A stretch of 64,000 nt of DNA from Amoebophrya sp. A120 (taxonomy: Eukaryota; Protista; Dinoflagellata). Under the pieces are notes generated by a model. The model ran no database searches and had not been told where the DNA came from. It saw nothing but the letters and a program-made list of their open reading frames with translations. This document shows, one piece after another, positions 1-64,000 of the stretch. The stretch spans positions 1 through 64,000 of the forward strand of contig CAJINV010000024.1 of the NCBI GenBank assembly GCA_905178155.1. The letters run 5' to 3'. The first letter of the stretch is position 1. Every line of letters begins with the position of its first letter. The position numbers and the translations under genes were made by a program.

Positions 1-410
1 CAAAAAACCACAACCCGCGGAAACGCCACAACCATCCCGATTTGTCCGGTGAGCGGCCTTCGGAAGGTTGCGCGGCTGGTCTGCGAATCTTCCCGGCCGC
101 CCCTTGGGTTTCCTTCACATCTTGGCGAACCCGGGAAGCAGGCGACGCAAAAAACCACAACCCGCGGAAACGCCACAGCCATCCTGAATTGTCCTGTGGG
201 CGGCCTTTGGAAGGTTGCGCGGCTGGTCTGCGCATCTTCCCGGCCAACCCTTGGGCTTCCTTCACATCTTGGCGAACCCGCCAAGGAGACGACACAAAAA
301 ACCACAACCCACGGAAACGCCACTGCCATCCTGATTTGTCCGGTGGGCGGCCTTTGGAAGGTTGCGCGGCCAGTCTGCGAATCTTCCCGGCCGCCCCTTG
401 GGTTTCCCTA
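1..410. repeat. 147-bp tandem repeat, ~2.8 copies visible
   Basis: Unit CAAAAAACCACAACCC...GAAACGCCAC starts at 1, 148 and 295. Confidence 0.9.
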
Positions 411-540
411 TCCTGTTTACAGCATTACAAATTCCAAAACGCGACAGGAAATGCCCATCATAGGGATGCGCGTCACAAATGTTCTTGTCATTGCAAATCT
501 GCATGACAACTCTGGGGTGGGGATGTTTTTACATAGGATA
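1..540. mobile_element. Introner family H (left end outside window) carrying a 147-bp tandem repeat
   Basis: Right end GCATGACAACTCTGGGGTGGGGATGTTTTTACATAGGATA resembles the right end of 46114-46750 and abuts an in-frame exon at 541. Confidence 0.65.
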
Positions 541-3500
541 GAGGGAGATCAGGTCTCTCGCCAAGTGGGGCCGCTCGGTCTTGTCGGCGCGAACGAACTT
601 GATTTGCATCTCCAAGACGGAGAAAAACGTGTTGTAACTGCCAGAGATAGAGTATGGAGCTGTCAGGATTGAAATCAACAAAGTTGAAATAATTTGTGAT
701 GCATAAAATCTATTCCAGCTGGACCCACAGTTTCCAATCGGCGCATGACAAATTTTCCTGGCCGCTGAAGCAAGTCTGTCATGCTGTTTAGGGAAAGGTG
801 GCTGCTCCCTGTCATGCTAGTCAGCAGCCCAATTCTTGACCCTTACCAGCACTAGAATCTGCCTCCCTTGCGCCTTTAGCAATGGAGTCAGTCTACTTTG
901 TGTCGCATTTTATGCACGACAAATCCTTTCAACTTTGTCGATTTCAACTCTGACACATCCATATCGAGGAGGTCGAGAGGCTGTCGATTTTGTATTCGTT
1001 CAGAATTTTCGACCACATCGTCAAAAGCTTGCAATTATCCACGAGCAAAATCTCCAGCAGTTTTATCAAAGTGAAAACTATCCCCCCGCGGCCCCATAGC
1101 AAAGTGGAAATCTCTGATGCGGGATTTGTGTACACGACAAATCAGCTCTGTCTTGCAGTGAGGCACTGCAGGCAAAGCCTAAGCCTGCTGCGTAGGGGTG
1201 TTGTTATTTGGTGTAGGTGCTTAGCACAGCAGAGGCCTGCCATGTAAACGCAACAGCATTACAAATCGCCAGCGTAAGGTGGCGGATTCTTTGGCTTTGC
1301 CCTCTTGCACGAGAGACAGGATTTGTGGTCACAAATCAGCATGACAAATTTTTAGCAGCACAGAAGTATGGGGAGGCGGGGGGATTTTTCCTCGCAATAA
1401 GTTCCACGGCGACCGGGTAGTCGAGAAAAATTTTGTACTATCGCAAGAAAAAAGTGTTACAGTTACACACATAGTCTATGTAAGCCCAGCATGACAGACA
1501 ACCTCGGTCATGCCGGATAAGCATAGGAGCCTTCCTTCATACGTGTTTTTATCCCGTAGGATTTCTGCAGTGCAAGTTTTCTCTCTCATGCAGAGAAATC
1601 TGTGTTGCTGCATTGACAACAGATGTGTAACTCTGACACTTTTTTCGTGGGATATGTAAGTCGGGTTTCGGAAGTACAGGAGATACCGCAGAAACCAGCG
1701 GAAATCCGGATCGTCGACGTGTCTTTTTACCACGTGCTGCAGATACCGGGTATGCATTGCAAATACGTTTGGGTCCTCTGGAAGGATGCGAGGCTTGTCA
1801 TGCACATTTTGCATGACCCATAATGTCTGTGATGCATGCCCCAGCATCACAGATTTTTTTACGGGCGTCTTCATGCCTATTCCGCATGAGAAAGAACGCC
1901 ATTTCCACGTAGCAAAAACTGGGCTCCTCTTCTTGCAGCTCATGCAATACAGATTTCTTTTGGAATCCAAAGGTAGCATTACAAGTTGCACTCTTCCAGA
2001 CCCAGACCACATATTTGCATTTGATACCGGGGGTTCAGCAGCGATTGCAGGAACTGGCTCTCCCACGTGAACCGCTGCACATTGCTTATCGTGAGAAAAA
2101 ACTGTTTCACTGTGAACTTGTGATGCAGAAAATGGAACACAGAACTCTTTGTCTTGCTACACCTGGATCAAGGCATTGGATTTAGAAGCGTGTTTTCCCT
2201 TGGGAAGCGCGCATGACAAACAAGGTCCACGCGTGGGGACAGGGTCCCCACGCTGGGGCCTTGTGCGCACCCCTAGTGGCGCGAGTTGGAGAACATTGCT
2301 CGGCATCGCGGCGGACAGAGTCCGTCCCTCGCCTCACATCAGGCGCGCGCGCAGTGGCTTAGTTCGCAAAGCGGTAGTGGGGGAAGGGTGTTCGGCATCA
2401 GTGCGGACAGTGTCCGCCCCTCGGCCTCGCCTCACATCAGGCGCGCGCATAGTGGCTTAGTGCGCGAAGCGCTACAGCCGGGCGCAGGGTGTTTCTTCGG
2501 CAGCGGGGCGGACAATTCGAAACCGCCCCTGGAAAAGAAGTCCGGTCTCAAAGTTAAAGTTGCCTTTGTGCATCACAGGTCGGAGACTTCCCTCTCGTTG
2601 CGGTATGGAATTTCTACGCCGCCTCCTGCAGGAGCCAAGGCGATGGCGTAGAAATTCGAAGCCGCCGCTGAAAAAGAAACTCGACTGCAGCATTGCTTTT
2701 GTGCAATACAGATCGGAGCGAGACTTCGTCCTCAGGACGGTAGGGAATTTCTACGCCGCCTCATGCAGGAGCCAAGGTGATGGCGTAGAAATTCCATACC
2801 GCCCGGAGAAAGAAATGCCCGCTCTGTATTCCACAATCGCAGCCTTGCGAGGGAATATCTTTTCCAAGGGCGGCGCGGAATTTCTACACCCTCGCCTGGG
2901 CTCCCGCAGGACGCGGCGTAGAAAGTCTATACCGCCCGGGGAAAGAAATCTCTGCCCTGTGTTGCGCAAGAGCAGCTTTGGGATCGGATTCCTTTTCCAG
3001 GGCGGTATGGAATTTCTACGCCCCTGCCTTGGCTCCCGCAGGGCGCGGCGTAGAAAGTCCATACCGCCCGGGGAAAGAAATCCTCGATCTGTGTTGCGCG
3101 AAAGCAACTGTGGGGCCGGGTTCCTTTTTCAGGACGGTGTGGAATTTCTGCGCCTCTGCCTTGGCTGGCTCCCGCAGCCAGGCCAGGGCGCGGCGTAGAA
3201 AGTCCATACCGCCCGGGGAAAGAAATCTCCGATCTGTGCTGCGCAAAAGCAACTGTAGGGCCGGACTCCTTTTCCAGGACGGTATGGAATTTCTATGCCC
3301 CTGCCTTGGCATTGCATGCTCCCGCAGGACGCGGCGTGGAAAGTCCATACCCCCCGGGGAAAGAAATCTCCGATCTGTGTTGCGCAAAAGCAACTTTGGG
3401 GCCGGATTTCTTGTCCAGGGCGGTATGGAATTTCTACGCCCCCTCCCTGGCTCCCGCAGGACGCGGCGCGGAAAGTCCATACCGCCCGGGAAGAGAAATC

Positions 3501-6500
3501 TCCGATCTGTGTTGCGCGAAAGCAACTTCGGGGCCGGATTCCTTTCCCAGGACGGTATGGAATTTCTACGCTCCTGCCCCGGCTCCCGCAGGACGCGGCG
3601 CAGAAAGTCCATACCGCCCGGGGAAAGAAATCTCCGACCTGTGTTGCGCAAAAGCAACTTTGGGACGGGGTTTCTTTTCCAGGGCGGTATGGAATTTCTA
3701 CGCCCCTTCCTTGGCTCCCGCAGGACGCGGCGTAGAAAGTCCATACCGCCCGGGAAAAGAAATCTCCGATCTGTGTTGCGCGAAAGCAACTTCGGGGCCG
3801 GATTCCTTTCCCAGGACGGTATGGAATTTCTACGCTCCTGCCCCGGCTCCCGCAGGACGCGGCGTAGAAAGTCCATACCGCCCGGGGAAAGAAATCTCCG
3901 ATCTGTGTTGCGCAAAAGCAACTTTGGGACGGGATTTCTTTTCCAGGGCGGTATGGAATTTCTACGCCCCTTCCCTGGCTCCCGCAGGACGCGGCGTAGA
4001 AAGTCCATACCGCCCGGGAAAAGAAATCTCCGATCTGTGTTGCGCGAAAGCAACTTCGGGGCCGGATTCCTTTCCCAGGACGGTATGGAATTTCTACGCT
4101 CCTGCCCCGGCTCCCGCAGGACGCGGCGTAGAAAGTCCATACCGCCCGGGGAAAGAAATCTCCGATCTGTGTTGCGCAAAAGCAACTTTGGGACGGGATT
4201 TCTTTTCCAGGGCGGTATGGAATTTCTACGCCCCTTCCCTGGCTCCCGCAGGACGCGGCGTAGAAAGTCCATACCGCCCGGGAAAAGAAATCTCCGATCT
4301 GTGTTGCGCGAAAGCAACTTCGGGGCCGGATTCCTTTCCCAGGACGGTATGGAATTTCTACGCTCCTGCCCCGGCTCCCGCAGGACGCGGCGTAGAAAGT
4401 CCATACCGCCCGGGGAAAGAAATCTCCGATCTGTGTTGCGCAAAAGCAACTTTGGGACGGGATTTCTTTTCCAGGGCGGTATGGAATTTCTACGCCCCTT
4501 CCCTGGCTCCCGCAGGACGCGGCGTAGAAAGTCCATACCGCCCGGGAAAAGAAATCTCCGATCTGTGTTGCGCGAAAGCAACTTCGGGGCCGGATTCCTT
4601 TCCCAGGACGGTATGGAATTTCTACGCTCCTGCCCCGGCTCCCGCAGGACGCGGCGTAGAAAGTCCATACCGCCCGGGGAAAGAAATCTCCGATCTGTGT
4701 TGCGCAAAAGCAACTTTGGGACGGGATTTCTTTTCCAGGGCGGTATGGAATTTCTACGCCCCTTCCCTGGCTCCCGCAGGACGCGGCGTAGAAAGTCCAT
4801 ACCGCCCGGGAAAAGAAATCTCCGATCTGTGTTGCGCGAAAGCAACTTCGGGGCCGGATTCCTTTCCCAGGACGGTATGGAATTTCTACGCTCCTGCCCC
4901 GGCTCCCGCAGGACGCGGCGTAGAAAGTCCATACCGCCCGGGGAAAGAAATCTCCGATCTGTGTTGCGCAAAAGCAACTTTGGGACGGGATTTCTTTTCC
5001 AGGGCGGTATGGAATTTCTACGCCCCTTCCCTGGCTCCCGCAGGACGCGGCGTAGAAAGTCCATACCGCCCGGGAAAAGAAATCTCCGATCTGTGTTGCG
5101 CGAAAGCAACTTCGGGGCCGGATTCCTTTCCCAGGACGGTATGGAATTTCTACGCTCCTGCCCCGGCTCCCGCAGGACGCGGCGTAGAAAGTCCATACCG
5201 CCCGGGGAAAGAAATCTCCGATCTGTGTTGCGCAAAAGCAACTTTGGGACGGGATTTCTTTTCCAGGGCGGTATGGAATTTCTACGCCCCTTCCCTGGCT
5301 CCCGCAGGACGCGGCGTAGAAAGTCCATACCGCCCGGGAAAAGAAATCTCCGATCTGTGTTGCGCGAAAGCAACTTCGGGGCCGGATTCCTTTCCCAGGA
5401 CGGTATGGAATTTCTACGCTCCTGCCCCGGCTCCCGCAGGACGCGGCGTAGAAAGTCCATACCGCCCGGGGAAAGAAATCTCCGACCTGTGTTGCGCAAA
5501 AGCAACTTTGGGACGGGGTTTCTTTTCCAGGGCGGTATGGAATTTCTACGCCCCTTCCTTGGCTCCCGCAGGACGCGGCGTAGAAAGTCCATACCGCCCG
5601 GGAAAAGAAATCGCCGACCTGTGTTTCGCAAAAGAAACTTTGGGACGGGGTTTCTTTTCCAGGGCGGTATGGGATTTCTACGCCCCTTTCCTGGCTCCCG
5701 CAGGACGCGGCATAGAAAGTCCATACCGCCCGGGAAAAGAAATCTCCGCTCTGTGTTGCGCGGAAGCAACTTCGGGGCCGGATTCCTTTCCCAGGACGTT
5801 ATGGAATTTCTACGCCCCTGCCCCGGCTCCCGCAGGACGCGGCGTAGAAAGTCCATCACGCCCGGGGAAAGGAATCTCCGATCCATCTGTGTTGCGCAAA
5901 AGCAACTTTGGGACGGGATTTCTTTTCCAGGGCGGTATGGATTTTCTACGCCCCTTCCCTGGCTCCCGCAGGACGCGGCGCAGAAAGTCCATACCGCCCA
6001 GGAAAAGAAATCTCCGATCTGTGTTGCGCGAAAGCAACTTCGGGGGGGGCCGGATTCCTTTTCCAGGGCGGTATGGAATTTCTACGCTCCTGCCCCGGCT
6101 CCCGCAGGACGCGGCGTAGAAAGTCCATACCGCCCGGGGAAAGAAGTCTCCGACTTGTGTTGCGCAAAAGCAGCTTTGGGACGGGATTTCTTTTCCGCGG
6201 CGGTATGCAATTTCTACGCCCCTTCCCTGGCTCCCGCAGGACGCGGCGTAGAAAGTCCATACCGCCCGGGAAAAGAAATCTCCGGTCGGAGTTGCGCGAA
6301 AGCTATTTCGGGGCCGGATTCCTTTCCCAGACCGGTATGGAATTTCTACGCCCCCGCCCCGGCTCCCGCAGGACGCGGCGTAGAAAGTCCATACCGCCCG
6401 GGCAAAGAAATCTCCGATCTGTGTTGCGCAGAAGCAACTTTGGGACGGGATTTCTTTTGCAGGGCGGTATGGAATTTCTACGCCCCTTTTCTGGCTGGCT

Positions 6501-9500
6501 CCTGCAGGACGCGGCGTAGAAAATCCATACCGGGCGGGAAAAGAAATCTCCGATCTGTGTTGCGCGAAAGCAACTTCGGGGCCGGATTCCTTTCCAAGGT
6601 CGGTATGGAATTTCTACACCCCTGCCCCGGCTCCCGCAGGACGCGGCGTAGAAAGTCCATACCGCCCAGGAAAAGAAATCTCCGATCTGTGTTGCGCGAA
6701 AGCAACCTCGGGGCCGGATTCCTTTCCCAGGACAGTATGGAATTTCCACGCTCCTGCCCCGGCTCCCGCAGGACGCGGCGAGAAAGTCCTTGCCGCCCGG
6801 GAAAAGAAATCTCCGATCTGTGTTGCGCGAAAGCAACTTCGGGGCCGGATTCCTTTCCCGGGACGGTATGGAATTTCTACGCCCCTGCCCCGGCTCCCGC
6901 AGGACGCGGCGTAGAAAGTCCATGCCGCCCGGAAAAAGAAATCTGCGATCTGTGTTGCGCGAAAGCAAGTTCGGGGCCGGATTCCTTTCCCAGGACGGTA
7001 TGGAATTTCTACGCTCCTGCCCCGGCTCCCGCAGGACGCGGCGTAGAAAGTCCATACCGCCCGGGCAAAGAAATCTCCGATCTGTGTTGCGCAAAAGCAA
7101 CTTTGGGACGGGATTTCTTTTCCGGGGCGGTATGGAATTTCTACGCCCCTTCCCTGGCTCCCGCAGGACGCGGCGTAGAAAGTCCATACCGCCCGGGAAA
7201 AGAAATCTCCGATCGGTGTTGCGCGAAAGCAACTTCGGGGCCGGATTCCTTTCCCAGGACGGTATGGAATTTCTACGCTCCTGCCCCGGCTCCCGCAGGA
7301 CGCGGCGTAGAAAGTCCATACCGCCCGGGCAAAGAAATCTCCGATCTGTGTTGCGCAAAAGCAACTTTGGGACGGGATTTCTTTTCCGGGGCGGTATGGA
7401 ATTTCTCCGCCCCTTCCCCGGCTGGCTCCTGCAGGACGCGGCGTAGAAAGCCCATACCGCGCGGGAAAAGAAATCTCCGATCTGTGTTGTGCGAAAGCAG
7501 TTTCGGGGCCGGATTCCTTTCCCAGGTCGGTATGGAATTCCTACGCTCCTGCCCCGGCTCCCGCAGGACGCGGCGTAGAAAGTCCATACCGCCCAGGAAA
7601 AGAAATCTCCGATCTGCGTTGCGCGAAAGCAACTTCGGGGCCGGATTCCTTTCCCGGGACGGTATGGAATTTCTACGCTCCTGCCCCGGCTTCAGGCAGC
7701 CGGCCCGTGGCAAGCTATTTCGTTAATTCCGGGCTGATTTTTGGCTAATCCCCAAAGCGAAGGAGAGCAGACGCCAAAGGGGCCCGACTAGAAAGCGCGC
7801 CGGGGTTGCCGCCATATTTCCGGGGGCGCATAGTCATCGTGGGCGCCGCCCTCCGGGCACCCCCCTGCGCCCCCCGGAAGGGGAGGCGCGCGCCGGGAAA
7901 GGCGCCAAAGGGTACCCCGGCAGAGAAGAAAGGCCAAGGAGCCTGCGAAGCCTGCGCGTGGAGGGCCTCCACCAAATCACAACGGAGGCCGGAACACGAC
8001 CCCGGCGGACCTGTTGTCTGTGGGTTTCCAGAGCGCCACCCCTGCAATCTTCGGGGCAAATTGAAAAAGGCGCCGGCCGGGGGGAATCCATTCAAAGACG
8101 CAAAGGCCACGAGAGGCGGGAACTGCGGGCGGCCGGCCTGCCGAGAAAAAGCAGGGCATCTAAGGACAAACGGCGCCGACTGAGAGCCCAATGGTCTGGC
8201 GGAGTGACTGCCTCTCGGGGGAAGGTTAACTCCTTGGGTTTTTGGGGTAATTTGTGGGCTAATTTATAGTCTAATCTGTAGTTTAATTTTTGGTCTAATT
8301 TCAAAACCAACGAAACCTTCCCGATTTCGTTGCGGTCAGATTAACCCCCGAAATTACCCCCGGGATTACCCTCTTCATTAACCGCCCGGGACCGGGGTGG
8401 TGTTTGAAAGACCAAAACGCCCCGGCCTCGCGCCTGCCTGATTTCCAGAGCCGGGCCCGCTGCGCGCCGCCCCCCATAAATGCAAAGGCGCCGGGCCCCG
8501 GCGGATTTGAACCATGGCCAAAGGAGCAACCCCTATGAGCCAAACCACACCAAAAGACCCCCGCCCCTCGGAAAGATGCCGGACAAAGAAAAACCGAAGA
8601 CCCGGGCAAGGGCCCGACCCGAGACATTCCCCGAGGTAGGGGAAAAGAGCACCCGAGGGCAGGCCACCACCAAAAGCCAAGGCGCCGCGCGCGCGAAAGG
8701 GCCCAGCGATAAGCGGCCCCCACCCCCAAGAGGACGGGGGAGAACACACAACCAGGGGAGGCGGCCCGGAAGCTTACGACACCCGGGAAAACGGAAAGCG
8801 GGAGCGCCACACTATGCCGCGCCCTCCGCCCCGAATATGGCGCGCACCCAAAGGGTGCCACACCCAACCAACCGGCCCACGATTCCCAGAATTAGCGCCA
8901 TTTTAACGAAATTTCACTAGCGGAAATTGCCTCGGGCCGGCTGCCTGACCGGCTCCCGCAGGACGCGGCGTAGAAAGTCCATACCGCCCGGGAAAAGAAG
9001 TCTCCGACTTGTGTTGCGCAAAAGCAACTTTGGGACGGGATTTCTTTTCCAGGGCGGTATGGAATTTCTACGCTCCTGCCCCGGCTCCCGCAGGAAGCGG
9101 CGTAGAAAGTCCATACCGCTCGGGGAAAGAAATCTCCGATCTGTGTTGCGCAAAAGCAGCTTTGGGGCGGGATTTCTTTTCCACGGCGGTATGCAATTTC
9201 TACGCCCCTTCCCTGGCTCCCGCAGGACGCGGCGCAGAAAGTCCATATCGTCCGGGAAAAGAAATCTCCGATCTGTGTTGCGCGTAAGCAACTTCGGGGC
9301 CGGATTCCTTTCCCAGGACGGTATGGAATTTCTACGCTCCTGCCCCGGCTCCCGCAGGGCGCGGCGTAGAAAGTCCATGCCGCCCGGGGGAAGAGATCTC
9401 CGATCTGCGTTGCGCAAAAGCAACTTTGGGACGGGATTTCTTTTCCAGGGCGGTATGGAATTTCTACGCCCCTTCCCTGGCTCCCGCAGGACGCGGCGTA

Positions 9501-12500
9501 GAAAGTCCATACCGCGGGGGAAAAGAAATCTCCGATCTGTGTTGCGCGACAGCAACTTCGGGGCCGGATTCCTTTCGCTTTCCCAGGACGGTATGGAATT
9601 TCTACGCTCCTGCCCCGGCTCCCGCAGGACGCGGCGTAGAAATTCCATACCGCCCGGGGAAAGAAATCTCCGATCTGTGTTGCGCAAAAGCAACTTTGGG
9701 ACGGGATTTGTTTTCCAGGGCGGTAGGGAATTTCTACGCCCCTTCCCTGGCTCCCGCAGGGCGCGGCGTACGAAGTCCATACCGCCCGGGAAAAGAAATC
9801 TCCGATCTTCTTTGCGCGAGAGCAACTTCGGGGCCGGATTCCTTTCCCAGGACGGTATGGAATTTCTACGCTCCTGCCCCGGCTCCCGCAGGACGCGGCG
9901 TAGAAAGTCCATACTGCCCGGGGAAAGAAATCTCCAGTCTGTGTTGCGCAGCAGCAACTTTGGGACGGGATTGCTTTTCCAGGGCGGTATGGAATTTCAA
10001 CGCCCCTTCCCTGGCTCCCGCAGGACGCGGCGTAGAAAGTCCATACCGCCCGGGAAAAGACATCTCCGCTCTGTGTTGCGCGAAAGCAACCTCGGGGCCG
10101 GATTCCTTTCCCAGGACGGTATGGAATTTCTACGCTCCTGCCCCGGCTCCCGCAGGACGCGGCGTAGAAAGTCCATACCGCCCGGGGAAAGAAATCTCCG
10201 ATCTGTGTTGTGCAAAAGCAACCTCGGGGCCGGATTCCTTTCCCAGGACGGTATGGAATTTCTACGCCCCTGCCCCGGCTCCCGCAGGACGCGGCGTAGA
10301 AAGTCCATACCGCCCGGGGAAAGAAATCTCCGATCTGTGTTGCGCAAAAGCAACTTTGGGACGGGATTTCTTTTCCAGGGCGGTATGGAATTTCTACGCC
10401 CCTTCCCTGGCTCCCGCAGGACGCGGCGTAGAAAGTCCATACCGCCCGGGAAAAGAAATCTCCGATCTGTGTTGCGCGAGAGCAACTGCGGGGCCTGATT
10501 CCTTTCCCAGGACGGTATGGAATTTCTACGCTCCTGCCCCGGCTCCCGCAGGACGCGGCGTAGCAGATCCATACCGCCCGGGGAAAGAAATCTCCGATCT
10601 GTGTCGCGCAAAAGCAACTTTGGGACGGGATTTCTTTTCCAGGGCGGTAGGGAATTTCTACGCCCCTGCCTTGGCTCCCGGCCGCAGGACGCGGCATAGA
10701 AAGGCCATACCGCCCGGGGAAAGAAATCTCCGATCTGTGTTGCGCAAAAGCAACTTTGAGACCGGATTCCTTTTCCAGGACGGCATGGAATTTCTACGCC
10801 CCTGCCTTGGCTCCCGCAGGACGCGGCGTAGAAAGTCCATACCGCTCGGGGAGAGAAATCTCCGATCTGTGTTGCGCAAAAGCAACTTTGGGACCGGATT
10901 TCTTTTCCAGGGCGGTATGGAATTTCTACGCCCCTACCCTGGAGCCCGCAGCGCGCGGCGTAGAAAATCCATACCGCCCGGGGAAAGAGATCTCCGATCT
11001 GTGTTGCGCAAAAGCAACCTTGGGGCCAGATTTCTTTTCCAGGGCGGTATGGAATTTCTACGCCCCTGCCTTGTCTCCCGCAGGATGGACGCGGCGTAGG
11101 AATTCTTGGCCAGGAACGTCCGCCCCCCCCCGCCTCACACCAGGCGCGGCGCGCGTAGCTAGTGACCTAGTTTGCGGCGCGCTAGTGGGGGGAGGGTGTT
11201 TGCCTGCCGTGGCCACCTGCCGCAGACACCTGTCGCGGTCACCTGTCGCGGTCACCCTGTGTGTCCGGGGGTATGCGTTACCAGAACCCGGAAGGCTTTT
11301 CTATTTTTGAAAAATAGAGAGCTGCGCAAAAAGTTACTCTTTGCGAGATTCGAACTTCTTTGCTGCAGCGGAAGTCGCAGCTTTATGGTTTATTTCTGAA
11401 AAGAAAAAACGAATCTGACTAGACGCCCGGGCTCTGTAACTGTAATCAGACATCCCAGGCGACAGGGGGCGGCGACACGTGGAGGCGACAGGCGACGGCG
11501 ACAGGCAGAACGACAGGCAGAACGACAGGCAAAACGACAGGCGAAAGGACAGGCGGCGGCGACAGGCCAACAATGCCAGCTTTTGTTTGACGTGGTTCCG
11601 CACCAGCAGCAGCAACAAAAAAGCCGCGAGCCCTTTTTATTTCCGAGAAGAAAAAAGCAGCTCTTTTATTCACACGCAAAAAATAATTATCATGTTTTGG
11701 ATATTATGAGTAAATTAAATTATTTTTTGCGCATGAATATTGAAAAGAAGAGAGATGCTTTTTTCTTCTCGGAAATAAATGACTTTTTGCTTTTTTGTTG
11801 TTGCTGCTGCTGGTGCTGAACCGCATTAGAAGTTGGCGCTTTTGGCCTGTCGTCGCCGCCTGTCGTTTCGCCTCTCCTTTCGCCTGTCGTTTCGCCTCTC
11901 CTTTCGCCTGTCGTTTCGCCTGTCGTTTCGCCTCTCCTTTCGCCTGTCGTTTCGCCTCTCCTTTCGCCTGTCGTTTCGCCTCTCCTTTCGCCTGTCGTTT
12001 GGCCTCTCCTTTCGCCTGTCGTTTCGCCTGTCGCCGTCACCTCTCGGCGTCACCTGTCGCCGTCACCTGTCGTCTGGGGTATGTGATCACAGAACCCGGA
12101 AGTCAAGCAATATAAATATTAATTTTCAGTGTCATATGTAGCAAACTTGTGATGCAGATCTTGCAAAGTCATCACAGTGAAACACTTTCTTCGTACGATA
12201 TTGCTGTACGGAAGTTTAGCAGCCTGAAGCGCTTTTGCTGCGCGGGTGGCTTGATACTGTTCCTTTTTCTCTTTCTCCTGTTCGTCGTGCCGTTTTCTTT
12301 TGAAGGAAGGCGGCGAAGCACAAAAGCTGCTCTCCTCGAGGGTCGTGTCTTGATGGTATGCAAGAAAAAAACTGCGTAAGTGTAATGCAGAACATGCAAC
12401 AGAGTAACGCCTGTCATGCCAGACAGCCACGAAGTCCGCTACTCGTGTGCGTTCTCCCTTCCGAGCCACGCATGATAGGTTTTCTCGGTCATGTAGAGCA

Positions 12501-15500
12501 AATTTGTGATGCTGTAAGCCAAAGAGAGTTACACTAACACAGTTTTTTTTCTTGGATAGATGCGTTGTGGTGTCTACAACTTCCTTGGCGGAATTCTTTA
12601 CATCTCTTTCAACATCATCTTCTTTCTTGCAGTACAGCCGTCTCACATTTTTCTCGTAGATCCCGGCCACTTCTTCCAGCATGCAGTCCTGGATGCGCTT
12701 CGCCCCTTTTGCCAAGGTCTCCAGCTGCTTCTCCTGCTTTTCCAAAACGTACGCGAACCGGAGAAACCGGTTGCGGAAATACCGGTTGTCTTCCAGCCAC
12801 ATATCCAAGGAAGAAAGTGTACATAGTGATATAAGTCTGTCATGCAGAGAATGCAGACACAGAGTTGCGCACGCGCTTGTCATGCTGGCGAGGCATGAAG
12901 TCCTCTTTTCTTGCAAGAACATAAAGCTGTATGTGTTTAGTTTTCAAGTGCTGGCGCCTGCGCATGACACCAGGCATTCTCTGTCATGCAACACAAATTT
13001 TTCATGCTGTCACTCCAAGACACCTACAGTAACGCAGTTTTTCACTTGGATACCGGACGTCCACAAAATAGTTTTCCAGCGAGTACTCAAAGTCGTCCAT
13101 AATCTCCGCCACCTGCCCCGCGTCCTGCTTGCACTTTTCCGCAACCTATCAAGTGCAAAAGTGTCTGGGTCTGGAAGAATGCCAGACTTGTCATGCAGGT
13201 TTTCCATGATCCATGAGGTCTGGTATGTAGGACATAGCATGACAGATTCTGCGAGAGTTCTGTCATGCCTATCCTGCATGAGAAACTGCCTCTCGATTAG
13301 GTCAAAAATGTACAGCTCTTGGTAATCATGCAACACTTTTCTACATGATTCAGATTTAGCATGATAAGTTGCTTTGTTCCAGACCCAGACATATTTGCAA
13401 TGCATACAACCACCGCTGCGGGCGAGGCTATCAAAAGGAAAAATCCCCCCTCTCATATTGACAAGGTACGTTTCTGCAAATTTGTGTTGCTGATTTGTGC
13501 CCACAAATCGTGTCTGTCTTGCAAGAAGGCAACTCCACAAGCTCCGCAGTGTTGTGCAGGCGGTTTGTGATGCTGATGGGCCTACGGCGCGGACGTTTCT
13601 CATGCTAGACGCCTAGGCCAAAACCTCTCTACTTAGGCTTAGTGTGGGCCTGCATTCCTCTCCAGCAAGACAAATCTGATTTGTGTACGCAAATCCTGCG
13701 TCAGAAACTTCGTTTTGATATGGGGAGGGGAGATTTTTCCTTTTGATACAGGCCGGGTGCAGTTTGGTCAGCGTCCACTTCCCGCTCAGCCGCTTCGCGT
13801 TCTCGAGGACCAAACTGTTGATGCGGTTCAGCTGGTCCACCATGTTGCTGATCACCGACTGCCCCGGCGCAGTGCCGATCGGCAGGCCGGGTCCCGGCCG
13901 TTTGAATGGCTGGCCGAAGTACGTCGGCTGCGCAAACTCGCGTTGGTGAAAGGGTCCTCGTCGGGGCTTGGCGGTGCTGCTGCTGCTTGTCTTTATGCAT
14001 TGCAAAGATGTCTGGATCTGGAATAAACTTGTAATGCTGAGTGGCGAATCATGAGAAAACCACAATTGCTGACTCAGCATGACAGGTTTCTGAGTTTGTC
14101 GTAGGTGTTGTCTACTCTGCATGACGAACTGCGTTTTACTTGCATGGCAGGACGTTGCTGCATTTAGGCAACGTGCATGACAGACTTGAGAGTCATGCTA
14201 GCCGAGCATGACAAACTGGCACTCTTCCAGACCCAGACATATCTGCAGGTGATAGTCTGTGGCGAAGGAACTACAACGGCAGGTGCTGCGCCAGTTGTAC
14301 CAGTGGTCCCCGCCCCTCCTTCCTTCACTGCTGCTGCCGCCGCCGCGCGGGATTTTTCTCCTGCGATTATCATCGCCCGCAGATCCGTATGAATTGCAAA
14401 AGTATCGCACTCGTATAAATGCATTACAAATTTCCCCAGCATGATAAATAAAATTTGTATATGCAGATTTGCCTCAAGACAAAGATTTGTAATGCAAGAC
14501 TTGCATTCATACGAATACGATACGTTTGCACAGGATAATCCGGCGAACCGAGGTCCTCCGTGAGCACCGTCATCTTTTTTCTTTTTCCGTGAATCACGGG
14601 CGTTGCGTCCCCGTCTTCATTTTCCTCCGGCCAGTGCTCGCTTGGTGGCGTGAGGAAAAGTAGTCTTGTCACGAGGGACCGCATATGGATTGCAAAAATG
14701 TCTGGGTCTGGAAGGTTGGAACTTGTGATGCTAACTTTGGAACCCTGGAACCCTGAGGTGATGTCACTAAGTTTTTTTTTGGCTTGAAGACCCCCTCCTA
14801 CCCCCCCGATCCCGGAAGGGAAAATGGATGCTAACTTTGGACTTCTCTAAAAAATTCTGTATTGCATGACCAGCAAGAGGAGTCCGGTTTGTGCTACGCG
14901 TGGAGGGAATTTGTCATGCGGAATAGGCATCAGGAAGGCCTCCAAAAATCTGTGATGCTAGGGCTTCCATGACAGACGTTCTATGTCATGCAGAAACAGC
15001 ATAACAAACGTCGGATTCTTCCAGACCCAGCCATTTTTGCATTTGGTACCGCAGCTTGCCCTCGTCATCCAGATCAGCGAAGTACTGAATGTCATCATCC
15101 ACGTGCGTTTCCACGGGCCTCCCGCGCTCCTCGGGGCTCGGACCTTCCGGCATGGTCAGCTCGTGGTACATATGCATTGCAAATATGTGTGAGCCTAGAA
15201 GAATGTAACTTGTGATGCTGCAGTTGGATTCTAGAAAAATCTGTGTTGCATGAGCAGCAAAGGGAGGCCATCTACTTTTGCTACGCGGAGAGGGCATTTG
15301 TCATGCGGAATGGGCAACATCAAGATGCATTCAGAAAATTTGTGATGCTAAAACAACCGCACCGACATTGCCATTGTCCATTATCGCTGGGGAGGCAAGC
15401 CTCCGCAGGCGCTGGAGCGGCATAGGGAAAATTTGTGATGCGAAAAATACATCACAGATGTCATGGCTCATGCAAAACGTGCATGAAAAAGCTCCAGTCT

Positions 15501-16666
15501 TCCAGATCCAGACCACGTATTTGCACTTGATAGTACACGGCCCGCGGCCACTCCTGAATGTCACCGCTCAAGCATTTGTCGCAGAAGTCGTCGTCGTACG
15601 CACAGCTTTGCACCTCTTCAAACATTTCGTTCTCGGCGACCAGGCCCATTTCTTCCACTGGGTCAGCATGTGCATCATCTACCACGTGCATGACTGCATC
15701 CCCATTGTCACCACCAGACTTCGCACCATCCTCGTTCATCGTAGTGCCACTACGGCAACCACTGCCACCACCCAGCAACGACCGGATTTGCTTGACCGCA
15801 GAACAGTAGTCGTACAGCTTCCTGTATCGTACGAAAAAAGTGCTTCACTGTAAGGATTTTGCAAGTTTTGCATCCCAAGCTCGTTACACATGACGAAGAA
15901 AACTTGCCATGCGCGCTTCCTAAGGCAAAACACGTTGAAAAACCCAGTGTGTTGCATGTGTAGCAAGACAAGTAGTTGTGTGCTCCATTCTATGCATCAC
16001 AAGTTCACAGTGAAGCAGTTTTTTCGTGCGATATCCTATCTGCCACTTCGTTGTTCACCATGGCCAGTCGTTGCATCTCTCGCATGAGAAGCTCCCGTTG
16101 CTCCACCCGGCGGCAGCGGCCGTTCAGGAGCAGTAGCATCAGCTTCACGCAGATCTCATGCCGGTCAAAAATGGCCGCGCCGCATCTGGAACAAGGGAGG
16201 AATGTATAAATGTCCTCGAGAAATGAATTTAGAAGTTGTTATACCGGTAGCACGCTTGCAGTCTCGCTGACAAAGCGCGCTCGCCATGAACAAAGTTGTG
16301 CATCATGACAAAGCGAAATTGATGATATAAACAAAATTTATAGTATTACTTGGGTTCCCGGGGGATGCACTTGAACATGTTGGGAAAGATGTCGTCTTTC
16401 AACTCCCTGAACAGCTGCCGGATCGTTTTCCGGAGGGGGCAAAAGAGTTGGAAGTCCTGCGTGAACTCCGCCCCGATGTACTCCCCGGTCGCCAGTAGCT
16501 GCAAGTTGGTGTGCGTGTGCATGTTATCGAGGTTTTCGTCTTTCAAAGCGATACTCGGGAGTTTTGGCGGCTCGCAGTACGGGGAGTCGCGTTTCCCGCA
16601 TTGCCGGTAGTACGCCGGGAGAATGTAGTGACCGGTACTACCGGTCGAGACGAGCGCGCCGGACAT
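541..16666 (-). CDS. Multi-exon protein (>=750 aa, 3' end beyond window start) with a Med31/SOH1 (Mediator subunit 31)-like domain near the C-terminus
   Basis: ATG at 16666, one GT-AG intron (16186-16349) and 14 complete TIR introns. Removing each element plus one 5-bp DR gives one open frame. Exons 2027-2081, 1655-1745, 1400-1433 and 964-1058 read RFTWESQFLQSLLNPRYLQHVVKRHVDDPDFRWFLRYLLYFRNPTYKIFLDYPVAVELLEIL, matching the Med31 pattern RFxxExEFVQxLANPxYL...FxxYLxYLLYWKxPxY...YP...LELL. Confidence 0.8.
653..963. mobile_element. Introner (family G)
   Basis: TIR TATGGA.TGTCAG..TTGAAATC.ACAAAGTTGAA; DR TAGAG/TCGAG; removal keeps the frame. Confidence 0.85.
1064..1399. mobile_element. Introner family B
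   Basis: Ends TATCAAAGTGAAAA...CCCCATA and TATGGGGAGGCGGGGGGATTTTTCCTCGCAATA; DR AGTTT/AGTTC. Confidence 0.85.
1439..1654. mobile_element. Introner family D
   Basis: Ends TATCGCAAGAAAAAAGTGT and ACACTTTTTTCGTGGGATA; DR TGTAC/TGTAA; interrupts the Med31 domain. Confidence 0.9.
1751..2026. mobile_element. Introner family A
   Basis: Ends TATGCATTGCAAATACG and ATATTTGCATTTGATA; perfect DR CCGGG; interrupts NPR|YL. Confidence 0.92.
2500..7691. repeat. 132-bp satellite, left block (~39 monomers, 264-bp A/B dimer higher-order repeat)
   Basis: CAGGACGCGGCGTAGAAAGTCC recurs at 3721, 3853, 3985 and onward; monomers alternate TTCGGGGCCGGATTCC and TTTGGGACGGGATTTC variants; most homogeneous at ~3700-5600. 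Confidence 0.97.
7692..8948. mobile_element. Non-autonomous TIR DNA transposon (1257 bp) with 6-bp TSD
   Basis: 22-bp TIR TCAGGCAGCCGGCCCG(T/A)GGCAA (21/22); TSD CCGGCT at 7686-7691 and 8949-8954; removal restores a satellite monomer; no transposase recognised. Confidence 0.92.
8949..11100. repeat. 132-bp satellite, right block (~16 monomers)
   Basis: Same monomer and orientation as 2500-7691. Confidence 0.95.
11420..12100. repeat. Imperfect foldback containing a 12-bp minisatellite
   Basis: ~11420-11680 is an inverted copy of ~11725-12100 (e.g. TTTATTTCCGAGAAGAAAAAAGCA vs TGCTTTTTTCTTCTCGGAAATAAA); CGTTTCGCCTGT/CCTTTCGCCTCT-type units at ~11860-12030. Confidence 0.8.
12357..12558. mobile_element. 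Introner family D
   Basis: Ends TATGCAAGAAAAAAACTG and CAGTTTTTTTTCTTGGATA; DR GATGG/GATGC. Confidence 0.9.
12802..13052. mobile_element. Introner family D
   Basis: Ends TATCCAAGG and ACTTGGATA; DR CCACA/CCGGA (2 mismatches); frame kept. Confidence 0.82.
13147..13406. mobile_element. Introner family A
   Basis: TIR TATCAAGTGCAAAAGTGTCTGGGTCTGGAA; perfect DR CAACC. Confidence 0.92.
13429..13748. mobile_element. Introner family B
   Basis: TIR TATCAAAAGGAAAAATC.CCCCTC.CATAT; DR GAGGC/CAGGC; only 22 bp from the previous element. Confidence 0.9.
13994..14254. mobile_element. Introner family A
   Basis: Family A TIRs; DR GTCTT/GTCTG. Confidence 0.9.
14388..14537. mobile_element. Introner family C
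   Basis: Ends TATGAATTGCAAAAGTATCG and CGATACGTTTGCACAGGATA; perfect DR ATCCG. Confidence 0.92.
14684..15048. mobile_element. Introner family A (with short internal insertion)
   Basis: Family A TIRs; perfect DR CCGCA. Confidence 0.92.
15171..15532. mobile_element. Introner family A (with short internal insertion)
   Basis: Family A TIRs; perfect DR GTACA. Confidence 0.9.
15825..16033. mobile_element. Introner family F (intact copy)
   Basis: TIR TATCG(T/C)ACGAAAAAA.TGCTTCACTGT; DR TCCTG/TCCTA. Confidence 0.92.
16186..16349 (-). other. Canonical GT-AG intron
   Basis: CCCAA|GTAATAC ... CCTCCCTTGTTCCAG|ATGC; splicing joins REPK to CGAAIF in frame. Confidence 0.8.
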
Positions 16667-18772
16667 CTTGACCACAGGGCTTTGCCTGCTTAGTTGGTTT
16701 CTACAGACACAATTTGTCTTCGTTTTTTCAAGATTTGAAATTTCTAGTAACTAGTACGGTAAGCTAAGAGCACGGAGCTACACCCTGTGCTAACGAAGTC
16801 AAGTAGAAGGGAGTTGTAAGTGCTAGAAGTCTAACCTCACTACATGCTTTATCACTACGGCTACAACGATAAAGGGCTACGGAAACATAAATACATAGGT
16901 GCCGCTGCAGAAAAGTGAAGAAGGGTATTTGATGAGATATAACCAGGATAAGACATGTGAATCTCCCCAACATCTATCAAGTTTTGCAAAATAAATCCGA
17001 GACTACCAGGATATTAGTTGTGCAGACGAGACATAAACGAAAACGGCACTTTTCTGAGTTGCATTTTCATATTCGTGCTCGTCATTCTTTTCCTCCGCAG
17101 AAAAAGTTTGGTCTACGAATGGGCGTTGTACAAGGTGGAACAGTTTGAACGAGTAAGTTGTTCTTTTTGCATTTCCATCTTTCTTAGTCTATCGCTAGCC
17201 TTGGATTCTATTCTGGTGTAAACAGGTCCAGAGTCCAAGTAGTGCTGAGGCTAGATAAAGATACCACAGTGTGTCAAACTGCGATAGAGTTCGCTTCGAC
17301 GCCCAATCTTGATAGCTCTGAATTGTATTCACTCATCTCCTTGAACCTCATGCTCCGAAGATGTACTTGTTTGCATGAGTCGGGATCTGTGGTATCAAAA
17401 TGTGCCTCAGATCCTGATCTGCCATCAAGAGATCTATCTTTATCCCTCAGTCACGGATCAGCCTTTCGCTCCGGATCAAGACTTCTTCTGGGAGTAGCAC
17501 GGTGCTGCCGGACGAAAACTAGAACGAAAGAAGCTTCACTGGCTTGGGTTACTTGTACTTCCGACAATGCACGGATGTAGGGCTGCTCAACACAAAAGGA
17601 AAACATTTCTCGAATTTCCAATAAGTCGAACCTGGAACAACGCACCTGCTCGGCCAGCGATTTTTCTTTTCTTCGATGTAAGTACTTCGTTTGGTTTTGC
17701 CGCCATGGCGACCCGTGCTGTTGTATGTCCGTTTTTCTTAATATCATACAAACCTTGTTTGACCTTTTGGTCGTCTACGTTAGCATTTCCTTTCAGATCC
17801 AGAAACACAGATGCTAGTTGGTGTACCAAACTTAAACTCAGTGGCGAGACTTTTTTTTCACGACGTTATTGTTAGTGTACTCGGCTTCGACGTGCTGTAA
17901 TACTTACTCATCATGCTTGCACCTTTCTCCGATCCATACTCTTACTCAACTTTTACTTTTCCAAAAAGATAAGAACTTATGACTTCATCACCACGTGCCT
18001 CATCCCGTCCAACTATGGCAACGCAATCTTACAAAACGTCTAATGTGGAAATTTGTTCTTGATCATACAGGTTTCGAAAACTTCTAAAACTCGATGGTCG
18101 CATATTCGCACTTGATGCGGTTGTTAGTGGGTGTCTAAAACTCGCACCGCAATCCAATACTAGTGCACTACTTACTCTACAAAGATATAAGCTTCTTGCG
18201 GTCTGTAAAAGACTTTCGGTCGCAGATCTTGCTGCACAGCATTACAAAGGCTGGGGCAGAACTGGTTCCGGTCTTTTTTCTTGGCTCGTAAGGTTTACCA
18301 CTCTTCACTTAATGTACTTACTATAGTATGTCATCTGTCCTAGTAGCCTAGAGCCTGCTGTTTGACATTTCATCACCAAAGCCTTCTGCAAGTATACTCG
18401 TGACAGATCTCCCAAGGCACGGCTTTTGTTGCAGTTGGCGTTCTACCTCCTCCGACGACGAAGTAGAAGCAAATCTCAATTTGTATCTGTGGCAATAGTG
18501 GGCGAATAGAAAAGTAAACCATACAACGGGAAAAGTACGACTGACCAGTGCTCCACCTGAATACACTATGTCCCAATCTAAGGACCTACTGTCTAATGAG
18601 TGGATTTAGCTTGGTTCTGTCCAAAACATATCAAACCAGTCGGTCGTGCGCATCTGAGTCACAATTTCCGTCGCCCGTTGTCGCCAAGTGATTCTCGTTC
18701 TCACACGATAGTACAGATTGGAAAATACTCTGATTCTGAACTTCCTTTTAGTCATGACGCAGCCCTGCTTAC

Positions 18773-21427
18773 TCACCTGCCACCCTGCTGTTCCTTCTTC
18801 TGCTTTTTCCCACTTCGCTTGGTACTTTTTGTTTTCCCGTGATGCTTCTTCACCTTACAGGCCCCATCTCCGGTGCGTGAGTGCAGTTTGAAATACGGTT
18901 TTCCGACCGCAGAGGACACCTTACTGTCCGGATGCGCGCAGACCGACGAATCGCCATCCTGCCCCCCCTTACTGCCTGCCGCGGCGTCTGTGCCCCAGGC
19001 CGCCTTGATGGTTCCCATCGTCGCCGACACCTGCTTCCACACGTCGGAAGCCACTTTTTGCACGCCGCGTCTGAAAGCGCGTGCCTGTGCCGTGTTGGCG
19101 GGGAAAAACTCAAGTAGCCCGACGCTATGCGAAATCGGGTTGCTGTTTCCATCGAGCTGCCGGGCCGGCCAGCCGTGCTCGCAGGCTGTGGGCGTGTTTC
19201 CCTGCATGGCTTCGAATTCCCCGAACATGCGGAAGAGATCGGCGTCGCTCATTTCCGTGCAGCCACGGGACAGCTCCGGATCGAGCGTCCAGTTCCCGTC
19301 CCAACAAATGTCGTCCCGGTTCGCCTTGCCGCAGTCGAGTTTCAGAACGCAGGCCTTGTTGCCGTTGCCGGGATCAGGGCACAATGCGAGACGACGGGCG
19401 TTCGCACCACTGGGGCCAGTGCAAAACTCCCCTTGTTCGTGGCGGAAGTGCTCCCCGTCCTTCCAACCACCGGCGCAAGGCGCCGCCGCATCCATCAGTG
19501 GCACCACACCGTCGTAAGTGCCACTGATCTGCGGGTGCAGATGGCTCCACGACTTCTTGTTCGCCGCAAGATCGGCTTTGATCTTGTCAGCCTCCTGTTG
19601 CCCAGCGGCTGCCGACTTCCACGCCTTCGCTTTGGCTGCCTCCGCCTCCCGCGTTTCTCGCGCAACCTGGTCGCGACGCTGCGTGTTGGCGCGGAGGCTG
19701 TCGATCAGGGATTGATGCTTCTCCACCAAATTCGGGGTTGGAGGGTCGAAGATACGCCCATCACGGCACATCTGTAAGCCCAGGGAGGATTGCGTGGGCC
19801 GCTCTTCGTAGTTCTCAGCGAGGGTTACGTCCCGCGAATTTTCCAGCTCCGCTCTCGGTACGGCGCAGCAGTTGTTCGGATCTCGCAACGAGCAGACGGT
19901 CGTAAACATGCGCCTCATCTCGGCCACTTCCTGTTCGTGGAATTCTGCGTCAGCTTCGTTTCGTTCTGCTTGGGCAGCCCCTTCCTTCAGGAGCTTGTGC
20001 AGATTGCGCTCAGCGGATTCTGCTTCGGCTTTGTTTCTTTCTGCTTGGGCAGCTCCTTCCTTCTGCAGCTTGTTTAGACTGCGCTCAGCGGCTTCGGCAT
20101 CGGCCTCTGCTTGTTCTTGCCTCATCTCCGCTGCCTCGGCCTTTCGCACCGCGGTTTCGGTCTTGCGGCCTGCGGCCTGGAGCAGCTCTTTCTGCGCTGC
20201 GATCACCCCTGTCAGCCTTTTGTTTTCGGTGTGAAAGTCAGGAAGAGCCAAAACCTGGTCGGCGTTGCAAGCTGGAGTAGAATACGGCGCTGCAGCCGAG
20301 TTCTGTTGGTAGCCGTTAGCGAGAGCCATGCCCTCCCGCGTTCGTACAGAACAGCACTCGGAGCCGTCACTGGAGCCGTTCGTGGGGCAGACAAGCACGC
20401 GCGGCATGCGCTGTTCGTAAAGTACATGCTGCAGGACCCCGGTAAAGACGACGAACGCAAACACCCGGAGTGCCACCGAACGCCTCACGCACTCTGCGAA
20501 GGCTGACAAGTGCAAGGCAACACTCGCATTCACAATTTGCCACCACCGTTGCGCAGCGCCTAGTTGCAAAAATCGCGTGAGCGCAGCGCGCACAGGCGTC
20601 GGCTGTCCGCTCTGGCTTTCCCCGCCCTCAATTGCAAGCACGAGTTCAAGCGGCTCGGCTTGCGCAGGGGCAGTACGACACTCAGCTCGTCCCGTAGAAG
20701 ACGCTCGACGGCGGGCCCGGGTGGTTCCATGTTCGTCGCGAGATCTCGACACACGCAGACTTCGTCCGTGGCTACTGAGGGAACGGACCTGGGAGCCGAT
20801 GTCTACAAGCGAAATAACGTTTTCTTTGTCTTCATGGAAGGTCAGGATGGTCTTGCCGCTGAGTTCCATGCCCAGCACCCGTTGTTCGTCTTCCCTAGTC
20901 AGGCTGATTCCTGCGAGGAGCCGTGGTTTGAGGGTCAGCAGGTTCACAACACGTTCCCGGCGTTCCACTTTCTTCGAGAAGCTGCTGAAGGCGTCGCCCG
21001 GCCGCACGTCCTTAGGCCCCTCCATACGCTCAAACCGCGTGAGCACGTTGCGCGCATTATCCCAGAGGCCGTCGACTCCCTCCTCGGCTCCCTCGGCCGG
21101 CGCTGCACCTCGCGCCCAATTTATAGCGGATTCCAGTGGGGTCGTCATGTGCCTCAGGGCGAATTTGGACGCTTCCCAGTTACTATGGGTGCGCGCCACG
21201 TCCGCGAGGTGCTGCAGCATGTGTCCTACGACGAATAAGGCCCCGTCGGATACCGCGGACGCGCCGAGTGGGACACTCCACGATGCCACGGCAAGCATTA
21301 CGCCTGCGTCACCTTTTCTTTGACGGCCTTGTGCGACAAGGAGAGCCTGTTTTTTGATTTGATTTGATTTTAGATGTCCACGTTGCACCGAAGGGGGAGG
21401 GGCAGAGGCAGATGATGCTGTCGCCAA
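18773..21427 (-). CDS. Hypothetical protein with a hydrophobic segment, coiled coil and Cys-containing C-terminal region (exon limits uncertain)
   Basis: 884-codon open frame; VALRVFAFVVFTGVL segment; repeated AEAAERSLNKLQKEGAAQAERN coiled-coil units; no family recognised. Confidence 0.55.
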   Translation of the reverse strand: MATASSASAPPPSVQRGHLKSNQIKKQALLVAQGRQRKGDAGVMLAVASWSVPLGASAVSDGALFVVGHMLQHLADVARTHSNWEASKFALRHMTTPLESAINWARGAAPAEGAEEGVDGLWDNARNVLTRFERMEGPKDVRPGDAFSSFSKKVERRERVVNLLTLKPRLLAGISLTREDEQRVLGMELSGKTILTFHEDKENVISLVDIGSQVRSLSSHGRSLRVSRSRDEHGTTRARRRASSTGRAECRTAPAQAEPLELVLAIEGGESQSGQPTPVRAALTRFLQLGAAQRWWQIVNASVALHLSAFAECVRRSVALRVFAFVVFTGVLQHVLYEQRMPRVLVCPTNGSSDGSECCSVRTREGMALANGYQQNSAAAPYSTPACNADQVLALPDFHTENKRLTGVIAAQKELLQAAGRKTETAVRKAEAAEMRQEQAEADAEAAERSLNKLQKEGAAQAERNKAEAESAERNLHKLLKEGAAQAERNEADAEFHEQEVAEMRRMFTTVCSLRDPNNCCAVPRAELENSRDVTLAENYEERPTQSSLGLQMCRDGRIFDPPTPNLVEKHQSLIDSLRANTQRRDQVARETREAEAAKAKAWKSAAAGQQEADKIKADLAANKKSWSHLHPQISGTYDGVVPLMDAAAPCAGGWKDGEHFRHEQGEFCTGPSGANARRLALCPDPGNGNKACVLKLDCGKANRDDICWDGNWTLDPELSRGCTEMSDADLFRMFGEFEAMQGNTPTACEHGWPARQLDGNSNPISHSVGLLEFFPANTAQARAFRRGVQKVASDVWKQVSATMGTIKAAWGTDAAAGSKGGQDGDSSVCAHPDSKVSSAVGKPYFKLHSRTGDGACKVKKHHGKTKSTKRSGKKQKKEQQGGR

Positions 21428-21544
21428 ACAGCTCTTTGCAAGGCCTGACTGGTTTCAAACTCAGGCATTTATAGGACTACAAGAAACAAGATCAACGGCA
21501 CAAAAACGCGACTGCTCGTGCACCAGCTTCAAACATAAGACTCT

Positions 21545-24450
21545 TTATCTTTCTTTCTCAAAAACACGTCTTAGAAGTGTTTTTAGTACTCCAAGTGCAA
21601 ATGATCCTGAAAAGTCGCAGGAGGCGAGATCTATGTGCGAAAAATACTTGCATTCCGACTTCGATGGATACTCATACTTACTGAGTGTGAGTACATCTAC
21701 ATAGTAGCCATAGTCAATAATTAGAAAGAAATAAAGTACATCTCGTTTCTCCTCAACGGATTCTCTCCCCCGTTGCCCGAACATTTCCGAGAGTCCGAGA
21801 AGCGCTGGCTTCGGCCGCGACCAATTTAGCTGCTCCACCAAAAGAACCGCGCGCGAGCGCATGAGCCCCTCACTCGTGACGGCTTTCTGAACTTCGTTTT
21901 CTATGGCGGCAACGAAGTGAGCCCTGGTGGCATCGTTGGCAAATGTGGTCTCGTTCCACCAAGAAGCCGCCTGCTGCTTGTCTCCGTGCTCAGCGTTGCC
22001 ACCACCATGACTAGCTTCAGTGGAAGCAATTTTGCCCCCGCGGAGCATGCTCAATCCAAGGAAGTTCATCGTTGCTACTGGTTCGGCACCATGCTCCGCC
22101 GATTGATTCCGATTTCCTTGCACAGGATTTCCGCCACGCGGAACAAGGGCAACACCGGCAGCCGTTCTGGCCTGTGGTTGTTGGAGCGAAAGCGAGGCTC
22201 TCGACGGTCCTGGGCCTCCGTTTCCCTCGTCGTCATCGTCGTCACTCGGGTCATCGTCATCATCGTCGTCCCCGAGATAGCTAGGTCCGCCTGTGTGGTA
22301 TTGAAATTGGTTTCCAACAATATGCAAAAATATTACGGCTTGTCAAGTTCAAAACCAAATCAATGATAATCAAGAAGCGACGTGCCGAGCAGGGAAATGG
22401 TGATCTTGCACCTGCGACTGGAGGTCATCATCTCTTTCAACGCCGCATCTCGAACCAAAAGAAGTACCTCCCGTTGAAGAAAACGACCCTTCTAGAAGTA
22501 GTTCGAGACGGAAAAACAAGCTGTTGCTTGGAGTGGATTGTTGACGTGTGGCGGACCCGGAGATCGACAAGGGACCGAATTCCGCGTTCGCCCTTTCACG
22601 AACTTCATTGAGGAGGGTACCACCTCTCAGGACAGTGTCGATTGACGGCGGCGCTTCCTTTTTGCCGTGTCCACCCGTGTGCCTCCCCGCTCTGGCAAAA
22701 AGCAGATCCTGGTTCCCGACTCGAGTCACGCTTCCAGCTGAGTCGCGAGAAAAGAGCCGCAAGCGAACTCCCCGCAAATATCCATTCGGGGGCCGGCGCC
22801 CTCTCTGTCGCATCCTGCGCCGCTCCTCCACGTAAGCTTGATACGTTGCTCGAACTGGGGCAAAAATAGAGCGAAGCTCTGTATCAGGATGCAGCGGAAA
22901 ATCAGTCGCCAGTCGGATGTACTTCGCAAGCTGCGGATTCGCCGGCTGAGTTGTGACTCCGAGCTCAACGTAAACGGTACTTGGCAACTGAACCGGAGCT
23001 GCACCTCCTCGCGATCCTCGCGATCCTCGTCCTGAAAAATCAGCATTTAGGATCAGTATTTTGACAGAGTAAAATCACACGAAAAAGAAGCTTTTTTCGA
23101 TGATTCAAGCACCAGCAACTGTGACACACGTGGATGTCGTACCATCTCATTTCGATCAAAATAATACAAAGAGAAAAGAACTTGTTGGCCACAACGGGCC
23201 AGAACTGTAAACAAGTGTCGCGAGCAATACTTCCTGTTATCGCCGCTTGTTCTGCTCCGCAGCGCGTCTTTGCAGCTAGCAAGTGCTTGTCAAAGAACTG
23301 GGAATCTAGAAGTTTCTCTCCCTGCTGGCTAAGCCGCACCAGAGGACCATCGGCAGCCTCTTCGTCAGATCCGCCGTCGCGCGCCAAATACATCAAATAC
23401 AATAAGCGGCACCGGTGTTCCCGCTTCTCTTGGGGTGAGGCAGCACTCGGTGAAATCGAGAAATAGTTCTGTTGCCAACGCTCGAAGCCCGTCCCCGCGC
23501 TGTCTCTCGGATTCAATGCTTTCTCTGTTATGTAGAAGATAAGGAAGAATTTTTTGTCGCCTGACGCCCACACTGTCCAACATTGTGATGCGCAATCCCA
23601 TCTGACCCAACTTCTCACACAACCCATAAAGCATCTTCGCTATCTTTGGAATTCGCTGGACAAAACACAACGAGCTGCCTGTATACCCTTGCTAGTCTCT
23701 GCTCACTCAAATCTCGCCATCGAAAAATCTTTTTGGTTTGCAGCCTACACATATTCGACAACAAGAAAAAACTACTTTACTGAAATACCGAGACAGACGC
23801 CAAGGAGAATTATTTGCTGGCTTTCAACAGGGGGTCTCGGTCGCTCTCCAAACTTGAATATGAGTGTGTGGCATACCCGCAGCGCCTCCTTCCACTTGGG
23901 GTTCCGTCCGGCACCATCACGAGATATAGCGTCGCTCAGCAGGTGTTTTACAGGTCCAGTTGGATCTATGTCAAGGACGTCCCAATAGGCTAGCACTCCT
24001 TGCATCATATCGAGCCGCAGCTGGCCCAATTGATCCCCAAGAACATCCCACAAATCGTCCATCACTTCTTCAGCATCAGCCCGCGACCTGCTCCTGAGCT
24101 GTGCCCTGACATCTGCGACCATGCCCGCAAAGACTGAATTGATCGCCTTGCATCCTGTGCAACCGCACCGAAACTTCTGCTTCACCACATCTTTCCACGG
24201 CTTCGCTTTCTTTTCGCCACCGAGCACCACCGGCGAACGGGAGCCTGAGGCTGCAGCAGAAACGAATCGAAGAACATTCGTCGTCGAAGATAATCTGCTA
24301 ACCCAGATGCAACAGATGCCAAGGCAGCAACGCCACAACATCCTCCCCGGCGCAGACAGAGAGGCGTTCATTTTCTGCTCCACAGTGATGCAATTACACC
24401 GCTTCTTCTTCTTCTTCTTGAGTACGTATAAAATGCTGAAAATCTGTGTC
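21545..24450 (-). CDS. Probable multi-exon hypothetical gene(s)
   Basis: Successive - strand ORFs (21545-22327, 22370-22987, 23040-23627, 23772-24653) with protein-like cores separated by AT-richer intron-like spacers; no family recognised and structure not resolved. Confidence 0.35.
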
Positions 24451-25760
24451 CACTTATCGTTACGATCCAGATCGAAATTGAATCCGTTATCAAGCAAAGT
24501 GAATATCGCTAGTAGAGGTACTCTACTGGACGTTTTGTAAACCCTGCAGCTACAGTTGTGTAAACACGACAAAGTCGTTGCCCGTTTTTTGAAAAAGAGA
24601 CGGAAAGCAATAGATACTGACTGAAGCCTCTGTTGCGCTACTTGTACTCGCACTACAGATACAGATACTTAATAAATGAAAAAGTCAGCCAACTAAGGAG
24701 CCTGGGAAGAGCTGTGCCAATTGCAAATATTTTTGTGATCTTCGGTGTTTGGCGGTGGTATAGCTGCCCAACTCGATCCATTTTTACAAAGCGCCATCGA
24801 GGATGGCACAAGGAAGAAAAAAAGCTCAATGACATGGACAGTAGTTTATACTGTTTTCATTTACAATAAGACCACGACACGGGAGTGCTTTCACATTTTG
24901 AGACCCTCTGTGTCTGTAATTCCAGATCTCATCTTGATATCCGTATTTGATTGATTTTGGATTCTTGGTATTTACCAGAGTGGAACTTTCTAACAATGTT
25001 CATCCGGTCAACTCCCGTCAACTGGTGAACAAGAACGCTATGGACACGATTTGTAGACAGACTGCACTATGTACATTTTGAGACACATCAGTCTTACTAC
25101 TGAATGGCGGAAATGGAAGTTGATATCCCTGGATACGCAAGAGCATGACGTAAAGCGTGCTCGCGTAGTACAACACTCAGGGTCGACAATTACACTTAGA
25201 AGAGCTAACAATGAAAGCGAGGAACTATTCATCAGACAACCGGCGAAGCATTTGTTTTCAGATCCTGCGGCCCATTGATGTTGCTCCATTTGGTACACCG
25301 GATAACAATAATCCTTTACATATTTTCTTTTCGTGCGCCATTCATTTTACAGGTAGACGTATTCATTGTAAATATCTGTGAAAAACTTTCATCATCTTCG
25401 TGCAGACAAGCCAAGCACGAGTCGTGCACTGTTCTGTAAAAAGACCAATGACGTTTAAGGCTTATGCAACACAAGAAAGCATTCCCAAAGTTGATTATAA
25501 GTATAAGTAAATCATACAGCAAAATTATATACGAGGACGCCAAGTAGCGATTTTCTGGTGTGATGGAAGTGCCAATTGAAGCTGTAATCAAATCAGTAAG
25601 TAGCCAAGTGCGATTTTCTAACTAAGTCTTGCGTTTTCGTGTCCGACAGCTTACAAGCCTGGAGTATGGCCTCCAGACAGCACGTGAGCACCTCCACGTC
25701 TCTCGACATCGTTTTCACCATGTCCGCACCAGACACACGGACACTCACTTTCCGAAGAAG

Positions 25761-27711
25761 CTAACACAAGTCGTCCGCGATTTTGGACGGCCGAGCAACG
25801 AGAAAGTCTGCTGGTCGGGCAGCTAATATGGTTGGCAGCTTTGTTCTCAACGGATTGGCTTTCTTCAAAAACTTGTACGTCGGCGAGTCTTTCAACCGTT
25901 TTGCGTGACAGCTTCGCCAATCCCACTGAAACTGATCATACGACCACTGTAGTGCCTTTCCGTCGGAGCCCGACCGCCATTTTTCAGCGAATTTACGAAA
26001 AACGCGCCGGACGTACGGATACCAGGTCTCATCGATCGGATCCTCCCGCATGAACTTATTACGGCTTATCCGCGTCTCATCCCAGGGGTTTAGACAATAA
26101 CCTTTTTTGTTATTTGTATGACATTGAAATTCGAAAGCACAATAGAGGAGAATGCACAAGCATATTGATGTGCTTAACATTTTTTTTGTCGATATCTCAA
26201 AAACAACTTGCCACAGATTTTTACCGTGCTTCACAGGAAACTCGAGGTTGTACACATACGCATCCTTTTGAAAAAGGAATTCTGTGGCCATCGCTAGTCG
26301 GCATCTGCTATCCAAAACGTCCTTATTCGGGTTCACAGCCATATCCACTCGCGGCAGCGCAGCATCGGGATTGGTCCTGGAAAACGACAGCGTTTCTGGG
26401 GGAGTCCATTTTACCAGCTTGGCCGGGCCCGCCGCACTTGCTTTTCTGCTACGGAAACGAGCTGCAATGGATTGGCGAGTCTTCTTCTCTGGAACATTCT
26501 CATGAAAAAATTCTAGCACTTCTCGAAAAAAGGCTCTGTCACTTTTGTGACATCCACTGGACAGGGCGTCGGAGCCGTAGGTTTCCGGAATGATCCACTC
26601 GCTACCCACATCGAAGGCATAGGCAGCCGCCGGGCTGCAGGTCTCGCGGCCCATCGTCATAAGCAATCGCACCTTTGATAAATGGATTTGAAGATGACCT
26701 GAGGCGCAGCAAAATTGCATAATATGTTACGCCCAAAAAGCAGTATCGATTGACAAGAAAATATCATAACAACGCGTTCAAAAAGTAAGGGCGTCCGCTA
26801 CAAAAAGAAGGAAAGTGTACTGCCACAGAACAAATATATATCTGAGTCAAAGCATGACTTACGCTCCACTCGGTCAGGTGTGGCGGAATCGCGTTTTGTG
26901 GTCCCTCGATTTCCTTCTGAAAGTAATGCAAGTAGCTTCTCCCGAGATCGACGTCTTTATTCCAATAGTCCCGAGGGAGGTTCGTGCCCACTTTTTCTCG
27001 TAGCACCTCGAGGAAAAGGTCTTCACAGCTTTCCGTGCGGTTCGCGAGAGTCCGGTCATCAATGGCTTGAGAAAGTGCCGCCGCAGCAACTTTCCTGCCA
27101 TTGGCATCTTTTTGCGATGAATGCGATTTACTCGTGTGAAGGAGTGCTCCCGCGTCCGCTGCTGATAAAAAACTCAGAATGCCTTCGTTTTCATTGAGCT
27201 TCATGTTTCCAAACATCATCAGGCCTGGTTCGGCGTTCTTGATGTCGTCGAGCAGCTTGCGTTGCTCTCGTCTCCGACCTGCCTCGCGTTGTTCCTCTTC
27301 GTTCCCAAGTGTGGCGGGCGGATGTGAAGCATTCTTCTCGGCTGGGGAGCCGTCACTTCTGCTTCTTTTCGACGGTCTCCGGCCTGCGTCAGGGCTCGCC
27401 GATCGAGTACGCACAGCATCATACAGCCTCTTCATGTGCGCTCGCACGGTTGCGACAGGGCGATCAGCAAAAGAACTCAGAGTTTTTGCAGCATTCTCAG
27501 GCACGTGAGCGATTCCTCTCAGCTGCGACGCGCTGCGGTTTTCCCGGTCGTGCTGCAAGCGGCTTTCATTCCTGCGAGGCGGTGGAAAACGCGAGTCGAG
27601 CTGCGAGCGTGCGCCTGCGTTCGATTCTCCTGCACTGCTGCTGCTGGCACATGTGCCACGACTTGCCCCGAGACACAATAGGATGCCTAGAACAGTATTG
27701 ACCGATCTCAT
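25761..27711 (-). CDS. Putative secreted protein with one copy of the Trp/Cys-containing repeat domain (multi-exon)
   Basis: Signal-peptide-like start MRSVNTVLGILLCLGASRG; motifs ESCEDLFLEVL..RDYWNKDVDLG, SGCHKSDRAFFREV, RCRLAMATEFLFQ and WSYDQFQWDW shared with two upstream copies. Confidence 0.7.
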
Positions 27712-28989
27712 GGTTTTATTTTGATATGCTTCAAGAATACCATCAAAGCAGAACTTTCAAATTTAGATATCTCTCTTTGCTGAAGCTGCTACATCAACGA
27801 CAAGCGTAAGGGGGATAAATATCTTTCGACGAGTCAAGGGCGCAAAGCTTAATCATACATAAACTGATGCTGTTCAGCATTATTTCAGTCCTCTTTTATG
27901 TGCGACGGTATATCAAGGCAATATAGAGGTACCGGAAAAGATATGACAGCCTCTATCAATAATCATAAAATCATCAGTCAAGATCACCAATGTTCGAAAT
28001 AAAATTTTACAAAAATAGGTACATGTTTGCTGAAAACAAAATGGCTGTTTCTAGGTCGCTGATTTTTATGCGCTTTTGATACGAGTCCACGAGGCCTGAA
28101 ACAGCTTTGACGGATCCTTCGTGAGCCTAAGGCTCTGGAGTGCAGCACACCATTCGTGGCCGTTCTACTTGTTCAGCAAACATGAGACCGCGGAAGAGCC
28201 GCACTGATAGCCAGACGGCACCGGTGGGCGCCCCAGCAGCGATTGACCCTGAAGACGCTGACGTGCGCAATTCGTGCAAGGAAATCGTGGGTCATGCAAT
28301 CTGATCTTTGCGGGCCCCAAGGAAACGCATTTCAAACAATTGCCTTTAGGGGGGAAGCGAATTTCCATCATCCTGTTCTAGCATTCGTTTTGTTAAATAA
28401 ACGGCTGTGACTGACATGGAGCCCAACTATTTCTGGATCAAGAGCTTACCAACAATCTTTCATTTCAGAGCCCTTATCCGCGATTGCGACTAAGTAGCTG
28501 GATTTGATGCGGTATACAATTGGCCGGACGTGTGGATAGGCGCCATGATTTTGAGTTGTCACAGGCAGTGCAAATTATTGGGGCGGCAGGACAAGGAACT
28601 TTATTATCTGCTTCTTTTTATTCGGTCTCCATGCCTCGGACCATACTATCGCCTCAATCCAGATCGTCATCTAGCGACGACAAGAGGAAGATGAATAACA
28701 ATTAGAAGAAATTCATTGTGTCAGACGTCGCTGCTCCGCCACTCTTGTAGTTGTTCATTCTTTCGTACATGGCGGGATTATTTTGACTTCTTGGTGCGCC
28801 TCGCTTCTTGTAATTCGTGCTTCATCCGCCCCCGATGATACGCGGCCTTTGCAGTTCTCGTGTAAAAATACCAGTTGCCATTATTCGCTACGCGAAATAA
28901 ATAGCCAGAAAATTGTCTTCAGAAAGCCGCGTTGTACTTTCCTTCTCGGACCACATCTGATGAAGAAGCCGTCAAGACGGACCAGCCGG

Positions 28990-31045
28990 GAATTCAATGT
29001 CTTGCAGTAGAGTAGCGAACTTGTCTTTGACGGCCTGGCTCCTGGGCTGAAAATTTTCGTACATGTGCTTCGTAGTTCTGTTCCAACGAAATGGATTTTC
29101 ATTCTTGTACGGAACGGAGCTCGACCGCGCCCTAGTCCAAGTCCAGCGAAAATGGCGATACGACCACTCGGCTCCTCTCGTCTCCGAATTCTGCCGCCAA
29201 AAAGACGCTCTATTCCTGAAGTCCCGCTGGAAAAGCTCGTGCCATCTGGGATGCACAGCCGACGTTTCGGTAATTTCACTGTCGTTTTGCAACTGTGAGA
29301 GCACGACTTCGGGCCACTGAGGTGATTTCTTGGCCAGCGCCAGTGGCGAGTCGGTATTGAGGCAGTATCCTGTGAGCATTGCACAAGAATATGTTTGAAA
29401 AAACGTTCTGACGTACGAAGCGATTCATTGCTTCTGCACCTGAGCTTTTACGCAACTCATTTGAAGAAGCTAGCCAAACGCAAAATAAAAAAATTGCAAA
29501 AAAAAACAGCTCTGGACATGAGTGGTACACAAGTGGAGCATTCACCGAAAAGATGTGAACCCGCGGAGTTTTCATTGGTGTAGCCAATAATATTAGAGAT
29601 GTACTTAGTACCATATGGAACGCTGAAGAGGCGGACGACGAACTCCTCTATCCTGGTGTCCGCTTGAAACAGGTGCTCAGTCACCATACCAATACGGCAG
29701 CGCCGCTCTCTAGCAGTCCGCTTTTCCTCATCGTCAACATGGACTCCGGCTGTCGACGTGCTACTACCCTGTATGCTGGGGTTGCTGTTCCTGTAAATCA
29801 GAGGATCGTCCCACACCACTACCGAGGATTCGGTCCCATTTTTCCTCCGTTTCTCGTGGAAAAAGTTCCATACCTCTCCGAAAAATTTCTTGTCTTCGCG
29901 AACGCATCCCGAACGCAAGCGTTCCGGATCGTAGACAATGTCTTCATAGATGGGCCAATTGAAGTACTCCTTGTTCAGATCCCCTTGCGGCAGATCAACG
30001 TGACAGAAGGGCATCAACGCTAGAATCGTCGCAACCTGGATGAATATAACATCGACGAATGCAGCAGGTGATAGAAGATTGAGATTTACTTACTACGGGA
30101 TTCACTATAAAATATTCTTAGAGGAAACCAGTACCAGAAGAAGATCTCAAATCTCATTACAGTATAAAGTAAATTTATATCCATCAAATTTTCTTATACC
30201 GCCCAGCGGTCAGCAGGGAAAGCGAGGTCCTCGCCTGCGGCTGTGGCAGGTATCCCTAGTGCCGCGTTCGCCTCCAGCAGCCTGTCCTGACCCAGGTCTA
30301 CTTCCTGATTCCAAAAATCACCAGGCTTCGAGTCTCGTCCTATACGTTCGTGAAGAACCTCGAGAAAGAGATCTTCACAACTTTCTCCGTGCTGCTGCCG
30401 TCTCATCAGCGACGTGACGCCTGATTCGTCCGCTTCTGTTTCTTCGTGTTGCTGCCGCGCGATTTGGGTCCCGCTTTCGCCCTGGTCTCTATCGTTCTCT
30501 TGCATTTGTGTGCCCCCACCAGTCGTAGTCGTGCTACCGGATAGCCCTGCCGTTCTTGTTGATTCCTGCACCGGCGCGACGTACGCCGCAGAACTCGACG
30601 AGCTAGTACCGCCTGACATTGGGCGGTTGCCGTGCATCCGATCGTAATTTTCACGGTCATACGTGCCGTTATCTGATGAGGCGACTAACGGCACCCCCTG
30701 GTCTGAAACCGAACCTGTTTGCCGTGCCTGCTTAGCACCAGCTTCTTCAAGTGCTCCTGTATTCAAAGCTGAATTTTGCTGCGCAGCAATCTCATCGCGA
30801 CCGAATTCCATTTCGGTGCCCGGTGACACTAGAGGGCCAGCGGGTGGGGAACCAAGGGTGCTTTCCCCTGCCGGATAGTCGCTATTTCCAGTACCTGAAG
30901 CTGCTTGCGCGGAAGCGCTCTGGTTGTCAAGCTGCTGCAGGACGTGTGCGAACTCATTTTTGATCTTTTTGTCGTATCTCGGATCGAAAGTCGATATGCA
31001 AGGAAAAACGGGGCAGAGGTTGCACTTGTCTATATTTTGTCGCAA
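28990..31045 (-). CDS. Exons encoding a Ser/Gly-rich linker plus repeat-domain copy 2 (probably the 3' part of the kinase gene)
   Basis: ESCEDLFLEVL..DFWNQEVDLG, SGCVREDKKFFGEV, RCRIGMVTEHLFQ, WSYRHFRWTW. Linker QSASAQAASGTGNSDYPAGE is paralogous to QSCSAQGASARTGNINYPTGE in the kinase ORF. Confidence 0.65.
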
Positions 31046-31299
31046 ATTCGGAAGGCCCCCTAATATGTTTTTGTGTTTCTAATGACAGAAATGTATCCTC
31101 TCGCTACCGACGCACACAGTGCCCCGCTTCTCGTCACAAACGCATGCCTATCCCTTTCAATCATAAGTGTTTCGCTTCTTTTCTGGAACTTTAAATGACA
31201 TCAATGAGGGGCGACAGCAATGTGCTTCCGAATCCGGAACAAGGACAAGATTCCTCTTAGGCATTTCTCATCTTCATACCTTTTCTTCCGTATGTCGAC

Positions 31300-34200
31300 T
31301 CAAAGTCCGGCAGGTTATCCTTCCAAGACGAGAACATCAGTGAGATGTTTCCCTGCACTACCGGCAAGGCGTTTTGGTGACAGACTCGGAGCCAATTCCA
31401 GCGAAAGTGTAGGCCGGACCACTTCGCACCTGTGCCGGTAGACTCGCGTCGCCAAAATTCTGCCCGCGTCCGGAAGTCCCTCTGAAATATGGAATGCCAG
31501 TGCGGGTGTATCGCGGATTGATTTCGAGCATGTCCCTTCTCCTCCCGGAACATTAATCTGCATAGCTGCGCTTCTATCCAGTCCTGGTTTGGCAGCTCGA
31601 AGGGTCGCGGATGAGGATTCAGGCAGTAACCTGTAGTAGAGGAGTATAATGGGGTATTGATTCTTTGTATCCAAAGCTCCGACGATGCCTTTCTCTACCA
31701 TTCCCTGATCTACTTCGTAAGTACCGCAAAGGCAGGTGCATGCGAATACAAGTGCTGCCACTCAGAAAAAATAGTTCAAGTTGCATTGAATTCAAACAGG
31801 CACAAGTTAGCTCTGTACCATAAGTTGTAATAAAACGAGAGCTCCCGAACTCGTATATTTTTGACGTTGCTTGGAACAGATACTCTGTGGCCATGCCAAT
31901 GCGGCATCGCTGCTCCCTCAGCAAGTGCTTTTCGTAGGCATCGGCAGCTTTGCCCGGATCCTCCTCTTGACCTGCAGGGACGATAAGATCATCGAAAACA
32001 ACTTTGGTGTGCGACGACTGGCCAAGTGGATCATCCCAGACAACAACGTGTTTCGCTTCTTCGCGATTTGTACTCGAGTTTGCACCGTGTTCCGCAGAGG
32101 CATTGCCTGTGGTGGAAGGCAACCGCTCATGAAAGGCGTATGCATAAAAATCACGCCTTTGCTGAAAACTTGCTGCGCCAAAAATTGCACTCCTTTTGCT
32201 GGCTTCATGATGGCGGGCAGGAGAGGTAAAAACGAGAATGGAAAGCACAAGACACAGGTTGTCGTCTGTCTACCTTCCAGATGGAATTCTTTTTCATGCA
32301 AAAGCACCGCAAATTCGTAGCGTAATTGAGTATAAAAAGCGGCGAACAAGCAGCATAGAACGTTTTTTGTCGAATAAAAATTCCCACACTTCTTTGAAAA
32401 ACTCCTTGTCTTGTGGCACGCAACCAGATTTTAGTCGTACAGCGCTGTACACGGTCGCTTCTTCAAAAGGCCAATTGTTTACTTCATCCTTCAGCCACAC
32501 TTTATCCTCAAAGAATGCCTGTGGGAAGTTGACCTTGCAAAACGGCATCATGGCCATAATTGTGACGACCTGAATAATTGATTTTGCGTTCTTTGATTTT
32601 CAGCAAGAGTGCCGTCATGCTCCTTCACGAGTACGAAGCGAATCGAGAGTAGAAAAAATCTTGGGCATTCTTGCTACCTACACTTTGATCAGAATCCACC
32701 AAACGTCGACTTCGCAAAGAACAAAAAAAAGTCCTCACCCTCCATGTATCGGGATCAAATCGCTTTTCGAAGGCCACATCATTTTCTGTGATACGTTCTG
32801 CCAAAATCCGGTTCGCGTCTTCTAGGTGGTCGACTCCAAGGTCAACGTCAGCATTCCAGAAATCTCTAGGCCGCTTGTCCTTCAGCTTTTCCTTCACAAC
32901 CTCCAGAAACAGGTTCTCGCAACTTGCTGCAGCCCCAACATATTCCTGCCGGGTCTTCAATGATGCCACCTTCGGTTCATTCGAAGTGATATTTTCTGGG
33001 ACGAAAGGATTGCCGCTGCCACGATCTTGCCCTGACTCTGTGGCAACTGCGCTACCAGGTGGTCGCCAGGCTGCTGAAGAGCTCGAGGAGCCGCCTTCTA
33101 CGACACGAGCTCCAGAATCTGCACCACCACCATCACGACCTGCAGGTGGGCTTTCATCGGGAAACTGTGCCTGCTCTGCAGGTTCCGGTCTGTCGTCATC
33201 TTCGTCGGGAACCGCTTCCGGCTCTTCGTCGAAGTACTCATCGCCATTTGCCACAGAGACAGCTTCCAGGCTTGACAGTACAGATATTTGTCCGTCGTCT
33301 GATAAGTTTTCACCTTCATCGAAGCTATCATCTGGGTTTTCACCCTCCCGTGAAGGGTGTTGGTCTTCGTCTTCTTGTGCGCCGGTACCGACCACGTCCG
33401 ATCCTTGTGTGCTCGAGGATACATGCCCGCTGTGCTCATTAGCGCGGCCGCCTGCAGTGTGGGCACCAGTTGCCGTGCGAGGAGTCCCAGGGGAACTCGA
33501 GGCACCAGCGGGTGAGGAACCAGGAGCACCTTCCCCTGTCGGATAGTTGATGTTTCCCGTACGTGCTGAAGCTCCTTGCGCGGAACAGCTCTGGCTGTCT
33601 AGAATCGGATTTGACGTGGCTGTGCTTGAGCTACTTGAACGTTGGCCCAAAAGATCGATCCTGCCACTACCCTCAGCTGACGACTGGTCAGTTCCAACAG
33701 CAACGCCACAACCCGAATCACTACTCGCAGCCGTCGTGGACTGTAGTTCTGCACTGTCGGACGTGCCTGTGCGCGGTCGCATTTGCGCCGTGTCTGTTCC
33801 GTCTTGCTGCGGCAACACCTCCTGCTGTGCAACACTTGATGTGGCAGCAGAGTGGAGAAGTTCTTGGTCTTGCTGCAGTTCGAGATCCTGATCATGAAGG
33901 CTGGTAGTTCCCGGCGACTGGTTGCCTTCCTCGCCTTCTCTTGTCCTTTGCTGTGCCCCCGCTGCGGGGTTTTGTTCAGCACTGCTCATCGTTTGCTCGG
34001 TGCTGGGACTACAACCACTCGTACTATCCGTCTGATCAGCACTTTCCGGAGGATCAGGCGGTGACGCGGACGGAGCAGATGATGGTGGCTCACGGCTACC
34101 CGCTGCTGGTACTTCACCTGCTTGAGCTTCTACAGCATCCGGGTCAGCTGCAGGACTGGTTGCAGTTGCCGGACTTGCAGTCGAAGCCGCGGTGGTCGGT

Positions 34201-37200
34201 TCAGCAGGTACTGCCGGCTGAGCCGGCACCGCAGCAGCAGGAACCACTACTGGCGCAGTGGCGGAAACGGGCCCTGCAACGTGCGCAGCAGGCCCGGGTG
34301 GACCGGCCGGTGCTGGTGCCGGTACTGCTGCAACACCAGGGGTCGGACCTGCAGGTTTTGGCTTTGGTTTCGCCGGCGCTAGAAACTCCGCTCCATAAAC
34401 AGGTCCCGGGGGGAACAAGGTTGACAACACTGACGACGGTGAGCTCTGAGAAGGAGGAGAAAGCGGTTGGAGGTGCTGCGGAGGTGGAGCTGTTGTGTCT
34501 GCGTGCCCACCTCCCTGAGGACCATCATTGCCGAGGGCTGTTGGTGGGCCGCTAGGGTTTCCTCCATGTGGATCACCACCGCCACCACCACCTCCATCCC
34601 CGTTGAAAATTCTTGTCGGGACCAAAATATTCGGCTTATACCCGCCGCCGAAGCCGCCAAACGGATTATACGCATCACCGTCCCCAGACCCCAGCTCTGC
34701 TTTCTGTTTGTTCCCCTCGCTAACGTTGCCCATATGCACTGCTAAGCCGGTAGCACCAGCGAGAAGACAAACGGCGATGATAGTGATAATGATGGTTGAG
34801 AGCGAGGAGGCTAAAAAAGCGCCACAGGGGCCCGCGGAGGATGCTGAGGATGAGGAGGGGTCCTCTGTCAGGGGGAGAAATTTGTCTTGCGAAAGGTCGT
34901 CGGGGTCAACAACATCTTCACATGCAAATAGAGTTGGTGTCCTCGTCGTGTCACTTCGCGCTTCCTCGTCGAAAGTTCGTGTCGCAGATACCGAGCATGC
35001 GGTTTTGTTCCCGGAAGCACGAGCAAAGTCTCCTCCTGTGTCATCTTCCGCCTTCTGAGGCTGCTGATGTGGCAGAGAGGAATTTTTATCTGCTTCCCTT
35101 TCAGGAAGTTCCTGAGCATTTATTCCATCTATCTCCTCCTCAGAGGATGACACCAGCTCTGGCTCGTGCTCTTCTGGCGGTTCGTTTCCACAATCTCGCT
35201 TTATGCCGGTTTTCAACATTTTCGCCCCTTCGCAAGCCGACTTTCCGTTGACGTTCTCCTTTTGATCCGCATCGCCGCCGTGATTTTCATCCTGCGCAGC
35301 GCCGTCGTCCTGTCGTCGTTTCAAGGGCTCCACTTGTTCCTCACCATCGGTTGCAGTGCCCTCGAGAGCAGTCGAGTTGTAGGAGTAGCTCTCTTGTTTC
35401 GCCAAAAGCGGTAAAAACGCCGTTTGATCGATGTATTCCTCTTCGTAAATGTCCGACAGCCGGCGGCCCTTCCATTTCGTCGTCTTCCCTTTGATGTCTT
35501 CTTCATTGACCAAATTTTTCGGCGTTTTCAGTAGTAGCTTTTGCTGTCTCTTCTTGCTGGTTCCTTCACGACCTACGTCGCCTGGCTGCAAACTCGCAAA
35601 ATCATTCTGAAGATCGTCATCTCCCGGTGCTGGCGCCTCCAAATACTTCAGCACCGTCTGCGCGTCCCACCGCCTTTCCCACCGCCACCGCAGCGTGACC
35701 TGCAGTAGTGATACCAGATGGCCGAAGAGCGCGGCGTCTTGCTCTTCCCACCTGCGGGATTTCGAATACAGAATCCGGACCCGGGAATCTGCCACCGCGA
35801 ACTGCGCCCGCATCCCGCAGCCCTCTAAGTGCTCGTACGGCGCCCGCCCGTACAGCAATTGGTAGAGGATGATCCCCAAGGCCCAAACATCAGCCGCCGG
35901 CCGCATCTTCAAACTCGCCGACCCCTCGTCGGGTTGGTAAAACGCCTCGGGCGGCATGTAGCGCGGCGTGCCGCACTGGCGGTCGCGGGAAACGTGGATT
36001 ATACCCTCATCCTTGTTGATCCCCCGCGCGTATCAAATGTAAAAATGTCCGGGTCTGGAAGAATTCACGTTTGTCATGCTTGTCTGGCATGACTCTTAAA
36101 TCTGTCATGCACGTTACCCAAGAGCTCCGCGTTTCTGTGATGCAGACGCGCAGTTTGTCATGCAGAATAGGCAACACCAAGGAGCTCAGAAACTTGTCAT
36201 GCTGAGCCAGCACTTGTGGCCGCCTCATGATACGCCAACCAGCATCACAAGTTTCCAGACCCAGACATTTTTACATTTGATAGCGCGAGGCCGAAGTCAG
36301 AGACCTTCACGATGTTGTCCACGATGAGGAAATTCGCGGGTTTCAGGTCAAAGTGGATCAACTATCAAAGTGAAAAAAGCCCCCACCCCATATCGGAAAC
36401 GGGAGATGCGCGAATTTGTGATGCTGTATCTGAGTACACAAATCGACTTGTATTGCTAGAATGCCAAGAGACGAAGCTGCGGCCGAAATTGCAGGCAATC
36501 TGTCATGCTGTTTCCCACTTCCAGTTGCCTCCTGTCATCCTGGAGCTGCAAGGCTTTCCCACGCTAGACAGCACTCCAGTCCGCATCTTTTCCCTTCTAG
36601 CATCACAAAGCTGATTTGTGGCCCCAAATCTGCATCACAGATTTCCGTTTTGATATGGGGATGGGGTATTTTTCATTGTAATATCAACCCGAGGCTGTGG
36701 ATGGCCGCGACGCCCGCGACCATGTCCCGCCAGAGGTTGCGGATGTCGTAGATAGAAAAGATCTCGTAGTTTTTCCGAAGAAAGGAATGCAGGTTGGGTA
36801 TCGGAGGGGAAAGGAGGTCCTTTGGTTGTCCAATGGAGAGGATATTTTGTCATGCTCATCAATCACGTGGTACAAAATGGCAATGACAAATTGCATGCGC
36901 CTGCGGCTGCACGACTCGTCCTACGAGTCAATGAATATGCACAAGCTGCTTCTTGCCGCACGCATCATGCATGCCATCTTCTTAATCGCGGTGTAGAATC
37001 AGAGAAAGTTTCTCTTTCAAACAAACCAACACAATCCTTTCCATCCCATACCACAGTCCGCGAATTCCAGCAAAATGTGGATCACCAAATCTTTTGAAAA
37101 AAATTTCGCTTCGCCGATCATCTTCACTACCCGCAGCTCGTCCGCATTGTGTTTACCATTCGGGGTAGTTCCGGCATTCGCGGCCCGATTTTTGTCCCGC

Positions 37201-39212
37201 AAAGCCCGCAGCCAGTTGACCTCCATGGCGAACGAGCGCATTTGCCTCGCGTCCCGAGCATAGACGACTTTGAGTGCGTAGCGGGTGGCACATAACTGAG
37301 AACCTTGCTCCTTGGTTCGACTTGCACTGCTGCTTGTTCCATTGTGCTGACCACTTCGCGACGCGTTATGGTTGGAGCTATAGTTGCCCCCACGACTGCC
37401 CGATCCCGAGGTCGTAGTAGTTGATCCTGTATCTCCCACACAGGTTCGCAGATCAACGCACTCGAACACCTCCGCTGATCCGCCCTTCCCGATCCGCTTC
37501 ACAACTTCGAGCAATAAAGTCGGTTTGTTGAAGTCCACGTGATGGTTGTCAACCACCTGTTCGCCCATGCAGATGACCATGCCAGGGCCAACGCGGGCGG
37601 TGGCGGTCACAGCGATGTTTTTCCGCTGGATAAACGCAGCCGTGGAGAGTAGCGAGTCGTTTTCCCGGTACGAAGTCCGGCAGTCCTCGTCGTTGAAATA
37701 CTCCGGTAGGTCGCTCGGGGAATTGAGAAAAGGGGCGTTGTGGCGCCCGTAGACAGGGATCGTGCTGCAGCCCGCGGAGGGGGGGTGTAGAGGGTCTTTT
37801 TGAGGGGAAAAACCATTCGCCGCTTCTGCCTTCGCAGGACACGTCACTTCCACATTGGGGAGATCGGCGCTGGGTCCACTAGCATGATCCCGGGGAACAC
37901 GATCGGTGTCCTTCTGGATGTCTTTGCCATCAGGCACAGGAGAAGTATCGACCTTTTCTGCGCACCGTGGTGATATCGGCGCAGAGTCCTCCGGGACGAT
38001 AGGCGCGTGGCGGTTGTCGGCCTTGATGTCGTTGCTGTACCCTTCAGAGCTGGTGGTGTCACGAGGATTTCTGATATAAAAGCCGCGACGTCCATTTCCA
38101 TATTTCTCCCCTTCAGCTACAGGCTGAGCCTCTTCTTGATTCTGGTGAAGCACTGACTCCACATTTCGTTGTAGCTCGTTCTTACCGTTGGATGTACCAA
38201 CCACAGGAGCAACCTTTCGCAAATCCGCCTGGTAGACGAAGTCTTGCAGTCCTTGAGGCTGCTGGTCGTTCTGGCCAGCATTTTGGTGTCGCTCCTGCGG
38301 TGCGGCGGGCTGTGTGTCACCGTTTTCGCAGTCGGCATTGCTTTCGAAACTGGTTTCTCTGTTTTCCAGCCGCCCTGTGGCTGTGTGGGAGTTCTTGTGC
38401 TTGTTGTCGCGATAGGCATCAGTGAGGCCCGCATGGTCCTCAACATCATGTCTGACCCTGGGAGCAGCCACGGAATAAGATCTCTCGGAGGTGGTCTCTC
38501 TGTTCGGATTGTAGGACGAATATTGGTCAAGGTCATCTCGTGTCGCCGCAGGCCGTATTTCCACTTGGCCGCGGCCAGGGCGCCGGGCAGGAGGAGCTCC
38601 ACCACCTACATCGGTTCTTAATATCACATCATCCTCAATCGTACTTGTCGCTGCCGGTCTCCTGACATCGTTTTGGTCTTGGTAATACGAGCTTCCATAA
38701 TTACCGGTGGGCAAAGTGGTGTTCACTATGCCGTCGTACGACGTCGCGTTATTTCGTTCATGGGCGCGAGGGTCACGTGGGCCGCCAACCACATCCCGTG
38801 CAGCTTGTTGCCACTCATACGCTGCCTCTTCTCGAACACCTTCTCCCGGTGCATGTTGTCCCACGTCGGCTCCAGCATTTGCGGCCTGTGCATGACAAAC
38901 TTTCGGCTCGAAATCGAGTGTGGTCGCAGTATGCAACGCCGACGTTGCTTGCGTGGGAACTGGGGCGACAGGTAAAGGGTAGCTGGGTACGTCATGCTCT
39001 TCTTGGACAAAGCGCGCACGGTTATTTTCGAAGCGTCTATTCGTGTTACCCGGCACTGCTAAGTCGCGGCCGGCGTTAGAAGTAGCTCCACATGGAGGCT
39101 GTATGCAACCGTGCGGATCTGGATGGTGAGGGTTCAAATTTTTACATTGGTCAGATGGAATCGCGGGTCGTGCGGGATTGTCGTTGAAATGGTGGCTGCG
39201 CCGGTCGCTCAT
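31300..39212 (-). CDS. Mps1/TTK-like protein kinase followed by a transmembrane segment, Pro/Ser-rich stalk and repeat-domain copy 1
   Basis: IGKGGSAEVF, YALKVV and LLEFAD; after removing three introners, WRDMVAGVAAIHSLGLIHFDLKPANFLIVDNIVKVSDFGLARGINKDEGIIHVSRDRQCGTPRYMPPEA...DVWALGIILYQLLYGRAPY. Hydrophobic stretch at ~34737-34805. Start codon and 3' exon limits approximate. Confidence 0.88.
36031..36282. mobile_element. Introner family A, just after the kinase DFG motif
   Basis: TIR TATCAAATGTAAAAATGTC.GGGTCTGGAA; perfect DR GCGCG; removal gives DFGLARG; very similar to 60627-60879. Confidence 0.95.
36363..36683. mobile_element. Introner family B, just before the kinase catalytic loop
   Basis: Perfect DR TCAAC; removal gives GLIHFDLKPAN. 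Confidence 0.95.
36799..37050. mobile_element. Degenerate introner (family I) in the kinase hinge
   Basis: TATCGGAGGGGAAAGGA vs reverse complement TATGGGATGGAAAGGA; no intact DR, but removing element +2 or +5 nt gives EFADC(x)NLHSFL. Confidence 0.7.
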
Positions 39213-40335
39213 AGGGTACAGGTCCAGGTTGCGCCACAGTCTGAGGGAACGCCAGTCACTGGCTTTTAGGCAAAAATAAAGGGGTGTTGCTCCGTTTGTC
39301 GATGTCGATATCCTTGGGCGGGTGTTGCTCCATAACTTATTGTACAACTTTTACTCGAATAAACAAATAGTCACGATCAACCCTTTTCGGCGGATGAGGT
39401 ACTACAACTGCTGCATGCGCAAAAATCCGATCCTCGTGAAGAGGACTGCTCGTCCCGAATGCGTCTTTCAGCCTGTTCTTGCGCCCTTCGGATCTTCTCC
39501 ACCCGCGACTACGAGATTGTAAGAACGCCTTCAGATGAGCAACAAGCTTGTGCTCCGTGCGGGTTTGGCGTTGGCGTCTCCTCGAATTGAAGGTAGATAC
39601 AACTGCTCCATGCGCCGTGTCCGTGGGTTCAATTGTACAAATAAACTCCTTTCTAAAGATGAAAAGTCGCAGAGTTTTTATCTATGAATTTGCGTGCTGC
39701 TGAAACTGAAACCGGTGGGGTGAATGCTGAGTGTCTTACAAAATTTTTTGTGCTCCGGCATCTACTTATCATACGTGGAAAAATGAAACAGTTGAAAGTG
39801 AAAGCGGTTCTTTTTCTCTACATTCTCGTCCCGTATATCGATAAAACAATGTTGAGTAACTACAAAAGAGCTTCCAAGCTGTGCTAGTCATCATACACTA
39901 AACTACTAAATTCCAGAGACGTTGCCGGCTTTCAAAGGCAGTCTCATGGAGGAATTGAATCTAGGGCTATGTCTACGTACTGAAACAATGGTCGCCAATA
40001 TACCGCAACCACAACTGGAACTGCCCGTGCCTGAAGCGATGTCGAAAAAACGATTGTTATTATTGAAACACATAGAGTCGTGCTGAGACGATGCCACGAC
40101 GACGAGAGGCGATCCGACAGAACGACTAAATGCGATTAGATTTATTTCCATAAAGCGATTTTAATTTCAGGTTGCGAGAAGAAGCAGATGATTTTCACAA
40201 GCAAGATCAGTTTGGGCGATGAGAAGTAAAAAAGGGGTTTTCGATTTTGACTTTTGCGAATTAGTGTTCATCTTGAGAGCATCGCACTACTAGTGCCATT
40301 TCTGCAGGCACTATGTTGGAACTGGATCACGGTGA

Positions 40336-41400
40336 TGAACTATGTTGGAAATGGATTGTATATGCGTATCGTATTTTTATTTTTTCAGTTGTTTTTTGCA
40401 AATTAGTCGTGCCTTGAGGCACATGCCCAATAACTGCGGAGGGGTAGCGGAGGGTGTAGGCGGCACATGCAGAATCGCAGTGCCGTCCTGGTAGCAGAAG
40501 TGTAATAATAGATGGTATCTGCTTTCAAAAAGTAAGCGCTTTGCACTTTTAGTACTATCCGCAGCTAATGCTGCGTCTAATCGACTGCAACTTGCCCTCC
40601 GCCCCCCCTCCGCTAGGCGAGTGTCAAGAGGTGATACCATGCTGAAAAGCTTTTTATTCGTTTTTACTTTTGTTTTTCGCTTTTTTTCCCGCTTTTGCAA
40701 GTTTTCAAAATTCAGCATGCTATGGGGCACATGCCCAGCAACTGCGGAGGGGTAGCGGAGGGTGTAGACGGCACATGCAGAATCGCAGTGCCGTCCTGGT
40801 AAGAGAAGTTCAATAATAAATGCCATCTGTTGTCAAAAAGTAAGCAATTTACACTTTTCATACTATCCGCAGCTAATTCTGGGTCTAATCGACTGCAACT
40901 TGCCCTCCGCCACCCCTCCGCTGGGCGAGTGTCAAGAGGTGTTACCATGCTTAAAAGCTTTTTATGCGTTTTCACTTTTGTTTTTAGCTTTTTTTGTCGG
41001 TTTTGCAAGTTTTCAAAATTCAGCATGCTATGAGGAACATGCCCAGCAACTGCGGAGGGGTAGCGGAGGGTGTAGACGGCACATGCAGAAGCGCAGTGCC
41101 GTCCTGGTAGCAGAAGTGTAATAATAAATGGCATCTGCTTTCAAAAAGTAAGCACTTTGCACTTTTAGTACTATCCCCAGCTAATTCTGGGTATAATCGA
41201 CTGCAACTTGCCCTCCGCCCCCCCTCCGCTAGGCGAGTGTCAAGACGTGACACCATGCTGAAAAGCTTTTTATGCGTTTTTGCTTTTGTTTCTCGTTTTT
41301 CGTTTTTTTTGTCGGTTTCGCAAACTTTTAAACTTCAAAATGCTATACGTATCCTATACGGATTCAAAATCATATACACGCCATTTCCAACACGCATATA
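40336..41400. mobile_element. TIR-bounded element containing a 308-bp tandem repeat
   Basis: TGTTGGAAATGG.TGTATATG at left is mirrored by CATATACACGCCATTTCCAACA at right; possible DR GGTGA/CGTGA; left boundary uncertain. Confidence 0.5.
40416..41345. repeat. 308-bp tandem repeat, 3 copies
   Basis: ACATGCCC...AACTGCGGAGGGGTAGCGGAGGG at 40421, 40729 and 41037. Confidence 0.93.
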
Positions 41401-43490
41401 CGTGAGTCTGGTGATTCACCAGACTCACTGACATTGACCTTGACGTAGTAGTTGATCTCATCGCAAGTGAACGTTAGCGGAGCAGCAGGTAGTATTTTGA
41501 GAATAGGACTGTGCAGCACATCATGTCCATCTTCCTCCCGCATGCTTCAACGTCGTCGATTTCAAGGGAGGTTCTTTGGGCTATTCATACATGGAGTGCT
41601 GCAACGATCATGATCATGTTGATCCTGCATCCGTAGCCGGAATAAACCGTGTTGCCCTTCTTCGAGCGGACGAAGCTGTGGTGGGAAGGAGAAGAATTAC
41701 AGTAGAGGCGCGTTTATGTCGCAGCTCACAATGGATCATTATCACCTGCTCTTCGGATCAGCACAACTACTCCAAGCGCATTTTGGTTGAACCGTCGAGA
41801 AGTAGTTTTTTTGGCATCCTCCACAAGAAGTGGCCGATTCGCAGGTCTCGTTGTCTTCGCCCGTTACGTCTATTGATTTTTCGCCAAACTCCACCTCCCG
41901 CATCAGCCTAGCCTAGTACAACAACGTCATTTTCTTATTTTTGGGAAAAGGTAGAAGAACTAACTCGTGCTCCGACAAGGTCTAAGACTTGCACTTCTAC
42001 TCCACTTCAGGCCTAAATACTAAGCGTCAACCACAAATTCAGCAACGCTGCGCTTGTTCCAACAACATGTTCCAACAGAAAACGAACTTGTTCTACACGC
42101 AATTATCAAACAAGGACAAGGAGAAGAACGGCACAACCCGCGGACGACGCAAGGAACAGAGCGAGATTTTAGCTTTCGCATCGCAATCATTTTTGTGCAC
42201 TGGTCGTTAAAAAGTAGAGCAGCCGGCCGCAGTTGCAGCCACGCTAGGCGACCTAGCCTGCATAGCCACTGCCGCTGGAGGTTAGGTATAGCGTAGCTGC
42301 AACGGCGGCTGGCTGCTGTCAGCACTGCAGACGAGACAGCTGCTAATTCTTTATAGCAACTGTCTCGTCTGCATGGTATGTATATTTTTTTTGTCATCAT
42401 AAGCTTTTGGTACAAGGGATAGAAATTCATTTTCAACTACTGCTTCCGAGTTTCTTTTTCATCCTCGATCGACTTTTTTTCCACAACGCAATTGATCGAC
42501 ATAATTGTTTCTTCTGTCGTGATACGGTGGCTACTGACTTGCTAACTTTCAAGTCAAATAAAACTCTCATCGACCACCTACGTGTAATACTGGATCATGA
42601 TCGGGGATCAGAATTTGTAATGCTAATTTCGAATATCATAAATAGTTTGTAATGCTAATTTCGAATAGTAATTGACTAGTTTTGAGATGGACAAAAACCA
42701 CAAATCTTCGTAGTTCGCGTTTCGTGTTTGTCAGCTTGTAATGCCAATTCTGCATCTGTCATGCTACGCACGCGCATCCCGCGACATAGACCACAATTGT
42801 AGTTGCGTCACACAGCCGCGGCATGACAGGGCTTGTGAATATCCTGTCCACATAACGGCACAGAAATATTTTGGTTACACAGGTGAAACACGCAAAAAAT
42901 CTTCCTATGAATGTGAGACAGGATTCATCGATTGGTGTGGAATAAAAGGTTTCAATTCACAACTTGAATACTTACATTTTGGATCGTCTATAAGTGTACA
43001 TCAAAAACCGGAATTTCGTCCTTATTGACTTCTGACAAACATCGACAATTCTATACTAGCTGGTGAGCACATTTCGATTTTTTCCTATACCGTTCTTTAA
43101 GTGAGTGCTCAGAGTCGTGAGACTTATTTCTTCCCCTCTCCCGAAGTAGACTTACTCGAAAAGGAGAGAGGGTCGTCCATCTGATGAATGATTTGTGACT
43201 AAAGTAGTGCTGGTAGGCCGCTTTATGATGACAGTCATCTTACGTTAAAAATAGAAAAACAAAACAAGTACAGAACTGGCTGAGAAGAAGTTTGTTCACG
43301 GAAATAAAGTAAAGTCACTCCTGGTAGGAGGCATTCAGCTAGAATTTCAAACATTTGCATTTCAGAAAAAATATTAGTAGAGAGAAACCTATTGTACAAT
43401 TTTGGAGGAAGAACAGAAGAATAAAAGAAGACCACTACTACATTTTTCCGCAACTATACTACAGCGGTTAACGAAATAAGACGCCCTACT

Positions 43491-46400
43491 TTACTTCACC
43501 TCCTTCGAAAAGCGGAAATAGAGTTTCTTGGCCAGCAGCCGGTGCTTCTTTGACTTCGCATACCAGGCAGCGTCATGACCGTGGTGACACTATGCATTGC
43601 AAATATCCAGGGTGGCTGGATTTGTGATGCGAAATTTGAAGGACAGCTGGATCTGTGATGCATGAAGAGGATTGGCACGTTTTTTTGTCCCATGCTGGAA
43701 GACAGTTTGTCATGCTATTCACGAATGAAAATGAATGCACAAGAAGCCGAGGAAAAGAACTTCTCATGCTGTTATGCCGTACAAGCGGCCACCCTGTGTT
43801 GCAAGTATCAGCACCACAAGTTTCCAGACCGAGACATACTTGCATTTGATAGGCACTTCTGCTCCGGGTCCGCTCCGTAGTGCAGGATTAAGAAGTATCA
43901 AGTGCAAAAATGTCTGGGTCTGGAAGAGTGTAGACTTGTCATGCAGATTTTCCATGACCCATGAGGTCAGGAATGCGGGACTGAGCATGACAGACTCTGC
44001 GAGGTCTCTGCCATGCCTAAGTATTCTGCATGAGAAAGTCCGTTCCAACTTGGTCAAAAGTGGACAGCTTTTGGCATTCATGCAACACAGATTTTTGCAT
44101 GCTTCAGATTTGTCATGACAAGTTACCATCTTCCAGACCCAGATATTTTTGCAATTCATAAGAAATGGCACAGGTCTTCCTTCCCCGTTTTCGCGGCGTA
44201 GTGCAAAATGGTCTGTCCGTTGTTGGGCCACTTGTTGTCGAGTGCTTTCCAGCCCTATCAAAATGAAAAATCCCCCCTCCCCATATCAGAATGGGGATTT
44301 GTGTAGCCTAGCATGATTTGTGAACACAAATCATTTTGTCATGCTAGAAGGCAAAAGATAGATGCAGACCCTGTAGTTCTGGCTGGCGTGGGAAGGCTTT
44401 GCATCTTCAGCATGACAGGAGGCAACTGGAAATGGAAAACAGCATGAAAAATCTCCTACAATTCAGGCCACAACTACTTCCAACGGCCTTCTCGCAATAC
44501 AAGTCTATTTGTGTACGCAACTCCGGCATCACAGATGTCCTTTTCGATATGGGGCGGGGAGAATTTCCCTTACGATAAGCCCTGGTTGTTGAGCATCTTG
44601 AAGCACTTCTTGTACTCCGCCGGCACCGATTCCTCAGCTTATCCTGTGCAAAAGTATCGTACTCGGAGTATAATTGCATTTATGCATTACAAATCTCTTT
44701 CTCAAGGTAAATCCGCATTACAAATTGAATTTGTAAAATGCTGGGCTAATTTGTGATGCAATTGATACTACACTAGTACGATGCTTTTGCATTGCATACG
44801 GCTTCGTACGGGGACATGATGTCACTCGCTTTGATCACTTTCTCCTGTATGAGAGTGCACAACTCACCCTCCCTTTATCTGTATTTTATTTGCATGAACA
44901 GCAATACAAACACTTGCACGAGTGCAGCCTGTGCATGACAAATTCAGGCACCTAGTTTAGTACTGCTTGGTCGCTGTCCGGAATCTGTGATGCATGCTAG
45001 TGCCGCAGGGAAGCACTTGGATTCTGGATTTTGCATGAGAAATGAGAACGAGGGGGGAGTTGTGCAGTTTCATATCCTGGCCGGCCACGTTAGAAGGCAT
45101 ACCGGATTTATCAAATGTAAAAATGTCTGGGTCTGGAAGATTCTGAGACTTGTCATGCATGTTTTGCATGACCCAGGACGTCTGTAATGCACGCCCTAGC
45201 ATCACAGATTTTTAGACGGCTTCCTGATGCCTACTCCGCATGACAAACGCCCTCCCCGCGTAGCACAAACTAGACCCCTGCTCTTGCTGGTCATGCAATA
45301 CAGAGTTTTTTAGAGACCGAAGTTAGCATCACAAGTTCCAACCTTCCAGACCCCGACATTTTTGCGTTTGATAGGATTTCTCATCCAGCAAATCGTTGCT
45401 GTTCGCGCCGTCATCCAGCTTGCTCTGGGCCTGCGCCTTCTTAGCCGCTTCCAGCTTCTTGCGCAACTATCGTGAGATAAAATCCCCCCTCCCCATATTG
45501 GAAAGGACATTTGTGATGTCGGATTTGCGTACACAAATCGACTTGTTATGCTAGAAGGCCAAGCGACGCAATTGTGGCCGGAATTGCAAGCAGTTTGTCA
45601 TGCTGTTTGCCACTTCCAGTTGCCTCCTGTCACGCTGAAGATGCAAGGCCTTCCCACGCCGGCCAGCACTACAGTCCGCATCTTTTGCCCTCTAGCGTGA
45701 CAACGTGAATTGTGCTAGCAAATCATGCTACACAAATCTCCGTTTTAGTATGGGGAGGAGGGATTTTTCCTTTTGATAACTGCTCCGGATTCTTCTGCAG
45801 CTGGTACTTCCACTCCTTCTATGAGAGTGCACAACTCCCCCTCCCCCTCATTTGTCATGGAAAATACCAATTCCAAGCGCTGCTGCGTGGTACTGTTTGC
45901 ATGACAGATTCCGGAAGCCCAAACAGTACTGCACTGAGCGCATGAACTTGTCATGAACAGGCTCCACAGGTGGGGGTGTCTGTATTGCTGTTCATGCGAT
46001 ACAAATGAGGGGGAGGGGGGTTGTGCACTGTCATACCTTCGCGAAAACCTGTTCGTTCGCCGGATTCGAAAAGTCGATCTCCTCCGCCGGAAAACTGACC
46101 ATCAGCGCCGGGATATCCAGAGGAAAAACGTCTTCAAACCTGAGTCAAGATGGGAACTCCACATCGGTGCCGTAATTGCAACCCATTTTTTGCCCAAGAG
46201 CAAGAATTATGTTCCCTGATTCCAGGAAAAAAATCATTTTTCCCAGGATCTAAAACTGCGCTTTTGGCTTTGCAATTCGGTACCTGAATTGCAAGCCACT
46301 TTTTACCCGAGCGCGATAATTCGGGACCCTAATTCCGGGAAAAAAATCATTTTTCCCAGGATCTAAAACTGCGCTTTTGGCTTTGCAATTCGGTACCTTA

Positions 46401-49400
46401 ATTGCAAGCCACTTTTTGCCCGAGCGCGATAATTCGGGACCCTAATTCCGGGAAAAAAATCATTTTTCCCAGGATCTAAAACTGCGCTTTTGGCTTTGCA
46501 ATTCGGTACCTTAATTGCAAGCCACTTTTTGCCCGAGCGCGATAATTCGGGACCCTAATTCCGGGAAAAAAATCATTTTTCCCAGGATCTAAAACTGCGC
46601 TTTTGGCTTTGCAATTCGGTGCCTTAATTGCAACCCACTTTTTGCCCGACCGCACGAATCATGTTCTGTGCATGGCAAATTCTGTTGCAAGCCACTTTCT
46701 GCCCGACGTGCATGACAACTCTGGAATGGGGACGTTTTTGACTCCGGGTACGAGAACTCTTCGAAGAGCGAGTTTTTCTTCTTCGGGTTCGCCAAATCAA
46801 TGGCCTTCTTGCCGAAATCGTCGATCACGTGCACCTGCTGCTTGATAATCGTTTCGTCCAGGTTCAGCACCAGGTAGTCGAAGAGAGGCTATCAAGTGCA
46901 AATATGTCTGGGTCTGGAAGATTGCCAGGCTTGTCATGCATGTCTTGCATGACCCATGACGCCTGGAATGCATGGCCGAGCATCACAGATTTTTAAAGGG
47001 CTTTCTGATGCATATTCCGCATGAGCAATGCCGTCTCCGCGTAGCACAAACTGGGCTCCTTTTGTTGGTCATGCAATACAGATTTGTCTAGAATCCAAAG
47101 ATAGCATCACAAGTTGCAACAGTCCAGACCCAGACATCTTTGCATTTGATAGGGGCTTGTTATTCTTTTTCGCCGCGTAGTGGAAGAAAGTGCCACCGCC
47201 GGTCTTGTGGGCCAATATGCATTGCGAATATGTTTGGGTCTGGAAACTTGTGATGCAAGGACGGGAAAAATAGTGATTACACTTTAATGCGCTGCCAAGC
47301 ATGACAAGTTTTTCCGTGGTTCTGAGTAGCGTACTCCGCATGTCATGCGGAGTACGCTACTCAGAACCACGGAAAAACTTGTCATGCTTGGCAGAGAAAC
47401 TGCGTTTTTGCATGACAGGCGAGCGGAGCTCTTCGCGGCCACGCAATACAGAGTTCAGAGTGATGCCAGACTAGCACGACAAATCTCGCAATCAATCTCC
47501 CAGACCCAGACATATTTGTATTTGATAGCCAGCTGCTGCTGGCAATTCTCGTTGTCGAACCCGAGTTCCTTGCACATCCGAAACATCTTCCCGTAAAAGT
47601 CGCACAGCCCAAAGTCGTGTTATGCAATGCAAAAGCATGATCCTACTAGTAGAAATTGCATTACAAATTCCCACAGCATTACAAATTGAATTTGTAATGC
47701 TGATTTACCTTGGTTGATGTAATGCATAAATGCAATTACTACGAGTACGATACTTTTACACGGGATACGTGCTCCTCGTCGTAGATCTTCGTGCCGTCCG
47801 ACCGGCCCGATTTGTTGGACGCCATGGACTATGCAATGCAAAAGCATCGTACTCGTATAAAATAAATGCATTACAAATTTTCTCAGCAAGACGAGAGAAA
47901 ATTTGTAATGCGGATTTTCCTTGAGGAAAAGATTTGTAATGCATGATTGCAATACGAGTACGATACATTTGCACAGGATATGGACTCTTTGCTCATCATA
48001 GACTGCCGCAGCTGGTCCTTGTTCGGGACCAATTGGATCATGATCTGCCCGTTGCTGAATATGCATTGCAAACACGTCTGGGTCCTCTGGAAGGATGCAA
48101 CTTGTCATGCTAAATCCGAACCGTGCAAAAATCTGTGTTGCATGAGTGGCAAAAGCTGTCCACTTTCGACGAAGTTGGGAGGGAGCTTCTCATGCAGGAC
48201 ATTAGGCATGACAGAGACCTCACAGAGTCTGTCATGCTAGGTCCCGCATTCCGGACCTCGTTGGTCATGGAGAGCCTGCACTCTTGGAAATTCCCTACTA
48301 CCGCTCGGGGGAGCTGGAACTTTCGCGAGACCAAACGAGATGGCAAGCGAGGTCCGCGCGCCCCCCCTGGAGGTGAGATACGAGGGTGGCCCTGTGTTGT
48401 GATCTGCAATCTGCATTAGACCACACAGGAAATGAGGAAGTTGGAGAAGGATCAGAAATGATCTGGAGCGACACTATGGAACGCTCCAACAACCTCAGCC
48501 AACCACTGCCCTCGCATTCACAAGAGACCTGCCGAAACAGACTCAACTCCGGGAAGCCTTCCCGAAGCCGACCTCTAAGTTCGGCCTGGTCGGCCACGAG
48601 GCAATGTCCTCAGGGGCCGTTAGGAACCTCCCGAAACAATCGTCAACGAGCTTCAGCGCCAAGAAGCCGCTGACGAAAGAAACGCACAGACTGTTCCCAG
48701 TGGCAAGAACAGAAAGGCAGGGACATAGGTGAACCGACAGTGACACCAACTCGACCAAGGTAACCCAGAGTTCCGGACCCGGGGAAAACTGGGGACCACG
48801 CGGCAGAAGCACAGCACAAAGACGCCTGAAGTGTTCCCAACCGCCAGTCAAGCAGCAGCCAAAAGTCAACGGAGGCAGCAGCAGAAGCCACTCAGGTACT
48901 CCACCGAAGACAAGAGGAGCCGCAAGACCCAGAGCAAGCTCCGACGGCCACAACAGACGCTTCTACTGTCGCAACACCACTGGGGACGAAGACAGAGGGC
49001 AAGGCAAGAGCCTCGCGCAACGGGAATTTCCCACCAAGCCATGTCAACGACCTCACATGAGAAGGCGCACCAGAACGGCCACGAGAGGGGTAGACATAGG
49101 ACATCCAGCATCCAGACACGTCGCCAAGACCGAAGGCGGTGAGCAACACCCATCATCTCGTTTGCGGGATCCGTCGCCATGCGTTCATGTTGGTCGGCAC
49201 TGGCCTCCACTCGTATCTCGTCCCCGTGGTGAACCCAGACATGGCTACTACCTCGAACGAGGGAGCTGGAAATGCCGCGCGCGCTCGCATACGCATCTGG
49301 GGCGCGGAACTCAAGATACGTCCAGCAGCCCGCCGACTCCACTACCGTAAGCCATTTAGGAGTACCCGCGCCGCCTCGCGAAGCTCCTATGGTCCCGCGC

Positions 49401-50855
49401 TGGCCTGCGTTGCTGGGCCACTGTCCTGTGCGCAAATGCCCAGAATCCAAACACGCTCTATCAGGGGTGCCGCTAGAGTCACAGCAGGGACTTTACGCGC
49501 ACAGACTATCAGGTCTGCCCTGGATTCTGGGGGTGGGAGAGATGCGGCGACAGCGCAGGCGAATCTTGGTCGAGCGACAGCATCATCTTCCAGGGTCCAC
49601 AGGAAGAGCGGGCACCTGTGATTCAATTGAGGCAACGGCGGGGACGGACATGTTCCGCCCCCGTGCACACAACAACAGAGTAGCAGACCGGCCAAATGAT
49701 TGAAAGAGAGAAGGAGACAAAACGAAGCTACTTCACATGCAAGGACTTAAGAGGAGGAAACCAAAAAGCACAATAAAAATAGCTCTATACTACTTTGCTC
49801 CCCCCAAAAGATCGCCGTCGCATGGCCGTGGCTCCAGCGCACGCTCGCGTCCCGTGATGCGCCACACGGCATCTGCTGATGCGCGGACCCTGCGCGGAAG
49901 ATGTCTTCCCGAAAGCGTCCGACTCCACCCATGCTGGGGATTGTGCGGGGCCGCGTGTGGTGACCAGCCTTCTCATCGAAGACAGTAACGAAGCCCCCTT
50001 TTCCGCTCGTGTTGTGCTTTATACCGAGGTCCATGCTATGCTTGTCATGGCGCCTGCCAAATCCACCGGCAGTCATTGTCGGCGTGGCGGTCCTTTACCG
50101 TGCTTCTGGGCGTGGGCAAGACGGTAAGTCGATGGCTGTCGTCGGAGGAGAGGCCATGTACGATTTCAGTGTGCGCACGGACGCTCGGGGCGCCGATGCT
50201 CTAGCTAGTACTACTGTAAAGGGGCACAGAGGACCCGCCACGTACGGGTGTTTATCTACTTTCGTTTCGAAACTCCACTGCAGGGAGTCGGGGGAGGTAC
50301 CGACGTGGCGTCAGTGGTAGTTGTAAAACAATTTAGAAGATGAGCAACAGAATGGTCCTACTCTACGGCATAGCTCCCCCTGTTCTACATTGATGGATCT
50401 CAGGCAACAAGACAAAGTCTTGAGCCAAAATGGCTACGGGTTTACATTCTTGGAGAGCCTGCATGGAGAGCCTGCATGACAGGTTTACATTCTTCCAGAT
50501 GTATAGACGTATTTGCATTTGATACTGAAGGGGTTGTCGCTAAACATGGAGGTGTTCACATTGTCGTCCCACGAAATGGATCCTGTGCAAAAGTATCGCA
50601 CTCGTAGTAGTAATCGCAGTAATGCATTACAAATTTCTTTCTTAAGTTAAATCCGCATTACAAATTTTATTTCTCAAACTGAGGAAATTTGTCATGCGAT
50701 TTATACTAGTAAGTACGATGCTTTGCATTTGATAAAATGGAGCGGTTGTTGAGGAAGGCATTGTTCGTCCCATTCATCGGACTGTCGTCGTCGAAATTTC
50801 GAGTGAAGCCGCCCTGGGAATTTGTGAAAGTGCTTATCCTCCTGGTCCTTGCCAT
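43491..50855 (-). CDS. Ankyrin-repeat protein (~370-380 aa) split by 15 introners; start uncertain
   Basis: Reconstructed frame includes GGTFFHYAAKKNNKPLFDYLV...IDDFGKKAIDLA and NGQTILHYAAKTGKEDLCHFLILHYGADPEQKCHHGHDAAWYA, ending in TAA at 43491-43493. Candidate ATGs at 50855 and 50777. Confidence 0.87.
43591..43851. mobile_element. Introner family A
   Basis: Family A ends; DR GACAC/GGCAC. Confidence 0.9.
43896..44160. mobile_element. Introner family A
   Basis: Family A TIRs; DR AGAAG/AGAAA. Confidence 0.92.
44256..44577. mobile_element. Introner family B
   Basis: Family B TIRs; perfect DR AGCCC. Confidence 0.92.
44640..44798. mobile_element. Introner family C
   Basis: Family C TIRs; DR CAGCT/CGGCT. 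Confidence 0.9.
44848..45074. mobile_element. Introner family E
   Basis: TIR TATGAGAGTGCACAACTC; perfect DR TCCTG. Confidence 0.92.
45109..45373. mobile_element. Introner family A
   Basis: Family A TIRs; perfect DR GGATT. Confidence 0.92.
45468..45778. mobile_element. Introner family B
   Basis: Family B TIRs; no 5-bp DR, but removing element +2 or +5 nt keeps the frame. Confidence 0.85.
45820..46035. mobile_element. Introner family E
   Basis: Perfect DR CCTTC; can be drawn as GT-AG on the - strand. Confidence 0.92.
46114..46750. mobile_element. Introner family H containing a 113-bp tandem repeat (~4 copies)
   Basis: TATCCAGAGGAAAAACGTC vs reverse complement TACCCGGAGTCAAAAACGTC; DR CGGGA/CGAGA; TCCCAGGATC at 46241, 46354, 46467 and 46580. 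Confidence 0.88.
46890..47151. mobile_element. Introner family A
   Basis: Family A TIRs; DR GAGGC/GGGGC. Confidence 0.92.
47216..47527. mobile_element. Introner family A with an internal perfect palindrome
   Basis: DR GCCAA/GCCAG; 51-bp arms at 47292-47342 and 47344-47394. Confidence 0.9.
47621..47767. mobile_element. Introner family C
   Basis: Family C TIRs; DR CGTGT/CGTGC. Confidence 0.9.
47830..47980. mobile_element. Introner family C
   Basis: Family C TIRs; perfect DR TGGAC. Confidence 0.92.
48281..50461 (-). mobile_element. Spliced-leader-headed retroposed insertion with 15-bp TSD
   Basis: TSD CATGGAGAGCCTGCA at 48266-48280 and 50462-50476; DinoSL at the 5' end; no long ORF and no poly(A). 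Confidence 0.85.
50419..50439 (-). other. Genomic copy of the dinoflagellate spliced leader (DinoSL)
   Basis: - strand reads CCGTAGCCATTTTGGCTCAAG, an exact match to the last 21 nt of the 22-nt DinoSL DCCGTAGCCATTTTGGCTCAAG. Confidence 0.95.
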
Positions 50856-53800
50856 CCTCGCCCGGCGAGGGGGGAAGGCGAAACCTCGCAACGTCGGGTT
50901 GCATCACCCCTTTCTCGTACCACTCGTTGCAGGTATTCAAAAGTGGCTGAAGTACGTTAGCCGAAGCATCTCTTCTTCCCGTCTGGTCGTGGAGGAAGCC
51001 CACACGAGAGACCAACGCCGGCAGATACACGTATTTGATCAGCAGGTACTGCTCCGAGAATTTGAATACGTTTAACGCATCCGGCGGCAGGCCTGGGAGA
51101 CCGGACTTTACGCGCTCATCTTCCTGCCTGGCTGCCATGTCCGCATCTCGGATGGCGATTTGAAAAAGGGACTCGTACTTCTGCGCTGTTTTGGAAGATG
51201 CGGAGGAACTTCTCTGTGAGGCCGACGGCCCCTTGTGATCTCCGTTGAAATTGAAGCCTATGCATTGCAAAAATGTCTGGGGCTGGAACGAAGCAACTTG
51301 TCATGCTAAATCTGAATCATGTGAAAATCTGTGTTGCATGATTCCCAAAAGCCATCCACTTTTGACCTAATCGAGAGACAATTTCTTATGCAGGATAGAC
51401 ATGATAGAACTTCCACAGAATCTGTCATGCTATGTCCTACCTACCTGACCGCACGGGCCATGGAAAACCTGCATGACAAGTCTGGCATTCTTCCAGACCC
51501 AGACATTTTTGCATTTGATAAAACCGATTCCCGCACGATTTGGGTTCTCCGTTTCCTGCTCGAAGGCCGATTTGTACCGGTTCACGAGCATATGGATTGT
51601 AAAAGTGTCTGGGTCTGGAAGGTTGCAACTTGTCATGCTAATTCTGGATCATGCAAAAATCTGTGTTGCATGAGTGCCAACAGCTGTCCACTTTCGACCA
51701 AGTTGGCAGGGAGTTTCTCATGCAGGATAGGCATGGTAGGGATCTCACAGAATCTGTCATGCTGGGTCTCGCATTCCAGACCTCATGGCTCATGGAAAAT
51801 ATGCATGACAATGCTAGAAATCTTCCAGACCCAGACATTTTTGCATTCGATAGAGCACGATTAGCTGCGAAGCCCAGTTGTGAAAATCCTGGGCCAGGAG
51901 GTGGTGGACCTCGCGCCAGTCTTGTTGGCCCCAAAAATTGACGATTGTAGATTCGCGAGTTCTACAACTACTTCCGTGGTTGGCGTGGGCGGCGAGAGCA
52001 GCAAACACTTTTTGTGCAACGGGAAGTGCGCAGATGGTTCCCGACCAGTCGTGCAAAAGCATTGCTAGCACGTCGACCAGCGATTGCTGGGCCAGCCTGC
52101 CGACCGTCTCGTACATAACGCGCGTGATGGTGTCTATCTTCGCGCAGCTCTCCTCGGTGCCGGAATCATCGCGCCTGAAGAGGAGAGTTGCAAGCTCGTC
52201 CATTTTCGCTAGGTAAATATCCAGAATTTCTCGAAGCTCGTCGTCATGCGCAACGACCGGCTGTCGCTCAATCTCGGTCTCGGCAACACCACGATACGAG
52301 CGGGAGAGTATCTTCGCGGAGGCGCGATCAGGACTGCGGCCTTGCAATTTTTGAATGCAGCCTCCAACCATGAGAGGGGAGCCAGACCGCTCCACGCACG
52401 CCAGATTCGTAAGCATTGCAATGCTAGATCGCCGAACCAAGTGCAAGCACGCGGGCTTCAGCTTGAGCTGAGCGCTTTCTTTCTTCTCGCCGTAGTAAGG
52501 CAACAAATTTACCACGTAGCGCTTGCAGGCTTCCCGCTCCCCCGCTGACAGAGTTGTGTCCGATACTTCTCCAACAACCTCTGCATACCGGCCATTCAAC
52601 TCTGGACGCGACTGTAGATCCTGTACCAAAATTAGGTCACCTTTGAAAAAAAGCGACGACGCTAACATTTTTGCGTGGTCTTGTTCAGCGGTCTTCTTTT
52701 TGATTCGCAGAAAACGGTGCGAGCCACGTTCACTTATCGGACACTGCTCGCACTTCGTTAGCATGTACTGGTAGACCGGGGTGATCGAGACCAGAAACCA
52801 GGCACTCACCGTGAACAGTTCTATTTGTTGAAGCAGCGCGACGCCGGTTTCCTTGTCGAGCGCACGCAGGTCCAAGACCTTTGTGTCGGTGTCGTCCGGA
52901 ACATCAGCCGTGCTCCGGTTTCGCTGAATTTCTGCCAGGAGTTTGTACGGGTCGTCTTTCTGCTCAGCCGCAAATTTCTTCACGACTCGATCCACTTTAT
53001 CATAGAGTTTGTCCAAGCGCTCCTCGTCCTTAATGTCATCGAAGTCATCGGGGTCATCACCCCATTCTTGTTTCATCTGCCTGCGCACCATCTTTTCTGT
53101 GAGAATTTCTCCGTACTGCAATTCCTGTTGGCGTTCTGGGACCCCCCTCGCGAACTCGACCAACAAACGGCGGACTGCTCCATACAGGTTCCGTAACGCA
53201 AAGCCCCGAAGTTGCCGCGGATCGTCCTCTTCCTCCAGCGGATCCTGAAGAACGGTAATGCAGGACATCATCATGTTGTCAACATGCACGCTCATCTCCC
53301 CAACTGCGTTCAGTGGAATCACGCCAGACATTGTTCCGCGAAGTATGTAATCGGAAATACTCCTGTTGGCCGGGTCTGCTGTCCCTGTAAAAAGTACGTA
53401 AGAGGCGCCGAAAGCCCCTTGCGCTGCAACCTGTCGGTCCTGCAACTCCCTTTGCAATCTGAGTTTCGCGTCCTCGGATGCGTTCGCGGCCTGCTGTCGT
53501 AAAAAGAAGCTCGCCACGCCATCCCTACTTGCGATTTTTGCTTTGGCCGAAACAATCTTCTCGTTACACCGCACTGTCCGTCCGTCTGCTGTTGACGTGC
53601 CAAGAACCTTCCACGAGTCGGGTGAGATTTCTCTCAGTGGTACTCCGAAAGCCGCTACGAGAACTTCCAGTGTCTTCTTCGTTTCCTCAAATTTGCAGTA
53701 GGTAAAAAACTCCTCTCGGAGCCGAGAGATGATCAAAACCGCACACAGCGCGAATCCGGCGGCGAAATTCTTCACGACATAATCGCGCGGCAAAAACTTC

Positions 53801-53960
53801 TTTTCCGTCGCTTCCGCGATGAACTTGTAGGCATCTATGATTGAATCCAGGTACACGTTGGCTGCGTGCAGCTTTTGCGTGAGGTCCCGGTTCTCCTCAA
53901 TTGAAGCAGGCACGGTGTTTGCCTCGCCATAGCGATCCACCGCGACGACTCTTTCTACTT
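50540..53960 (-). CDS. Long hypothetical coding segment (~950 aa) with two or three introners; likely a continuation of the HicA-like gene across a frame break
   Basis: 776-codon ORF continued in frame across elements 51591 and 51259. Contains GDLILVQDLQSRPELNGRYAEV...RYVVNL...LKLKPACL, an SH3-like-fold motif common in algal proteins (recognised from memory). Confidence 0.7.
50579..50734. mobile_element. Introner family C
   Basis: Left end GATCCTGTGCAAAAGTATCG (terminal T>G); perfect DR AAATG. Confidence 0.9.
51259..51520. mobile_element. Introner family A
   Basis: Family A TIRs; DR AAGCC/AAACC. Confidence 0.92.
51591..51852. mobile_element. Introner family A
   Basis: Family A TIRs; perfect DR GAGCA. 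Confidence 0.92.
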
Positions 53961-55599
53961 CTGCAGTTGAATCGCCCGCGCTGCAATCTTGATCCACATG
54001 TCCTCCTGTCGCTCCCGCACTTGCCCGGTCTTTGTCCAGTACCTGCTGTGCATTTCCCCTAGCAGGTACAAGATCTGCCACAGGCCGTTCGTTTCGTTCT
54101 GCGACACGTAGTATGGATTGCAAAAGTGTCTGCGTCTGGAACAATGCAGGAATTTGTCATGCAGATTTTGCATGACCGATGAGGTCTGTGATGCATGCCC
54201 TAGCATCAGAGATTTTGCGAGGGCTTTCATCACATGCTCATACCGCATGAGAAATGCCCTCTCCACGTAGCACAAATTACACCTCTTTTGCTGTTCATGC
54301 AATACAGATTTTATGTAGATTCCAAAAGTAGCATCACAAGTTGCATTCTTCCAGACCCAGACACTTTTGCATTTGATGCGTAGCCGCTGTCAACGACACG
54401 AAAAACCCGCGCGTCAAGTACCGTTACCAGCAAGAAGTCTAGCGTTTCCTTGGTTTCTTCCGAAAGCAGGTCGAAAGAAACGGCAGTCTGTGGTGCAGCT
54501 CGCGAAGAACCAGACTGGCTGCCAGACGAGGTGGACTGCTTGGCCGATGGAAGTGGAGGATTTTTCGCGTCTGAAGATTCAATATTCGACAAAAAAGCCT
54601 GGTTGCCGTTCGTTTCTTGCGTCGTCGTCGTCGCGCCAGGTGTTGTTCCTGACGCAGAAGGAGGTCGCGGTTGTGCAACAAGCACCAAATGATAATTACC
54701 GGGTAAATCTCTTGACTTCATGTCCTTCAGCAGGCGACCGCTGAAGCGCTTGTGTTCGTACAGGAACTGCTTCAGGACGCGCTCTGCCAGCTCATGCTGC
54801 GCATCCCCGAGCAGGTCGTACACATGGGAAATGATTCCTGCAGCGATTTGCTCCGCTACCTCAGACTGGCTTTTGCAGCTGGCCTTCCCATCCGACGGAG
54901 CTGCTTCTGCGTCCTCGCCCAGTCGCGTCTCAGTGACCAAGATCGGATGCTCTTGCCAGGCCAGCTTTCTGTTCGCACGCAGGTCTGCTGGTGCTTGTTC
55001 GTCAGTATTCGTAACACCCTTCCTCGCCCGGAGGGCGGGCCCAGCTTCCGCCTGTCTGGCGGCTGCGGCGTCGTTTGCGTTCTGCAGTTCCGCCTCGCGA
55101 CGAGTTTTCTTCAGGTCGAGCTCTTGCCGTTCTAGCTCGCGTTTCCGGACTTGCAACATGGTGAGACGCCACGTCTCCTGACTTACCAAATTTTTGGAGT
55201 GCACCGAAACCGGAATGACCTTGTATCCTTCCCGCTTGAAAATGCGGCCTGTGACAGTGCACAACTTGTTCCCCTCCCTTTCATCTGAAAGGCGTGACCA
55301 GCAAAAGAAACGCAACCGAATATATTTATAAGCCTGCGCATGTGCATGACAAGTTGCTGCCCGGTACATAAACTGCATCAGCATAATGTGAATCCGCTTC
55401 TGGGATTTGTCATGCAGACAGGGCCAAACGGAAACGGCATTTGCATGACAAGTGAGGGGAAACCGGAATTGTGCATTCTCATACGATGGCTGCCGCATGT
55501 GTGATCCTTCACCCAGCCTTTCTCTCGCAAAATTTTCTCCAGGTCGACCAGCCTGTACGTAGGGGGAGTGTCGGATTCCTCCTGGCGCGCAACAGCCAT
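53955..55599 (-). CDS. Protein with an N-terminal HicA-like domain followed by a coiled coil
   Basis: ATG at 55599; after removing 55250-55483 the frame reads YRLVDLEKILREKGWVKDHTCGSH(R)RIFKREGYKVIPVSVHSKNLVSQETWRLTMLQV, fitting the HicA pattern LxxxGW...GSHxxF...VPxH. Confidence 0.7.
54112..54378. mobile_element. Introner family A
   Basis: Right end TTTGATG (terminal A>G); perfect DR CGTAG. Confidence 0.9.
55250..55483. mobile_element. Degenerate introner family E, now drawable as GT-AG
   Basis: TGTGACAGTGCACAAC vs reverse complement TATGAGAATGCACAAT; DR decayed; - strand C|GTATGAG...TCACAG|GC keeps the frame. Confidence 0.8.
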
Positions 55600-56549
55600 C
55601 TTGCTCTGCCTTCGATTTATAGATATACGGATGGAAAAAAAGAGGCTGTCGGAACGACTATTGTCGAAAAAACGCGAGAAACATCAAAGCAAAGTGCGAA
55701 ATCAGGAAAGCTCCATTATTCGATGCACAGAGGTCAACTCTAAAAATCGCTACCACTAGAAGAGAAGTACATAACGTAAGTCTTTAAAACCCGATCATGC
55801 TATTGCTTACATATTGAAAGGCCACATCGGGCATCGTTTCGTTTGAAAACGTACATACTGCAAGTACAGAAGTAAAGAATAATCACCACCATGATCCAGC
55901 TTGTCTTCTGTCGGTTACGGGAGCTCAAGAGGGTACGAAAATGGAGCCTTGTTGAAATTCTAGCGCACTTTTCAGACGATGGGGTACGCGATTCTGTTCA
56001 GCGTCGAACCGTTTCTGATGCGTTTTTGTTCTTCTTTGAATCCTTTTTGATGAAGGGACGATGGGCCGCTATCTATCACACGACCACAGGTATTAAAAGC
56101 AGCCGAGCTGAACGAAGGTGACGTCGTGACTAAGTGCGCACGAAGCTTTTCCGAACGACAGATTACTCGCACATCGGGATACGAAGACTACGGCTTTCGG
56201 AGCACGATTGCAACACACGAGCTACTTGTTCAGATCTGTACGTATTCCCTGTCGGAGTCCCTTTTTCTACAGAAATAAACCGTGTCACCAACCCTGACAA
56301 TAAGACTGGGGCTATCTATTCACAATTGTACTGGACGAGGAAGCACAGACAATTTGTTCTACAGCTATTGGATGCAGTGGATCGGTAACTGTACGAAGCG
56401 GATCGGTAGCTATTGGCACGAGTATGACTTGCCCCACCTCGAATACGATGAGCCTTCTTTCGTCGAGGAACAGAAAACGATACCGAATCGAAACAACGAA
56501 CACAAAGCACCAAAAAAAACATCCCCATATCGAAAAGGAAACTTGTGAT

Positions 56550-58590
56550 GCTGGTACGCACTCTCTTCAAGGTTTTTGCGTATTTCGGTCCTGGTAAATG
56601 TTTTAACATCCGGGGAAATTACTCGTCGCTACTGCTTCTGCATGTTGCAAGCGGTACGCATTTTCCTTGATCTTTCTTCGTAGTCCGCCCCGGGAGAGAA
56701 AGAAATCTTCTGGGCTAATTACTTCCTCTGACTGCTTCCCGCTATCTTGTTCTGGTACGCATTTTCTTCAAGGTTTTTGCGTAGTCCGCTCCTGGTAAAG
56801 GTTGCAGCTGCCGGGGAAATTAGTCGTAGCTATTGCTTCTGCATGTTGCAAGCGGTACGCATTTTCCTGGGTCTTTCTTCGTAGTCCGCCCCGGGAGAGA
56901 AAGAAATCTTCTGGGCTAATTACTTGCTCTGACTGCTTCCCGCTATCTTGTTCTGGTACGCATTTTCTTCAAGGTTTTTGCGTAGTCCGCTCCTGGTAAA
57001 GGTTGCAGCTGCCGGGGAAATTAGTCGTAGCTATTGCTTCTGCATGTTGCAAGCGGTACGCATTTTCCTGGGTCTTTCTTCGTAGTCCGCCCCGGGAGAG
57101 AAAGAAATCTTCTGGGCTAATTACTTGCTCTGACTGCTTCCCGCTATCTTGTTCTGGTACGCATTTTCTTCAAGGTTTTTGCGTAGTCCGCTCCTGGTAA
57201 AGGTTGCAGCTGCCGGGGAAATTAGTCGTAGCTATTGCTTCTGCATGTTGCAAGCGGTACGCATTTTCCTGGGTCTTTCTTCGTAGTCCGCCCCGGGAGA
57301 GAAAGAAATCTTCTGGGCTAATTACTTGCTCTGACTGCTTCCCGCTATCTTGTTCTGGTACGCATTTTCTTCAAGGTTTTTGCGTAGTCCGCTCCTGGTA
57401 AAGGTTGCAGCTGCCGGGGAAATTAGTCGTAGCTATTGCTTCTGCATGTTGCAAGCGGTACGCATTTTCCTGGGTCTTTCTTCGTAGTCCGCCCCGGGAG
57501 AGAAAGAAATCTTCTGGGCTAATTACTTGCTCTGGCTGCTTCCTGCTGTCTTCTTCTGGTACGCATTTTCTTCAAGGTTTTTGCGTAGTCCGCCCCTGGT
57601 AAGTGTTGCAGCTTCCGGGGAAATTACTCGTCGCTACTGCTTCTGCATGTTGCATGTGGTGCGCTTTATTCTTTATCTTCCTTCGCAGTCCGCTCCGGGA
57701 GAGAAAGAAGTCTTCTGGGCTAATTACTTGCTTTGACTGCTTCCCGCTATCTTCTTCCGGTACGCATTTTCTTCAAGGTTTTTGCGTAGTCCGCTCCTGG
57801 TAAAAGTTGCAGCTGCCGGGCAAATTACTCGTAGCGACTGCTTTTGCATATCGCCTGTGGTGCGCATTATTCTTGACCTTCCTTCGCAGTCCGCTCCGGG
57901 AGAGAAAGAAACCTTCTGGGCTAATTACTTGCTCTGACTGGTTCCCGCTATCTTCTTCCGGTACGCATTTTCTTCAAGGTTTTTGCGTAGTCCGCTCCTG
58001 GTAAAAGTTGCAGCTGCCGGGCAAATTACTCGTAGGGACTGCTTCTGCATGTTGCCTGTGGTGCGCATTATTCTTGATCTCCCTCCGCAGTCCGCTCCGG
58101 GAGAGAAAGAAATCCTCTGGGCTAATTACTTGCTTTGACTGCTTCCCGCTATCTTCTTCCGGTACACATTTTCTTCAAGGTTTCTGCGTAGTCCGTTCCT
58201 GGTAAAAGTTGCAGCTGCCGGGCAAATTACTCGTAGCGACTGCTTCTGCATGTTGCATGTGGTGCGCATTATTCTTGATCTTCCTTCGCAGTCCGCTCCG
58301 GGAGACAAAGAAATCTTCTGGGCTAATTTATTACTTGCTTTGACTGCTTCCCGCTATCTTGTTCCGGTACGCATTTTCTTCAAACTTTTTGCGTAGTCCG
58401 CTCCTGGTAAAGGTTGCAGCTGTCGGGCAAATTACTCGTAGAGACTGCTTCTGCATGTTGGATGTGGTGCGCATTATTCTTGATCTTCCTCCGCAATCCG
58501 CCCCGGGAGAGAAAGAAACCCTCTTGGCTAATTACTTGCTTTGACTGCTTCCCGCTATCTTCTCCTGGTGCGCATTTTCTTCAATAATTC
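56550..58590. repeat. 201-bp tandem repeat, ~10 copies
   Basis: GTTGCAGCTGCCGGGGAAAT at 56801, 57002, 57203 and 57404; early copies identical, later copies diverged. Confidence 0.96.
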
Positions 58591-60434
58591 GCTCAACATC
58601 GCACTGCCCCGCTATCTTTTGCAGGTACGTACTTACCGGTAGCTTCTGGAACTATCAATATGCGGAGAGCCACTTCTCGGACGCAGCAACTAACGTGCCT
58701 CACAACTCGGAATTCGTGCGTATCGGTTTCAAATAGAATCACAAGTAAATTCGTTGTACAACACTGATTCTCTTTGACACGCAGCCGTGCTTTAGAAGTG
58801 AACAAACGCTTGACGAGGTACTATATTAAGTTCGTTCAACAGATGCCGGCCAACACAGATCTTTCGTGCGCATAAGAGCTTCATCATGCTCGTCGATTGA
58901 CGAAGGACGAAGAACACGGGACACAGAAGTAAAGGAAATTTCTTCCTTCCAACTGCGGTGGTGTTGGGAGGAAGTCGGCTATCGCTCTATGCATGTTGAT
59001 GCACGTTCTGTCTCTGTGCAATTTGAATGTGATCAACGTTTGGACGTACACGGAGCACAACATTCATGAACCAACCTTGATTATGTGCAAAGCTCCTAGG
59101 ACAAGAAGAGCATGGTCAAAACAATCTCCACCATATTCGTTAGATGTGGGCCTTCTGCAGGGCCTGAGAGAAGCTCATCACTTGCAGCTCGAATTTGAAT
59201 ATACCATAGACCACGGCGAGTGGGTACTACTACTCGCGCAAAATAATTTGTAAGTAAAGACTATTTCTTTTCGGACTTTAAACAATACTTAGCATGGCCA
59301 CGGATGGTCTAAGTGACCAGCAGCAGCTGAGTAGAAACGTCTCGCGTTCGTGAGGACTACTGGATGGAGCACATCATTATCCGAGATTGAAACATGAGTG
59401 ATTATTATCTTACAGTGGCACTATGGTGGTCCAATAGTTGTGCTGTCAGTGAGCTTTGATCTGTAGTACGAAAAAGGCGCTTTCGTGCTTGTCTTTTCTG
59501 GCCCTTTCCTCCCGGACACGCAGGTGGTATCGTACGGAAAAAACATCCTGGTCAAGGTCGGCTAACTAACGGCAGCATCCGTTTTTTTGTTTTATTTTTC
59601 TTTCCCAAGCACAGCGATTTTCGTGTGAAGCCCTTAATTATGAACGATGTTGGTACGTTTGTGAGGTCGACGACGCGCCACCAACACACGATAAATGATG
59701 CATCGGCTTTTCTCTCTCGACTTGACCATGGATATTTCAATCCTCTTCGCCTTCCTTGTCCGCCTCGCCGCCCACCTCCTCCGGTTCCGTTTTTTCGGAA
59801 TCCTCCAGTTCCTGCTATCACACGCAAACCTACTCGTGCCGTGCAATCAAATCTTTTGGTCACAGTCACAACAGAAAGCAAAATTTAAATTACGGTCTAG
59901 AAATATGAAACAAAATCCTACTGCGGAGTCATTGCAAACTCTCACCTTGTATGGTTGTACTGCATTATTTACGTACGATAGCTCTTCGTGTTCGTCTGCG
60001 CCGTCCTCTGGTTTGGCATCCAGCCACCTGCTCACCTCCTTATTTGCCTTCGGAAGAGAATCCAGGAACTACAAAAAAGGGTTTGCTAGCTTCCGAGGAT
60101 GCAACTATTACTTCCACACGAAAACTGCCTGTCGCGCAACGGCACCTGCGTTTGCCGTTCAAAGCTGAACAAACAGACAAAGACGCAGTTGTTTTACATG
60201 CAACTATTGTAGTTCTGCTATGGTATCCATATCCTACCATCAACCTACGAGTACACCCTGGATACACTTGGAAATTCTGCCGTGCAGCGGCTTCTGCTCC
60301 GTTCCCTTTTCCCGGACCTTAAGAATTTGAGGCAGATCAAAGTCGTGTAATTGTTGCATGAAAAAGGAAACCATACGAGCCACAATAGCAAAAGGAAATT
60401 TTTGATGAGCGCTTTTATGTAATTGCGCTGCTAC

Positions 60435-61452
60435 AGATTCTAGTACGAACGTTGTCGGTGGCGGAGAATGTTGCTACATTGATTGTAACAAGGAAAGGTG
60501 CGGAGCACAATTTTTGGTTCTTGTAAAGTGCGCCACGAAACCAGTATCTATCAGAACTTGCTCCAAAGAAACAAAAGCCAGTGAACTTCTATGAGACCCC
60601 GTTCTAAATTGCACCCAGGCCACAATTATCAACTGCAAAAATGTCTGGGTCTGGAAGAATTCATGTTTGTCATGCTTGTCTGGCATGGCTCTTTAAATCT
60701 GTCATGCACGTTACCCAAGAGCTCCGTTTTTCTGTAATGCAGAAGCGCAGTTTGTCATGCAGAATAGGCAACACCTAGGAGCTCAGAAACTTGTCATGCT
60801 GAGCCAGCATTTGTAGCCTCATCATGAGAGGCCACCCAGCATCACAAGTTTCCAGACCCAGACATTTTTACTTTTGATAGCAATCAGTTCTAGTCGAAGA
60901 AGACCACGATATGGAAAATATGCAAAGACGACCCTGGATCAATTGCAAACATGTCTGGGTCTGAAAACTTTGATGCTGAATTGCGGATGATTGAAGCCCG
61001 TGCCCTGTGAGCCAGGCGTGCCAAGTTTTCGAGACGCCCTCTTATGCCTAGCACGCACTACAAATTGTGTTTTTGCATGACAAAGGAATTTCGGAATTTC
61101 TGCTTTGCTGGACATTTCGGTTCCAGGAATACAACAAACGCATTTGCAAATTCCATTCTTCCACCAGACCCAGACATGTGTGCAACGCATACCGTGGATC
61201 ATCTATCAGGCTGCATCACAGAATGGCATCAGCCACAAGCGAAACTGTGAACTCCTTCGTGCACCCGTTGATACACATGGCACCGGCTCCTACGATGAAA
61301 ACCGCGATGGCAGCGATTGCGAGGTGGTACGCACTGCACGTGATGTTGGTGTCAGCACCTTTGTTGTAATTTATGTAATTTATTCGTTTTTGCCGAGTTC
61401 GCATAAGCACAACGCCTCACGACTTGGCGCCGTAGCCTTGATACCATGTTGA
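60435..61452 (+). CDS. 3' exons of a + strand hypothetical gene (upstream exons unresolved)
   Basis: Putative GT-AG intron ending TTGCACCCAG at ~60618. Removing elements 60627 and 60937 gives PQSVLVEEDHDMENMQRRPWIIYQAASQNGISHKRNCELL... Confidence 0.45.
60627..60879. mobile_element. Introner family A
   Basis: DR ACAAT/GCAAT; close copy of 36031-36282. Confidence 0.92.
60937..61191. mobile_element. Introner family A
   Basis: Ends GATCAATTGCAAACATGTCTGGGTCTG and CAGACCCAGACATGTGTGCAACGCATA; DR CCCTG/CCGTG. Confidence 0.88.
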
Positions 61453-61467
61453 AGACACTACATGTTG

Positions 61468-62400
61468 TTAGTTTAGAACAGAAGAGGAAAACAGTGATGC
61501 GTATTTTTGGTTTTGATTCTGACCTGTTTGTGCTTCCAGGTCGTCGTCCCCGAGTTCCTTGGCCTCGATGCCATGGTTGTCGTTGCTACCCGTGGCGGAC
61601 TGGTTGCGCTTTTTTGAGATAGCCTTGTCGGTACTACCCTTTGATGTGGATGTCGATTTCTTCATGGAAGTACTCTTCGCACCCCCTGACTGCTCTGAAA
61701 CCGCTACTATACCGTTCTGGATTTTCGCCGCTGTCGTGGGAGCAGTTACTTGCCTCGCGGCTGCTTTCATCGCAGTTGTGACTTTCGTAGCCGTGTTCTT
61801 TATTGCTGCTATTGCCGGGGCAGATATTTTTGTACCGGCTGTTTTCATCGCGGCCGTGACCTTCGTGGCCGTCTTCTTCATAGTTTCTTTTGCGGGGGCA
61901 GTTACTTGTTTCGCAGCCTTCTTCACCTCATCCGCCCCGCGTTTGATTGCTTTTGCGAGGGTCTCCTTCGCTGTAGCTGCTTTGACGCCCGGCGACATTT
62001 TCATCACGACGGCTTTCATCATTTCTATCCAATGGAAAAATGAAAATCTTGCGGCAAGTGAAAACAAGCATGTCCACATAAAACCCGAAGCAGGCGAATC
62101 ATGGGTCGGCTGCAGTGTAGTTGGGTGACTAAGCATGCGTATTGGCTAACACGACGTTCGCGAAACAAGTCGGTTTGGTATATCTTTAAGACACGGCAAA
62201 CAGAGTTTTTTTCATTGGATAACTTTCTTCATGGCTGTTGTAGCTTGTGCTCCTTTTACTTTCATCGGCGTTTTTTTTCCGGCATCGGAGGTTGCGCTGC
62301 GGTCTTTCTTCGCGGCACGACGTTCTCTGTCTCGCTTCTGTTCTGCCGTTGGGCGACCTTTGCTTCGCGGCCGACCGGGACCTTTACCGGACCGCGCCAT
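61468..62400 (-). CDS. Lys/Ala/Thr-rich basic protein (~245 aa) with an AT-hook-like N-terminus
   Basis: MARSGKGPGRPRSKGRP...TTAMKKVMKAVVMKMSP after removing 62026-62221 +5 nt; internal repeats of the KTATKVTAAMKTA type. Confidence 0.7.
62026..62221. mobile_element. Introner (family J, possibly related to D)
   Basis: TIR TATCCAATG(G/A)AAAA; DR ATTTC/ACTTT (3/5); removal joins two ORFs in frame. Confidence 0.8.
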
Positions 62401-63208
62401 CTTGATCAATGCTACTGTCGGATATGGAGGCTCAGCTCACTATATTAGAACTACTGTGGGCTTGCGTGCGTCCTCTAGTAGAGGTTTAGGTTCTGCTTTT
62501 GCACACATGCTCACACACTACTTTTTGTTTCCACTCTCCAAGCAAGTAAGCTTCATCCCTCCCGTTTACAATTTCGTTTGCGCTGACAGACTCTCTCATG
62601 CTGCCACATCATCTCTACTAGAAGCGCTGCCAAAGCAAAACGAAAGCCCTGGAGGCCTCACAAAAGAGTCGCACTTCAGGAGAAAATCGGCTTCTTCATC
62701 CTCGGGGACCGCAGGAAGGCGCACGAACAACATTGAACCATCGTTCCTCTTCGAACAGGGGTGCTTCGCACGAGAGATGCGCGTTCGCGAGCCCAGGCAG
62801 AAAGTCGCAGTTGCTTTTTCTTTTTGTCAGAAGTTTTAGCAAATTTTACCGTTGAATACAGTCAAAGTTCGTTTCAGAAAATCCAAATTTGTAGTAACAC
62901 CCATCACTCGGTATCTTTGTCAACGGTATTGCGGAGTTTGTTAAGCGACTACGCTGGTTGAGTCGTGGCATTTTTATTTTTTTCCCCGAGATTTAAAAGT
63001 GAACCTGAACGCCTAAGCAGAAAACATTACAAATAAAATTACACCTAATCATACAATAAGGTCGTAAAGCTACTTCGGGTTTGATCCAGAGGCAGACCTC
63101 CTCCGACAAGGACTCGATACTTATTGATTGAGATGAAGTTTAGGTTTGTTTCCCGTGACAGTTTCACCACACACTGCCGCGACCGTGTTGAGAAGTACTG
63201 CTTCACCA

Positions 63209-64000
63209 CTACGCCTCGCCTCCCGGCGAGCTCGATCCTTGCAGACCCGCTGTGCTTTTCGGCGGCGTTCGATGTTCGGACTCTTCGGACGTAGAAACCT
63301 CCTCGACGCGGGGGGCGGAGAACTCATTTTCGATCGCTGCTACCAGCGCCAGCTTGCCGACGTCGTCGCCGGCTAGTCCCCGTGCCAAAGCGTACATCTG
63401 CTTTTTTAATTCCTGCATGGCGAGGCGCTGCATATTCACGGGCGGCTTTTTCGACGATGTTTTTCTCTTGCGCTTGCTCGGCGTGACGCTAGGGTTGTCC
63501 TCACGCTGGGCAGTAGTATTGGCAGCGGGGCGGGTTTTAGCTGCGTGGTCAGTGGTGTTGCCGTGCTGCAGTGGGCTTGCAGTCGTGTTCCCTCCGCCCA
63601 AGCTTGTGTTCACTCCAGTGGCCCAATTTTCACAGCGGCTTCGGCTGGGCGCGTCGCAGGCGGCGAACCCGTACTGGGATCCGGGGACGCCGAAATCGCA
63701 CACCGTCCCTGCTGCGAACTTGATTGCCAGGCCGTACAGCAGGGTCGATAGGACAACACCGAGCAAGCCTCCGCAGAGGACGAGACAACAGTCTTTTCCG
63801 TTCCATCCTGTTCGCCCGACCGTTCTCCGGCAGGGAACTTCATCTAGGGAAGCGGGAGTAGTTCTCGTTGCGCTGCGCAGCTCGTACTTGTTGTCGTCGC
63901 GTGGTGGTTTCGCTGCGATCGCAGTTGTTTTTGAGTTGCTCGGCTTCGTCGTCGCGGCCTCGATCCATTCTCCCGCTTCCTTCTCCGTGCCGCCAGATGC
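63209..64000 (-). CDS. 3' part of a hypothetical membrane protein (5' end beyond window)
   Basis: Frame open from 64000 to 63209; hydrophobic segment CCLVLCGGLLGVVLSTLLYGLAI. Confidence 0.55.
   Translation of the reverse strand, partial: ASGGTEKEAGEWIEAATTKPSNSKTTAIAAKPPRDDNKYELRSATRTTPASLDEVPCRRTVGRTGWNGKDCCLVLCGGLLGVVLSTLLYGLAIKFAAGTVCDFGVPGSQYGFAACDAPSRSRCENWATGVNTSLGGGNTTASPLQHGNTTDHAAKTRPAANTTAQREDNPSVTPSKRKRKTSSKKPPVNMQRLAMQELKKQMYALARGLAGDDVGKLALVAAIENEFSAPRVEEVSTSEESEHRTPPKSTAGLQGSSSPGGEA

Follow-up and report, generated by a model that had tools for sequence, protein, structure and literature searches.

The insert and its host introner

The window (the whole 64-kb stretch of Amoebophrya DNA that was analysed) carries an introner interrupted by a non-coding insert, which starts on the minus strand with a spliced leader (SL) and is flanked by a target site duplication (TSD). 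The features of the locus are given by position in the window.

48055..48280, no strand: host introner, portion 3' of the insert; its inverted-repeat terminus, TAT-N7-AAA, is at 48060; run X4 has the joint 48054>50525
48264..48269, plus: left dyad half GTCATG; the TSD edge places the probable second-strand nick at 48267/48268
48268..48280, plus: TSD copy at the element 3' end, 13 bp (15 bp including 48266-48267); its 3' end is the putative cDNA primer
48281..50439, minus: element body, 2,159 bp, non-coding, without A-tail, LTR or TIR
48281..49090, minus: 3' region common to relatives (97% over 48304-49090 against a 1,570-nt contig); likely a 3' UTR for reverse transcriptase recognition (putative function)
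48480..48600, minus: hairpin predicted to be stable (z -3.5); it overlaps block 48491-48523, retained in diverged relatives
49091..49437, minus: putative internal-deletion zone, 347 bp against >730 and >4,400 nt in X4 records 16 and 18
49438..49533, minus: predicted fold of several stems enclosed by a long one (z -3.3); CUGAUA occurs twice; no Rfam match
50168..50418, minus: 5' region common to a 5,662-nt relative and other family members
50419..50439, minus (read 50439-50419): DinoSL, exact over 21 nt, then AC, where an SL RNA gene would have its GT donor
50439..50451, plus: templated junction piece 1, identical to target bases 50482-50494; overlaps the SL by one base and piece 2 by one
50451..50463, plus: templated junction piece 2, a further copy of the 13-bp TSD in tandem
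50464..50476, plus: TSD copy at the element 5' end
50475..50480, plus: right dyad half CATGAC; probable first-strand nick between 50476 and 50477
50477..50524, no strand: remaining 48 bp of the host introner, up to a TATCAAA-type end

The SL, the TSD, the extra copies of target sequence and the tail-less 3' end all lay where the original prediction had placed them. The 2.18-kb insert and 15-bp TSD that it described are both present with revised sizes; 2.18 kb corresponds to the 2,159-bp body plus the templated junction, and the TSD is 13-15 bp by sequence alone, since the extra tandem copy finishes in CA. It was read as 13 bp because this length fits the two symmetric positions of a dyad in the target.

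Removal of the insert together with one TSD copy gave a 274-bp introner, matching other introners of the window at up to 82% over 272 nt. This restoration of a perfect introner argues against an assembly artefact (cDNA contamination or a chimera), as does run X1 (unspliced introners, 95-kb records), in which the insert was covered in 30/30 bins by pieces of at least 99%. Although none of the contigs listed bridges the insert's own junctions, such an artefact, or membership in an SL RNA gene (see below), is considered extremely unlikely.

The original prediction of no ORF beyond about 200 codons held, as the longest stop-free frame was 208 codons, a length matched by 15/200 shuffles, and the longest ATG ORF 144. 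A six-frame Pfam search of the insert and a phmmer search of the 208-aa frame against 1.84 billion representatives both returned 0 matches. Part of a frame at 48546-48962 appeared reverse transcriptase-like by eye and was dropped, Pfam giving 0 matches. An Rfam search of the insert yielded nothing up to E 1, and no ribozyme was identified in it; z values below -3 were obtained for two of the six segments folded, and the 96-nt block at 49438..49533 showed 1 difference from the long relative described below. The element ends 3' in ...GGGAATTTCCAAGAG, followed immediately by the TSD, and A runs reach 3 at most in the final 150 nt. The terminal inverted match of the insert is 5 nt at most, so it does not have the TIRs and splice boundaries of its own that characterize an introner, and no second copy was found within the window. 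The TSD, the lack of LTR and TIR, and the additions and microhomology at the 5' junction are those of non-autonomous non-LTR elements (SIDE- or NARTc-like).

An RNA-type contig joined the host gene across 48054>50525 (run X4, n=1), and its variants recur on another DNA copy of this gene, one without two neighbouring introners. The proposal that the insertion had been made harmless finds no support in this contig, since the spliced RNA across the intron carries the alleles of the second gene copy. Reads of the raw RNA run X13 fell on introner-like bits only, and no homologues were found for two host-gene ORFs, so the source organism was judged from the introner ends rather than from proteins.

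Spliced leader and templated 5' junction

The SL at the insert start matched at 21/21 positions and was the sole SL-like match (up to 5 edits) within 64 kb; the 22-nt SL has a variable first base, which here falls on a C of the templated piece. The AC after the SL and the occurrence of a single SL in the window speak against an SL RNA gene array, which had been raised as an alternative. One metagenome scan, queried with the SL immediately after GTCATGC, gave 16 loci consisting of 12 SL RNA genes (9 near-identical) and 4 other SL-bearing sequences. A continuation with GTA, as in SL RNA genes, was seen in 12/16 of these loci in contrast to the AC of the insert, which resembled none of them outside the SL. 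The insert's family was absent from the 16 loci, and a viral-contig scan gave 3 loci with 0/3 matching past the SL region.

The 5' junction carries 24 nt of target-templated sequence. In the window, GGTTTACATTCTT was found at 50439 and 50482 only, while TGGAGAGCCTGCA was present at 48268, 50451 and 50464. Target duplications and microhomologies are also described for R1 and R2 5' junctions in the available part of PMC2718515, which gives the ancestral R1 TSD as 14 bp, a size similar to the TSD of the insert. The proposed identity of the insert as a non-coding, non-autonomous, SL-headed retroelement placed by a reaction resembling target-primed reverse transcription (TPRT) was supported.

Two insertions, this one and a second described below, begin at the first bases of the SL, from which we infer that the element RNA is SL trans-spliced. 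In the excerpts available of PMC5585692 and PMC6050394, dinoflagellate retrogenes are retrocopies that likewise carry a genomic SL at their 5' end, and the AG of the genomic SL can be reused as a trans-splice acceptor. Those retrogenes are copies of host mRNAs, whereas the insert belongs to a non-coding mobile family and has a TSD and an apparent target site. Their mobilising enzyme is left open in the same excerpts (PMC5585692, PMC6050394), with a leaning to LTR Ty1/copia, unlike the TPRT-like appearance of the insert junctions.

Relatives in the public runs

Contigs and reads of five of the 15 listed public runs (X1, X3, X4, X8 and X13) were compared with the insert. Near-identical as well as diverged members of its family were present among the run contigs, with distinct variant contigs and a second junction pair. 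Run X1 listed 66 records on the insert (26 at >=99%, 20 at 95-99%, 11 at 90-95% and 9 at <90%), among them record 3, a diverged short form running across the deletion zone; joints of the long form were present in X1 too. Contig depths were 46 for a unique exon contig, 20-35 for variant contigs and 70-230 for pieces of the insert, and were not taken as copy number. Run X3 covered only the 3' half of the insert, at a depth of about 200 falling to 0, and left the exon at 50750-51151 uncovered, a pattern that was set aside as evidence; X4 had no cover at 50884-51151, which was not taken as silence.

The variant contigs settled the choice between a mobile family and a single retrocopy in favour of a family, and the insert is a member of a non-coding, SL-headed, tail-less repeat family. 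SL-bearing retrocopies are common in dinoflagellates (PMC5585692, in the part available), and if the insert were instead a processed pseudogene, derived from an SL-capped host transcript or non-coding RNA and belonging to no mobile family, relatives that continue upstream without an intact SL could be its source loci. Matches ended short of the SL at 50416 in X1 record 7 and X8 record 26 and at 50411 in X8 record 25; therefore, the intact SL is not in all family members. X8 record 25 was rejected as an SL-less source locus, its loose end resembling a decayed SL by eye. Such a pseudogene is considered very improbable: copies are numerous, some nearly identical and others diverged, one short form has diverged separately, and another copy, also SL-headed, has a TSD-like flank of its own; moreover, the insert shows neither the coding remnant nor the A-tail of a processed pseudogene, having no ORF beyond chance.

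The second insertion was found in X4 record 18 (5,662 nt), which matches 50168-50439 including the SL and then reads directly AGTCTGGCA^TGAC...; the closest look-alikes of this flank in the window are the introner dyads at 47456 and 36081. X4 record 16 (1,570 nt) has the homologous tail-less 3' end, and its flank ends in the same 9 letters as that of record 18. Together, the two records suggest a relative at least 7 kb long in a comparable site; the shared 9-mer suggests that they are one copy, but their depths differ (13.7 for record 16, 36.6 for record 18). Most listed variants of record 16 had no depth in X1. The second site has an apparent TSD of 9, not 13, with 30 flank letters per end, and its left dyad half was deduced from look-alike introners. 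A weak third site is X3 record 8, in which the match starts at 48277 (TGCA) after 26 other letters. Taking records 18 and 16 as one copy, the insert has both ends of a longer element with the middle missing. No reverse transcriptase or endonuclease was seen in what was covered of this relative, its matched parts and 30 letters of loose ends.

The introner dyad as a probable insertion target

When empty, the site forms a perfect dyad, GTCA^TG-N9-CA^TGAC, conserved near introner ends, and the 13-bp TSD spans exactly between its two symmetric CA^TG points. Eight perfect dyads occur in ~62 kb (1.3e-4 per strand-position, or 2.6e-4 allowing one mismatch), and other dyad sites with up to one mismatch were observed 15 times against 0.14 expected. 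Among GTCATG..CATGAC pairs with a spacer of 0-40, 8/12 have a spacer of 9, the insert's site counted. The distance from dyad to introner-end motif was 42-47 nt at five of the six listed sites where an end motif was found and 31 nt at the sixth.

The first-strand insertion point was GCA^TGAC at two junctions and the weak third, a small sample. GCATGAC has a frequency of 0.0007 per strand-position overall and 0.005 within introner-like DNA. An alternative close to the original prediction is an untargeted, non-autonomous LINE derivative, whose restriction to introners would reflect the purging of exon insertions. Introners are common, the motif is ~16 times denser inside them than outside, and just two or three junctions were seen; even so, GCATGAC is rare enough within introner-like DNA to make a second hit by chance (~0.005) unlikely even if only introner insertions survive, and both TSD edges fit the dyad symmetry. 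Untargeted insertion is thus regarded as quite unlikely. The rebuilt introner confirms the predicted location; with a specific dyad and what appears to be a longer relative in a similar position, the landing looks more like targeting than chance, on two sites and the weak third.

The site preference could also be real without being encoded by the element, if the dyad is cut by another agent (an introner-mobilising nuclease or a host structure-specific nuclease) and any reverse transcriptase fills the breaks. Symmetric cuts in a dyad would fit a dimeric transposase-like or cruciform-cutting enzyme, and the dyad is conserved near introner ends. Polymerase-theta end joining also typically leaves templated junction patches. 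The introner mobiliser is unknown according to the available part of PMC7789003. Against this, the insertions at the dyad belong to one family with the same polarity relative to GCA^TGAC and clean 3' junctions, as under element-directed priming, and cutting by another agent is held to be unlikely.

The insert is, in our judgement, probably a non-autonomous, internally deleted derivative, similar to an R2 SIDE; its parent would be a site-specific non-LTR retroelement able to nick the introner dyad and supplied with its 5' end by SL trans-splicing. Read-through transcription of the host gene would yield RNA of a copy, whose 5' end would be reset when a new SL is trans-spliced to the last AG of the old one. 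The protein of the long relative (7 kb or more) would bind the shared 3' region, nick CA^TGAC and prime on ...GCA-3'OH without an A-tail, perhaps aided by read-through UGC in the element RNA. The other strand would then be nicked at the symmetric CA^TGAC, 13 nt away. The junction sequence is consistent with a cap-end cDNA that changed template two times, each time on a one-base microhomology, so that 12 nt of nearby target and an additional TSD were copied before the ends were joined. A further, more tentative possibility, which we rate somewhat below an even chance, is an active family of retrotransposons that are hyperparasites of introners in Amoebophrya-type genomes, whose endonuclease reads the dyad and nicks both strands at CA^TGAC. 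No promoter, ribozyme or A-tail would be needed, because host read-through and renewed trans-splicing at the element's own SL would rebuild the RNA in each cycle.

Known sites of target-specific retrotransposons include rDNA, SL and snRNA genes, tRNA genes, microsatellites, telomeres and other transposons, and Tx1L inserts in the Xenopus DNA transposon Tx1D. Transposons are also named among the targets of site-specific non-LTR elements in excerpts of PMC4640811. An apparently fixed site in repeated DNA would be shared with CRE/SLACS/CZAR, NeSL, R4, R1 and Tx1 (PMC4640811, PMC3636483, as excerpted), from which the insert differs in its target, a dyad that would be cut symmetrically on both strands inside a spliced-out element. 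CRE and NeSL go into SL genes, whereas the insert bears the SL as its own 5' end and sits elsewhere. As far as PMC3414825 was available, Drosophila R2 and the R2/R1 SIDEs offer a parallel for several properties: non-autonomous derivatives that combine the 5' processing end or module with the 3' end or UTR of a longer element and have lost the middle, with a fixed site in a multicopy target and movement in trans by TPRT. R2 SIDEs have an HDV-like ribozyme 5' end and a 28S rDNA target, in contrast to the spliced leader and introner dyad here. The host element agrees with Amoebophrya introners in its A120-type TAT-N7-AAA inverted-repeat ends and similar size (PMC7789003 and PMC12130899, in part), while the insert is a passenger within the introner, not an introner.

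The available parts of PMC7789003 and PMC12130899 do not describe a retroelement that is SL-headed and sits nested at one fixed position of introners. What appears to be new here is an empty site that is a dyad of introners, TSD edges on its symmetric points and a longer relative at a similar site. The supplement of PMC12130899 gives four A120 families a non-LTR label, with no nested SL element described in the part available, and nested copies may account for some such labels of introner families. The two nicks at one motif with dyad symmetry provide a simple, testable model of second-strand cleavage. The enzyme of dinoflagellate retroposition is described as unknown in the excerpt of PMC6050394; the insert junctions offer a concrete non-LTR candidate for it, clonable from the long relative. 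If introner targeting is true, the target would be a spreading, spliced-out intron in thousands of genes, a new niche in which the fate of the element is tied to introner invasion, and, should the hyperparasite reading hold, SL-bearing retrogenes of this lineage could owe their origin to the same TPRT machinery.

Structure of the spliced-leader-headed insert

The insert lies within a host introner (mobile intron, 48055-50524) and consisted of the following features.

50476-50464, minus-strand order: target-site TSD on the 5' side of the insert, 13 bp
50463-50451, minus-strand order: second, tandem TSD copy
Between the tandem TSD copy and the SL, minus-strand order: templated piece, 12-13 nt long, copied from target bases 50494-50482
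50439-50419, minus strand: exact dinoflagellate spliced leader (DinoSL, SL), 21 nt, heading the 2,159-bp body
Minus strand: 3' terminus of the body, ...GGGAATTTCCAAGAG, running into the TSD
48280-48268, minus-strand order: TSD copy on the 3' side

The TSD, DinoSL, templated copies and tail-less end were all present as described in the original prediction, and single shared bases could be seen at the joins of the templated pieces at the 5' junction. Inspection of the 2,159-bp body revealed neither an LTR or TIR nor an A-tail. At 208 codons, its longest frame free of stops was equalled in 15 of 200 shuffles and had no relative among 1.84 billion representative sequences, while searches of six frames of the insert against Pfam and of the insert against Rfam gave no match. 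Two of six segments were predicted to fold with unusual stability (49438-49533, z -3.3; 48480-48600, z -3.5), and both overlap blocks retained in relatives.

Membership of an SL-RNA gene array was looked at and ruled out: AC follows the SL in the insert, whereas GTA follows it in 12 of the 16 loci of a metagenome scan, none of which resembles the insert beyond the SL region. One metagenome locus (L010:235-3630) carries an intronless 1,157-codon frame immediately downstream of its SL, which we take to resemble the FACT subunit Spt16; this locus is an ordinary SL-bearing cDNA or retrogene. A viral contig (L018:1894-10012, from an IMG/VR giant-virus MAG, 22% GC) holds three near-perfect DinoSL copies at 1894, 8656 (one mismatch) and 9992, two of them approximately 75-100 nt upstream of ORFs without Pfam match. 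This gene-dense contig also has genes for RING, RNase H, GIY-YIG and DNA methylase proteins. Its DinoSLs could stem from capture of host mRNAs by a virus of dinoflagellates or from SL mimicry; alternatively, the contig could be eukaryotic and mis-binned. Elsewhere in the window, both strands of a long tandem repeat at 2789-11300 contain open frames, of 1,645 codons on the plus strand; the repeat is probably satellite DNA and not a gene.

Target dyad and host introner

Deletion of the insert and one TSD in silico left a 274-bp introner with 82% identity over 272 nt to another introner of the window, and its TAT-N7-AAA ends match the trait described for Amoebophrya A120-type introners (PMC7789003); assignment to this organism is based on that match. 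With ^ as the inferred nick, GTCA^TGGAGAGCCTGCA^TGAC is the sequence of the empty site and forms a perfect GTCATG-N9-CATGAC dyad. The 13-bp TSD spans exactly from one symmetric CA^TG point to the other, so that each TSD edge is CA^TGAC whichever strand is read. Including the insert site, the spacer was 9 in 8 of the 12 GTCATG..CATGAC pairs in the window (spacers of 0-40 considered), and 15 other dyad sites occurred at one mismatch or fewer against 0.14 expected. In five of six listed sites where a script found the introner end motif, the dyad lies 42-47 nt from it (31 nt in the sixth). The dyad is a conserved feature of introners; those carrying it include introners at 1797, 14192, 36073, 43938, 45152, 46933 and 54156. 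The shorter GCATGAC was found at 85 sites in the window against 8.9 expected, with a density of 0.0007 per strand-position across the window and 0.005 within introner-like DNA, whose 4,976 bp hold 49 of the 85. The dyad, or more widely GCATGAC, may be a candidate binding site of an introner mobiliser or splicing factor. The chance of a random insertion in register with a perfect dyad is approximately 1.3e-4 per strand-position; since this coincidence was spotted post hoc, a second insertion case was required.

Homology search of two host-gene ORFs revealed no protein relatives. One contig of run X4, a public run classed as RNA by automatic guess, skips four introners in the host region. The X4 contig joining 48054 to 50525 likely derives from a second gene copy, because its variants at 47581 and 50548 also mark contigs of public run X1 in which introners 47621-47772 and 50582-50742 are missing, and because it departs from the window past 50790. 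The window's own copy changes frame near 50790-50840, and the host gene may therefore be a fragment that arose by duplication and is under relaxed selection. The coding stretch 47528-50790 has a second copy in X1 lacking introners 47621-47772 and 50582-50742, which points to a recent gain of introners by one of the duplicates. Within an introner, 47292-47394 form a perfect inverted repeat with 51-bp arms separated by 1 nt, and tandem units of approximately 100 bp occupy 46190-46700 in an intron downstream of the host exons.

Relatives and a longer form

Relatives were sought in public contigs of 5 of 15 candidate sequencing runs. In X1, which contains unspliced introners, all 30 bins of the insert were covered by 66 matching contigs, including overlapping variants, with identities ranging from at least 99% (26 contigs) to below 90% (9); one is a diverged short form crossing the middle zone. 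An assembly artefact is unlikely, given evidence such as this full coverage and the restored introner, and the insert is a genuine feature of the DNA; none of the contigs listed spans this locus's own insert junctions.

A 5,662-nt X4 contig matches 50168-50439 with the SL, then 50026-50070 and 49438-49533, followed by 4.4 kb without match to the window; two of its joints are also present in X1. Its SL directly adjoins AGTCTGGCA^TGAC..., and the best matches of its flank in the window are introner dyads. A 1,570-nt X4 contig matches 48304-49090 at 97%; its terminus is homologous and tail-less, and the flank likewise ends in AGTCTGGCA. The two would represent the ends of one insertion of at least 7 kb at GCA^TGAC, with a TSD of approximately 9 bp and the polarity of the window copy. 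A weak third case is a low-depth contig of run X3, in which 26 unrelated letters precede a match from TGCA just beyond the 3' end. Three contigs cease matching at 50411-50416, which counts against an SL head throughout the family. The insert belongs to a multi-member family with a longer relative sharing its ends. A further X1 repeat family with deeper coverage (contig depth 286) has only the short 3' blocks 48424-48527, 48613-48645 and 49003-49036 in common with the insert, which points to related subfamilies whose 3' UTR motifs are conserved.

Proposed mobilisation

Target-primed reverse transcription would be primed at the GCA-3'OH of the target, and a second nick at the symmetric dyad site would leave an overhang of 13 nt. 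At the cap end the template would be switched, either by the reverse transcriptase or by host end joining; similar TSDs, target duplications and microhomologies are reported at R1 and R2 junctions (PMC2718515). Literature on dinoflagellate retroposition terms the enzyme unknown and favours LTR elements (PMC6050394). In searches of open full-text literature and of supplement files, no introner-targeting or SL-headed retroelement of this lineage was found.

Two insertions begin at the first bases of the SL, without carried-over donor flank or relict SL. Trans-splicing at the last AG of the SL may renew the 5' end of the element RNA, as supported by these two insertions and by the report of SL AGs as potential acceptors (PMC5585692); TE transcripts with an SL cap have been reported from Hydra (PMC12220107). 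The longer relative, through a putative reverse transcriptase, would mobilise the insert in trans. In its way of working the insert would resemble R2 SIDE, a short non-autonomous R2-type derivative, with a partner enzyme that is here putative; it carries a spliced leader where SIDE has a ribozyme, and would target the introner dyad where SIDE targets rDNA (PMC3414825).
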